A stretch of DNA of 64,000 bases from Lophium mytilinum (GCA_010093605.1 MU004200.1:434001-498000), one strand, 5' to 3'. Counted from the first letter of the stretch, positions 1 to 64,000 are shown. Numbers and translations are program-made. The notes: generated by a model from the letters alone, not told the origin.

Positions 1-18
1 GCCGTTGGCGACGACATC

Positions 19-203
19 GTAGAAACGGTCTGTCAGCTTCGTGGCCGATAGAAGGGCTGTATTGCTGTTGACGAGGTTGCGTGGAGAGGAGAAAGGCTCT
101 GGCCATGGGGCCTGCTACGTAGTCACGTGGGAGTTAGCGCAGGCCGGCAGAACCCCGGGCGCCTGAAGAACCCTCGTCCTAAAGACCACGTGACCATCAT
201 GCA
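19..203 (+). repeat. Dispersed repeat module, direct copy of 10641-10843
   Basis: GTAGAAACGGTCTGTCAG...GACGAGGTTGCGTGGAGAGGAGAAAGGCTC...CTACGTAGTCACGTGG...AAAGACCACGTGACCATCATGCA aligns with substitutions and small indels to 10641-10843. Confidence 0.9.
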
Positions 204-620
204 ACATACCGTACCACACACCTCGGTACGCCAATTCGTGAGCCCCGCGTACAACAATAAACAAAGGTAGTTCGCAGCACAACCACTCAATCGAATTCGA
301 GAAAAGCCTGGAAGCGAAAGACAAGTGTTATTCTAGCCCACTTTTAGGCCTTTTCTTGCTTCTATGTCGTGGTCGTGGGGTTTTGCAGAGTATAATGCAT
401 ATGTTGTTGCTTGATGTTCTACCTGGCCCGTGCCTAGGTTTGGGCTCACGAATTGACGTACCGAGGTGCCACAAGCGGATTCTCGCCACCTGCCTCATCG
501 AGTTAGGCTTAGGGCATGGACTACGTTATCAACGACCTTCCGATGTCGGCGTGCTTTATCAGCGAGTTCTTGCAATAACAACGCGCAATCGTTTCAGCTT
601 CCGCAACACTTCTGCCCAAC

Positions 621-2403
621 ATGTGGAACAAGGGGACAGTTTTGCCTTCTCAGGCCTCAGCACGACCGCAGCGTTCCACCTCTATGGTACCTCGGGTGGC
701 CTTCGCCGCCACTGCTACCATCATATGGCTGTGTCTGCATTTCTTCTACTCCACCACATCATCGGTTCCATGGAGTTTGAGTCGTGAATCACTCTCGAAA
801 CCGCAATGCGCCCAAGTCCTTCCCATGTTCCCTCGCGATGGCAGCAAAGACCTCTTGGCCATGGACGATTTCCTCCTAAGCGCCAAATTTCGCAATGAAT
901 CTATCAGCAGATTGGCTGGATCTGTCAAAATACCCACAATGTCTTTTGATGATTTGGGGCCAATTGGCGAAGACAAGAGATGGGAGGTGTTCTATGATTT
1001 TGAGGCTTACCTCAAAGGTGCATTTCCGCTACTTCACGAGAGCTTAACTCTCGAGAAGGTCAACACACATGGCCTCCTTTACACGTGGAAAGGCTCCGAC
1101 AGTACTCTCAAGCCCACCTTGTTGATGGCTCATCAAGACGTCGTACCGGTTCCCGAATCCACAATTCCTCAATGGACGCATCCGCCTTTTTCCGGATTCT
1201 ACGATGGGAAGTACGTGTGGGGCAGGGGGGCATCAGATTGCAAGAATCAGCTTATAGGAATTATGGAAGCAGTCGAGCTCTTGATAGAAGCAGGGTTTGA
1301 GCCAATGCGGACAGTCATCCTGTCCTTTGGATTTGACGAAGAAGCTTCGGGCACGCAAGGTGCCGGATATCTTGCGCCGTACTTGTTTAGCAAGTATGGT
1401 CACGACGCTATAGCAGTTGCTGTCGATGAAGGAGCAGGGGTGGGATCTATTTGGGGCACAAATTTCGCCCTGCCCGGTGTGGCAGAGAAGGGATATATTG
1501 ATGTTGATGTCGTCCTGCGGATGCCAGGCGGGCATAGTTCAATTCCACCTCCTCACAACGGGATCGGCGTCATGAGCGAGCTGATCACACTTATCGAAGC
1601 AAACACGTACGAGCCACATCTCTACAGCGATAATCCCTATCTCAGCTTGTTGCACTGTGGCGCCGAACACAGTCCAGAATTCCCCCCAAAGTTAAGGAAG
1701 CTCTTGTCAAAACGTTCCGACGGGTAAGTTTGACAATGCAGAACTCTAATAGCCCGTTTCTAATCCAAGATCCAGGTCTAAGTCCTGCTCGGAAAAAGAC
1801 CATCTAGCTCTAGAAGCCTCAAAAGCCGGCAGGCCGATTAAGTATTTGATGACGACGTCGGTCGCGGTAGACGTGATTCAAGGTGGTGTCAAAGTGAATG
1901 CTTTGCCAGAACGCACATCAGCCACGGTCAACCATCGGATCAACGTTGGTGAACATCCCTCTGACGTCAAAGAAAAAGTCACTCGATTGGCTTCCAACAT
2001 TGCGCATAAGTACAATCTGACTTTGCATGCCTTTGAAGGAGAAGAAACGCCATCGTCTATTACTCTATTGGCGAGGAACACGACGCTAGAACCGGCTCCA
2101 GTGACTCCGACCGACATCAGGGAAGATACGCCGTACAAGATCTTGTCTGGGACCACGAGAGCATTATACGGCGACAACGTGTTGGTCGCGCCCGGTATCA
2201 TGACGGGAAACACTGATACGAGATACTATTGGGATCTGACTTCCCACATTTTCAGGTACGCGGTTGGATTCGACCCGGATGACGAGGCTGGGCTAGGGAA
2301 CATCCACACGGTCAATGAAAGAGCGTCGGTCAAGGCGCATATCGCGGCTGTCAGGTGGTTCAGCTTTTTCATCCGCAACATGGACGAGGCTAAGCTTGCT
2401 TGA
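621..2403 (+). CDS. CPS1: Gly-Xaa carboxypeptidase (M20A family, carboxypeptidase S-like), type II membrane anchor
   Basis: Motifs LMAHQDVVP, WGRGASDCK, FGFDEE, VDEG, GGHSS, GGVKVNALP and IHTVNE. One intron, 1724-1775 (GTAAGT...CTAAT...CAG), joins ORF 621-1727 in frame to ORF 1846-2403. The start could instead be the later ATG (MVPRV). Confidence 0.9.
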
Positions 2404-3192
2404 GGCGGGAGTCTACTTGGCTCGGAATGACAACCCTGGGCATGCACCATTTCTTTTCCGTTCCTTTGGACGATTGGCTCGTCGGCTGCTCGAATAGTAG
2501 CAAGCTCTAATCATGACGAAGCTCATCTGCGTGGATACCGAATTGCAACAGGACACCGAAAGCCGGAAGGATTCCACACGCTGGCATCAGGATCTGACGA
2601 GCTTCAGGTGGAGCCTACGTTTGTACGTACAGAACATGCAGCAGAAGTATAGACCTTCTCCAGGCGGCAGAGATCTGCTTGTGTGGGATGGTATTTTCTC
2701 GCTCTTACATAAAGCGGACCTAGGGCGCGACGTCACTGGCTCGCCAAATACGACTCTCCACCACGCCTTCCCACACCACCAAGGAACCGCTGCTTGGCAG
2801 TCGTTCCGCCGGTTCGCATATGTCACACGACTGCCGCCATGATTCTTCGCAAATTTTTCACAATATATCATCTCCAACTTCTTCCCGGCCTTCAGCTTGC
2901 AGTACTTTGCACCCCCGGCCGAAATCAGCACATCCAACACGCATCTTCGCAAAGCATCTCATCCGCTTGTTCTCGTGAATCAGGTGACTCGAACTCCGCT
3001 GGCAGTATCCCGCGCGACCTGTGAAGGACAAGACGATCGGAACCGCGAACAAACACCTAGCCAATTGCAATATTGTTCGACCTTGCGACAATCATCTCCA
3101 CGGCCTCGAACGCCCACAGCAATCTCCACCCACGCACCCACCGAGGCACCGCTCATTTGATAGCTCGCTGATACGACGACCCTCGCGCCGAA

Positions 3193-5161
3193 ATGCCGAC
3201 CTTGAACCCGTTCAAAAAACATGACGTCTCCGAGTTTCCCGGCGTCCTGATTCCAATGCAGCAAGCTCACCATCGTGCATCAATCGGGTCGAATGGATTA
3301 GAAAAGGCCGAGAGCAGCGACAGCACTGGTGACTATGTCGTTCGCGGACTGACCCTGGAGAGTCTTAGAGCTGAAGTCGAAGCGGATTTATCGACTGCGG
3401 GACTCAATTCAGCCTACGATCGTACGTCTCGCGACTCAACCGGCAGTCTTTCGCAATGATAGATAACTCCTTGGAAAAGTGTGGAACGACATCTAACGTT
3501 GACAGGCAAATCAAAGGTCATTAACAAAGCTATTCAGGACATTGGAATGGGTCGCTATCAATGGGAATTATTCGTTCTTTGCGGCTTTGGCTGGTTGGCT
3601 GATAAGTATGCTTTCCATTCCGCCCATGCGAAATATTACTAACTAGCTTATAGTCTCTGGCTGCAGGTATTTTGTCTGTTTGCAACGCGCTTGTTACCCA
3701 TACTTATCATTATATAATATAGGGCGTGGCACTGACCCTTCCTCAACTCGCTCTCGAGTTTGGAGTAAGTAGTAGTGAGATCAGGTATACGACTCTGGCC
3801 CTGTTCGTCGGCCTCTGCCTTGGTGCGAGCTTCTGGGGTATCGCTTCCGATATCATTGGTCGTCGTCTTGCTTTCAACACGACATTGTTTCTTGCCGGAG
3901 TGTTTGGATTGGCCGCCGGTGGGGGCCCTGACTGGGTTGGTACCGCTGCTCTTTTCGCGTGCCTAGGGCTAGGTGTCGGAGGCAACCTTCCCGTTGATGG
4001 GGCCCTGTTTCTGGAGTTCCTTCCCTTCGCTTCTGGCAATCTCCTCACATTGCTTTCTGTTTGGTGGCCGGTGGGCCAATTGATTGCATCCTTAAGTACG
4101 TATTCTGAAACCCCCGCTCCGTAGTCACGTTGCTGACATGGATTAAAGTTGCGTGGGGCTTAATCCCAAACTTTTCGTGCCCGGCTACGACACCATCTGG
4201 CGACGTCACTCCCACTTGCGCAGCTACTGGAGGAGCCCAGCCTTGTTGTTCCCGAGAAAGTAATTGGGGATGGCGATACTTTGTTCTGACTCTCGGAGCC
4301 CTAACCTTCCTCATGTTCATCTGTCGATTCTTTTTCTTTCACCTTTTCGAGTCTCCGAAGTTCCTCCTTTCCAGAGGCCGCCAAGCCGAGGCCGTCGCCG
4401 TGGTACATGGGATCGCACATCACAACAAGTCACAAACATGGCTTACCGAACACATTTTAAACGCCATCGGTGGAGACCCGGAAGTAGTCACCGATTTGAA
4501 ACTCAGCACTGTTGATATCGTCAAACGCTCTCTTAGCAAATTCTCTGCGCAAAGAATTGGCCCTCTTTTCAGCAGTAAAAGGCTAGGAATTACCACGGTC
4601 TTAATCTGGTTCCAATGGACGACCATCGGAATGGCCTACCCTCTCTTCAATGCGTTTTTGCCCCAATATCTGGCCAATTCAGGAGGCGATCAAGTTACTT
4701 CCACCGCAATCGTCTATCGCAACTACGCAATCGCGTCTATCGTCGGCGTTCCTGGCAGCATCATGGCGTGCTATACCGTCGACATCAAGCACATAGGCCG
4801 TAAAGGTACTATGGCTATCGCAACTGTGATCACAGGCATCTTCATCTTCCTTTTCACAGTTTCTAGCGATCCAGACTTCCAACTCGCTTTCACATGCCTC
4901 GAGTCTTTCTTCCAGAATATCATGTACGGCGTGCTATATGCGTACACCCCTGAGGTCTTCCCAGCACCAAACCGTGGGACCGGAACAGGGATATCAAGCT
5001 TCTTGAATCGCATCGCGGGCTTATGTGCTCCTCTTGTCGCTATCAATGCGGGAAGTTCGAATCCCAAAGCACCTATCTACGCATCTGGGGGTTTGTTCAT
5101 TGCAGCATTCATCAGTATGCTTCTGCTACCTATTGAGACAAGAGGCAAGCAGAGTTTGTAA
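3193..5161 (+). CDS. Major facilitator superfamily transporter (sugar-porter/SV2-like)
   Basis: Motifs IGMGRYQW, SDIIGRR (MFS motif A), GVGGNLPVD, ESPKFL, IGRKGT and YTPEVFPAPNRGTGTG. Predicted introns at about 3422-3505, 3606-3653, 3667-3723 and 4097-4148. Confidence 0.9.
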
Positions 5162-5900
5162 ATGGGGAATACAAGAGTGGCACGCCACTAAGACATAATT
5201 TTAGATGCACCGTTATGTCACCACTCCGATTTCACTCTTGTTCGCGTACCTAGAGCCAAGTAAGTACATGAACAAGGTAGCCTTTGGCATATCACGTGAA
5301 CGACCTTTGATTAGCTCAATGTCATTTTTAATATCAGAGTCAGCTTCAGCAAGTGACTCCCATAATCTCAAACATTTCGCCTGATGGATTGGAAATATCC
5401 TACTGATCTACTAGTCCTCATCGTCGTTCTTGTCATTGTGCTCTTTCATTCCTCGGAAGATTTCCCTCGCATTCTCCTTCTTCCTTCCACGGCTCGATCT
5501 GGGCCAAATATTACATCTTTTAGAGACCCCTCAACAGTTTCTTTCAGTGCTCTGTACTTCGAGACTTCCTGCGCGAGTCATGCTTCGCTTGAGATATTTG
5601 TCGGGAGCTGCACAGGCCACTCTCTCCCACTCCTACATCAGCATCATCATCATCATCATCATTCAACACATCACGTACATGGTCTACATCACCTTAGTTC
5701 GTGGTAGAAGCGTGATAGCTTGCTTGGCCTATTCAAACGGCTTTGGATTGCCAGGTTATGTGGAATGGGGCCTGGCCTCACTCCTCACTTCGGGCTTAGC
5801 GCGTCACTAGCGTGGCTTGGCATGTTATGGTTCTTAAGCTTTCTCTCGACCTGCTTCCTTCAAATACTCGTCACCCCACTCTTCACTCATCATCTCAACC

Positions 5901-7148
5901 ATGAAGAGCGAGACTAAGCCAGAAGCTGCAGCTTCTGCAGCCACGAAGAGCGACATCGAGACCGATATCAAACCAGAACCTGAAGTCTCTGGCTCCGAAG
6001 CAATGCCACCAAAATCGAACCCGTCGGAACAGGAGAACGGCAAGGGAAAGAAAAAGAAGAACGGAAAGGGCAAGGAGAAGGCGACCACAGAGAGCGCCAT
6101 GGAGGACGAGACCAAGCCAGAACCTGCAGTGTCTGCAGCCACAGAGAGCACCCTGGAGGACGTCGAGCGCTTCAGTACAGCTAGCGAACCCGTGCCGACA
6201 CTCGACTTCTTTCGTGAGGGCGACAACATCCGCAAGCGCTTCCAGTCCTTTCCAAAGCTTGAGGGCCGTGGTGGTATGTTCATTCTCTCACTCCTGATCC
6301 CTGTGCCAGTCATTGCTAACAAACTGGGACTAGTGGATACGCCGGGACCTAGACGTAAGCTCTGCACGCCAAAGTTCCAGAAGACGCTGCTCAATGGGCT
6401 GGCAGAGATTCTCAGCTACTACCAGCTCCCTTCGGAGAAGTTCAGCTTTAAGGATCGCAACAATCTTCTGGCGATCTCGATTGTCACCATCCGCGAGACT
6501 AAGCGAATCAAGAACTGCGACGCACTCTGGGTCTTGCCCAGCCACCAGAAAATCTTCTGCGACGCTGCCGTGCCAATCTACAAACAGCTTTGCATCATGT
6601 CGTTGGCATGGACCCGGAATACAGACTTCTACCCCCCCAAGGAACTCTTCCAACGAAAAGATTGGAAACAGTATCTCGCATCTGAGGAACCTCGCTCCCA
6701 GTCCAGTTCCTATGCGCAGACTCTTCCCGCTGCTGCCATAGCCATCCGCAATCAATGGCTGGCAGCCTTCGAGGGCGTGGCGGCGCAGTCAACAAGAATC
6801 AAGCCAGGCGACTCCGAGAGCACCCGCGAGTGGAAGAATAAGCTTCGTGAATCCTATGAGGATGCTCTCCCAGATTACGACGAAGGGTACCTGAAAACGT
6901 CGCTTCAAGGAACAGAAGTGAGAGAAGTGGAGTCATTCGACGACACGAAGAGCTCCGGAAGTAGCGGCTATCGATCATTGTATCATCTGAACCAACTAGC
7001 CAACAAGTACAACCCGGGACTCGAAAATGTGGATTTTGGTCCGGAAGACGGTGAGGATAAGAGAACTATAGACTTGGTCACCTGGCCGAAAGCTCCGGTC
7101 CCTGGTGACGACGATCTGGGCGGATTCAAGGGTGGTGACCCCAAGTAG
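5901..7148 (+). CDS. Hypothetical protein with charged low-complexity N-terminus and KKKK basic patch
   Basis: 415-codon ORF with a good start context (CAACCATGA). A 60-nt in-frame intron-like segment lies at 6274-6333 (GTATGT...GCTAAC...TAG). ETKPE(P/A)A(A/V)SAAT is internally duplicated. No family recognised. Confidence 0.6.
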   Translation: MKSETKPEAAASAATKSDIETDIKPEPEVSGSEAMPPKSNPSEQENGKGKKKKNGKGKEKATTESAMEDETKPEPAVSAATESTLEDVERFSTASEPVPTLDFFREGDNIRKRFQSFPKLEGRGGMFILSLLIPVPVIANKLGLVDTPGPRRKLCTPKFQKTLLNGLAEILSYYQLPSEKFSFKDRNNLLAISIVTIRETKRIKNCDALWVLPSHQKIFCDAAVPIYKQLCIMSLAWTRNTDFYPPKELFQRKDWKQYLASEEPRSQSSSYAQTLPAAAIAIRNQWLAAFEGVAAQSTRIKPGDSESTREWKNKLRESYEDALPDYDEGYLKTSLQGTEVREVESFDDTKSSGSSGYRSLYHLNQLANKYNPGLENVDFGPEDGEDKRTIDLVTWPKAPVPGDDDLGGFKGGDPK

Positions 7149-7351
7149 TTCAGGTTACATACTTCTCAGCAGCGGCTCTGCCAGGACAGACCCCAATTCA
7201 AAGGCCCCCAGGATGGAACGGGGGATGGGTTCTATGATTCTAACAATGAAGAGATCTGAAGTCCCACATGTCTTTACTTTGCCGTGACCTTTTGAACTCG
7301 GGACCGTACTAGGCCAGAAGTCTAGGTATACGGATATCATTACTACTTGGC

Positions 7352-7820
7352 TCCAGTGTTGCTTACTCGTTACCACTGTAGGGGATAGCCTAGCTACTGA
7401 GCAGCTAATGAAGCAAGAGGCAGTCTAACATACACCACACAAAATTAACATCGCTCTTAGATCTTCGAAATCCTGGGCACACGAATAACACCACTACTTC
7501 ACTCCAATGTTGCTTACTTAACACCACTGTAGGGGGTAGCCTGGCTGCTGCTTCGACCAGTATATCTTGCGCGCTCCTCAAGTTCCTGACCCGGACACTG
7601 CCCGTGCTACCTTGCCCGCGCCGCTCCCGCCGCCTCCGATCCCGAGATATAAGCCTAGGAAGGCCTTGAACGCTTAGATTACATCGCGAATCGAAGTAAG
7701 TTTCCTCGCCGCTCCCGCCGCCTCCAATCTCTGTTACTATTTAGTTCCAATGTTAATCACTCAACACCACTGTAGAGAGTAGCCTAGTAACCTTGCAGCT
7801 AGTAGGTTAATGAGCAGTCT
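7352..7820 (+). repeat. Three degenerate copies of a ~50-bp motif (CTCCARTGTTGCTTACT..CACCACTGTAGGGG.TAGCCT); a further copy near 11130
   Basis: Copies start near 7352, 7502 and 7746, with a related copy at about 11130. They lie upstream of the MIAQQF ORF remnants. Confidence 0.75.
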
Positions 7821-7992
7821 GATTTGCATTGCTTGGAACTTAGTATGGCGCCTAGACTTCCGAAAAGTATAGGGGGCTTTACTCGTCTATCGTCGCTCGC
7901 TGGACTGTAGCTAGCTGTTCTTTATGCTTCCGCCTTCCTAATTCACACTCTTGCCTCAATTTCCCTTGCCTAATTACTCTCCATTGCTCCAA

Positions 7993-8360
7993 ATGGCGTC
8001 CACTATTACTCACGACTCTGTCGACGGCCGGCCAACATGATCGCCCAGCAGTTCCTCACGAATGGGATGGACTCCGTCGCCTACCTTGGAGTTGACAGCC
8101 TGTCAACGGCCCGGCCAACTTGATCGCCCAGCAATTCCTTACCAATGGAATGGATCCGTCGCTACCTTGGAGTTGTCAACCCGCCCAGCAATTCCTCACC
8201 AATTGGATGGAACCCGTCGCTTACCTTAGAGTTGTCAACCCAACCATGTTTAACTTGGCTCCCCACCGGATGATCATTGCTCAGGTTGAGCAGATCTTCA
8301 ATTGTGCTGTCAAGTCAGAGTTCAAGAGTGAAGGCTACTGGAGCTTCCAGCTCTCCGCCT
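7993..8360 (+). pseudogene. Decayed copy of unrecognised small ORF family (MAST..MIAQQF.TNGM..AYL..NPTMF..HRMIIAQVEQIFN..WSFQLSA)
   Basis: Frameshifted and internally duplicated segments at 7993-8360. Homologous to 11395-11859, 12422-12520 and the minus-strand fragment 12750-12860. Confidence 0.6.
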
Positions 8361-8742
8361 CCAGTGGATTGGACGCACCAATCGGCTGGCCATTGCTCAG
8401 GCTGAGCAGATCTTCAACTGTGCTGTCAAGTCAGAGTTCAAGAGTGAAGGCTACTGGAGCTTCCAGCTCTCCGCCTCCAGTGGATTGGACGCACCAATCG
8501 GCTGGCCATTGCTCAGGCTGAGCAGATCTTCAACTGTGCTGTCAAGTCAGAGTTCAAGAGTGAAGGCTACTGGAGCTTCCAGCTCTCCACCTCCAGTGGA
8601 TTGGACGCACCAATCGGCTGGCCATTGCTCAGGCTGAGCAGATCTTCAACTGTGCTGTCAAGTCAGAGTTCAAGAGTGAAGGCTACTGGAGCTTCCAGCT
8701 CTCCGCCTCCAGTGGATTGGACGCACCAATCGGCTGGCCATT
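8275..8742 (+). repeat. Tandem repeat, 116-bp unit x4
   Basis: The unit CATTGCTCAGGCTGAGCAGATCTTCAACTG...GCACCAATCGGCTGGC starts at 8275, 8391, 8507 and 8623, with a final CATT at 8739. The copies are nearly identical. Confidence 0.97.
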
Positions 8743-9001
8743 TCGCTCTGAGATACGAGCCTTCGCCAGCGCTTCGGACAACTCGACTGGATTGATCTTG
8801 GCGGTAGCAGACTTGAAGGTGCCGCGATGGAGGGGTGGAGCGAGATGACGAGAAGATGCCGTGATGGAGGGGTTGAGCGAAATGGTAAATTCCGCGTCGT
8901 CGCTTAAGGAAGGAAGCTAGCTACAACGGAAGGGTAGATGTCATTTTGGTTACCCCTTAAGACTTGATTGCGGGCAGAATTGCCATGAAGTCTAAAAATT
9001 A

Positions 9002-9620
9002 GGCCAATGCTACATGTACAAACCCTTTTTGCTGCTTGTACGAGGCCCTTTTGCTGCACGTACGCCCCTCTGGCAGACCTTTCACCGCCTTTTGATTGGC
9101 TCGGAGGGCCTGAAGGAAGCTCCGGCTATTGACTTGTATGCACGTGTACCCTTCCTATTTGTATAGCTACGTGCTTACCTGCCTAGGAGAATGCCCAAAC
9201 CGTTAATTTCGCACCTAATAGCGGCCCGCTCTCCATCGTCGCTAGCCTATAAGCACCTACGTAGAGTTCTTATTAACAAGATCCTCCGCATACTTCACCA
9301 GCGGCCTTACGAGCTGTCTTACGAAGCTGCGGCAGGCCTGTCGACTGCGCTGTACTTCCTGCGATAGGCTGTAGACCTTGTACCTACGCTTCTAGTAGCG
9401 CGATCTTTCGCTCGAGGTCTGCCTTTGTATTCGCACGTCTGTTCTTGATAGGGCCGCCTGGTGTGAAGTGTTGAGGTGAACTCTCCATGCTTCGGAGGAG
9501 TTGACCCTTTGAGTGAGCTAATCAAAAGGCGGTGATAGGTCTGCCAGAGGGGGAGGCCGTACGTGCAGCAAAAGGACCTCGTCCAAGCAGCAAAAAGGGG
9601 TCGTACATGTAGCACTAGCC
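9002..9620. mobile_element. Foldback/MITE-like element with ~100-bp imperfect terminal inverted repeats
   Basis: 9002-9102 (GGCCAATGCTACATGTACAAACCCTTTTTGCTGCTTG...GATTGGCTC) is the reverse complement of 9515-9620, with a few mismatches and one short indel. No convincing TSD or ORF. Confidence 0.65.
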
Positions 9621-9899
9621 GCTTTAAAATTCTAAAGACAATATAAAGGATAATAGGGGATATTGGCCTGCCTTTTAGCCTCGCTAATACGTGCTAGCTA
9701 GGGTGCTCCTTATAGTAGTGTTAAGCGAGCAAGAAGGGAGCCGGAGCAGTTCTATATCTGTGTGTCCACATCTTAAGGCTGCGTAATTCAGCCACGCAGG
9801 CTTTAAAAGCTCTGAAGGCAATATGAAGGATTATAGAGGAAATGTTAGACGGCCTCTCTCATAAAAGCGTTCGGCTGTCGAGGCTTAGCCGCGGGCGAC

Positions 9900-10630
9900 G
9901 ACATCAAAGAACATGTTCCAGACAGCGAGGTGGCTCATTGGGGTGGCTTATTGAGGTGGCTCATTGTTGGGAGAGAACACAAGAACTTTGGTGGATGAAG
10001 CGGTCGGCTGTCGAGACTTGGCCGCTGGCGACGACATCGAAGAACATGTTCCAGACGCGGAGGTGGCTCATTGTCGCGAGGAAGTTCGGTGGATGTATTG
10101 GCGTGAAAAGAGGACCTGCTCAAGCTTGTCGGACGACAGTCCGATAAACCACTTCTAGAAGCGGTCGGGCTGTCGAAACTTGGCCGCTGGCGACGATATC
10201 GAAGAACATGTTCCAGACGCGGAGGTGGCTCATTGTCGCGAGGAACATGTTCCAGACGAGGAGGTAGCTCATTGTCGCAAAGAACATGTTCCAGACGCGG
10301 AGGTGGCTCATTGTCGCGAAGAACTTGTTCCAGACGCGGAGGTGGCTCATTGTCGCGAAGAACTTGTTCCAGACGCGGAGGTGGCTCATTGTCGCGAGGA
10401 ACATGTTCCAGACGCGGAGGTGGCTCGTTGTCGCAAGGAACATGTTCCAGACGCGGAGGTGGCTCATTGTCTCGAGGAACATGTTCCAGAGAGCGAGGTG
10501 GCTCATTGTTGCGAGAGAACAAAGGAACTTCGGTGGATGAACCGGTCGGCTGTCGAGACTTGGCCGCGGGCGATATTCTATCGAAGAACAAGCTCCAGAC
10601 AGTGAGGTGGCTCATTGTTGCGAGAGAACA
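9900..10630 (+). repeat. 39-bp minisatellite (8 tandem copies 10204-10515) within a larger ~130-160-bp repeated module
   Basis: GAACATGTTCCAGACGCGGAGGTGGCTCATTGTCGCGAG starts at 10204, 10243, 10282, 10321, 10360, 10399, 10438 and 10477. Dispersed copies lie near 9909, 10042 and 10586. Confidence 0.97.
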
Positions 10631-10640
10631 AAGGAACTTT

Positions 10641-10843
10641 GTAGAAACGGTCTGTCAGGTTCGTGGCCGAGAGAAGGGTTGTATTGCTGTTGACGAGGTT
10701 GCGTGGAGAGGAGAAAGGCTCCGGACACGGGCCTACTACGTAGTCACGTGGTAGTTAAGCGAAGGCCGGTAGAGCCCCGGCCGCCGGCAGAACGTCGGGC
10801 GCCGGAAGAGCCCTCGGCGCAAAGACCACGTCACCATGATGCA
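10641..10843 (+). repeat. Dispersed repeat module, direct copy of 19-203
   Basis: Aligns to 19-203, as described for that feature. Confidence 0.9.
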
Positions 10844-10907
10844 CGTGATGACCGCTGGCCTCGATGACTACCAAGAGAATGCTGAGGAACAACGTGACAC
10901 GGTCTTT

Positions 10908-11001
10908 GGTGAATCACTCATAGAAAGGGTCTGTGTTGAATTACTCAGAGAACCGCTCTGCGGTGAACCATTCATCGAATGATAATCCCGTGAACCATTC
11001 T
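10908..11001. repeat. Module inverted relative to 13178-13270
   Basis: Its reverse complement (GAATGGTTCACGGGATTATCATTCGATGAATGGTTCACCGCAG...TTCAACACAGACCCTTTCTATGAGTGATTCACC) matches 13178-13270. Confidence 0.8.
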
Positions 11002-11206
11002 TACCTTCTAGCGTAGACGCTATGTGGAGGGGAGGGGTGGTGGGCGATCAGTCGGTAAATAGAAATCTCCGGGTTTTTAAGAATACTTTGCCATAACCTT
11101 TAAAGTTATAAGTCTAGGCACACGAATACTCCAGTGTTGTTTACTGGACACTATTGTCGGGGCTGGGTAGGTAATTCTAAATTAACTACGTGACTATATA
11201 ACACTC

Positions 11207-11315
11207 TCCTTCTTCTACTTTCCTTCTTCTACTTTCCTTCTTCTACTTTCCTTCTTCTACTTTCCTTCTTCTACTTTCCTTCTTCTACTTTCCTTCTTCT
11301 ACTTTCCTTCTTCTA
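11207..11315 (+). repeat. 14-bp pyrimidine-rich tandem repeat (TCCTTCTTCTACTT) about x8
   Basis: Perfect tandem units visible directly in the sequence. Confidence 0.95.
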
Positions 11316-11493
11316 ACTTTCTACTTCTACCCTCCTAGATCTTTACTTATCCACCGTCGCTTACTAGATGGACCTAGTTGAGGAGAAGGTTAGTATGATT
11401 GCGCAGCAATTCATTGCTAATGGATTAGACTCTAATCCAACTATGTTTGACTAAGAGACCCATCGCATGGTTATTGCTCGCGTCGAGTAGATG

Positions 11494-11637
11494 TGTGACG
11501 GAATAAGGAGCTGTAGGCTGTGTACATAATATATTGGATGATGAATAATATAGGGGAGAGAGAGGTCCAGAGGAAGGTGAGGCTCTATATACAAGGTAAG
11601 GCATGTCTGTCGTAGCCCCTGCCGCTACTCCTTGATA
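11494..11637 (-). mobile_element. Solo LTR-like element (degenerate, inverted copy of 11665-11804)
   Basis: Begins TGTGACGGAA and is the reverse complement of 11665-11804, differing largely by transitions. The flanks AGATG / GAATG form an imperfect 5-bp TSD. Confidence 0.7.
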
Positions 11638-11664
11638 GAATGTTCAACTCTGGGGTTATGTCAG

Positions 11665-11804
11665 TGTTACGGAGTAGCGGTGAGGGCTACGGCAGGCACG
11701 TGTTACTTCTTGTATATAGCCTCACCTTCTTCCAGACTTCTCTCTCCATCATTCATTCATCCAATACATCACGTACACAGCCTACAGCTCCTTGTTCCGT
11801 GACA
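11665..11804 (+). mobile_element. Solo LTR (~140 bp) with 5-bp TSD
   Basis: Termini TGTTACGG...CCGTGACA (TG..CA with a short terminal inverted repeat), an internal TATATA box, and an exact TSD GTCAG at 11660-11664 and 11805-11809. Confidence 0.85.
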
Positions 11805-12279
11805 GTCAGAGATCGCGAATGATGGTCACTGGAGCTTTCAGCTCTCCGCTCACACCTGAGTATTCCTGGCCTAGATGTAATGATTGGCAAGTCTGCCACT
11901 ACCAAAATCAACGCAGTGGAGATATTAAGATGAACCCAGTGGAATTGCTGGAAGCGTTGGCTAGGCTCACCTATCAGAGCGAGATGGTAGCAAGATCCCC
12001 CAGAGAAGGTTCAGATGATTCCGCAGCAATGCATCGCCAATGGAATGGATTCTGTCACGTACCCAGTTGAGGAGAAGGCCAAGATGATGGTGCAGCAGTT
12101 CACCCAGTCGAGGACAAGGCCAAGATGATGGCGTCCACCTTTACTCAACAGATGGACTATGATGAGGAGAAGGCCAAGATTATCTTTCTTACTGCATCCA
12201 TACACAGGTAATGTGGTCTATTCTCGCTTCTTTATAGAACTGTCTAGCTAATTTGCGTGTAGCTGGCTTTCTTCCTGCT

Positions 12280-12520
12280 TCCACCTTCCTGCTTCACACT
12301 CTTGCCTTCATTTCTCTTACTCAATCACTCCAAATAGCGTCAACCGTTACTAAAGACTCCACCATCCTGCTTTACACTCTTGTCTCAATTTTCCATACTC
12401 AATCACTATCCATTGCTCCAAATAGCGTCCACCTTTACTCACGACTCAGCTGTGGATCAGGCCAACATGATCGCCCAGCAGTTCATCACCAATGGGATGG
12501 AATCCGCCGCGTACCTTAGA
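12280..12520 (+). pseudogene. MIAQQF-family 5' fragment with upstream region; start ATG mutated to ATA
   Basis: 12358-12520 aligns to 7929-8091. ATGGCGTCC at 7993 corresponds to ATAGCGTCC at 12422. Confidence 0.6.
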
Positions 12521-12609
12521 GGACAGGGTATAAGTCTTTGCACGCCTGTTTGCCACTATTTGGGATCCCCCGAGTAAGCAAAACTAGTGTCAAGTAGTAA
12601 TAATATTCG

Positions 12610-13520
12610 GGTGCGTGGACTTATAGCCTATTACGGTTCCAAGGTCAAAGATGACGGCAAAGCATTCTCAAAACCCCGGAGATTCTGTCTACCGACCGAT
12701 CGTTCATCATCCTCCCCCACAGACTCTAGAACTGAGCATCTACTCAGCTCGAGCAATGGCTTGAGCGCAGAGTTGAACCTCTGCTCGGCGTGAGCAAATA
12801 TCATGCAGTGGGCCTCTAAATTCAACATCTGCTCAATGCGAGCAAGAGTCATGCGGTGGGCACTGTAAGTGAAGTATATAGGATAATAGTTTACGTTAAG
12901 TTAGTTATGTAATTTTTTGGCGATATAGTAAGTGGTCTAAGACACCTCTATAAGTACTAAGAGTTTGGAACATGGAATGTAAAGGTTTGGACACTGTAAC
13001 TTAGAAAGTAGTTGTTCTGATGCCTAAAGACACGTCTTTCAATCGAAGGGATCTTCTTGTGCTAGTTAATCAGATTAATACTGGAGAAGCTCTCGTTCGA
13101 CAAGCCTGAACTTCTTATCAGCGTCCATCGTTAGGACATGCCAAACCGGCCAAGCCTCAACTGACGACCGTTTCTACAAATGATTCATCGGATTGTCCTT
13201 CAACGAGTGGTTTACCGCGGACCGCTTTTATGAGTGGTTCAACACAGACCGTTTCTACGAGTAGTTTACCGGGCTCTCTTTCGATGAGCTAGACCTGCTC
13301 AACAGCATTCATCGTCAGAACATGCCGAACCGGCCAGGTCTCTACCAGAGACCGTTTCCACGAGTGGTTCACCGGACTCTCGTTCGACGAACTTCCTAAC
13401 GCCGTGTCGAGGTGAGGTTGGTGGGCGATCAGTCGGTAGACAGAAATCTCCGGGGTTTTGAGAACGCTTTACCGGAACCTTTGATCTAAAACTGTACCAG
13501 GCCATAAGTCCACAACCCCG
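12610..13520. repeat. Inverted pair of a ~100-bp module (12610-12710 minus, 13416-13520 plus); third copy 11036-11103
   Basis: GGTGGGCGATCAGTCGGTAGACAGAAATCTCCGGGGTTTTGAGAA.GCTTT.CC occurs at 13420 and 11039, and as its reverse complement at about 12655-12705. Confidence 0.8.
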
Positions 13521-13591
13521 AGCGTTGTGAGTCCCTGGCGCTCTACGCTTGAATAAATGAACCAACCAACCGACCGACCAACCAACCGGAA

Positions 13592-13765
13592 CGAGATGGC
13601 AAGGTGCCGCGACGGAGGAGTTGGAGCGAGATAGCAAGAAGATACCGCGACGGAGGGGTTCGGAGCGAGATGGCGAAAAGACACCGCGACGGAGGGGTCG
13701 AACGAAATGGCAAAAAGATGCCGCGATGGAGGAATTGGAGCGAGATGGCAAGAAGATGGCGCGAG
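13592..13765 (+). repeat. Degenerate 35-39-bp tandem repeat (CGAGATGGCAAGAAGATGCCGCGATGGAGGGGTTGGAG) about x4.5; related copies at 8816-8886
   Basis: Units start near 13592, 13627, 13666, 13703 and 13741. Confidence 0.85.
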
Positions 13766-14379
13766 TGAAGGACACAGTACTAACGTAGAAGATGAGGTTA
13801 TTCCGCACGAGGTAGCTATTACGATTTTGAACACTAGGGAAAAGGTAATATTACGCGTTAATAGCACCATGTAGAACTATAGAACTATTGCTTTACAATA
13901 CCGTCCAAAGCGACCTTTAACTTAAAAACGTAAATCGGGCTCTAAAGACTCAAATTTTAGAAGTTGCTTAGGGTATAGATAGTCCCCTTGGGCATGATTA
14001 TATGAAAAAGCGAATATAACGTCTTGAACCTTATAATCTTAGGAAATAGCGAATATAGAGCTTTTGGCCTTGTGATGTGAGACTGCAGCTTTTGTGACGG
14101 TTATTGAGTGATTGTGTGACCTACTACGGTAATCCTGGCCGTGTGAGCTTGCGTCTTGAGAGGTGCTTGTAGGACGGGTGACGCCTCCGAGCGGTAGACT
14201 CTATTCGGCAGTGTCTCAAAGGGTCCTTTGCGTAACCGGAAGACTCTTGTAAAGTGCCCCTTAGCCTACAACCGTAACCCTCATCGTACAAGCTTCAGTT
14301 CTGCGGCGCGCTAATAGAAGGCTTTACGCCCCCGGACCGTCCATTCCAACGAGAACCCTCTTCCCCAAACTCCCTCCCT

Positions 14380-15691
14380 CTATCCCAAAAACCCCCCATC
14401 CACCCACCCCTCGGCCGCATACCCACTCCCCAACACCGTCTCAATCCCCACCGACTCCCCCAGCTCCGTCGCAAAGCTCGCCCTCGTCCCACTCGCCCCC
14501 TCCCCGCTATTCTCATACTCCCCAAACAACACATCCCCTGTGCGCTCGTCGCCCGTGTTCCAGATATGCCACCCCGCGGCGTTGATGACCTCGCTCAGCG
14601 CTGTGGACTGGAAGACGACGCGGGCGTAGGCGCCCCACGGCCGCCCGAGGTAGTAGGCGCCGGCGGTGACGGTGTTGCCGCTTGCGGCGGCGACGGTGGA
14701 GTTGTTGATGACGTAGCTGTGGGGTTTTGTTAGTAGTTATAGCGGCTGAAGCATGGAAGTTTGTGGAGGTTTGAGGGGAGGAGAGGGAGGGGGACTAGGC
14801 TGCCCGAGCCATCCTCTTGCTTGAACGACACCACTTTTAGGATTGCCCTAGCTAGGTTGTCCTCAGCCGGTCAAGCAGTAGCCAAATTCCTACTGTGTTG
14901 AATCCTCCATCCAAGAGGAAGAGAAGGAAGGAGAGAGAAGGGGAAAAGTTAAAGGAAAAGGGGGCCTACTACGATGTATCCGAACTCGAAGCCCGCCCAC
15001 TGGCCGTGATATACCCCAGCGACGCCGCAACGACTCTAAGATCACACTGCTCGAACCACGCCGACGCGTGCTGGCCGAAGATGAAGTCCGTTGCGCCCTG
15101 GATCAGGCAGCTGGCGTAGAGCTGGGATCCGGTCTGCGACAACAGGGTGTCCTGGAACCCGCGGAACTGGCAGCCGTAGTAGCCCTGGCCGGTGGCGGAG
15201 GCGCTGAGGGCGAGGGCCTGGGAGCCGGAGCCGTAGGAGTTGACCTGGGGGGAGCGGGTTAGCTGGTGCGGGAGATTGGCGGGGGAGAGGGGGGCACGCC
15301 GTACCATGTTGATGTTGTACATTTTGAAGTTCGAGGACCACGCGCGGACGGTGGCGGTTAGGTCGTTGGTGCTCACGGTGGCCTGGCTCAGTCCGTACGT
15401 GATTGTGACTTGGTTGGATGCGTAGGAGGAGGTGTCGGCGGTGTAGCCGTAGATCGTGAGAGCAGCTGAGCGGGCGGGGATGTAGACTTGTTCGTTGTAG
15501 GTGCCTGCGTTGATGAAGATGGACTGGGCGGCGGTGCTGGTGGTGCTCAACGCGTCGATGGCGGCTTGGATGGTCGAGTACTGTCCGCTAGTGGCAGACT
15601 TGCTTACCACCAATGCGCCAGACGGCGCAGAGGTTCTGCTGGCAGCAAGACATAGACTTATCAAGGAAAAGAAAACGAGTGGAATGTGCAT
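14380..15691 (-). CDS. Secreted pectin methylesterase (CE8)
   Basis: Signal peptide MHIPLVFFSLISLCLA and motifs GTYNEQV, QALALS, GFQDTL, GATDFIFG and YLGRPWG. Introns at about 15245-15303 and 14717-14969. Stop TAG at 14380-14382. Confidence 0.93.
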
Positions 15692-16701
15692 GGTGCAAAC
15701 TTGGGCCTAATTAGAAAGGAAAACGCAGAGGTGAATGTTTTCGTAATCCGTCCAAGCAGAATCGAGGTGACTTTATAGGCGTCTGAGAATGCGGAAGTGC
15801 ACTCACTCTAGTAAACAATCCATGGCAAGTAGTGGTTGAGATATATTAGGATGACGACTGAAACTTTTCCCCTCGAAGAGATAAAGAGGTAATGGGAGGG
15901 GCCCGGAGAATTTCTACCCCATAATTCTGACTGCGATCGGTCCAGAAAATATTCTCCGAGTATATTCGAAGTGGCTCATTTGCCAGGGATTTTGCCGCGC
16001 GAAAAGTTATCTGTTTGGTGGAATCAAGGTAGTGTAGGGGCCATGAATAATGACGCGGAGCAGTCGAGATTAGAAGGCGAAACAGCCGAAGCCGAGTTTC
16101 AAGCTCCACTGGCTTCAGTGACACTTTCAAATGAAAAGCGGGATCACACTAGATGTCAGTATTTAGAAACTAATCAATTAACAGTAAACCCTGGCCCAAA
16201 CTATAGCTCGAGCGCCCCCTTATCCTATTCCTCAAGAAATACCGAGACAGAGTGGCCTCCCCCGAACCGCCGCAAAAGGCGCCGAACGCCTCCCAAAGCT
16301 TCCGGCATTTGTTTCCAGCGTTGGAGTTTCCAGAGAAAGTATGAGGCAAAAGGAAATACCCAAGAGAATGGCTAGGGGTATGTATCCGCAAGAATAGAAT
16401 CAACAACGGCACTAGGCGGCACGTTTTGGTAATAGAAAGTAGCAGCAGGACAAATCGCTCAAAGGGTAAACGCTTCGCCAGCCAAGCCAGCGGATTGAGA
16501 AGACAAAACTTTCAAGGAAAGTTGAATGGAAAGGTATAGAAAAGTAATCGTAGAAGAGAAGACGCCAAGGCTCATACGCCAGCCAAATACCATGATCCGG
16601 TGATGATCTAGACCGACTGATAGGAAGAGAAAGTGTACATGTACTCAGAAACAGGAGAAACCAATCAATATCCTGTCCACGCTTGCTCTTCTTTACCCAT
16701 G

Positions 16702-19700
16702 TCATATCATTGCACTTCCTCCGGGCCCTACGCCTGCATTACTCGCAGTCCCAACTCCGCCCCCGTTCGCCACCGCTCTGTCTCTCTCCCTTTCGGCCTC
16801 CGAGTTTGTTGAGACTGCACCGCCTGTCTTTCCTCCCCGCTGCATCTCCTCATCTTCAAGATCCATCCGTTTGCGCCACGCGGCCAAGGACTCACTGAGT
16901 TCGTTCTTCTCGCTTGTTGGTGTGCGCTCAAAGTCGAAGCGATCGCTTAGGCGATAGGCTTTGTTGGTCGTCTCCCAATGACTCCTTAGAGCATCTAGCT
17001 CGGACGCTAGGTTATCCAGAGCCATGGAATTCCGCGTAGCAGCGGCAGAAGCATCCGGAGTGCTATCGCCGTCACCGTCGTTGTCGTCGTCGGTATAGAT
17101 GCTGTCGCCCGAGATACTATCGTGGCCAGGGTGGTGGTGACCGCCGTTGATGCCGATATTGGCAGCGCCAGCGGGAATCTGCGACTGGCGGCGGTAGTTG
17201 TCGACGGAGCTCTCGAACTGGTCAAGCAGCATTCGAACCCGGTTTTCAGCGTCGCGAGCGCGCTGATCGAGGATTTCGTTGGACTGACGGAGAGCCTCAA
17301 GGTCGGTGTGGGATTGTGTGGCTGCGGCTTCAAGCGCTTGGGCATGCTGGGCTGCGGTCTCGCGGTCGGTGCGGGCGGTGGCAAGCTCAGCCTGTAGAGC
17401 GCTGAGCTGAGTTTCGAGGCGGGAGACAGAGGTCGTGAGGTTCGTATGCATGGTAGCAACCTCATTGCGAAGGGATTCGCGTTCAGTCTCCCACTCGGCG
17501 GGAACTTGGGTGGTGGGGCTTTGCGAGACCTGTCTAGCTTGCGCAAGCTCCTCCTCCAATTTCGTATTCGTGCTCTTGTACCGGTCGAGCTCTTGCTTCA
17601 TCTTAGAAAGCATCTTTTCGGTACCTCGAAGGTACTTCACGGCAGCCTGGTGATCGTTGTGAAGGGCAGTGAGCTTCTCCTCCCACTCTCGGCTGACGTG
17701 GTGCTCGCGCTGCTCGAAAGTTGACCTCATCTCATCGTGCGCTTTCAGACTGGCGTCGAGTTGCTGCTCCAGTTCACGTACGCGATTGAGTTCCGGAGTC
17801 CCAAAGCGCGAATTCGGGCTGTCTAAAACACGCGAGCGCCGTGCATCGACAGGGTTGACACCTCGTTCCTCGAGTAGGTTCTTGAGAGTCTTGAGTTGCA
17901 CTTCGAGTGCATTGCTCTCGAGACGGTGTCGCTCATACTCTTGATGCAACTCGGCCTTTTCAGAATCTGAGGTCTGCATCTCGCGCATGGTCTGCTGGAG
18001 CTGCTTGCGAATGCTGAGCCCTTCACGGCTTGCCTGCTCCTGGTAAGCCTCAAGCCCGGCAATCCGTTCTTCTGCACGTCGCAGCTTGACGGCGGCGGAA
18101 TCGGCTGCATCTTGGTTCTTGCGAACCATGGCGTTTGCAGCCTCGACCTGCTGTTGAAGGATGGTGACACGCTCATCAGCAGCCTCATGTTCATCTTCAT
18201 CTCGGTCCGCGACTCTTCCTAAGCCAGAGAGAACAGCCTCTTTGTGCGTACGAGCTTCCGCGGCATGTTTCTCCGCAATTTCTTCGGTGTCTCGTAGTCT
18301 CCTCGAAGTTGTCTCGAGCTCGGTCGTGCGATCCTCGTGCTCAGCACGTAATTGAGCGAGCTTCTGTTCCAGGGTAGTGCGGTGATGTCGCTCTTCTTCG
18401 AGTTGGCGTTCAATCAGAGAGCCTTTGTCTGTAGACGCAGCCACCGCGTCACGGAGTGTCTGTAAAATGCTCGAGTGATTTCTCGCATCTTCGAGTGCCC
18501 TGCTTAGTTTCGTACTAAGCTCATTCTTGTCCACTGCAAGAAGCTGCGATGATGATCGCGCCTCTGCACCGAGAACACTCTCTTCTCTTGCGATTCTCTG
18601 GGCATCGTGCAGTTCTGCGCGGAGGCTCTCGACTTCTGAAGCTGCCTGCTGTCGGTACGAATCGAGCTCGTTGACCCGTTTCTGAGCGGCGTCTGCGGTT
18701 TCCTCCGCGAGCTGTCTTGCTTTTCGTTCGGCTTCAATGACAGCAGTCGTTTTCTCTAACTTTGCCGCCAGCGTCGTTTGGGCCGCTAGCGAAGTCGCCA
18801 ATCGCCGGCTTATTTCGTTGACGCGATCGAGTTCCGGAGTGCCAGTTCCGCGAGAACCATCGGGCTGAGGCGTCCCGGCCTGACTACCTCCGTGTGCAGC
18901 AAGCTTCGTCTTGGCATAGACAGCTTCGTTAATGGCGGCATCCCTCTGCCTCTCCACTTCAGCAATCTTGTTCGCCGCGGAGACAGCCTGTGAGTCTATG
19001 GAGCCTTGGACTTTGGCGAGCTCAGCCCTCATCTTGAGTAGTGCCTCTAGAAGTGGCCGGTCGTCGTCACCGAAAACATCTGCCGCCCGCTCGTCGAGCA
19101 TCGGACTGCTGGATGCATTTGGGTGATACCCTGCCTTGCGAGCCAGTGCAAGCTCCGAGGCATACCAGGCGTTGCGGCTCTTCGCAGCCTCTAGTTCTCG
19201 CATGAGCTCGTCGTTCTGTTGGCTCAGCGCTGGAGACGATCCCACCCCGCTGTCGATCGGGCGATGGCCTTCGCGACTCATGCCTCGTTGTTGGACGTCG
19301 AGCGAGCGTCTTGGGGTTCCTTGTTCTACGCTGTCCATCGATTGCTGTTGTCGGTGAGACATTGAGGTGTTACGTGACACTACACTTCCACTTCGTACAG
19401 CGTCAATTGACTCCTTGTGATACGATTGTGGTCCGGCTGAAGATACGTCTGATCCCTTTCTTGAAGCGTTCATAGCCTTTTCATTGTTAGCAGCGGTTTG
19501 ATACTCCGCGTCCCTGGACATGGGGCTCTCCCTGCTTGACGGGGATATGTTTTCTCTGTCGAAGCTGGCGGCTCTGCTAGTGTCAACCGATGGACCGAAC
19601 CCTCGGTTATCCTTCGTTGGTGTTTTGCTTCGACCGCTGTTGAATGACCCAGAAGTTCCGTTTGTTCTTGGTTGTGGGGCTTGCTGTAACGGAGGGGGCC

Positions 19701-21492
19701 CGGATGGTGCTTGGCCAACAGCAGCTCGAGGTAACCTGGACCCGCCACCATTGACCATTGGGGGCTCTGCTCCCCTAGGAGGAGGTTGCCCGGCAACGCT
19801 CTCTCGCGCCATAGGCCCCATGGGCCCTATGGGTCTGCTCTGGGGAATGCCACTCTTGTCACTTCCACTCATTTTTCGTGGCGCGACCATCTGCTGTGAC
19901 ATTGGTGGCTGTGTTTCATTCGCAGGATATCGTATTTTGGAGGTGTCGAGAAGATATGCCAGACTCAGTTCGCCCCGATCGCTAGGCGCTGAACTTGGCT
20001 CGCCAGCTAGAACAACCACGTGTTTCCCAAAGGCGGTCATACTGTGACCCGATCGAGCTGACGGCGAGTGGCCCATGTTCTGGAACATGTACCAACGCCG
20101 TGACGAAATCCGGAAGGCTGCTAGATCGCCGAGGTCCACACCATCCTGGGTCCGACCACCGAATATGTACATGGTGTCGTTGACAAGAGCTGCTGCATGG
20201 CCTTCTCGTGCAACCGGAATGTAACCGATGCAATCGAGTTCTGACCAGGCGTTCGTTCGTGGATCGTAGGTCCAAACGTCGTTAAACCAATTAACCCCAT
20301 CAGTCCCACCGAATCTGCAGAGAGTTAGTCGATGACTCGGTAACACAGTGTGACGTTACGTACAGATAGAGCTTGTCGTTCCACGTGACTATGGAGTGGT
20401 TTGTTCGAGCCGGTGGTGAGGATGAGGCAAGCCCGGCATCCTTGCTGTTGGGTATCAAAACTTCCCATTTGCTCGTTGCTGATTGAAGAGAGTTCAAGTC
20501 GAAGGCAACTAGATCATTGAAAAAGTGGCCTTCCACCTGTCCACCAAAGATGTATATTCTGGATCCGAGAATATTAAGCGTATGGCCGTACCGGCCAGCT
20601 GGTCTAGATCCAGCCGGCATCGCTCGCGACCAGTGTCTCGTTGCTATTATCTGTCAGCGTCATGTCAACCACACCCGCGCGAAAAGAACTTACAAGTGTT
20701 GAGGAGGTAAAGGGTATCGTCTAGCATATCTCCATCCTGCAATTTGGTATCGCCGCCGAACACAATGAATGCATTTCCGACCAGCAGACTCGAATGGCCG
20801 ACTCTAGGGCCTGGTCCGTCTCCGGTTGTAGACACAGGATAGCAGGCCATAGTGCCACTGCCAACCTCGACCAACCAAAGATCTCCTTTCACGGTGGATC
20901 CATTTACCAGGCCTCCCATTATGTATACCACGCCATCTTTGGAGGCCACCGAGTTGACAGCGGCGCCATATCGGGGGAATGGGTTCGAGGAGGTCGAGAA
21001 GTTCAATCGACGTTGCGACCATGGATATGGAGAGTCCCGCGCACCCGCAGGATTTCCTGTGGCATTTCCTGTGGCAGCCCGGGGATTCTGGAATAGTGTT
21101 AGCGATCATGTATGCAGCATTTCCCCGCCAGCAGACTCCAGCATGCGGGTCTCCGCCACTATTCTGCGACGGGCGGCGAAAGTTCGTAAACTCACCTGCA
21201 CTTCTGAATCTGACCGTTCGCGCAAAGTCTTTGGCTCCGGACCCGTGCCCGGGCCTGGACTGGATGTGGTTCGTGGATTTTGCAGAGAGCTGAGCGAGTT
21301 GTTCACGCTGCTGCCAGGAGTCGGGGTCTGGGCCGGGGGGGCGTTACGAGCCTTTTCGGGGTCCCTTATACTGACGCCATTCGGGGCGGGTATCATAGAG
21401 CCTTGGCCATGGGAAGACGATATCTCGCGGGTGGCAGGCGGGAGGGCGGTGGTAGTCTGCTGGTGCTTCTTCTTTCCGAATAAGAACGACAT
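16702..21492 (-). CDS. tea1: Kelch-repeat cell-end marker/polarity protein (Tea1/TeaA/Kel1 family)
   Basis: N-terminal kelch repeats (PFPRYGAA, PGPRVGHSS, PAGRYGHTL, PARTNHS, AREGHAA, SARSGHS), a long coiled coil, and C-terminal LASELDALRSHWE. Several short introns lie between 20316 and 21196. Confidence 0.92.
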
Positions 21493-22685
21493 GGCGGGCT
21501 CGCGCCGGGGGAGAAATCAAGGTACAATGCAGCAGCCGGTACCGCTCAGGATATCATTCAGTCGTTATACGAGAAGAGAGGTCCAGATTGGGCGCGCGAG
21601 GTGGTGCGAAGGAGGAGTGGTGCTGGGAGGGGGCTGAGAGGAATTGCTGCGACTGAGGCGCTCCGGCGGAATGACGGTCATGAACTGGGCGTGCGCATGT
21701 CTTGCAGGGCGGACACGAAGGGGCGAGGCTATCGAAGCGGGCGGAGGAACAGATTCACAAGTGCAGCGTCGAGCAGCGCAATGGGTGGTGGAGAAACGGG
21801 AGAGGGTGAGCGGGAAAGTCGAAGTTTGGGGCGTGAGAGAGGCTGGTTAGGGATCGAGCGTCCTTGGCACCGTGCTGCAGGTTGAGAACCAATTAGGCCC
21901 AACGCGACCAGACAACAGCTGCGCCCAGCACCAAGTATGCGAGGACGCGCGCGAATGGCAGGCGTGGACGCAGCAGCTGGAGAATCATCCAGCCCAGCAC
22001 GCTATTTGCAGGCGTGCAGCATCACAGCTCGTCGGTGGGCGCTGAGGGCCTCCTGGGCGGCGACGGCGCTGTGGGTTCCCCTGAAGGGATCTGCAGAGTC
22101 CTGCCTCACGACGTCTCGATTGGCTGGCACCGCGACGGCCGTGGGCGCGCGAGGAAAGGCTGCAGGGCGGCTATCTGGGGGGGCATCGGGGAATACTTTG
22201 GCCATGGTTGCGGCGGGCATGCTGGGGAGCGCATGGAGCCCGCCGGGGAAGGCTGTCTTTGCTGTCTTTCTGGGGACACGGCCTGCATATTTGGCCCTTC
22301 AGCCTCGCACACGTTGCCCGCATACACTATACACAGCCTGTAGCCATGCCATGACGAAAGTCGCCTCTGCTCTCACCCGCAACACGGAGGCAGGCCTGGC
22401 TCCTGGACAGGCCTGGCAGGCGGCCGGCAGCACGATTTGGCTAACCGCAAGTCGACTCGGCTTGCCGTCCACTGCTCTCTCGGGCCGTGCATTGCTCACC
22501 GCCCGGCAGTTCGCGGAGAGCTTCGATGCTGCAACGCAAACCTCAGACGTCTGCATCCGCTCACCGGCTGCACCAGGCCTGCACATCGCAGAGCGTCCGC
22601 TGTCACCCAAGCTGCAACATCCGCCCGTCCGCGGTGACGATATGGGCCCGCACAACTGCCCGGCTCCCTCCTCGACCCTCTCACC

Positions 22686-25600
22686 ATGAGAATCCCCGCC
22701 GACATGCCTCTGCGCGCCTCTCCCTCCCACCACCGTGGCCACCACGCGGGCTCTGCTCCCACGCACGACACTGCTGGAGGAGCTGCTCAGTCGCCCGTCG
22801 AACCCGAGGAGCAGACGCTGGCCCTGCGCCCGCGCCCGTCGTCGTCCACCCAGGTGCCTCCGGTCAGAGGCCCCGCCCAGATGAACGGACACTCGTCCAC
22901 CATGACACAAGCCGCCAACGGCCCCGCAGCGACACCCCGTCCCCTCATGCTGCGTGCAAAGAGCGACTTTGGCCCTCGCCGCGACGAACTCGCGGAAACC
23001 GCCGACGACGAGGTTGCCAGCAGCGTCGACGGAGACTTCAAGATCAGACACGGCTGGGAGACGCAGCTCACCTCCGAGGAGTACAACAACCTCCTGACTT
23101 CTGTGAGTGCAGCGTGCTACAGTCTCACTCCTTCTTCACTGCTTGCAGGTCTAACAAGCCCCTACAGAGTTTCTTCATGTATTATACCGACAAGAAGCAC
23201 GAGACCGGAGGAAATCCGAGGGAGGATGAGGCCCACCCGCTCCAGGAATGGCGGATGCGCGACCGTCTCAAGACCGTCTCCGCCGTGCTGGCCTTGTGCT
23301 TAAACATTGGCGTTGACCCTCCCGACATCATCAAGACGAACCCTTGCGCCAAGGAGGAGTGCTGGATTGATCCGACCAATGTAGCTACGACCAACTCCGG
23401 GCATACTCCCATGAACCAGATTGGCAAGGCTCTGCAATCGCAGTACGAGCAGCTGAGCATGCGCACGCGTTACAAGCTGTGTCTGGACCCCACCGTCGAC
23501 GAGACTCGCCGATACTGCTCAACATTGCGCAGAAACGCCAGGAACGAGAGGGTTCTCTTCCACTACAACGGCCATGGAGTCCCCAAGCCCACCTCTTCTG
23601 GCGAAATCTGGGTCTTCAACCGCAACTACACTCAGTACATCCCCATATCTCTCTACGACCTCCAGAGCTGGATTGGCGCGCCGAGCCTCTTCGTCTACGA
23701 CTGCTCTGACGCTGGTTTGATCATCGCCAACTTCAACAAGTTCGCGGAGAAGCATCAGACCGAGTACGAGGAAGCGAGACTTCGAGATAACACTATTGAG
23801 CCGCAGGACTTCAGCGATTGTATACATCTTGCAGCGTGCCGTGAGAGGGAAACTCTTCCAACAAACCCCGACCTCCCCGCCGATGTATTTACCTCATGTC
23901 TTACCGATCCCATCGTCATGGCCGTCAGGTTTTTCATCCTCCAAAATCCCCTCCCAAGCAACATATCGATCCAAGATGCTTCCACTATTCCTGGCCGTGT
24001 GTCGGAGCGGCGGACGCCTGCTGGAGAGCTTAATTGGATCTTCACTGCCATTACCGATACCATTGCATGGAACTCTCTTTCGAAACCGTTGTTCAAGAAG
24101 CTTTTCCGTCAGGATCTGATGGTTGCTGCACTGTTTCGCAATTTCCTCCTTGCGCAGCGCATTATGAGGGTATATCATTGCAACCCAGTGTGCCATCCAG
24201 AGATCCCTCAGACCCACGATCACCCGCTGTGGAAGAGCTGGGATCTCGCGGTCGAGATGATCCTCGCCCAGCTCCCCGATCTCTATGCCGACCAGCGGGG
24301 CGAGAAGAAGTATGAGTACAAGCATTCAGAGTTCTTTTCCGAGCAATTGACCGCATTCGAAGTCTACCTAGGGCAGGGCGCCGTGGAACGCAAAATTCCC
24401 GAGCAACTGCCTATCGTCCTCCAGGTTTTGCTCAGCCAAGTTCACCGACTACGAGCGCTCATCCTTCTCTCCAAGTTCTTGGACCTAGGTCCTTGGGCTG
24501 TCAACTTAGCTCTTAGCATCGGCATATTCCCTTACGTCCTCAAGCTTCTACAGTCGCAAGCTGTTGAACTAAAACCCGTCATGGTGTTCATTTGGGCTCG
24601 CATTTTGGCAGTCGATCAATCTTGCCAGGCCGATCTTCTCAAGGACAATGGATACGCGTATTTCATCAGTATTCTAGCGCCATCCTCCGGCATCCCTATC
24701 GTGAACGCCAGCGAGCACCGAGCAATGTGCGCCTTCATTGTAGCCATGTTTTGCAAGGACTACCAATCAGGTCAACGCGTGTCCCTCAGCCCTGAGCTGG
24801 TAGAGAGCTGCCTCGAGCATCTCACCGACAAAGAAAACCCCTTGCTGAGGCAATGGTCATGCTTGTGCCTGGCTAAGTTGTGGGTTAACTATGCCGACGC
24901 CAAATGGACAGGCATCCGCTGCCTCGCGCATCAACGGCTATGCGAGCTTGTGTTAGACCCTGTCTCCGAAGTCAGGGCAGCAATGCTATATGCCCTTACC
25001 GCTTTCCTAGGTATCCCTGACGTTACAGCCCAAGTCGCTAGCATCGAGGAATCGATAGCGTCTTTGGTTCTTACCATGACGACTGATGGCAACAACATGG
25101 TTCGTAAAGAACTCTTGGTGTTCTTCTCGACCTTCGTCGTCAGGTACAAGGCCAAATTCATCGTCGCAGCATTTGAGCAACTTAGTGCCGAGGCTGAGAA
25201 GGAGCGCATGCATAGTGCATCAAAGAATGGGGACGGACTTCATCAATTGAATTACCGTGAGACCTCGAGTGGTCTTGACCATTCTGCATGCTCCAAGGAT
25301 ACCGTATTTTCCGCCATCTGGTTGGAGGTCCTTACGATGACCGTCGATCCACATCCCGAAGTTGCTCGGGACGCGAGTATTGTCGTCGATTATATCCTCA
25401 TCGCCCTTTTAGAATCTCCACTAGGTAGCGTCGCAGTACCGAAACTTGACGAAATCAAGAGGCGAAGCGGACATCGCCGGACCGTCCATCACAGGTCACG
25501 GGAGGTCGCCGCCGAACCCAAAATTTCTACACCCCCGACGCCCTCTAAACCGGATGGATATCTGTCTCTGATGGGCATTAAGCGTACAGCTAGCGTTGCT

Positions 25601-27091
25601 GCATCTTTGAAGAACCTCTGGGGCGGGTCAGAGTCCTCCACAGCTCTCAACAAGACACCTGCTCTTACGAGAGTGTCGACGGAACTACATCGCCCTCCGG
25701 AGGAAATGGATCGCTTGAATACACCCACCGGGTCTTATGACAACTCAACAGAGCCTAAGACGCGTGGCTTTGTGCCCCGGAATAATTCCTCAGAGGTCAA
25801 GCTACCTCTCAAGAGTAAATTCTACGAATGGTCCGTCGAGTACTTCCGGGAACCTCAAATGAAGGCCACTGAAGCAGATGAGCCCGGAAGCACGGATTAC
25901 AACAGTCGACTGTGGCGTCGCAACCGCAACGACAAAATCATCGCCGAGACCCAGCCGCTGAAGGACGTTGCTGGCAGTAGTCGCTGGGACAGGCCAAAGG
26001 GCTTTTTCAACAATGGCACCCAACCGAAGAAGATGTGCTTCCATCAGTTTGAAGACCACCTAATTGTCACAGACAATCTCGACAACGTCAATGTTTGGGA
26101 CTGGCAGCACCAGACCCGCCTCAACCGATTTTCGAACGGCAATCCCCAAGACTCAACGATCAGCGAGGTTCGGCTTATCAACGAGGACGACCAGGCCTTG
26201 CTCATGACCGGCTCTTCAGATGGGGTCATCCGAATCTTCAGGAATTACGATTCGAAGTCGAAAGTCGAGCTGGTGACTGCGTTCCGCGCGCTCACAGACC
26301 TCATCCCGAGCAATAAGAACGCCGGGCTTGTCTTCGATTGGCAGCAAGGCAAAGGGCAGGTGCTAGTCGCTGGTGATGTCAAAGTCATTCGAGTATGGAA
26401 TGCTGGCTCTGAGATTTGCTCGGCCGTAAGTGATATCTAAGTGACACTCAGATCGGAACTAATTCAATAACTAGGACATACCTGCTCGTTCTGGCTCTTG
26501 CATCACATCCTTGACATCCGATCAGGTCGAGGGCGAGATCTTCATCGCCGGCTATGGCGACGGTGCCGTACGCGTCTTTGACCAGCGTATCAAATCTACC
26601 AACGCTATGGTGAAAGTGTGGAAGGAGCACAAAAACTGGATCACCAATGTCCAGGTTCAGCGTGGTGGGCAGCGCGAACTGGTGAGCGGCTGCCGAAGTG
26701 GCGAAGTCAAGCTCTGGGATATCCGCATGGACCAGAGCATCAAGACCATCGAAGCCACCAAAGATACTTTACGAACCTTGAGCGTGCACGAACACGCTCC
26801 TGTCTTTGCTACGTAAGTTACTCGATCCTGTTATCGCTAACATTGTCCTAATCCATGAATAGTGGCACCGGTCGTCACCAGGTTAAGCTCTTCAACATCA
26901 ACACCGCGACCCAGCTCTCCTCCTTCGAACCCTACTCTAGCTTCTTGCACCAGAACCGCACCGCTGCTATCAACACAACTGCGTTCCACCCACATCGCAT
27001 GATGATTGCTGGCGCTGCGCTGCATGATACTCATATTAATATCTTTGCGTGCCAGGAGGAGAAGGCTGTGGTCAAGACGTGGGAGGGCTGA
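22686..27091 (+). CDS. KOG1: TORC1 subunit Raptor (KOG1/Mip1)
   Basis: RNC domain (WRMRDRLKTVSAVLALCLNIGVDPPD, LFHYNGHGVP), HEAT repeats (QLPIVLQVLLSQVHRLRAL) and a C-terminal WD40 region. Introns near 23103-23168, 26426-26474 and 26813-26862. Confidence 0.97.
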
Positions 27092-29297
27092 AGGGTATGA
27101 CATTTGCCCTTCCATTGCTTTCTTTCTTATTTTCTAGCCTGTTCTCCTTCAGAGGTTTGTATACCAGCCTTGGCTCTTTTGGCGTCTGGACGGGGTGCGA
27201 CACGAGGCGGCGCGAAGCGGCATCGACATTCGGCGTCGGCACGGCATTTGAATTGGGGTTTAGGAGCGTGGAATCTTGGCATGGGGAACACATGCATGAG
27301 CTTTGGGCGTCGTTTCGGGGACTAGCTAGCCTGGGTTACAGCCCTGGGAGCTTTTCGAGAGCTACGATATAGTGGAGCTTTAATTAGGGGGGTGGGTGAA
27401 GTAATAGGAGGGAGCGTGAACGAAGACTTTTCATATCTTCGCCTTTTGTTCCTCTCGTACGTATGAGTTCCGCGAGCCGTCTTGCAGTCTCAGCTGCCTC
27501 TACTCTACACCCATCTAACCCCATCACCCGATATCTGACTTTTTTCAACCCTGCCGGTCCAAGACCTCCCCCCCCACCACCAGAAACCCTCTCTCCGCTT
27601 GTCCCAGTACCTGGCTTTCAAGCTACTCCTCAGCCTTTTCCGCCTAATAGATACATAGCTCGCTCTCCGCGCGCGCTTCTAACCCCTGCTCCCTCCCTCC
27701 ACGTCCTCACCTCGCCTCCGCGCCTAACAGAAACATAGCTCGCTCTCAGCGTGCGCCTTCCTCCCCCTCCCTCCGCCTCTTCGCTCCTCCGCCGCTAATC
27801 TCTCTTCTTCCACTTTCCTTTCTTTCCAAGCGCCCGCGGAGTAAACTCCGGCCACACGCTTGCTCCCCGCAGCGCCTTACCGCTGAAGCTAGCCCCTCCT
27901 GCATATCGCGTATACGCAAGGGACTAGTGGGGTGCTTGCCGACGATCTCGCGGGGGAAAGAAGGAAATATGGGACCCCAGGAGCCAGAGGAGAGACGTAG
28001 AGGGGTTATAGTAGTTGTTTTTCCGGATGTGAAGAGGGGCCTACGAGACAAGAGCTTGATCGTCCTCAAATTTCGTTCGAGGATGGTAAGATAGGCAAGT
28101 TACGTAGGTGGCAGGAACGGGATGCGGGTGTAATGTAGTGGTGAGAGAAGAAGATGGATGGGCATTTTCATGGCACAAATTGTGTTTACCTCTAGCCAGT
28201 GCGGCATTGAACGTCCCCAATAGAGCTAGCAATCCTAAGCAGCAGCATCAGAGTATCACAGCACAGCATATCATCACAATCAGCAGCAGCAGCAAGAGCA
28301 CCCATCGCGCCAAGGAGAAACCCATGAATTAAGAAAGCAGCAAAAACTTTCTACCTCAGCCCCCCTTCCAACCACCCATCGGACCCCGGACCACACCAGC
28401 ATATTAAGTCCCAACCTCAACCCTCCTCGGGAGCGCCCCTAAAAATGCCCTCTCCGGTGAGTTTCCCAGTATCAGATACCGAGTGTGTATGTGATTGAAG
28501 CCGATGTGGCCCGACTCCGACCCCACCCACCACCAACTTCTACCGATCCGTCACGTCCAATCCTCCCCTCCATTCTCCGTCTCCACCAATCTTGCAATTT
28601 AGTCATGTCGTCCCCTGTAACTATGATCTGAAAACCTCCCCAGTCGCTGGCAGACCATGTCGTGAGTGAAAGCTGAAGGAAACGGTTGTGGTGGGGAAAA
28701 GAGAAATAACATCGGCAACGCAGCAAAAAAACAAAACAAGCAAATGGGGCAGGGGAGGGGGGAAAGTGATTAAGGTGAGTTGAGTTGAGTTGAGTTGAAA
28801 AACTGCAAGGCAAGAACAAGACCATGAGGTAATTTTCCATCTTCATGAAGAATATTGCGTCCCGTTTGAGCTTCTGTCGTCTTGAAATGAAGGTGCCAAT
28901 CAGACATGCTTGAGGTAACGTGATGTCTCTTTATCCATGCCCAGCGCCAAAGTAAGTGTCGAACTTTGAGCTGAGCTGAATTTCTGAAATCCCAGAGATG
29001 GTACCGTGCTGGATGATCCGGATGGTTGATCGTTGTCGAGTTCGGCAGCCTAAACAGCCGTCGTACCACGGTAACCATCGCGAGTCAAAGAGTAAAGTCG
29101 TGAGCCAGGTCCTATGAAAGCAATTTGACAAGTAGAACCCATGTGCTGGCCGAGGTTGGAGCAGTCAGCCGTCCTAAAAGGGTCCAAGGACGGCAATGCC
29201 GCGTTTCCCACAGGTGTACATGAGTACGGACGGCGCCATAGCAGCAGCCCGTTAAGAAAGATGTTGGAGAGATGCCCGATCGGAACAGCATCAAGAA

Positions 29298-30746
29298 TCA
29301 GTAGCCTCCGGATGCATACTGGTCCCCGCCACGCTTCGAGGAACGAAGTTGCCTATGAGTTGAAACCGGATTAGTAAGATCTGATTGCTATATCCCCCGC
29401 GCCAAGCGTCATCATCGAACACTAAACGCAGAGGAGAAGAGTCCCTTACAAGGATCAGATATTTCGAACTCACATTCCAGTGCCCTCTTGACGCGGATTG
29501 ACGGGACCCCGACGCTTATCGTTGACCGTACCAGTCGCAGGAGTACCGCCAGTGGCGGCATTGGTGGCGGCGGTGACATGACGGCCACGGCCAGTCTTGT
29601 CATCGGAGTCATCGACCTGGCCTTGGTTGGCAGCCTGGGCAATGGCCTGGGCGTTCTTCTGGTACTTGTAGACGGTCCAGTCGAAGACATAGTCGTACTG
29701 GAATCCCTCGCGAACAAAGAGGTCACGGAAGATCTTGCGGAGGTAGCTGTAGTCGGGCTTGTCGTCGAAGCGGAGCGAGCGGGTGTAGTTGAGGTAGATA
29801 GCGAACTCGTTGGGGAAGCCACGGCAGAGGACTTCGGTGGGCGTCGTCATCTTCTTCTCCATGATGCGGTCGTACTTCTGCTTCTTGGTGGCAGCCTTCA
29901 GGCCCTGCCAGGGGAGGGAGCCACGGCAAAAGTAGAGCATGACATATCCGAGAGACTCCATGTCGTCACGGCGAGATTGTTCTGAGAGAGTTAGCGGTTG
30001 TAGTGCAACGGAAGGAGACGGAACATACCGACACCCAAATGGGTGTTGATGCTGGCATAGCGGGCAGTGCCAGTCAAGTTCTTGTTCTCACGGTATGGGA
30101 TGTGGAAGTGGGTCTTCGGGTCGCGGTACTTCTTGGCCAGACCGAAATCGATCACGTTGACCTGGTTACCACGCTTTCCAATGCCCATGAGGAAGTTGTC
30201 CGGCTTGATATCACGATGGATGAAGGACTTGGCGTGAATGTACTCGATGCGGGAGATGAGCTGGTCGGCGAGCAGGAGCACCGTCTTCAGCGAGAATTTG
30301 CGATTGCAGAAGTTGAAAAGGTCCTCCAAGCTGGGCCCGAGGAGGTCCAAGACCATGGCATTGTAGTCACACTCGGTGCCGAACCAACGCACAAAGGGAA
30401 TGCCGACGCCGCCGGCCAGGGACTTGTAAACTCTGGCTTCATATTCGAGCTGGGGGTGCTTGGCCTTGACACTCTCAAGCTTGATAGCGATTTCCTCGCC
30501 GGAGATGATATTGGTACCTAGTAAAGGTTAGCAAGGCATAAGCCGACGATGGGCCGGTGAACATACCAAGGTAGATGTCACCGAAGCTGCCGCTGCCAAT
30601 CTTGCGGCCAATACGGTACTTATTGCCGACGCGGAGGTCCTACCATAACAGTCAGCGTGTGTTGTGGAAGGAGCATAGACTTTAAGAAAGGCTATGCCTC
30701 GTACTTGGGGTTCGGGAGCGGGGCGAGGGCGTACCATTGTCGTCAT
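29298..30746 (-). CDS. hhp1: Casein kinase I (delta/epsilon type; Hhp1/Hrr25/CK-1a)
   Basis: Reads [70 protein letters not shown] and LPWQGLKA. The last exon 29298-29352 encodes [17 protein letters not shown]. Confidence 0.96.
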
Positions 30747-33347
30747 GCTGGGCAAGAAGTCAACCTAAAGGAGGCTGTCCTGATGTGTAGCAGAGGCGTT
30801 GAGTGCGGGGTGGTGGGAGGCGGGTGGTTGAGTTTTGGTGTTTGGTGGAGCGGTTCAGCCTGGTTTTGATTCCGGTCAGTGAGGCTTTGCCAACAAGGCG
30901 GTGTGTCAGCCGGCGGATAGCCACGGGCAAACAGCGGACAGAGGAAGATGCTGGCAGAGGCAAAGGGGGTGGTGAAGTGGAGAGACTCGAGTGAGCACCG
31001 AAGGGCGTGAAAGTGAATGGGGGCAGGCAATCAGCTGGTCTGGGGACGTACAGGGCGTGGAGTGAGGTTGAGGCCCGACGAACGCGGCACGACGAGGCAG
31101 TGCAGGCGGGTCTGGGAACGGCTGGGACAGGGCGAGGCGGGGGCTGCACAGAGGTACAGGCAGACGGCCTCTTTTGTACGCTCTCGATGGGGAGTCTAGC
31201 GGTGGTGGGCGAGGTGGAGGAGAGAAGAGAGGAAGAGACGGGCAGATTGGCGTGCTGGCGGAGTAAGAAGAACCTTGGAACCAGCGCTCGGATCTCGGTC
31301 ACGTGCGCGCAGGGCCCTGGGCTGTAAAAATAGCGGCTTTACTGCCTCCCACCGCCCTCCTTGGCCCTCCCTACTCCTGCAGCGGTATGTACATAAACAC
31401 CAAGCTTGTTCCATCCAAGTCGTCGTGCTGAATCACGCTGCGACGGGCCCGTGCCGGCTGCTGTCACGTTCCCAGCGCGTCCAGCTGCCCGAAATGCCTC
31501 ACGGGTTTCAGACATCGTCCTCTCTCCGCAGTCACGTCTGCCCGCCCAGCTGACATGCCCTCCCCTTTATGCGGCCATATGTACCGCCGGCTGCTGTTGT
31601 TTATCTGCTGCTCGCCCGCATGACAGTCTGATTCGCACCAACTGCAATCTTGCTGTCCTGGGACCCCATTGCGGCATACGTACCTCCAGGGCTCCCACTG
31701 CGGCCACTCTTCAACTGCCAACCAGGGGATCATCAGTCGGTCCATGCAGTTGGACCGCGCCGAGGCCCCAGCAGTGACAGGCTGCATCAGGCCGGAATGG
31801 CAGGTCGACCTGCCTCTCTCCGCAGCCGGGCGTGTCTGCTGTCTGGGAGACGCAGGCAGAAAGCAGCATTTGTGGGCCCTGTTCGCCCTCTCGGACGGCA
31901 CCCAGCGCTTGATTAACCGCGCTCCCGCCCAGCCGGCACTCGGAAGATCTGCATGGCTGGTCGACGGGTGCTAGAACGTCCACTTAAGCTCACAGATGAC
32001 CTTGAGGATGGAAGACGCTTGCCCACTCTCTCCCGACCTTGCATCCATCAGCGTCCTCACCGCCACCGGCTGCTCTCCTGGGCAAGTGTATCGTGGGCCA
32101 GATCCATCATCCGATTCGGCCATGGACGAGAGGCCCATTGCTATATATTGCTCATTCCTAATACCCCGCACCCTGCCGCTGCCTTTTGCCTCTCTCACGT
32201 TGTCCGCTTCGCTTCCGTCTCACGAGTAGGTAGGTACCCATCAGGAGGCTGGCAATTGCGTGCAACATATGGGCCTCACAAATGGCTCGCTAGTCTTGCT
32301 TGGTTAGACCCGCCAGCTCTATCTAGCATTCCCAAAGACTCGTCGAGTTCTTTGTCCCACGTCTGCGTCTCCCCGTCCCAATCGTCCGCAACCGTTACAT
32401 CAAAAGCACGCTCCCGACGGGGGTCCCCGTGCTCGAGGCGAGCCACGGCCCTACACGTGTCGGCGGCCACAAGCCACACCGATCCACCCCCCAGAGTGGT
32501 ATTTCTTAACTCTACCTGTCACACTGTGTTCCGTGTTCGGGAAACGCGATGGCCAGCCTTGTCTCGGTGCATGTTGCAGACTATGTGGCCTAATCAGAGG
32601 CCGCAGTGGTGCCACTCGAGTTTCTGGAGCCGCGGTTGTGGAGCAATGTTCTGCAAGGTGCTGCTTCGGTTTGAGACTAATTTTAGAGTCAACCCTCTTC
32701 AGAGCTCCTCATATGTTCGTGTTTGGGTATGTCAGATGACGGGCCGTGCCGTTGATGCATTGTCAAACACTTGGCAGCTGGAGTGTCTTGTTTGGTTGAT
32801 ATGGGAACATTTAGGACTTATTGGCCCAAGCTATCACAAACGGTATCCATTCCCGGAAAGCTATACTGTTCATTACTATTTCATATCTAGCTCAGAGTAT
32901 AGCCCGTCAAATGGGGTTTACACTTGCTGCCAGTGCTTTTGACCTGGATCACAGAACGACAGTCTCTAAGTTGAGCATCCGACCACGGGGATGCTGGGTA
33001 CCAGATAGTTATCTTAGAGGTCCAGCTTTTCGACAGGAAGGGAGTTGAATATTGGGAAAACCCATCATACTTACGTCCTTACCTCTGCCAATGAGTTCTA
33101 CCGTGACTGTAGTGATAGCTACAAGCTCGTGATATAAAAGCATGATTTCGCTTGGAGTTGGTTAATTAGCAAAGCACACAAGATACCTCAGAGATAGCTC
33201 AATAGACCCAATGGGCATGACTTTAACTAGAGCGGCAAGATCTCCATTGTAATGACTTCTATACAGCTCCGCTCAAAATGCCCTTCTTAGCCCGCAAAGC
33301 TGTTGTACACCATGCCTCTCCATGACGCTTGATCCATCCCGCACTCT

Positions 33348-33844
33348 CTAGTGCGCCTCACTCGCACCACCCTTCGACTTCAATGCCGGGTTCCTTGGGT
33401 CGTTCGCGAACTCCTCGGCTAGAAAATACCATGTTAGCTTCCCATTCTGCTGAACCACCGGACGTGCGCATCCATCCCAGATGCTCTCAGGTGCATCTTG
33501 TAAATCGGCGGAGTGTAGTAAATAAGGGTAGACATACTGCCCGCCAGCACGTTCGCAAAGGAGTTGATGCCGTAGAGGACGACGACGCCTATGGTACCGC
33601 GTTAGCTCGATTCAAACCTCTCTCATCTGCCTCATCCTCCTCAAGCTCCCCGTCACACTCTGATTCTTCTTTTGAGCTGGGATCACGTACCGGCAATGTA
33701 AAAGGGAGCCATTGGCTTAGCTACACCCCACGAGCGTCAGTAAAGAGTCTTCCGAGGGCGCCGCGCGAGGGCATCCGCAGCGCCATTGCGGCGACGGGGC
33801 GACGTACCGATGGGCGCAGGGAACTTCTTGCCGAGGAGCGTCAT
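33348..33844 (-). CDS. ATP18: Mitochondrial ATP synthase subunit j (i/j)
   Basis: Four small exons give MTLLGKKFPAPI/..PMAPFYIAG/VVVLYGINSFANVLAG/TEEFANDPRNP..., typical of the ATP18 family. Confidence 0.9.
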
Positions 33845-34122
33845 GGTGCCGGTCGATTGAGAGGAGAGCTGATGTGTGGATGGGTTTTGCGGTGGGTGGG
33901 AGTTCGATGGCGTCGGGGAGCTTTGAAGAGGTTCGGGTTTCTGAGGCGCTCGGATGGGTTGCGGTGCCGCTTTAAGGGACGCCCGGGTGAAGCGCCGCTT
34001 TTGGGATTGGCCGGGTGGGATGTCAACAACACCAAATCGACGTCGCTGATTCACGTACACTTCGCAGAGATTTGGGGGTTATATTCGCGCGACGCGTAGA
34101 CAGAGACGGGGATAAGGCGATT

Positions 34123-34784
34123 ATGACTTCTTCTCTTGAAGGCTGTGTGGCTTCGCTACGTACCAGTATGCAACTGCTCGATTCTTCGATCTCTATCCTC
34201 GATTCTGGCGTCAATGACTTCCCAAGATTATCGAAGGTGCTGCAAACCACCCGGGTATGTTGCTATCTCCTAAACATCTCAAAAGACGTCTCTTCCTATA
34301 CCATAATCACTGAGGCTTTATTGACACCAAGTCTACAACTTTACTTCATTACTAACTTTCTACCCAGCACTTCGAACTCATCGCCGAACCAGACCTGCAC
34401 ACGGCCCAATCCGCCCTCCTCTCCGAAATCCGCCCCGAAGTCGAGTCCCTCCTCCAGCGCGTAGACAACCACCTTTCCAAACTCGAGCGCCGCGAAGACT
34501 CCCTGCAAAAGAAATCTCAACTCAACGAAGGCCGGTTGGAAGGCTTCAGACCCAGCAGCCGAACAAGCCATGTGCGGAAGAAGTCATTCAGGGCTGGGGG
34601 GAGGGACGGTGCAGTCGGAGGCAAGGAGGGGATGACGGCGCTCGAGGAATTGAAGTACAAGCAGCTCAAGCAGAAGAAGGAGAGGTTGAGCTATGCGGTT
34701 GATCGGTTGGAGTTGCAGGCGAAGCAGCGGGCGAGGCAGCTGAGGATGAGTATGGCGGCGCCGCAGCAGTTGTTGGATGATTGA
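34123..34784 (+). CDS. SPC19: DASH/Dam1 complex subunit Spc19
   Basis: Reads SSLEGCVASLRTSMQLLDSSISILDSGVNDFPRLSKVLQTTR|HFELIAEPDL...LKQKKERLSYAVDRLELQ. Intron at 34255-34367. Confidence 0.92.
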
Positions 34785-35658
34785 GGGGGATGTGAGTGAG
34801 GGGTGTTTGGTTTTGGGCTTTGGAGTTTGGAGGGTATACCCATTTTGCGAATCAGATGAGATCGGTTGGACAAGCTTGTTCGGAGTGCAGACTTTGGTTG
34901 AAGCGTCACTGTCTATGGTGAATGGGACACTATCAAAAGTCCGGGACGGCTGTAGTTCGCGTTCAACAACATTGGGGCCCAGTTGACTAGGAGCGTGCCA
35001 GCGAAGTCAAATAGAAGGTTGCCGGGTGTATCCATTCCAGCCTTCCGGATCTTATCAAACGTGTGACTCAATATCATAGAGCCCAGGTCTAAAGGGTTGT
35101 TGCCAAGCTTCATTGTTTTGACGCCATGGCCGGAGATGCGCGGCATCTGGTCCTATATAATAGGAGACTTGTAGTAGCTTTCACTGAATATCCTGAGCTT
35201 ATACAATAGTATCACCTAGCTAAATAGCACTCAAGTGAAGGTCGTAGCGTTTCTCTCAAACAATCGTGATTCCACATGAGCTTTAGCAAGCTTAAATTAG
35301 TAATGTCGTTCGAGCTCTACTCTAACCTAATCAACCTTACCATTCTTCACATCACGAAGCAACCAAAAGTCTCTCCAAAACTTAAACGCATCTCAGCAGT
35401 AACAACTCCATATAGTGTGAAGACAGTTTTAATCCATTCTGGGTGTACCACGGTACAGTAATCGAGTGTCCCAAGCGAGTCATTCTCACCCTGGTCAACC
35501 TCGGTCCATGCTACCCTGTGTCATCAGAGTCTCACTGTCTACGCCAGCTTCATCTCCTAGTTCTCTACTTAAGAAAGAATACTAAAAAAAAGTGTGAAAT
35601 CAAGTCTCTCTGATACGCTCATCCACATCTCATCGTCCCTTTTCTCGTTAAATCCATC

Positions 35659-36552
35659 ATGGCATCTGTAAAATCTCTCACTGAAGCTCCCCCAAGCAGC
35701 TCATGCGCGCTATCATACCCAGCTCCGTATGTTCTGCTCGTAACGATAAATCGCGAAAAAGCGATGAACGCGATCCCATTTGCTGGTCATTGGGAAATGC
35801 ACCAAATCTTCGAATGGTTCGACAAGGAACCGAATCTGCGAGTAGCTATCGTCACTGGTGCAGGGAAGAAGGCTTTCTGCGCAGGACAGGACCTCATTGA
35901 GCTTGGGAAACTTCGTTCAGCCTCAGAACAACCACCACCTGCTTTGATGACACACCCTCCAAGCGGGTTTGGCGGTATTAGTCGGCGGACGGGGAAGAAG
36001 CCTATCATTGCTGCAGTCAATGGATTCGCGTTTGGGGGCGGATTCGAGATCGTTTTGAACTGGTAAGGGCACAAGATGCAAGCGTTTGGAGTGGGTCTGA
36101 CGATTTACAGCGACATGGTGGTTGCATCACCTACAGCGTCATTTTCGCTCCCAGAAGCTCTGCGTGGAATATGGGCGGGTGCTGGTGGGCCTGCCAGACT
36201 CATTCGCAACGTCGGCCTCCCAGTTGCTAGCGAAATTGCACTCACGGGAGTACCTGTCAGTGCTAAGAGAGCTCTTGAGCTCAATCTCATCAACCGAATA
36301 TCACCTTCGCAAGACACGCTCATCGACGAGGCAGTGAAGCTTGCCAGCGGGGTTGCAGCTATATCACCGGACGCGGTTATCGTCACCCGCGCATCCTTGA
36401 GGGAAGCTTGGGAGACGTCTAGTGTGGAGCGAGCTACTCAAATAGTAGCCGACAGGTACAAAGACGGGCTTCTCGATGGCGACAATGCAAAAGAAGGGCT
36501 TGCGGCGTTTGCTCAGAAGCGGAAACCAAACTGGAAGCCATCCAAGTTGTAA
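35659..36552 (+). CDS. Enoyl-CoA hydratase/isomerase (crotonase) family protein
   Basis: Motifs AFCAGQDL, KPIIAAVNGFAFGGGFEI, FSLPEALRG and EGLAAFAQKRKPNW, ending in SKL (PTS1-like). Intron at 36063-36110. Confidence 0.93.
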
Positions 36553-37065
36553 AGAGTAATTCAATCAGCTTCTTTCTATCACTGACGACTGCTATGGCTT
36601 TAGGCAAGTCTTTTCCATCCGACCTTCAAGCTAATGCATCATCTGACTCAATTCCAGCAGTGGAACCGCAGCACCATGGATCATGTACGGGGAAAGAGGC
36701 GTTCTGTAGCTTCATGCTTCCCGAAATGGGATTCCGTACCGGCTTCCGTGCGGGTTTAACGCAGGATTTCGAGTTAAACCCACGAAGGGCACCGGTAAGA
36801 GTGCTAGCTGCGTATTCGCGTGGGTGATTGGCCTCAAGCGGCCGATCATGAGTCGTTTTCTCCGCATGCTCTGTTCCCCCCACCCCCGCCTTTTCTTACC
36901 CCAGGATCGGCCCATCGCCTCGGCACCTAGTTGGGCGCCTTCGTCCGCCATAATAGCCTACCACGGGTATGACGGACGTGTCGTCTTTTTGTAGTTTTCA
37001 ATTAGATTTTATTACTCGCTTTAGAGATTCAACTACCTCATACATACTGACTCTGTACTAACACT

Positions 37066-38787
37066 ATGGTGAACCGACGAGCAAGCGATGCAGGACCTGC
37101 TGGTCAGGCCCCAATTGCTCCTGTTGTAAAGAGGAAGAGAAGGGCAAGCTGCCTCGGCGAACAGGAGCGGAGAGAGCGGAAGCGGGCGATAGATGTAACA
37201 TTATCTCAAAGTATCCGTTTTGCACGAAGCTAATTGATTCCCAGAGAGAGGCTCAAAGATCTTTGAGGTATGGGACTCAAGGAATAAGCTACTATAAAAA
37301 GATACTAATCTTGCGTCATCAGAGAAAAAACAAAAACTCACATCGCCGAGCTCGAGCGTACCATCCAGATCCTACGAGACCAGGACAGGAATGGAGCCAC
37401 CGCCTCCCTACTAGGCGAAATCGAACAGCTTCGACAAGAAAACGAACGACTGCGCGACGTCATAGACGGTGTAAAGAGTGTGGTTGGGTGCGAAATCTTC
37501 ACTAGCAAGGCAGTGACACTGCCCGTGTCTCCTGTCAGCGCAAGCGGTACGCTCCTTGCAACTCACAAAGCCATGAGGCATTGACTTTGAACCCCGACTT
37601 ACGATAGGGCCAGCCTCCACCGCCGTCGATCCACCCACGAAGCATGAAGGCGGCCATCTAGACCTCGTCGAAGAGCACGATCATCTCGAGCAGAGCAACT
37701 TCAACTCGATACCCTTCGACCGCGAGGTTTCCAGGAACACTTCCTCCGCCCTCGATGTCGATGGCATGCAAGTTATGGACGACCTCGTCCACGACAGTAC
37801 GAACAGCCTGAATTTCCCCCTCTCCACCGTGGACGAGAACATGCAAGTAGCACCCGAGTCCCCAAACACCGCCGCATTCGCCCATTTCATGCCCGAGATC
37901 TTCGGGCCGTCATGGCGCTGCCCAAGCCCCTTCGTGCTGCACTTTGGCAACCCAGCGCAGCCGGCCACCCCATCCACTGACGAGGGTGCCCTGTGCCCCA
38001 TCTGGAAGAAGAGCAACGAGCTCTTTGGGAAGGTCTTTTCATTCCGGCCGGGTGCTTCGACGCTAGATTCTGATGATGTTGAGGCAGGTCTCCTGTTCGT
38101 TGGAATCAAGCAAGGGTGGGACTCTTTTGCCGAGTGGATGCAGAGTCCAGCGCTCCGAATCCTGAAGGAGGTCGATCAGTTTCTCTTCTCCCATCTACCG
38201 CGGCTAGAGAGGCTGGCGGCGGCGTATAAGAGCTTCAAGTTGCTGAAGGTGAGTGATTCCTAGGTTTTCCATCGATCCTTATCTCTTCGTCAGTTAGCTT
38301 GGGAAACTGACGTCCACAAAGTACTACCTCAACGCCACCAAATCCGAGCTTGACAAAATGCCCGAATGGCTTCGTCCCCGGTAAACCCTAACCCCGTCAC
38401 CTTTCCCCTCCCTACCCATCCACTAACATCTTCCCTAGCCCATCCCAATCACGAACAAAACACCCCATAGCCGTCGACTTCTTCGCTTGGCCCACCCTCC
38501 GCGACCGCCTCGTCTCCACCCACAGCACCCTCTTCCGCAGCGGCGACCTCTCCTACTGCTACAGCCGCTACCTCAAATTCGACTGGCCCTTCTCCTTTGA
38601 CGACACGTTTTTCTTTGACGAGGCCGCGGGTTGTTATTACCCCTCGCCGTTGTTCGAGCGCTACCATCGCGATCTGAGATTCTGGAGGCTGGGAGAGGAG
38701 TTCTTTGAGCGGTTTCCGGAGATGCGCGGGGATGTGGAGGGGGATCGGGGGGTTTATGGGGAGGGGGCTGCGGTGGAGGTGTGTTGA
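37066..38787 (+). CDS. bZIP-like transcription factor with C-terminal DUF3425-type domain
   Basis: Basic region ERRERKRAID|REAQRSLR|EKTKTHIAELE followed by a leucine zipper. The C-terminus has MPEWLRP, HPIAVDFFAWPTLRDRL and FWRLGEEFFERFPE. Several short introns. Confidence 0.85.
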
Positions 38788-40035
38788 GGTAGTGGAGATA
38801 GCGGAGTAAAAAAGAATTACTATTAGTTGCTAGAATCTAATGATGAGTTTTGAGAGGCGTGAATAGTTCCGATCTTGCCTTGGGAACAGGAGAAGTGGTA
38901 AAGTACCGGCTAGGCTTGGGAGAAAGTAATGAGGGTAGACTTCGCCATTCGTTCGGTTCGCGGTTGATATAGGTTCGATGTTATCTCGTCGCCCCAGGCC
39001 TATCATAGAGCCTCCCTCCGCTTGCAATGGTAATTTGATGTACTTACTTGGCTGCAGGTACACATCCTCAGCCAAGCGTGCCACCGCCGCCAAAGCGGTT
39101 ACACATCGGATCCCCGCGAGAACATCTCCCTAACCCTCAATTCCATTAAAAACTAGACTCCTTCTTAGCTTTCAACAATTCGCTTGCTGTGTTTCAGCCT
39201 CGTAGTTCGTTTATTGAACTTCTCCTTGGCTCCCGCATTCGGAGGCATGGCTCTAAATCTCCGGAACAGATATTCAGGGTTAAGTCGAGCTTGGAGACTA
39301 TTCCCAATGCCATGTTATTGAATCTATTGGCCCCCAGATGAGCTCCATTAGTTAAAAATATCCTTACGCTTGGCCGTTGGCGATATTATCGAGGAAGGAA
39401 GAATATGAATCCATACTCAACCAGTTCGAGCGTGACGGGCATCGAACATTCTTCATCTTTGGTTGTGGGGTTTGGTTGTGGCTGTCGGAGCAATGTTGGT
39501 CTAAGGAATGGAAGTGCATCGGGATAGAGGGTGATACAAAGTGTAGGGGTTTTGGGACTTCGATGATGCTGAGAGATAGATGAATAGAGAGTTACGAGTA
39601 GAGAGTAAAGTACTCTTAAAAAAGAAGATAAAGATTTGAAACACAATCGCGCTGACAAGAAGGAGATGATCGGAGAATTAGAAGCTTTGTAGATATATCA
39701 TATTCTATTCTTAGTACTTCTGGAAAATGTTCTGGCGTGTTCTGTTAGGCAGAGTTAGAATATATGAGATGAAGACCCAATTATCGAGGGAAACCCCAAG
39801 TTCTACAAGCTTCTTCATATGGTAAAAAGTATGTAGGAGACAAGTTAAGCAGGAAGACGTGAATCAATTTAGAGTGGAGTACGAAGTAATCCGGTGCGTT
39901 ACTATTGGTGGAGATCTTTCCAGGGGTGCCAAAATGCCAAGACTGGAAATAATAGTTTGCTCGTCATCGCGATTTCGCGACGCGGAACTCAAGTCTTCAT
40001 ACAGTTACGACAATCTATCAGGAGGAGATTCTGGG

Positions 40036-42423
40036 ATGCTCTCAGCCTCCAAGACAATATGCCTGCCATGCAGGCTGAGGCTGCTGGCTTCTGCGAGCCG
40101 CTCCGCTGCGCATCCTCTTCTCCCTAAGACCCATACGCAAACCCGCCCATTACGCTGCTTTGCAGCTGTGGCAAATACTTCTCAACGCAGACGGTTCACT
40201 ACGACCCCTTACCGATCAATTGAGGTGCCCGAAGCCTCTAAAACTACTCCCGACGAAGCCCTACCTTCCCCAGCACCAAGTCCAAGCACAGAAGAATCAG
40301 TACGGGCTGCAAGGCGACTACATGGGGACACTTTGCCTAAAGGATACCTAAGCGAAGAAGAATATGCCGTCTATGAGAGGCTCTATGGTGCTCCTATCTT
40401 TACAGAGGAAGTGGAACTAGTTGAGGATGAGGTTGAATTGGTGGCGGATGAGGTTGAGGGAGAAGAGATCCAAAATCAGGTCTGGCTTAGAGAGCGGGAG
40501 GATGGAGAGCTAGAAGAGGTGGAACTGCATAAAGAAATAGATGAGTTTGCCGAAGAAGCTCTGGAAGAAGGCTCTGAATCCGTAGAAGGCGAATTCGTGG
40601 AGGCCGAAGCCGAATTTGGAGACTCCGCGCCAGAGCTCATAAAAGATTATCATCAGGACATATACGAGAAGACTAGGCTAGCTGAAGCCGAAGCTGATCA
40701 GGATGCTGAGGATCTAGAAGAAGGAGAAGAATTCGTGCGCGCACATCCTTTGACGGTTGCCGGCCGATTTGCTACATCGCCGTCTACTCTCCATCTGCCG
40801 AAGGAAAAGTTCGTCGATCCTACAGCGGCCATTCTGTCTCAAGCGTCACATAAGCATATCACTCAAGCAGCCCTGAAGATATTTGGTGGTCCGGGACTGC
40901 CTCACTCTGCCTCTACAGCTCGTGCGAGCGAGGGCAAGGAGCAGAAAACCATTCCACTGGACCCATCACAGGAGGAGATGAGCAGCGTTCAAAGCAATGC
41001 ATACATGGCTGCAGTTATGCCGGGAGTATACGCGACTTCAATGAGCACAATTGTGGAGGTTCGCCGAAGACTTGGAACAGCTTGGATTGAAGGTCTGATG
41101 AAAAAAGAGTCGGGACCGCTCATCCTAGACGCGGGATCAGGAGGCGCAGCCATCGTTGCCTGGCGAGAGGTGCTGGAAGCCGAGTGGAAACGGATGAACG
41201 AGTCTTCTGGTCAAGTCTCGCAGGAACCGGCCCCGTTAGGCAAAGCTACCGTTCTCACAGCATCTAATGCATTGAAGCTTCGCGCGAGTAGGCTATTGGA
41301 AAACACATCATTCATCCCCCGTCTCCCTGACGCTATTCCCCAGAACTATCAAGCCGTCAAGGGACAACAGAGGAAGGTCTACGACGTCATTATCGCGCCC
41401 CATGCACTTTGGCCGCTACGCCAGGAGTACCATCGGAAAGAGCATGTTCAGAGGCTCTGGTCTCTACTAAATCCCGATGGCGGTGTTCTCATTCTTCTCG
41501 AGAAAGGTCTTCCCCGTGGGTTTGAGATTATCGCTTCGGCTCGATCCCTCCTCTTGGACAAACACATAGCTTCTCCAGATTCAACTGAGTATGAAAACTC
41601 ACTGCAAGATCAATTATCCGAAACAAAGAACGCTCCAAGGTTCATCAAGAAGGAGACGGGCATGATTGTTGCGCCATGTACTAATCATTCTACATGCCCG
41701 ATGTACACAATCCCAGGTGTGAGCCAAGGCAGGAAAGACTTCTGCTATTTCAGTCAGAGATACATTCGGCCTCCTTATCTACAGCGAATCCACAATGCGC
41801 GAGATCGGAATCACGAGGATGTTCAATACAGTTACCTTGCCGTGCAGCGTGGGCGGGATCAACGGAAGCCGAAACACGACATCTTTGGCAAGGGGTTCTT
41901 ACAGGGCGATGAGGCAACGAATACGGCGTTCAAGGGACACGAGTTTGTTCAAAACGGCGAGTCCGGCGGAGAGGAGGCCACAGGCGAACCGGAACTCGAA
42001 ACAAACGTGAACGCCCTCTCGCTCCCTCGCCTAGTTGTGCCAGCTATGAAGCGCCGCGGGCATATCATTCTCGAGGTATGCACCCCATCAGCGAAAATCG
42101 AACGATGGACCGTCCCCCGCAGCTTCTCCAAGCAAGCCTTCCGTGACGCGCGCAAGGCTCGATGGGGCGATCTCTGGGCTCTGGGCGCTAAGACACGGAT
42201 TGCAAAAACCATTAGGATGGGATTACCGCGGAACGAACAACACAAGAGACCAAAAAGAAAGATGAGGAGCCAGACAATCGAGATTGGTGTCAATCCATCC
42301 GGCAACGTGATCCCAGATGGTATGAAGCTAAAGAAGGATGGCAGGTTGGTAAAAGATCGAAAGAATTCGAAGACAGGAAGGAAGGGAAGGAAGATGGGGG
42401 AAGCGGATTTTTACGCGGACTAA
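40036..42423 (+). CDS. RSM22: Mitochondrial small ribosomal subunit assembly methyltransferase-like protein Rsm22
   Basis: Arg-rich targeting peptide and motifs ILDAGSGGA, GGVLILLEKG, APCTNHSTCPM, FCYFSQRYIRP, RGHIILEVCT, ERWTVPRSFSKQAFRDARKARWGDLW. Confidence 0.92.
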   Translation: MLSASKTICLPCRLRLLASASRSAAHPLLPKTHTQTRPLRCFAAVANTSQRRRFTTTPYRSIEVPEASKTTPDEALPSPAPSPSTEESVRAARRLHGDTLPKGYLSEEEYAVYERLYGAPIFTEEVELVEDEVELVADEVEGEEIQNQVWLREREDGELEEVELHKEIDEFAEEALEEGSESVEGEFVEAEAEFGDSAPELIKDYHQDIYEKTRLAEAEADQDAEDLEEGEEFVRAHPLTVAGRFATSPSTLHLPKEKFVDPTAAILSQASHKHITQAALKIFGGPGLPHSASTARASEGKEQKTIPLDPSQEEMSSVQSNAYMAAVMPGVYATSMSTIVEVRRRLGTAWIEGLMKKESGPLILDAGSGGAAIVAWREVLEAEWKRMNESSGQVSQEPAPLGKATVLTASNALKLRASRLLENTSFIPRLPDAIPQNYQAVKGQQRKVYDVIIAPHALWPLRQEYHRKEHVQRLWSLLNPDGGVLILLEKGLPRGFEIIASARSLLLDKHIASPDSTEYENSLQDQLSETKNAPRFIKKETGMIVAPCTNHSTCPMYTIPGVSQGRKDFCYFSQRYIRPPYLQRIHNARDRNHEDVQYSYLAVQRGRDQRKPKHDIFGKGFLQGDEATNTAFKGHEFVQNGESGGEEATGEPELETNVNALSLPRLVVPAMKRRGHIILEVCTPSAKIERWTVPRSFSKQAFRDARKARWGDLWALGAKTRIAKTIRMGLPRNEQHKRPKRKMRSQTIEIGVNPSGNVIPDGMKLKKDGRLVKDRKNSKTGRKGRKMGEADFYAD

Positions 42424-42941
42424 GATAAGACGGTAAGAATTGTAAATGTAGGTTCAGTGTATACGATATTGTACTAGAAAAGGCATATGGGTCCGGATGA
42501 AAAGGCGTTCTGGACTAGAGAGTCCGGGGCCAGGATCTAAACAAAGATGCGAGATCTCCACCCAATGGGGAAATAGACGAAAGTACGCCTCTGTATACAA
42601 CAACCTTTCAGCTCATGAATCCATCGAAACGTCCCAAACATGATACCTATGTTGACCGCCAATAGTGGAGCTAGCTTCAATGTCTTCAGAGGATCTGGAG
42701 CAGCCAGGTCACACGTCCACTCTGTGAACTACTGTTTACCACCGCCTGAGGTGGCCTGTCAAGGTGTCAGGCGTACCAAATGATACGGTCGTGATTACCG
42801 AGAGTATATGGAGGATCTTCTGACAGTGCCAGGCAAGTGCAATCCTAGGATAATACGTACATGCAAAAGAGCTATGGACACCCTCCTCTCGCCCAGTCTC
42901 CTACACCCTCTTTATCCTCATATTCTTCTCTTACGTCCACA

Positions 42942-43987
42942 ATGGCGCGTATCCGCCTACGCTCTCGCATCCATAGCATCTTCAATTTCCTCCTCAGTTT
43001 ATTGTTGTGTACCGGTTCATCCACCGGCCTCCATACGCTCCCGCTACTTCTTCTCCCACCTCTCGTCGCTTCAACCACCTCACCCGACTTTCTCAACTGG
43101 CATTCACCACAGCCAGGGGACCTCCGAGGCCCTTGTCCAGGCCTCAACGCCCTCGCAAATCATGCCCTCATCCCACGCAACGGTCGGAACCTCTCTATCC
43201 CCCTCCTCGTCGACACTCTCGGCTCTATCTTCAACTTAAGCCCCGAACTCGCCCGCATCGTCTCACTCGGCGGCGTAGCACTTGGCCCTGGCAATGGCAC
43301 CTTCTCCCTCTTAGACTTGAACAAGCACAATGGGATCGAGCACGACGGGTCACTCTCACGGGCAGACTATAACCTCGGAGGCGACAATTTCTCCTTCAAC
43401 CCGGCCATCTTTGCGTCATACATGCGGTGGTTTGAGGGTTCGGAGACTGTCAGTCTCAACGCGGCGGCGGCGGCGAGGCTGAGCAGGGTACAGACGGAGA
43501 GGTTCAGGAATGGGGCATTTGTGTATGGCCCCAGTCAGCAGTTCAGCTCGTACCTTGAGTCTGCAATTTTAAGGCTCACGATGGTCGATCCGGCGGACGG
43601 GGGTACGAAGGTGGAGTTTTTGAGGACACTTTTTGGTATGTTTCATTATCTTGGGCTTCGCTGAAGAAGAGGTACTAATGGGGTTGGGTAGAGGAAGAAA
43701 GGTTGCCGTTTAAAGAAGGCTGGCGTCCGCCAAAGGCACAGATCAATGGCGCGAGTCTGGCGAATACGATACTGCAGCTTGCACTCGCCACACCGGCCCA
43801 GAATGTGCCATGGGACTTGACGGACTTGTATGTGGCTGGTCTAGGGCGAAGGGGGCCGGAGGGGGGATCGAATCGTGATAGTAGAGCGCAGTAAGTTTTG
43901 TGTCTGTTACTGGTTCAAGGCGCTAACGAAATTGATAGTCAATATTTCCTTTCGTGGCACCTACCTGGGGCGGACCTCTTCGTATAG
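42942..43987 (+). CDS. Heme-thiolate peroxidase (chloroperoxidase/short unspecific peroxygenase family)
   Basis: DLRGPCPGLNALANH (proximal Cys), IEHDGSLSR and EERLPFKEGW. Intron at 43636-43691 and a probable intron at 43891-43938; without the second intron the stop is at 43894. Confidence 0.9.
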
Positions 43988-44185
43988 AAGCCCACACTCA
44001 CGCCCTAACATGAGCCTCTAAGAGTCCCTCATTCTCATGTCTACTTCCTTGCCGCTATAAGAGGTGCCTCAACCGACTTACAGGAGTAATCAGGATCAAG
44101 AAGATTTGATTATTCAGTAAGCTGGCTGAGCCACCTCGCACTGCGCTTGCTTCAAGATTTTCTAGTTTTGACTCAATATAAATAA

Positions 44186-45545
44186 TCATACCATATTTCT
44201 TGTCGCAATCCGCGGCATCTCAAATGCTTTCCCGCCTCCATTCTCTAGTATATTCTCCGTGCTCTCCGTATCACTACTCGCCGCCCTCGGCATCCTACCG
44301 CCTCCACTCTTCACCCCCGGCGTCATCGGAAATCTCCCCGATGCGCTCACACTCGCACCGCCCTTCCCCTCCGTTCCTTTTCCTCTCCTTCCTCCCCCAG
44401 CACTGCTACTCCCGCCCTCCGAGCCCCCATTCTCATTTGACCGTATATACCCCTGCCTCCGACTGCTATTACTACTACTCCGCCGCTGCCGTTCCGACCG
44501 TGAGCAATAACACAGCAGCGGCTTCAAGGGGGCAGCGAGCAGCAGATTATCGCGACCTGGATCTCGACCACGAACCATATGCCCCTGGGACGGCGTCGAA
44601 GGAGGGGTCCTTCCTGGTCGTGAAGACGTCGATGGATTGAAGGCGAATCATGCCCGCAACGCAGCTGAAAGCGCCCATGCTGAAGATGAGGACGAGACCG
44701 GCTTTTTCGCGCTTAGGGCGGTGGACGTAGAGGAGGGTGCGGCTGGGGAGGATGGTGATCTATATGTCGGTGGCTATGTTGAAGCTGGCGGTTACTGGAT
44801 AGGGCCCAGTTAGGAAGGGGACGGGAGATGGATGGGAGACGGACGAGAGAGGGAGGAGAAACGAATGGAAAAGCTTGAAAGACATACTGTAGAAGAAGAT
44901 GGTGCGGTTTATGCAGGTCCCTTTGACTTGGCCGGTGATGTCCCAGGCTTTGCGAATGGGCTGGCATTGGGCGAGGACGATAATGATGCACATAATAGTG
45001 TAGGTTGTCAAGAAGTAGATTATCCACAGGCAGGCTCTGCGCAAGAACTGATGTGTGGCTTGTGGGTTCCATCAGACATATTCTTGCAGAGAAGGCGCAA
45101 AAGCTTACTAAACCGCAGATAGAGAAATAGAATCGAGAGTTTCCCCATGAATACAGTAACGTAGTAGGTAACCTCAATGGCCAGAGTGTCCTTGAGAATA
45201 GCAATCATGTCGGCTGGTTCAAGGGAGATAGACACTTTGCCCATGCCGTGCTTCCGGGCTATTATGGTTTCCACGAGAAGTCCTATACTGCCTATCCAAG
45301 CTACGGCCATGATCCAATCATCTATGCCGACATTGCAGACGATGATTTGGCGAGAGATCATTCGCGCGATTAGTATCATGGCTGTGATATATTAGTCAAA
45401 AGTCCATGCAATGCCTATGGGCTTCAATCGTTCAAGGGAAGCTGAATGCAGAAACCTAGTGCTCACAGCCCAATATAGTCATAACCACCGGTATAACCAG
45501 AAGCTCTACCCGCGTATGAGCAACCTCCGACTGATGATGCCCCAT
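44186..45545 (-). CDS. PTH11-like (fungal rhodopsin-domain) integral membrane protein without CFEM
   Basis: Motifs GIDDWIM, HGMG, KLSILFLYLR, QCQPIRKAWD, FNIATDI and IFSMGAFSCVAGMIRL, with a Ser/Gly-rich C-terminal tail. Several introns. Confidence 0.88.
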
Positions 45546-48500
45546 CTTTTCGTCAAGGCTTCACCAGAATCCCCAGATCCAAACTATCGGAATATCCAAC
45601 ACACGTGGAGCCTCCAGCACGAGTGAGAAAAGGACCGAGGACGAAATAATAACGATCCCCCGGAAAGCGCCCAGCAGCGCTTGCTTCCTTAAAAAGAAAC
45701 TCCACGAGCCATAACGCCCAAGATGCACCACTTCAAGAGAGTAATTGAATTCGCCCGGTGTCTCGGATCGAGAACTATAGGGTGTGCTACTGTATTATCA
45801 TCAATCTGTTAACGCTCCGAACCCTGAACGCTGAGCGGACCATATAGCCGTTGTGGCGGCTGTCCCCGCGTGGAGGATGATAGACTGGGGGATGGTCCGA
45901 TCCGAACCATTCGCGGTGGTGCTGTTCGATTGCTTCCCAGACTGACTTGCTTCAGATCGAGTCAGGCACGGACGATGGCCTGGAATGGCCATGTGGCGAC
46001 GAGCTCTAGCGAATGCAGCCCTAGGCTTCGATCTGGGGTACCGCGTCGCTGGGATGCCCTGGCGATCAAGTTAGATTATTCTCATGCTTGTAGGGACCGG
46101 TATTGCACCGTTGTAGAGACAGGCTTTACAGCGCGAGGAGGCTTTCGCGGTTCCTTGTGAGCATCTGTGGAACATTCCATTGCATGTACGACATGTTACG
46201 GGTTCCGAAAGGGTAGAAGTGCTGCCGTCTCTGGTGCTGCAAGGTATCGATCAAGCGATGTGCCGTTTACTACAAATGAATAATCTAGACGGCTCGTTAA
46301 AGTTGAATAGTACAACGCGATAGCTATCCATACACCACTAAGCCATAAGTATGGGCACCCCTTGCACCCGCTTGGTGTACACCGATAAGCCTTTGAAACT
46401 TTTGATCGGACGCGAAGGCCAAGGTAGTGGAGATTGGGCTACCTTTTGACCATGCTATCGCCTGCTGCCTAAAGCACTCTTTACAGTGGTATCCATCGAG
46501 CAAGAATAGAGCCGGAACAGTGAGACATCCACGTGCTCAAACTCATGCCCTGGCAATGTAGTACACAGACGCACCACAGCAAGAATTGATGCGCAGGCTG
46601 TTCAACATCAGGCTTTGGAGCCGATCCTCCAATTCTATTCCCGGCATGGTATGAGCGCATACAGTGATAACAGAGCCAAACTAGAGAACCCTAGGTCATC
46701 AGTTGTGGTTTGAACAACGAACCGTAATCAGTGTAATAACGCGGTAGTATGACGTTTCAGAGATTTCGCCGCGTTTTCCTGTGTCCATGCTATCTTGAGT
46801 CTTGAACTAACGAAATGGTTTTCAAAAATGAGAAAAGCTTTCTAGCTACATGACTGCAAATAAATGACGTAAACAGTGCTGAAACGGAACCGATGTGGCT
46901 ACCTACTTCACTATTTGGGTGATGTACTACCTATTGAAGGGAAATGAGAACGCCATTGCACAGATTAAGCGAACAAAGCTCACCGACCTACTCACACCAA
47001 GCGCTACTGAGTATCTCTGACTAGAGACTGTCTTTTTCCGTGAAATACATCAACATCCAGCGCGAACGACGCTTGATGTGCGCCCAGAGACTTTCGTCTC
47101 AGTGTCGATTAAGAATTCACCCCGTCTTGGACCGCCACACATATCCGTCCCATCAGATACCAGACAGACAAACAAACCTCACACTTGGACCTCTCATCTG
47201 TTGAAAATCGGGTGGTTGGGCTCAGCGCTAGCCCGCCCCCCCTTATTAGCCCCCTCCCCGCCTTCTCCCTTTGCTCATACATACAGCCTACGTACATCGT
47301 ACAATACAACAATTAATGCATTCATTCAAGCTTCCTCTTCTCTATCTCAACATCGTCACCGAGTCGGTTTCTCTTTTACCGCTCATTGAACCACACTAGA
47401 GTCTTTTGAAATTGCGAGGAGTAGCTAATCGGTACCTTTGGGGGCTGTAATCTACATGGTTGACCGTGCTTGCCTTTTTTCGATAGTACGTTATGGAGCC
47501 GTTCCTACTGGGGATGAAATCCAGAGCTGGGTTGAATACGTTATCAGAGGGTAAATTTGCACAAATGGAACAAAGGCTGTGACGTCCTTCAGATCACCTG
47601 AAATATGCGTGAAGTTTCCATGTAAGAGATGACATGGCTTCGTCAGGCGACGTGCCAAGACAGTTTTGATGCCTATCTGTGCAGATTGTCAGGTGATACA
47701 AGGCACAAAATCGGGATGTTGAATGCGTCTAGTTGTGCACGCAAGTACCACGTGAATACGTGCCTCTAAGTCTGGTACGCTAAAGCTAAGTTTCGCGCTT
47801 AATTGAACCTCACACCGCCAGGAAGCTGGTACTTTTCGGACATCCCTCTTTTCGAAGCGGAATAAGCATGCTTAGAATATTTTGACGGCTAAGAGGCTGC
47901 TCTCCGATATCGGCAAGCACTCGAGATAGCGCCCGCAGCTAGTATGGGCCGGGCCGCAAGTGACCCTTCAAGTCTCAACTTAATCCGGACGAGCTATCAG
48001 GCTGACCACGCTGCCACAGGAGAAGCAGTTGTAGCATCTAGCAGACACATAAATCGGTTCGGGCCTATATTCTATAGCGCCTCGATGCTTAAGGTTAGGG
48101 AGATCCAGCTGGCGCATTGAGGGTCAGCCTTCTCATTTGTCCAATTATAGGATCCCTACGCCCCGCCAGCACACGCACCGCCGCGTTGTTGCCTGAATGC
48201 CTGAATGCATGAATGCCCAAGAAGTTCACGTTTTCAATCCTCCAACGATGCGTGATGTGTGGTATGGAGTAAATTGCAGCAGATCGGACATCATTAGTGG
48301 TTGCTGTGTATGGTCAACAAAACTTTAGGCCCGCGGAATCCATGGGTGGAGTGTGAACAAAGGGTGCCGAAGAGTTTTGGCGGGGCGTAAAGTTGGGGCG
48401 GACGAGCGAATGCCCTGGTCCTTTTCTAACTCACAGGTGGATGCGGCTGCTGACAAGTACGTAGATTCAATGACGTCGGGCCACCTTTTGGCCAACATCG

Positions 48501-50141
48501 ACTGGAAACAACCCCTGCTACCGCCCTCGAGGGCGCCGCCCCCCTGTTTGATGCTAGAACACGTCCACCGTGCTGCCAGCAACTCTCCTTCCTGCCAATC
48601 ATAAGAACAAGCTTAGATCGCAATGGGCCAGCTGACGTTCAGGAATCCGGGTTCACTCAGCACAACACCTGGCGCACGCCCCTTGCTACCAATCGCAGGC
48701 CTCCGAGCGCGTCGCAAACGATTCTCTCCCAATGCTTTAATCGCCGTAGCTCAGTGTCTCATTGCCTTTAGAGCTATCTGGAATAGTACGTATTAAAGAT
48801 ATCAGATCTTGGCGACGCGTTTGTCAAGAACTTGGCCATTTGCATGTCGTGTAGACACGGAATGCGCCCTCAGAACATTGCCTGGAAAGTGTTGCTGAAG
48901 CATGGCGACAGCTGGCGCATCTACGACCTAAGTTTTGATCAAATCAGAGATTCGAGCAGGCCATGAAGTATGTTCCCCGACGCTCGCCGCTGGATCCTCC
49001 AATCAAATAAGTAGATAGCTTGTCACCACCAATCGCCACGCCGGTGAATCGTTTCTACGTTTCCCCGCCCTCAGTCTCTGCGTGCACCTTTCTTCTCTAG
49101 CCGGCATCGAGCACCTTTCCGCGGTGCACACCACACCAAGCCATCCCTCTCGTCCTCTATCCTCTACGGGATATTTCTTTCCAGCTTCATTTGGAGAGTG
49201 GTGCACTAAGCTGTCACTGCTGTGCCGAACTGTGGTGCTGCACCACTCACCACTCACCACACATGTGGCCGACGTCTGCTCCTCTCTTTCTGCCCACCAC
49301 TGTCTCGACCTCCGCCTTCTAGCAAACGGTCACTCCATCACCCTGCTAGGCTTGGGCGAGGTTTCCCTGAGTGACCTTCATCGTCGAGGTATCTTCATCA
49401 TCCATCTTTCCCCACCGCCTTGCAAGCCTTCTCCACCGCCTTCACATCAACCTCGTGAGCTGATCAATCCTGTGCGATTCTTCAGATCTTGCTCATTCTT
49501 TTTAGAACAGACTCGACGTTGCAAGACACCTAAATCAACCTCACCAGTTACCACCGATCCTCTACTGGACCCACTGCTGCTGCGTGTTCCGTTGCTTCTC
49601 CGCTATTCCCTCCACCTCCACCTCGATCTTGTGGCAGGCTGTAGTCTCTTTGAAGGGCTCCGTGCTCTCTCTTGGGTTATTTGGGTCGTATGAAGCTGCA
49701 TTTGCGACGCCTTCATGTGGTCTTGACTTCAAAATCCGCCCCGCGAGCCCGCTAGTCTTGACGGCGTCTGTGCGACCGCAGCCTATACCCATACCTTTGT
49801 ACCCCTGCCGATACTCCGCATAAATTGGTGTCGAATAGGGCTATAGCTAGAATACCTGATGGGACGGGTGTGCTTTCTCCAGCATTACTCCCGAATCGTC
49901 GCTCTGAGGGCGGCCGATACCATCTAGAAAGCGTAGTACCAGCGACGTTACACTAGATCACATTGAACGTACGCGCGCCTACCTCGCTCTCGCATCCATT
50001 TTCTACCCTAGCTACCACACTACAGTATTCATACCGTTAAGGTTCTGACTAAGTCAGACTTCGAACGTCCCTACCGTAAGCTTGAAATCGCTGGGTACGG
50101 CCGCCCTCCCCTCTTGGTCAGTGCACGATTCTTCCCCAAAG

Positions 50142-51436
50142 ATGTGGACCGACAGGTTACTTGCCTCTTTGGGACATGGTCGCTCCACCACGGCCACACC
50201 AAACGCTGCACCATGTTCGGAAAGCTTGCGCAACACTCCTATACAGCCGCAGATTAGTACTAATCTCGATGCGGAGGCTATGGAAGCAAACGATGATGTT
50301 CTGGATTTTGGTAAGCTGCTGGTCCCGCATATTTCGAAGCATTACGTCAGCCATGATATTTACGAGAAAGTAGATAACTCACTTGCCGAAGACTTTTCCT
50401 CGGAAGCCCCGAAAACCGATGAAATCCAGATCACAAATGCAAGGGCTGAGACGATAGCCGATTCACCCCGCCAGAACCGTACACACCGAGCTGATCTGGA
50501 TGCGGGTCCGGACTCCAACCCTGCCAACTGTGCCGTGCCAATAGAAGGTGGTACAAAACATCGAAAGCGCCGCGTTGTTCTGAAGTTTGCTTTCCTCCAT
50601 CGCACGTACAGAAAGATTGTCGATCGTGCGAAGCGGAAACTGTCTTCGTCAAAGGCACAGCCGGATGTAAGATCACCATTCCAAAATTTCCCCTCGCGTG
50701 AAGCTTATTTGAGGTGGCTGGTAGCGATTCATCGAGGACTTCTCTCGCACGATTGAAGTATGTTTTCGCGTGAACGATATAGATACCATCTTCGCTGGAC
50801 GAGCGCTGTTCGATTCGGGAAGCCCATACAACTTCATCTCGCCAGCATTTGCGCAGCTATATGGCCTCAGCTTCGATTCTGAGGGCGCAATGGATACGCT
50901 TCGACTTCCTGGGAATAATGTGTTCCGGTCTGTCGCAGAGCTGAAAGGACGCTGGGCCGTCAAAGATAAGCATGTGGCAGATCGCAAGCTATACTTCGAC
51001 AATAAGTTTATGCCCACGACGTTCTATGTATCAGAAGCGGATGGAGAGCCTTTCGATGTGGTCATTGGATCAGAAACAATCCTTGCCGAGGATCTGATGG
51101 GGTTCAAGCACAGATCTGGTTTTGCGGGCTTCGGACGACGGAGACGGCCAGCCTTCGTAGACGGTAAGCTTAAGCTACAGGGCCGGCTTGATGTATGCTG
51201 ACACTGAATAGAGTCCAATATCGGAGCCGCTACGGCGAGGCAACGAGAGAATATGGCTAATAATTCTGCCGATAAAGAAGCTCATGAGGCCGCCTTAGCC
51301 GAAAGAAGACGGCAGATGGTTTGTGACGTACTGTCTCATCTGGCAATACAAGACTAATATGTATTAGGAAGAAGCAGCGGCGGCGGCACAGCGCACGAGA
51401 TCCCAGGCTTCTGCTGAAGCAGAGCGTCGTAACTAG
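50142..51436 (+). CDS. Stand-alone retropepsin-like aspartic protease with disordered N-terminus and C-terminal coiled coil (~379 aa)
   Basis: GRALFDSGSPYNFISPAFA (catalytic D at 50812) and FYV...PFDVVIGSETI (retropepsin D-x-x-I/L-G motif). Frame-preserving introns at 50667-50724, 51164-51211 and 51319-51367. The first intron has a weak branch site and the start codon is uncertain. Confidence 0.75.
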
Positions 51437-52323
51437 AAGCGTTTGACTTCTAACAGGCTGTATGACGATACTAGGTTCGTGAATATGCGTCTCATGTGTC
51501 GCCATTGACAACACCCATCATATATTACTATGATTGTTCGCGGATAGACAGCATCTTCCACTAAATGGGCTTCGAATACGATGACCTAGTGTTCTTTACG
51601 GGATTTTTGACTAAGATCATCAGGTCGCCACACTGTGGTCTGGATTTTTATGGCGCAGGAGGAAACTTTGCAATCCGGCTTCTCATGCATGCAGTGGAGT
51701 GTACGGCTCCCAAAATGTTGGTTCTGTGTATGTCTTCCCGGGACAGCGACTTCCTTTCTGCAGAACGCAGCGTTCTTATACCACACAGGTCGTGTTATAG
51801 CAAATCTGATTTTTTTCACCCCTCGGACATATAGACATGCTCCCAACGACTGTACTTGAGAAATAAGGAATTAATAATCGGGTTTTGATGTGATGACGTT
51901 TTCTTTGACATGAATAGTAATTGGCTTATCACTGACATCGTTTTTTCAACACCTCTTTTTGCGATTACAGCTAGAGTATGGGACCGAACGTGATTGAGAC
52001 CGCAGCAATATGACTTTATATCCTCTCTTTCTTCATCACATGGTAATCTACGACACGTTTAGTGAGTAAGTGTACACTTCGACGATGCCTGATTGACTAT
52101 CGCAGAATCTTATCTCCATTCCTAGTGTACTGAATTCTTTTAACATGTAACAAGAGACGGGCCATAGACTGCATGTAGCATTTAGTGAAACGTTCGCACG
52201 ACAGCGGAAAAATGAAGGAATCCGTGAAGCAAGGATGATAGATTAAGTAGTATAGCGAGTCGACTGAATGGTTTACGGTTCGAGTACCGCACAGAATGAG
52301 GTTCCGACCTTCCTCCGACACAT

Positions 52324-53368
52324 TCAAAAAGCCGCGCTGTTATGAGACACGCTATTACTGGAGCCAACAAAGACCACCATGACAGCGGAGAATCTGAGAA
52401 ACGTTAGCAACCTGACGAAATGGGCTTGGCGCAGAGTCATACGCGGCAGTGGCAGTAAACACCTCCGAACGTGTCGCCGTGGTAAAGACGGAGAGGGAGC
52501 AGGAGATGATAAGACAAAAGGCGGCTATTATGGCCAGTCTTGCTTTCATGGCCTGGACGTAGTAGAGAACCGCGATAGATGCGACAGGTAGCAAAGATGC
52601 AACCAGGGTAGCAATGCAGTAAGTGATCCGAAACACAGTACTGTCCTTGTACCCAACCACCCCAAGAACTCTCGATGGCTTCTTGAAACGTGCCAATCCG
52701 CAACGAAACAGCCACATAGTCACCTTTTTGGTCAAAAAATTTGAGAACCAATCTTCCTTGTGTCGAGGTCGAAGAGCTACTAGATCAGGGGAGTGTGACT
52801 TTCGGTCCGCGATTGAACCCCAAGTACATGCATCGTCTCCTATCAGGTTCAGCGGACCCATTTCATCCGTTGCAAGGTAGTGCTGGATGTCATTCAAGTC
52901 CCATTTGCTTGGTTCCGGCATGCTATGAATCAATGATTGTTGAATTACGGCATCGTCTACAATGGAGTCAATATCACCGGCATTATCGCTCCAAAAAGCA
53001 AAAAACTCACTATACTGCTTGAGCTTCAAGCTGATCTCTCGAACAAGGCTCAATTGTTCTGATGCATCATTGTTACCAAGCTGGTCAGACTGAGAGAGCC
53101 AAAACCAGTCGAGTGCGTATCGTGACTTGCTATAATCCTTGTTATCCTCCGATTCGACTTTTCGAAGCTTTTTCTCCAGCCAAACAAGCTCAGCCTGAAG
53201 GTATAGTAGATTTTGAGCGTTCAAGGCACTAAATCGGCGAAATATAGCAATCTCTGGAAGCAAACCCATTTGGCCAGCAAGCTTGGGGTAGCCGGGTAAA
53301 AGTTCAGCAAGTGGAATAAAAGAAGAAGGGGCCGCCATAGTAAACGGGAGTAACAGTGGTGGGATCAT
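52324..53368 (-). CDS. DUF6594-type fungal membrane protein
   Basis: N-terminal GYPKLA...IFRRFSALNAQNLLYLQAEL..LEKKL, central DLVAL, and C-terminal hydrophobic helices ending RSEVFTATAAFSAVMVVFVGS. Introns at 52957-53010 and 52394-52442. Start at 53368 or 53338. Confidence 0.82.
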
Positions 53369-54122
53369 GGCACGGCGACTCCAAGTTTAAGAAGGAAACA
53401 TGTGTAGTCAGGCTGTGCAAAGAGGCTCTACCGGGCGTATATAGATGGCATCCTCGCAAGGCTCTGAAGGTATGCAGCTCCCTGGCACATTGACGGGCTC
53501 TCTAGATGCATGAACCAATTGCCCTTGAGAAATGTATATTCTTGATACTCATCAAATTCGATGCGGCTATTTTCACGTGGAAACCTGTAGGTCACGTGCT
53601 GGTATACCCTTTTGGGGATGGACAAAGTGTTCTTTGTCAGAAATTACAGCGTCTTTGCAGGAGAGACTAGAATGTGGCGGTTGTATAAATGCAAAATGCC
53701 CCTGGAACCCTCTACCTCCTCTACGAGCAACGCTGTCACGTGTCAGGCTACACGTTGGCGGTGGTAATCCAGGCGGGTCAGGGTGGCTGCAGGTGGTGAT
53801 CACGCCGAAGGACTGAAAGCTGCCTGCCAGCCGCTCTTACGACTGAATGGGACGGAGGAGGGTAGGTCATTGGAGGAAGTTGGCCTCCATACCTGCAGCC
53901 AAGAAGATCAAGAAAGTCTGCAGTATGCCCCGTGGAGCGGTTGGGCCAATTGCAGCAAGAGGCCATCACATCGCAGAATGTCTGCCTGACGCACCAAGGC
54001 TGGCCAGCAGCGCTGCCTGATGTCCACGGAGGTTGGCCATGCAGGACTTGTGCAGGTGGCTTTCTAGGAAATACGGGACTGGAGCTCCATTGGATCGAGG
54101 TCCTTGATCCAAAGCTGTCTTT

Positions 54123-54212
54123 TTCAAGGATCAAAAGCCATTCCAACGATAACCACGAGAAGCGCCTAGGGTAGTTCAAGGATCAAAAGCCATTCCAACG
54201 ATAACCACGAGA
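54123..54212 (+). repeat. 38-bp perfect direct repeat (period 52)
   Basis: TTCAAGGATCAAAAGCCATTCCAACGATAACCACGAGA at 54123-54160 and 54175-54212. Confidence 0.95.
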
Positions 54213-55759
54213 TGCGTCCAGAGGCTGTACGAAGTAACCACTAGTCACGATCTTGCGGGCAATTTCAGCCTTCAACAATGAACGGCCACCCAGGCTCCTT
54301 ACAGCTAAGTGTAGTGGAGACTTCTCACCGGATAGCACATTTTAAAGCTACTCTACGAGCTGCGCAGTGCCGCAAATTACTGTTGCATCTAACATAGTTG
54401 CCGCAGGGAAGATACCTTTGTATGCTTGCGCGCTGACAAGCTGGTATCAGTCACAACATGCCCTCAAGTGGTATGAGCCGTATGAAAACCAAGCTCGCTC
54501 CGGATCATCCAGGGCGTTATGCTTGACTTTGGGGCGGACTTGTCAAGTCCAAGACGGCCTCCTTTTCGCCGTTCAGTTGCTAGTGGCCATCGAGTCGAGC
54601 GACCCCATGAACTGTGGGCAGTGAGCCTGCTTCTCATCCAGTATACCAGGGGATCCACGCAGGCCATTCCGGTGTTGGCCAGGGCGCTAAAGGTGGGAAA
54701 GTGGGCGAGGTGCGACGTGTCTCGCGTGAAGCAACCTGGCACCCTGGCAGATCCCAAAAAGAAAGAAAACTGCATGCTAGCCTTGGTAAGCCGTGCTCTG
54801 CGGGGAGTGATCCTAACAGACGGATACCGCAGCCGTTTGTGCACCCTAAACATGGGCAAGTGCCCTTTTTCTGCCAGACGCCACTGACAGGGGGAAGCTT
54901 ACATGATCGTGGCGAATGCATAAGATTTTATGAATATTACCGTCCGAAACTGCAGATCGAGGTCATCGAAAGCGGTGACAGGGGCTTTGTGCCAATTGCA
55001 GGTGGGGAGCCACCAGATGGTCCGTGACAGCACGTACGGTATTGTATCGGAGGCTATCTAACCTCTAGATCCGTGCTGCACGTACGGTCTTAATACAGCA
55101 AGGGAGTGACAGATTGGCATACCGACGACTCCTCTGAGCCTAGGTTCTGCGCTTGCACCCAACCCTTGTATGCGGTGCGGTATCCGTCTAACACGTCCTC
55201 ACGCCCTCACAATGATCCCGTATTATTGGATGGCGTCAAAGCCACCCGGCAATACTAGCTCGGATCTGCTGGTCAACCGTCTGAAAAGCGGGATGAAGGA
55301 GACGGTCGGGCCCGCTGCAGGAAGACTTGGCAAGGAAGGCGAACATACGCCCAATTCAGGCGACGACTTGACGAGGCCTGGATGGCTGGTCCCTGTTGGC
55401 TGGATAATCGGAGAGGGCGTTTTCTGCACAGCGGCGCAGGCCTCTCAGTGCTGGGTTGCCTACTGAACGCCCGATTCAGGCGATGACTGGGACCGGTGTC
55501 TGTGATTCTGTGATGATTGGATTCTCTGAAATCGTAACGTTTTCGACAACGTATTACTGGAGGTAGTGTCCGCTGCTTGTGACTATGACGGCTGCTGCCA
55601 CGAGTCGGTTCGAGGTACCCATGCTTCAAGGTCTCCTGGCTTCTCGGCAGTCTTCTACTCCGCTTGGAATTGCGCACTCCGCACTTCTGCACTCACCCGT
55701 CCCCAAGCCTTAAAGATACTATTGTCCTTCCCGTAGCTCGTCCTGTGAAGAGCCGAAGC

Positions 55760-56234
55760 ATGACACTATGTCTGAGCGTCCCACTGCCGAAGGTTCCATG
55801 GAGATTCAAAGTGAGTAGTCCCCTGCGTTCTCGTGCGTCCTGCTACCGACTTCAACAAGCCTGACTCTTCACAGCGGAAACGTACCGCAACACCAACGAC
55901 GACGGTCGAGATCCTTGCCGAACGAAACAAATCAAAATACGAATGGCACATCGCTCGCATGTCCTATAACTCCGCGACTAACGCCAACTTCATCGCCCCG
56001 AGACTCCTCAGAGAAGTCCTTCATATAACCATACACCCTTTCGATAAGGAGTCCAGCATGGGACACTACAATGAAGAAGGCATTGAAATTCAGGGATACG
56101 TCGATCTGATCTGGTGTTTCCGGACCTCACGCAAGGTCTTTGAGCCCACACGGTTCTTCGTGACAGCTGTATATAACCCGCCTTTTGATTTAGTGCTGGG
56201 ACAAAGGGATTGCAAAAGGGCTGGGATCCCGTGA
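55760..56234 (+). CDS. Small retropepsin-like protein with degenerate catalytic motif (putative pseudoprotease, ~136 aa)
   Basis: Exon 1 MTLCLSVPLPKVPWRFK, then a phase-0 intron at 55811-55874 (GTGAGT...CTGAC...CAG). Exon 2 has ARMSYNSATNANFIAPRLL and FFVTAVYNPPFDLVLGQRDC, which align to the motifs of the 50142 protein. Confidence 0.68.
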
Positions 56235-56978
56235 GACGTCCTTTGCAGTGGTTTGGCATTTTGAATTTCGGAGTTTCGGCATGACTCAAAGGCTCAAGTC
56301 TACCACCTAGTCAGAGAATCGGCGGTTCCCTTCTAACGACGCTTACGAAATTCTCATCCAATTCTGGTATACTAAGTTGTCAAAGAGAAATGTTCCTAGA
56401 CATAAATGAGTTGAAAGACTCTCTTAACGAGACAACACGAGTGCAGCAGATTTGTGGCATGAACTCACTGAAACCTCCCGTATCCTGCAGTTGTTCGTTT
56501 CGCACATGAAGTTATGTGCCGTTGATGAGATTCTGCAGTCAAACGCTTGGGTTCGCTGATAGCATCCAAATGTTCATACGGGCAGAGAAATGATACCCCC
56601 GCAAGCAAGAACGCCACCAATATATTCTCTCCGCATTTGGGATGCCCCGCAGAGAGCCGCAAAGCAGGAAGCTAAACGGCATTCGGTCCCCGCCAGGGCA
56701 TCTGAGCAGAATTCGTGGGACACTTTCAAACGGCCCATCCATGCAGCAACATCAATAGTAACCTCACCACAGCAGAATTTAAACATGTTGCGAGTTGCTG
56801 AGTGAGCTTGAATGCCATTTTTCTTTAAATTAACTAGCCCTTAGCAAAGGAATCAAACGTTATCCACTAGCCTCATTGCACCGATACCGTCTCCTTCGAG
56901 TTGTTTCAAGGAGGTCAGTTATTCCCATCGCGTGCTGGATCGAGGGTCTACGAGGAAGCTGCCTTCTTCATCAATACA

Positions 56979-57474
56979 TCAGTCAACCATGTCCAAAAGC
57001 TCTCTCCATAGCGAGAGTAGCCTCTTCCACTTAAGATGCCGCAAATTTTTCAAAACCGACGTCTTATGCTCCGCCAATGATGACCGCACGGCCAGTTTTT
57101 CATTATCGAGACAATTCTCCGAAGCTTGTTTGGCAGATGGTGAGTTGATGTGGGAGAGAGGTGGCATTCGTTGTTGGTTCGGATTGTCGAGATCGATAGC
57201 GTTGAGTCGAACGGTTGGCACCATCGCTTCGTCTTTGGCAATCCATATCTGAATTGGCGTCAAAGTACTAAACCATCCAATAATCCAGGAGAGATCTAAA
57301 TTACTCGAAGCCCAAGGCTCTCTACCAGCAGTGCCATCATATTCACGATCCAAGCTGACGCCGGTGTAATGCCACGCACACAACGTCTCACCACACCTCA
57401 ACCCTAGTTCAAACGCACTCAATTAAGCTATGCCAGTCCCGCTCCATTATATACGTGTCTTGGCTGGAGCCCAT
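56979..57474 (-). pseudogene. Possible decayed class I SAM-dependent methyltransferase remnant
   Basis: DTYIMERDWHS..L, IQIWI...PTVRLNAIDLD and VLKNLRHLK loosely resemble motifs of small fungal methyltransferases, but the glycine-rich SAM motif is missing. Possible intron at 57355-57418. Confidence 0.25.
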
Positions 57475-57886
57475 TTCCAATGCTCGCGTTCCAACATATA
57501 CATTAGCTGTATTGCCATCTCCAATAGCCACGTTTCCAATCCAACCGCATTCGGAAACCCCTCGATCCTCTATGGGGACCCAGCCCCCCTCATCTGCCTC
57601 CAGAGGGCCATGCTGAGAATCTATATACAGTAGCAACCAAGCCAAAATGCGCTGCGCAAGAACGTATCTTTGCGCCGCGACCAACTCCTTCAAACGCCGA
57701 TGCAAAAACTAAACCGAAGCTATTAGATTAAAAGGGGTCCCAAGCTGCTGGTGTTCTGCCAGAGCTTGGGCGAAGAAAAGAAATGACGTGCCGCAACGTA
57801 GATACTTGCGGCGTGGGATGCTAGGTGCGTGAGAAGTGGATATCGCGGAATAGAGAATGGAAACCTCTAGCGGAACACAATACCCG

Positions 57887-60800
57887 TTATGGCCGTTTCT
57901 TCACGTGGCCGTCGGGCCCCACACCTTCCAGCATTACGTTCAACCTCGACAAGGAGAAAGATGAGTTCGAGAGATGCAAAACAACGAGCCAGGCACAGAG
58001 AATGTTGGCGATGTGGTGAAGGAGGTAGGCGTACGTCACACCGTACACTGCTGCGTAGACAGCAAGGGCGAAAAGAAGGACGTTGGTGAGGTATCGAATC
58101 CGCGCGGTTACTCTGGGAACCATCCTGCCGGTGCTGAGCGTCTCGACAAGGAGGATGAATGGCATGATGGAGAGTATATTGTGGTGGGAGGAGAATGGTG
58201 TCAACCAGTGGACTGCAAGATTCCGAATCCAGACCACAAGAACGGGGAGGTTGATTGGTAAAATCCAAAGCATGAGTACCAAGATTGAGTGTGTGTAGTT
58301 GTAGAAGTTGTAGTTAGTATCAGATAGCTGCAGATCAGATCAGTTTGAGTATGATTCCAAGTGTTGTGGAATGCATACCGTTTCTCTTACGAGTTTGTAG
58401 GCTCTCGTGCAAGTTGCGATTTGAACAATACAGAGCACCATGTAGGCAAAATGGTACGGGATGAAGGTCGAAACGAGTAAGAGAAGTACGCTTGTGGTAA
58501 TGACTCTTTGTTTTGTCGATGTTACGGCGAATGCCGTCGGCGTGCGTCTAAAATCATGTTAGTACAAAGCTTGGAGTCGGAGGTGAATTACTTGCCGACC
58601 ATCATCACCGCGAAGTGATGCAGAGTGGAAAAGTGAATAGACAACCGCAAACGCGTGTGTTACTCCAATGGCCACGTAGTTCACGGCGACGCAGATTCCA
58701 ACACACATTAAACCGAACAATGGTACGAGGAACCAGAAAAACGTATCTTGAGATCCAAGAAGTAGGTCATTCTTGGTGTAATCTACTGCGCTCGCGGACG
58801 CGTTCGTCCAACTGCCGGAAAGCCAACTATTGGTGTTTCTAGCGGGGTCCTGGCTCGATTTTGACAGTGACATCGCAAAGAATGTCAGAGCTATGAAAGA
58901 GACTGGCAGCGACGATCTCAAGCATAGATTGAGGCTTTCAGAGAAGCTCATGAAAATGGCTATCGCCAGTCAGCTTGCTTCAGGTAAAAGGGGGTAGTTA
59001 CTTACCAGTCTCGTCGTACACCTTAAATTGCTTGCGTAGAACGAGTGCCACCACGAGCAAGGGAAACGCAGCGAAGACTATACGGTACCGCATCCAAAGC
59101 TTTCCCATACTTCCAATAACGTCGATCCTGAGCGAGACGGTCATAGCGCTGTCGCACGTAGGATCTGACCAAATCTGCAGCCCGAGTCCATTCGACGAGT
59201 GTTTTGCTAAGAAAGGTGGTGGCATATACGGTGCTACGCCATGCAGGTTGATGTTGACCTCCTTCACATTGACGAAAAACTTCGACTCGTAGACTTCGGA
59301 AATGTACTGTCGTAGAAGCGGAGTGAATAGTTCAATGCTGTCGCAGGATTGCTTGCCAATTTTGAGGGTGTATGCCAACAAACTGGAGCCCAACGCTGGT
59401 ATCTTGATATCCATTACCATCGGACGTTGCGCAGGTAATTTTAGATCGAGTCCGGTGGCGAGGAGGCGTCGCAGACCGGTATTGACTCGTATGACAGACT
59501 CTGAACTTGCACTGAATTCGGCAAAGACCCAGCCAGGAATGTGCTCTCCGACTTTGTCGACCACTGCTACGAATTGGTGCTCTGCGAGATCTTCGAGGTC
59601 GTATTGTAGGTAAGTAAAGGGATGTGCGCTTTTGAATGGTTGGGTGGACTCTCGTGTGGACTCGGGAAGCGTTATGGCATCGGAAGCTGCGTTTTTGCAT
59701 GCTAGACGCGTAGACCCAGTACTATCACCAGAAAGGTCCATGTTCATTGAGAATAGAGTGGCTGATTGTCCGGCCTGAAGTGGGAATACGCTGCAGAAGA
59801 GAACTTCCAGTTTTCCGTTTTCTCCCGGAGCATCCAGCTGCTGATTTGTAAGAAGAGTAAACTTCCTCCCTTCTGGAGCGCCTTGGGGAGGAATCGGCAA
59901 TAGGTGGGCTTTTGGCTTCCTTGCTTGGCCAAGATTCCGCAAAACTAGTCGCTCCCCTTGCGAGCTGATGGCGTTTGAGTTATCTTCAAGCGTTAGGAGG
60001 GTTTTGGGTTCTACAGCTTGATTAGCGTTCCACGTGCGACTTTGTTAAACAGTGATACGTTACCTTTGTGTGGTAGCGTTTTTTCTGCAACGTCCTCTAA
60101 ACCAGTCAAGAACCATTTTTTGAAGCCACGCATGCGTTCCGCACGGGGAAGCGTTTGAGTTGGCCTCGAAACATCGATTACGTCGTATATTGATCGGACC
60201 ACACTCTTTCTAAACTGATCGCACCACGTAATAGCCAAGTGATCCATTCCTGTCCAAACGTTTGGGATTGACGCTGTGAAGACTGTGAAGCCGTGCGTAT
60301 CAGGAACGAGCGAGGCGATGCTTGCATAATCCGAAGGTACTATGGTATCCAGCCCTCCACCAGCTATGGAGATCAGCGTCACATGCCAGAGCGGATTGTC
60401 GATTGCCCATGTCTGCGAATATGCGTGTCTCCAATAATCGTTCACCCGCTTGTATGTCTTGACGATATCCCCGTCAAAGGATACTGGCGGCCTCGCATGC
60501 GGTGCGGACAAGGTGACAATGGTGTTAATCGAGTTCGACTGATAATTCGGCATGGTGAGCATTGTTCGTGCTACAATCCCGCCCATGGAATGTCCAATGA
60601 TGATGACCGAGCTCGGGTCTGGCAGGTCCGAGTCGCGCAACGACTTGGAGGGGCTGTGGTAAAGGGAGAGTATGAAGGAGATGGCGTCATTCAGGTATTC
60701 GGCCTGGTCAACCAGCGTCTGCCCATGGAAAGCTGTTATATCCTCATTGAAGTCCACGGAGAAGAAATCGAGGGCCCGTTTTCCGGCTCGCGAAGCGCCT

Positions 60801-61523
60801 TCATCATGGCGGAGCACGTTGTGGTAGTGGTAGGCAGCTTCGGCAGCGAGAGGCCGGACTTGCTTGTAGCTTCCTGCGTTGCCGGGGATAAAGAGGACTG
60901 GAACTCCCTTGACCTGGGATCGTTAGCAAAAGCGGGTCTGGCAGCGCTCGGAGACGTACCCGTATATCTTCGTCAATCCCGCCCTCTCGATACAGATAGA
61001 GCGAGTATTTGCTGGCAAATCGCGTGTGCTCCGTGTCAAAATCCGAGAAGCGGAAGAAGGAGGGTCGCATGTAGGACATTTCGCATCCCTTGGGGTCCAA
61101 TTGCCTGAAGATGAAAGACTGGCCGACGATGAAGAGCATTATGAAGGCGACAGCCGTGGTCGCGAGGGTCAGCAGCGAGCAAGACCACGGGTTCCGCATT
61201 CGCAGTCGGCGGCGGTTGTGGCCCTCGACCATACTGTCCGGAGTGATGTCCTTTGCCAGCAGCGGCATGGCGAGGGGGTCTTTCTCCGTCTGGGGACTCG
61301 GGGATGGCGAAGAAGTCCAGATATGAGGCTTTGCGCGGGGCGCGGCTGCATGTTCCTTCCGTCTGTCCTTGGTCTGGCCGTCTCTTCGCAGCGCGTGTGC
61401 AGATTCTCCTAGCCGCTCGACGGTCTTATCGCCATAGCCGGGAACGGGGGCGCGGGCGACAGCAGGGCGCTGGAGGGCGTCGTCGTCCTCGTCGGAAGTC
61501 GAGCCTGAGGGCCGTCTCCTCAT
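57887..61523 (-). CDS. BST1: GPI inositol-deacylase (PGAP1 family)
   Basis: Motifs GCEMSYMRP, SKYSLYLYREGG, LFIPGNAGSYKQVR, lipase motif IIGHSMGGIVAR and DHLAITWCDQ, plus multiple C-terminal TM segments. Several introns, including 60914-60959. Confidence 0.95.
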
Positions 61524-62311
61524 TTAATCCGGCGCGGTCGCTGGGCAATCGCGCGCGGCTCTGCGGGACTGGCTTCGTCGTGGGTGCGAGGCGTCGCTGT
61601 CGGTGTCAAAGTGGGCGGCAGAAGAAGCTTGGAAAGCTTCGCAGTGGTTGAAGGCCGCCAAGGAAACGGAACGAGCGTCGGCTGGCGCAGAGCCACAACG
61701 AGTGACGTGCAGACGGGCTAGCAGCGACAGGATGCACGGCCGCAGGCAGGAGGATGGCAGTGTCGCGGGGGCATGGAGAGGAGAGGGGAGGAGAGGAGGC
61801 GGCGGGCAGCAGTCCGGACGAGGCGAGGATGCGGTATTTGGGTGCGATGCAGTTGATTGCGCCAGCAACAGTGGTGTCGTCTTTGGAGCTGGTGGTTTGA
61901 GGCGGCGGCATGCACGACAAGGCTGGGATAAAAGCGCCCGGGTTCGCAAATGACGACGCTGCACGCGCAAGACGCCGAGATGGTGCAGAGGACTCGGCTA
62001 GGCTGAGCAAGAGGCAGACTCGGGATAGCTATTTTGGTGTGGACATTATTGAACACCTTCGTCGCATCCTCCTGCCATCTGTCCCCGGCTTCCTCCCCGG
62101 CTTCACGGTGACCTAGAAGCCGCTGCACACGCGAGCGCCATGCACCATCATGGCGACGGCTGCTATTTTTGACGCTGCAAGGCCCGGTGCCGCCAGAGGA
62201 TGCTTGCCAGGCACGCTGCATTCATTCGCACTGCTAATCCACACCTCCTTGCCCGTGACTCCGCCAGCTTCCGTCCCGTCTCTCCCGAGAGCAGCCCCGT
62301 GGCCCTCTCCT

Positions 62312-62747
62312 TTACAGCTTGCTCGCGAGGCCAACCACGGGGCTCAACCACTTCAGCGCCGGCGGTTTGGCCAGTAGACCTTCCGCCTGCAGAGACTTCC
62401 CGAACCCTTTGAAGTGGGGCGTGGCCATGTGCGTCTTTACCACCGACTGGCTCGCATATCTACCCAGCCGTCAGCAAAGCCCATCCAGGCACCGTGGCGG
62501 CAAAGGGCTGCCTTTAAGCTGTGCAACTTACTTCTCAACAAATACGACTTCTCCAGCCTCCTCGGTCCAGAACAGGTCGTACTGCAGAATTCCGTCCTCG
62601 CCCTGGACCTCTTTGACTAACTGCTTGAGCAGCTCCACCACCTAGAAACCGTCAGTCACAAGTCCAGCCCTAGCACGAGGAACTCACGCGGTCTTTCTTT
62701 CCCGGTGCCGGGGTGAGGATTGCCACAACATTAACCTGTTCCGACAT
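62312..62747 (-). CDS. Antibiotic biosynthesis monooxygenase (ABM)/dimeric alpha-beta barrel protein
   Basis: Three exons, not captured as such by the ORF track, give MSEQVNVVAILTPAPGKKDR|VVELLKQLVKEVQGEDGILQYDLFW..VVFVEK|YASQSVVKTHMATPHFK...ASKL*. Introns are canonical, and the SKL ending is PTS1-like. Confidence 0.82.
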
Positions 62748-64000
62748 GATCGATTTCGTTGGCTGACTTGTAGATTTGGGGTCCGGATGGGTTCTGCAGT
62801 TACTAGCTTGACAAAGTTGTAGACAGGTCACTCCTCTCAACAGTAGCAGCTTGCTAGATTTTTACAGTTCGGAAAGGTGAGATTTCAATGGTTCTTCGAC
62901 TCTGCTTCAATTTAGGTATTACTTATATGTCGATATCGTGGCCTCTAGCGTCACTATATCTATTAGAAATCACGCTTCCCCTCATTCTGTACCTCGGCAC
63001 CTGGAGCCTTGCAAGAAAATACTCATTGCGGGACCGACAAACATCTTCCTTTTTTGGAAGAACAAGTAGAGATCAATTGAGTCCATCCTGGACGGGCCGC
63101 ACAGAGCGTGAAAACGTTGGCATTACTATTTGGGTTAAGCCGTAGTGGTTATGTACGCGCGAATGCCACTGCTCAGGGTGCTTCAATACCTTCTCGAAAA
63201 TCCGAACAAGATATAAGCTCTTCATGATGGGCTATATGGAAATTCGTTGGAGCATTCCCAGCAGTGACAGATAGGTGGGATTGGTTTATTTCTTGTGCTT
63301 GGTTTACGATGAAAGCATGCTGATACGTGCTGCGCTCTAGCCGAGAGGGATATATTTGAAGTAGGTATGATCCTCTTTTGAGACGTGACGCACGAAACAA
63401 GCCATCGTGGAAGCGCCGAGTATCAAAATTTAGCTCTTAGACACTGGAGCTGGTGGTAGTTGCACATAGTAGAAGCTTGACATTCAAGATGGCATTCGAA
63501 CTTTGAGTCTAACGAGAAGCACCCGACGATTACCTTCTACTCGCGGAGGCTCTATCGGCGCAATGGCTAAATGCTATGAAGTTATGTCAACGATGATTGA
63601 AGGATTGATCTGGAGAGTCCTACTTTTGTAAGTACTTCTCATTCGTGGAAGATTTCTATAAGCGCGACATCATACAAACAGTTCCGCAAAAATCCCACGA
63701 CCATACCATTGCAGCATGCAATCACCGCTTAGGAGTCCTCGTTAATGCTGACAGGGGCATCCAGGAATCCACTCCCATGCTCAAACGCCGGTTTCGCTTC
63801 TCACGTGATGTTCGCTTGGCCCCTTTGGGCGAAATCCAAGACGTTCCGTGCACCACCAGAGCCGCAACATCCATGCTGGGTCAATGCCTGCGTAGAGCCG
63901 AACCTTGGCTGAGGTAGACGCCTTCGAATGTAGAAGATGAATATGACGCGAAACACGGCCAGGAGACGTGATCTTGACCGACGTGGCTCTTCGGTCGAAC

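Follow-up and report, generated by a model that had tools for sequence, protein, structure and literature searches.

Two distant paralogs with a retropepsin fold on either side of a DUF6594 gene in Lophium mytilinum

Two distant paralogs with a retropepsin fold were found on either side of a DUF6594 gene in the 64,000-nucleotide stretch of Lophium mytilinum DNA analysed here (the window). With moderate confidence, we read the two outer genes as a pair that arose by local duplication within an undescribed retropepsin-like family, and the DUF6594 gene between them as unrelated. Gene 1 (50142 to ~51436, plus strand) and gene 3 (55760-56234, plus strand) enclose the DUF6594 gene (53368-52324, minus strand), which is convergent with gene 1 and divergent from gene 3. 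A preliminary description of this DNA had put the three genes at 50142..56234, and the ATG at 50142 and the stop codon at 56232-56234 agree with both limits. The signature segments which it quoted are also in place, ALFDSGSPYNFISPAF and FYVSEADGEPFDVVIG in the plus-strand ORF 50725-51201 and MSYNSATNANFIAPRL and FFVTAVYNPPFDLVLG in the plus-strand ORF 55815-56234. The surroundings are gene-poor, as had been claimed: only 2 of the 73 ORFs of at least 60 amino acids between 44.7 and 57.9 kb (the three genes excluded) matched Pfam, and both are pieces of one Fung_rhodopsin gene (44763-45391).

Spliced contigs of the RNA run X3 span gene 1, the DUF6594 gene and gene 3, with one contig per gene and three different contigs in all, and none of the listed splice joints was seen in the DNA run X1. 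Both outer genes contain introns, as described previously, since their joints are spliced in the X3 contigs and have GT..AG ends. The X3 contigs skip three introns in gene 1 (50311-50373, 50667-50724 and 51164-51211); those reported earlier are real, but the in-frame intron 50311-50373 had been overlooked. From the spliced joints, the sequence and an ORF scan, the coding region of gene 1 was assigned to 50142..51436, with exons at 50142-50310, 50374-50666, 50725-51163 and 51212-51318. Its 3' end has two options: reading through gives a stop near 51357 and a protein of 348 residues, while a putative 49-nt intron at 51319-51367, read from the sequence alone, gives a stop at 51434-51436 and a protein of ~358 residues. 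Upstream, positions 47764..50141 on the plus strand are either a spliced transcribed leader or a non-coding RNA from upstream that has been joined to the gene 1 mRNA. One X3 contig of 3611 nt, from the size of which the start at 47764 was computed, carries the leader joints (introns 47956-48019 with GC..AG ends, ~48092-48150, 49455-49505 and 49969-50025) together with the gene 1 introns. The joined leader exons held no ATG-started ORF longer than 64 amino acids.

The gene 1 protein consists of an N-terminal part of 154 residues with a basic stretch, a retropepsin-like domain and a charged tail. The domain is encoded by the exon 50725..51163 (P0003, 146 residues), as identified by the structure model, Foldseek and the family HMM. 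The active-site motif which the preliminary description had attributed to gene 1 is present as D-S-G (codons 50812..50820) at the catalytic column, with the putative catalytic Asp at 50812-50814. The AlphaFold2 model of the domain had a mean pLDDT of 87.9, and its top Foldseek match was the RVP domain of Ddi1 (E = 2.6e-5, probability 1.00), on which it was superposed by VIA-align with Z = 11.0 and an rmsd of 3.1 Å over 103 residues. The gene 3 model, which depends on an alignment dominated by the active family, had a mean pLDDT of 88.4 and also matched the Ddi1 RVP domain best (E = 3.1e-4). For both models the Ddi1/DDI2 RVP structures (PDB 4z2z, 2i1a, 5yq8, 3s8i and 4rgh) were followed by retroviral proteases, and the RSV, FIV, HIV and M-PMV enzymes share the fold of gene 1 with Z = 8.4-10.3 (VIA-align). 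The family profile matched five PDB sequences at E <= 10, all of them Ddi1 RVP domains (best E = 0.018), with the family D-T-G aligned on the D-T-G of yeast Ddi1 and the hydrophobic-hydrophobic-Gly motifs aligned as well. The models thus support a predicted single-lobe retropepsin-type (clan AA) fold for both outer genes, in keeping with the earlier assignment.

Ddi1, like gene 1, is a cellular, non-viral retropepsin, but its RVP domains are only 15-21% identical to the window genes. Ddi1 is a universal eukaryotic single-copy gene, and its family carries UBL and HDD parts before the RVP domain and often a UBA part after it. Gene 1 was considered as a Ddi1/DDI2 member and rejected: its layout differs, with no UBL, HDD or UBA part, its N-terminal ORF (50049-50756) matched no Pfam family at E <= 1, and, unlike Ddi1, its own family is sparse and fast-evolving. 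That family was represented by 50 cluster representatives among 1.84 billion, of which ~46 are genuine; the best is 45% identical, and as identities were measured to representatives of 50% clusters, closer relatives of gene 1 may be hidden. It is a small, sparse, fast-evolving and undescribed family without a Pfam model of its own. Gene 1 scored 19.9 bits against Asp_protease_2, below the gathering score of 24.3, gene 3 had no Pfam match, and the best Pfam score of any family member was E = 2.7e-7.

Among 43 aligned family sequences, the catalytic column holds D in 41, with N only in gene 3 and P0055. The motif D-[TS]-G is found in 34 of the 43; in another seven the D is kept and the T or G of D-T-G is missing, and proteolysis may therefore not be the common function of the family. 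The Gly of the hydrophobic-hydrophobic-Gly motif after the flap (V-I-G in gene 1, V-L-G in gene 3) is present in all 43. Two members, P0007 and P0028, extend into an unrelated C-terminal region, Cys/His-rich and by eye similar to a zinc finger, which matched no Pfam family and is not DUF6594. When relatives were sought for the question of a protease-effector neighbourhood, searches of the prokaryote and viral collections yielded none. The related metagenome contigs are 1166-1534 bases long.

It is very improbable that the two outer genes are protease remnants of LTR retrotransposons instead of host genes. Pfam matches among the 43 sequences (Asp_protease_2 in 18, gag-asp_proteas in 7 and RVP_2 in 1) are indeed to families with retroelement proteases among their members, both signature motifs are common to the family and the retroelement and retroviral proteases, and the motif around the family Asp resembles that of Ty3/gypsy proteases. 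Repeat DNA is also present nearby, in the spacer at 53931..55350, where the contigs revealed dispersed-repeat DNA and the repeat search a tandem pair of 47 nt (54123-54169 and 54175-54221); the spacer has no recognisable ORF and no Pfam match. The source DNA run's own contigs are fragmented in the spacer into pieces of 181-697 nt, and at 54080-55190 there are extra contigs of that run with many differing letters. However, scans of 6, 34 and 73 window ORFs turned up no gag, reverse transcriptase, RNase H or integrase, and unlike retroelement proteases the window genes lie outside any polyprotein, have no retroelement genes nearby and contain spliceosomal introns, which are removed in both. Across ~46 clusters the family shows a constant layout and conserved motifs of its own (GRW, FDPKF and GFR). 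It also has N-P or C-P after D-T-G, where Ala is usual in retroelement and retroviral proteases.

In our reading, gene 1 encodes a non-secreted, stand-alone retropepsin-like aspartic protease. Retropepsins act as dimers to which both subunits contribute an Asp; judged from the fold and by this analogy, the gene 1 product would form a proteolytically active homodimer in which each subunit provides the D of D-S-G. The N-terminal 154 residues and the charged C-terminal tail may serve in targeting or be processed by the protease itself.

Kinship of the outer genes was evident from several comparisons. Gene 1 and gene 3 are 26% identical over 100 columns (BLASTP, E = 2e-5). A family HMM built from 40 other members, with both window genes left out, recovered the gene 1 domain with E = 1.8e-50 and the gene 3 ORF with E = 4.1e-6 (22.5 bits) in a scan of the window's 1329 six-frame ORFs, with E = 1.4 for the next best. 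Among 51 family proteins, the best phmmer match of gene 3 was gene 1 (5.1e-4; next 0.053). Both genes also have a phase-0 intron within ~1 residue of the same profile position, ~49-50. As judged from the sequences, the similarity is more than chance, and gene 3 would be a local, DNA-level duplicate of gene 1's family which has diverged far (~18-26% identity).

The coding region of gene 3 (55760..56234, plus strand, 136 residues) was defined by a spliced contig and the family HMM, with exons at 55760-55810 and 55875-56234, stop included; the intron 55811-55874 is skipped in the X3 contig. The ATG at 55760 was chosen as the in-frame start, and the stored annotation (P0054) begins at a later Met. 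Gene 3 had been called a dead copy, and in the alignments it indeed has N-S-A (codons 55968..55976, plus strand) in the column of the catalytic D-T/S-G, with Asn substituted for the catalytic Asp. It aligns to positions 56-169 of the 236 in the family profile, with a deletion of 9 residues and without positions 170-190, the C-terminal segment of the family. On the duplication reading, the catalytic Asp, the 9-residue stretch and the C-terminal segment would all have been lost by gene 3. The fold-defining motifs W80 and FDLVLG are retained. Only one ortholog, P0055, was detected among 5.8 billion clusters; it is 71% identical and has the same ends and also Asn, in the motif N-L-G.

These losses are what a decaying, functionless duplicate would show, transcribed only through its position in an open, transcribed stretch, one that overlaps the 3' end of the convergent PGAP1/Bst1 gene, and we regard this as possible, although doubtful. 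The RNA contig of gene 3 is shared with the convergent PGAP1/Bst1 transcript, the family-profile score of gene 3 is weak, and the residues after the Asn are S-A in gene 3 and L-G in its ortholog, which fits relaxed constraint. On the other hand, the ortholog of 71% identity has an uninterrupted frame with the same ends, the assembled RNA has lost the intron, and the N-terminal hairpin upstream of the annotated Met can be aligned with the family and has a block-mean pLDDT of 88-94. Since gene 3 is transcribed and spliced, and its frame has stayed open in one related organism, a non-catalytic paralog is the likeliest reading, ahead of a dead relic.

The retention of Asn and of the same ends in the ortholog suggests a role for gene 3, possibly with gene 1. 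Mixed retroviral protease dimers with an Asp-to-Asn subunit are inactive, and gene 3 has its Asn at the same column of the same fold as those dimer-poisoning subunits. By this analogy the gene 1 protease and the gene 3 pseudoprotease could be a working pair with the DUF6594 gene as a bystander, in which the gene 3 product would damp gene 1 by binding its subunit or its substrates, the one-Asp heterodimer being inactive. The conserved W80 and FDLVLG, the splicing and transcription of gene 3, the Asn-bearing ortholog and the fact that its neighbour, gene 1, is its closest relative among the 51 family proteins are consistent with such a pair. Nevertheless, we consider the pair unlikely, both as a partnership and in this mode of action. 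The C-terminal strand of retropepsins belongs to the dimer sheet; gene 3 differs from the retroviral subunits in missing that segment, and canonical pairing may be lost. The unequal Asn neighbours and the single ortholog among 5.8 billion clusters also speak against it.

The middle gene (52324..53368, minus strand) was located by Pfam, tblastn and the X3 contigs; the protein P0056 has 303 residues from 53338, with an in-frame ATG at 53368. Its introns are at 52957-53010 and 52393-52442. In the X3 contig the aligned pieces leave a gap between 52956 and 53011, thereby skipping the intron 52957-53010, whose GT..AG ends on the minus strand were taken from the sequence; the pieces have their end at 52443. 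The identification as a DUF6594 membrane protein was correct: PF20237 matched with 203.4 bits against a cut-off of 30 over profile positions 1-238 of 238 (E = 3e-52 for the raw ORF and 6.9e-60 for the annotated protein), and three hydrophobic C-terminal helices were judged by eye. A cut-off of E <= 1e-10 gave 124 homologs; the named ones come from more than 30 fungal genera and are 44-57% identical, and the mean column identity of 20 homologs was 61%. The gene is an ordinary member of a broadly conserved DUF6594 group. The literature searched had no mention of DUF6594 or PF20237.

It had been proposed that the three genes are a defence or allorecognition module under proteolytic control: the protease would cleave the DUF6594 protein, either an effector or a substrate, while the dead paralog would be an inhibitor or decoy. 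If true, such a membrane module gated by proteolysis would give the fungal gasdermin-protease cell-death pairs a new counterpart built on a retropepsin, in which a pseudoprotease restrains the protease. The proposal has a fungal precedent, since most fungal gasdermin genes are reported, across genomes, to adjoin protease genes, thus clustering proteases with a membrane-acting death effector, and het-Q1/het-Q2, likewise from a filamentous ascomycete, resembles this locus in that a protease gene lies beside one for a membrane-acting protein (PMC8851545). However, the known clustered proteases are subtilisin-like or caspase-related, not retropepsins, and the het-Q partner is a gasdermin homolog (PMC8851545). 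Against Pfam at E <= 10, the DUF6594 protein matched its own family only, with no likeness to gasdermin or to any known pore-forming or cell-death domain, and in the Atlas structure search only DUF6594 clusters were above TM 0.32, the strongest at TM 0.73. No observation made here shows joint action of the three genes.

Fusions of the two families were equally lacking: no Pfam family other than PF20237 was present in the 120 DUF6594 homologs listed, and no DUF6594 in the 43 retropepsin-like sequences. Allorecognition genes are typically fast-evolving and polymorphic, unlike the DUF6594 group with its 44-57% identity. The three genes are separate transcription units, and a 2.4 kb repeat-bearing spacer precedes gene 3. 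We hence regard the full module as highly unlikely; a weaker version, with protease and pseudoprotease as the sole partners, is likelier, though still improbable. Most likely the DUF6594 gene is a bystander, and the trio would be the product of a local duplication in a gene-poor stretch and not a functional module. The broad conservation of its group against the small, sparse retropepsin-like family, the absence of fused proteins, the separate RNA contigs and the repeat DNA before gene 3 all point to this reading. On the side of the module are the layout and orientation, with two paralogs flanking one gene in a 12-kb stretch without another recognisable gene, which is suggestive, and the transcription of all three genes in the same RNA data set.

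Two genes of the window, gene 1 (50142 to about 51436, + strand) and gene 3 (55760-56234, + strand), encode retropepsin-like proteins, and a DUF6594 gene (52324-53368, - strand) lies between them. Elsewhere this part of an ascomycete chromosome carries genes of the housekeeping type: Raptor, a kelch protein, Rsm22, a family-2 peroxidase and PGAP1/Bst1. About 12 kb separates a Fung_rhodopsin-domain gene (44763-45391, - strand, at least two exons by Pfam), which marks the edge of the gene-poor stretch, from PGAP1/Bst1 at its far border (from 57887, - strand), and the three genes are the only recognisable ones inside. The preliminary description had called this stretch gene-poor, and our scan agreed: 73 further ORFs of at least 60 aa gave Pfam matches only for two pieces of Fung_rhodopsin. 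A separate unspliced RNA contig of 909 nt (46770-47678) was found in sequencing run X3, and no Pfam match was obtained in its ORFs. Gene 3 is preceded by a spacer of 2.4 kb with dispersed-repeat DNA at 53931-55350, where additional contigs of the source DNA run, diverged in sequence, also map. That run's assembly is fragmented here (pieces 181-697 nt long), with one of its contigs linking 53931 to 54675 on opposite strands. A repeat search of 45-58 kb recovered a single repeat, a 47-nt tandem pair at 54123-54221.

The stretch is present in only three sequencing runs from two studies. The X3 contigs have no differing letter from the window in the listed pieces, and they omit short stretches with GT..AG ends that are kept in the DNA run X1. 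Because these canonical spliced joints are absent from the DNA run, X3 was read as cDNA-derived or RNA; its RNA type is a guess in the run label, and none of the runs with this stretch is recorded as RNA. All three genes are transcribed and spliced. Gene 1 starts at ATG 50142 and has introns at 50311-50373, 50667-50724 and 51164-51211, which were checked against the RNA, and a putative last intron at 51319-51367, read from the genomic sequence only. The gene 1 introns proposed earlier are real, but the in-frame intron 50311-50373, spliced in X3, had been overlooked. Upstream of the coding region, the 3611-nt X3 contig of gene 1 reaches about 47764 and crosses another four + strand introns, of which one has GC..AG ends. 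The joined exons of 47764-50141 contain no ATG-started ORF longer than 64 aa. This region is either a very long spliced leader of the gene 1 mRNA that contains upstream ORFs, or a non-coding RNA from further upstream that the assembly merged with it. With the gene 1 domain as query, a word-based search of proteins 257-2000 aa long returned no match at all, not even the gene's own product; gene 1 may be unannotated in the public record or modelled shorter.

The DUF6594 gene begins at 53368 or 53338, ends at 52324 and has introns at 52957-53010 and 52393-52442, in agreement with the stored protein P0056. Gene 3 has two exons (55760-55810 and 55875-56234), joined in X3 across the intron 55811-55874, and encodes 136 aa. 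Its annotated form, P0054, starts at a later Met than ATG 55760; the residues upstream of that Met align to the first beta-hairpin of the family and are confidently modelled. A single RNA contig (55358-60000) carries the + strand intron of gene 3 as well as the minus-strand introns of PGAP1/Bst1, and therefore the convergent 3' ends of these genes apparently overlap at 56.2-57.9 kb.

Searched against 1.84 billion proteins, the domain exon product of gene 1 (P0003, 146 aa) matched 50 cluster representatives with E<=1e-3; for 18 of these the E-value was 1e-10 or lower, and the best was 45% identical. Four long proteins (P0031, P0046, P0049 and P0053) matched in several short stretches and were treated as spurious; Pfam assigned three to bacterial Ig-domain/cell-wall hydrolase families and one to myosin SH3, and found no protease family in any of them. 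Alignment A1 (43 sequences) was built from 40 of the 50 representatives, the two window genes and P0055, a gene 3 ortholog. Besides the spurious matches, two long forms (P0007 and P0028) and four short or partial matches (P0021, P0032, P0040 and P0041) were omitted. The motifs A-x-F-D-T-G-x-P-x-N-L-I-S, G-R-W, F-D-P-K-F and F-D-V-I-I-G are common to the family. Among the A1 sequences, Pfam recognised Asp_protease_2 in 18/43 and gag-asp_proteas in 7/43, while gene 1 itself, with active-site motif D-S-G, was below the gathering score. In both long forms (874 aa in P0007, 425 aa in P0028), the retropepsin-like domain is followed by a Cys/His-rich region that looks by eye like a C2H2-type zinc finger; it has no Pfam match and is not DUF6594, and the two proteins are either genuine fusions or the result of merging adjacent genes.

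When the A1 profile was compared with the PDB sequence set, all five matches at E<=10 were Ddi1 RVP domains (best E=0.018), with the D-T-G and I-G motifs in register. For the gene 1 domain, AlphaFold2 gave a model with a mean pLDDT of 87.9, which Foldseek matched best to the Ddi1 RVP domain (E=2.6e-5, probability 1.00) and next to retroviral proteases. VIA-align gave Z=11.0 and an rmsd of 3.1 A over 103 residues, and the only named matches in a language-model look-up were retropepsin-like clusters. The fold is the same as that of Ddi1 and retroviral proteases. However, the family lacks the UBL, HDD and UBA parts of Ddi1 and is only 15-21% identical to it, which ruled out its assignment as Ddi1. 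A retroelement origin of the outer genes was also rejected, with no retroelement genes nearby among the ORFs scanned and the introns spliced. The family has no Pfam model of its own, no description of it was found in the literature searched, and the same literature yielded no domesticated fungal retroviral-like aspartic protease relevant to it. PMC13414439, which came from a search on retropepsin-like proteins in fungi, deals in the portion available with pepsin-type enzymes only. We consider that the family is best filed as undescribed fungal stand-alone retropepsin-like proteins, including a pseudoenzyme paralog.

That paralog is gene 3, which shares 26% of residues with gene 1 across 100 aligned columns (BLASTP, E=2e-5). 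When 1329 ORFs of the window were scanned with an HMM from which both window genes had been left out, gene 3 scored E=4.1e-6 and, gene 1 aside, no other ORF fell below 1.4. The best match of gene 3 among 51 family proteins is the adjacent gene 1. In gene 1 and gene 3 alike, the domain is preceded by a phase-0 intron, and the two introns differ by no more than about one residue in their profile position. The gene 3 model (pLDDT 88.4, from an alignment of mostly active family members) again matched Ddi1 and retroviral proteases. The catalytic column of A1 holds Asp in 41/43 sequences; the exceptions are gene 3 (N-S-A) and P0055 (N-L-G), the only ortholog of gene 3 detected, 71% identical and from a 952-base contig. 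Around the F-D-P-K-F motif nine residues are missing from gene 3, which also stops about ten residues past the Gly motif, so that profile positions 170-190 are absent. A retropepsin whose catalytic Asp is replaced by Asn is inactive; the C-terminal strand of these enzymes contributes to the dimer. Because of this known effect of Asn, the proposal that gene 3 is catalytically dead is well founded, with a predicted retropepsin fold still in place. In seven of the 43 A1 sequences, D-T/S-G is replaced by D-P-H, D-P-N, D-T-A, D-T-Q or D-S-Q with the catalytic Asp kept. Since the Thr or the Gly next to the Asp is gone in these seven further members, loss of catalysis may be recurrent and non-catalytic members common in the family.

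The fold, the motifs, the paralogy, the Asn replacement, and transcription and splicing are shown. The view of the outer genes as a protease and a pseudoprotease holds, with proteolysis by gene 1 inferred. No signal-peptide-like start or hydrophobic stretch was seen by eye in the gene 1 N-terminus. The explanation that we hold somewhat more probable than its alternatives combined is that the gene 1 product would work inside the cell as a homodimeric aspartic protease, which may cut itself or a few substrates, that gene 3 would be its non-catalytic offshoot from a local duplication, and that DUF6594 is probably a bystander. A partnership of the protease and the pseudoprotease without DUF6594 is possible but rather unlikely; a complex prediction that paired gene 3 with the domain of gene 1 (score 0.00, no control pairs) weighs neither for nor against it. 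If the family is as it looks, filamentous ascomycetes would own a cellular retropepsin that stands alone and is separate from Ddi1, with its own motifs and layout and at least one natural Asp-to-Asn offshoot. It would be a fungal member of the small set of retroviral-type proteases that belong to the host, and an uncomplicated model in which to follow pseudoprotease evolution.

The DUF6594 protein is a full-length, ordinary member of PF20237 (203 bits). Of its 124 homologs at E<=1e-10, the named ones come from over 30 genera at identities of 44-57% and from further genera at 30-40%; we take the closer genera to be mostly Dothideomycetes and the remoter ones to belong to Leotiomycetes and Sordariomycetes. 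Twenty aligned homologs showed a mean column identity of 61% and many invariant columns. Neither Pfam at E<=10 nor an Atlas structure search revealed likeness to other families, and the literature searched did not mention DUF6594 or PF20237.

The three genes had been proposed to form a proteolysis-controlled module for defence or allorecognition, with DUF6594 alongside the protease and the pseudoprotease. The layout, one gene flanked by two paralogs, is suggestive, transcripts of all three come from one data set, and the apparent retention of gene 3 also fits, yet we regard such a module as very improbable. No fused forms occur either way (0/120 of the DUF6594 homologs listed, 0/43 of the retropepsin-like sequences), and the longer family members P0007 and P0028 extend into an unrelated region instead of DUF6594. 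DUF6594 is broadly and tightly conserved, whereas the protease family is sparse and fast-evolving, and the genes are separate transcription units with the repeat-bearing spacer ahead of gene 3. This indirect evidence leans against an obligate link between DUF6594 and retropepsin-like genes. Four related metagenome contigs, retrieved with the narrower alignment A2, showed no recognisable neighbouring gene among six-frame ORFs of at least 50 aa, but at 1166-1534 bases they are too short to reveal neighbours. Relatives of either family were absent from the prokaryote genome collection, as were DUF6594 relatives from the viral collection. The suggested analogy with het-Q does not hold for effector or protease type: in the part of PMC8851545 consulted, het-Q-type clusters pair a gasdermin effector with subtilisin- or caspase-like proteases, in contrast to DUF6594 and retropepsin-like proteins here. 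A new cell-death or defence module would, if true, carry far greater weight and give the first functional lead for DUF6594, and is currently unsupported speculation. Of practical value at present are the RNA-checked models of all three genes. The products of gene 3 and of the DUF6594 gene are stored in the public record, the latter as a hypothetical protein of Lophium mytilinum.
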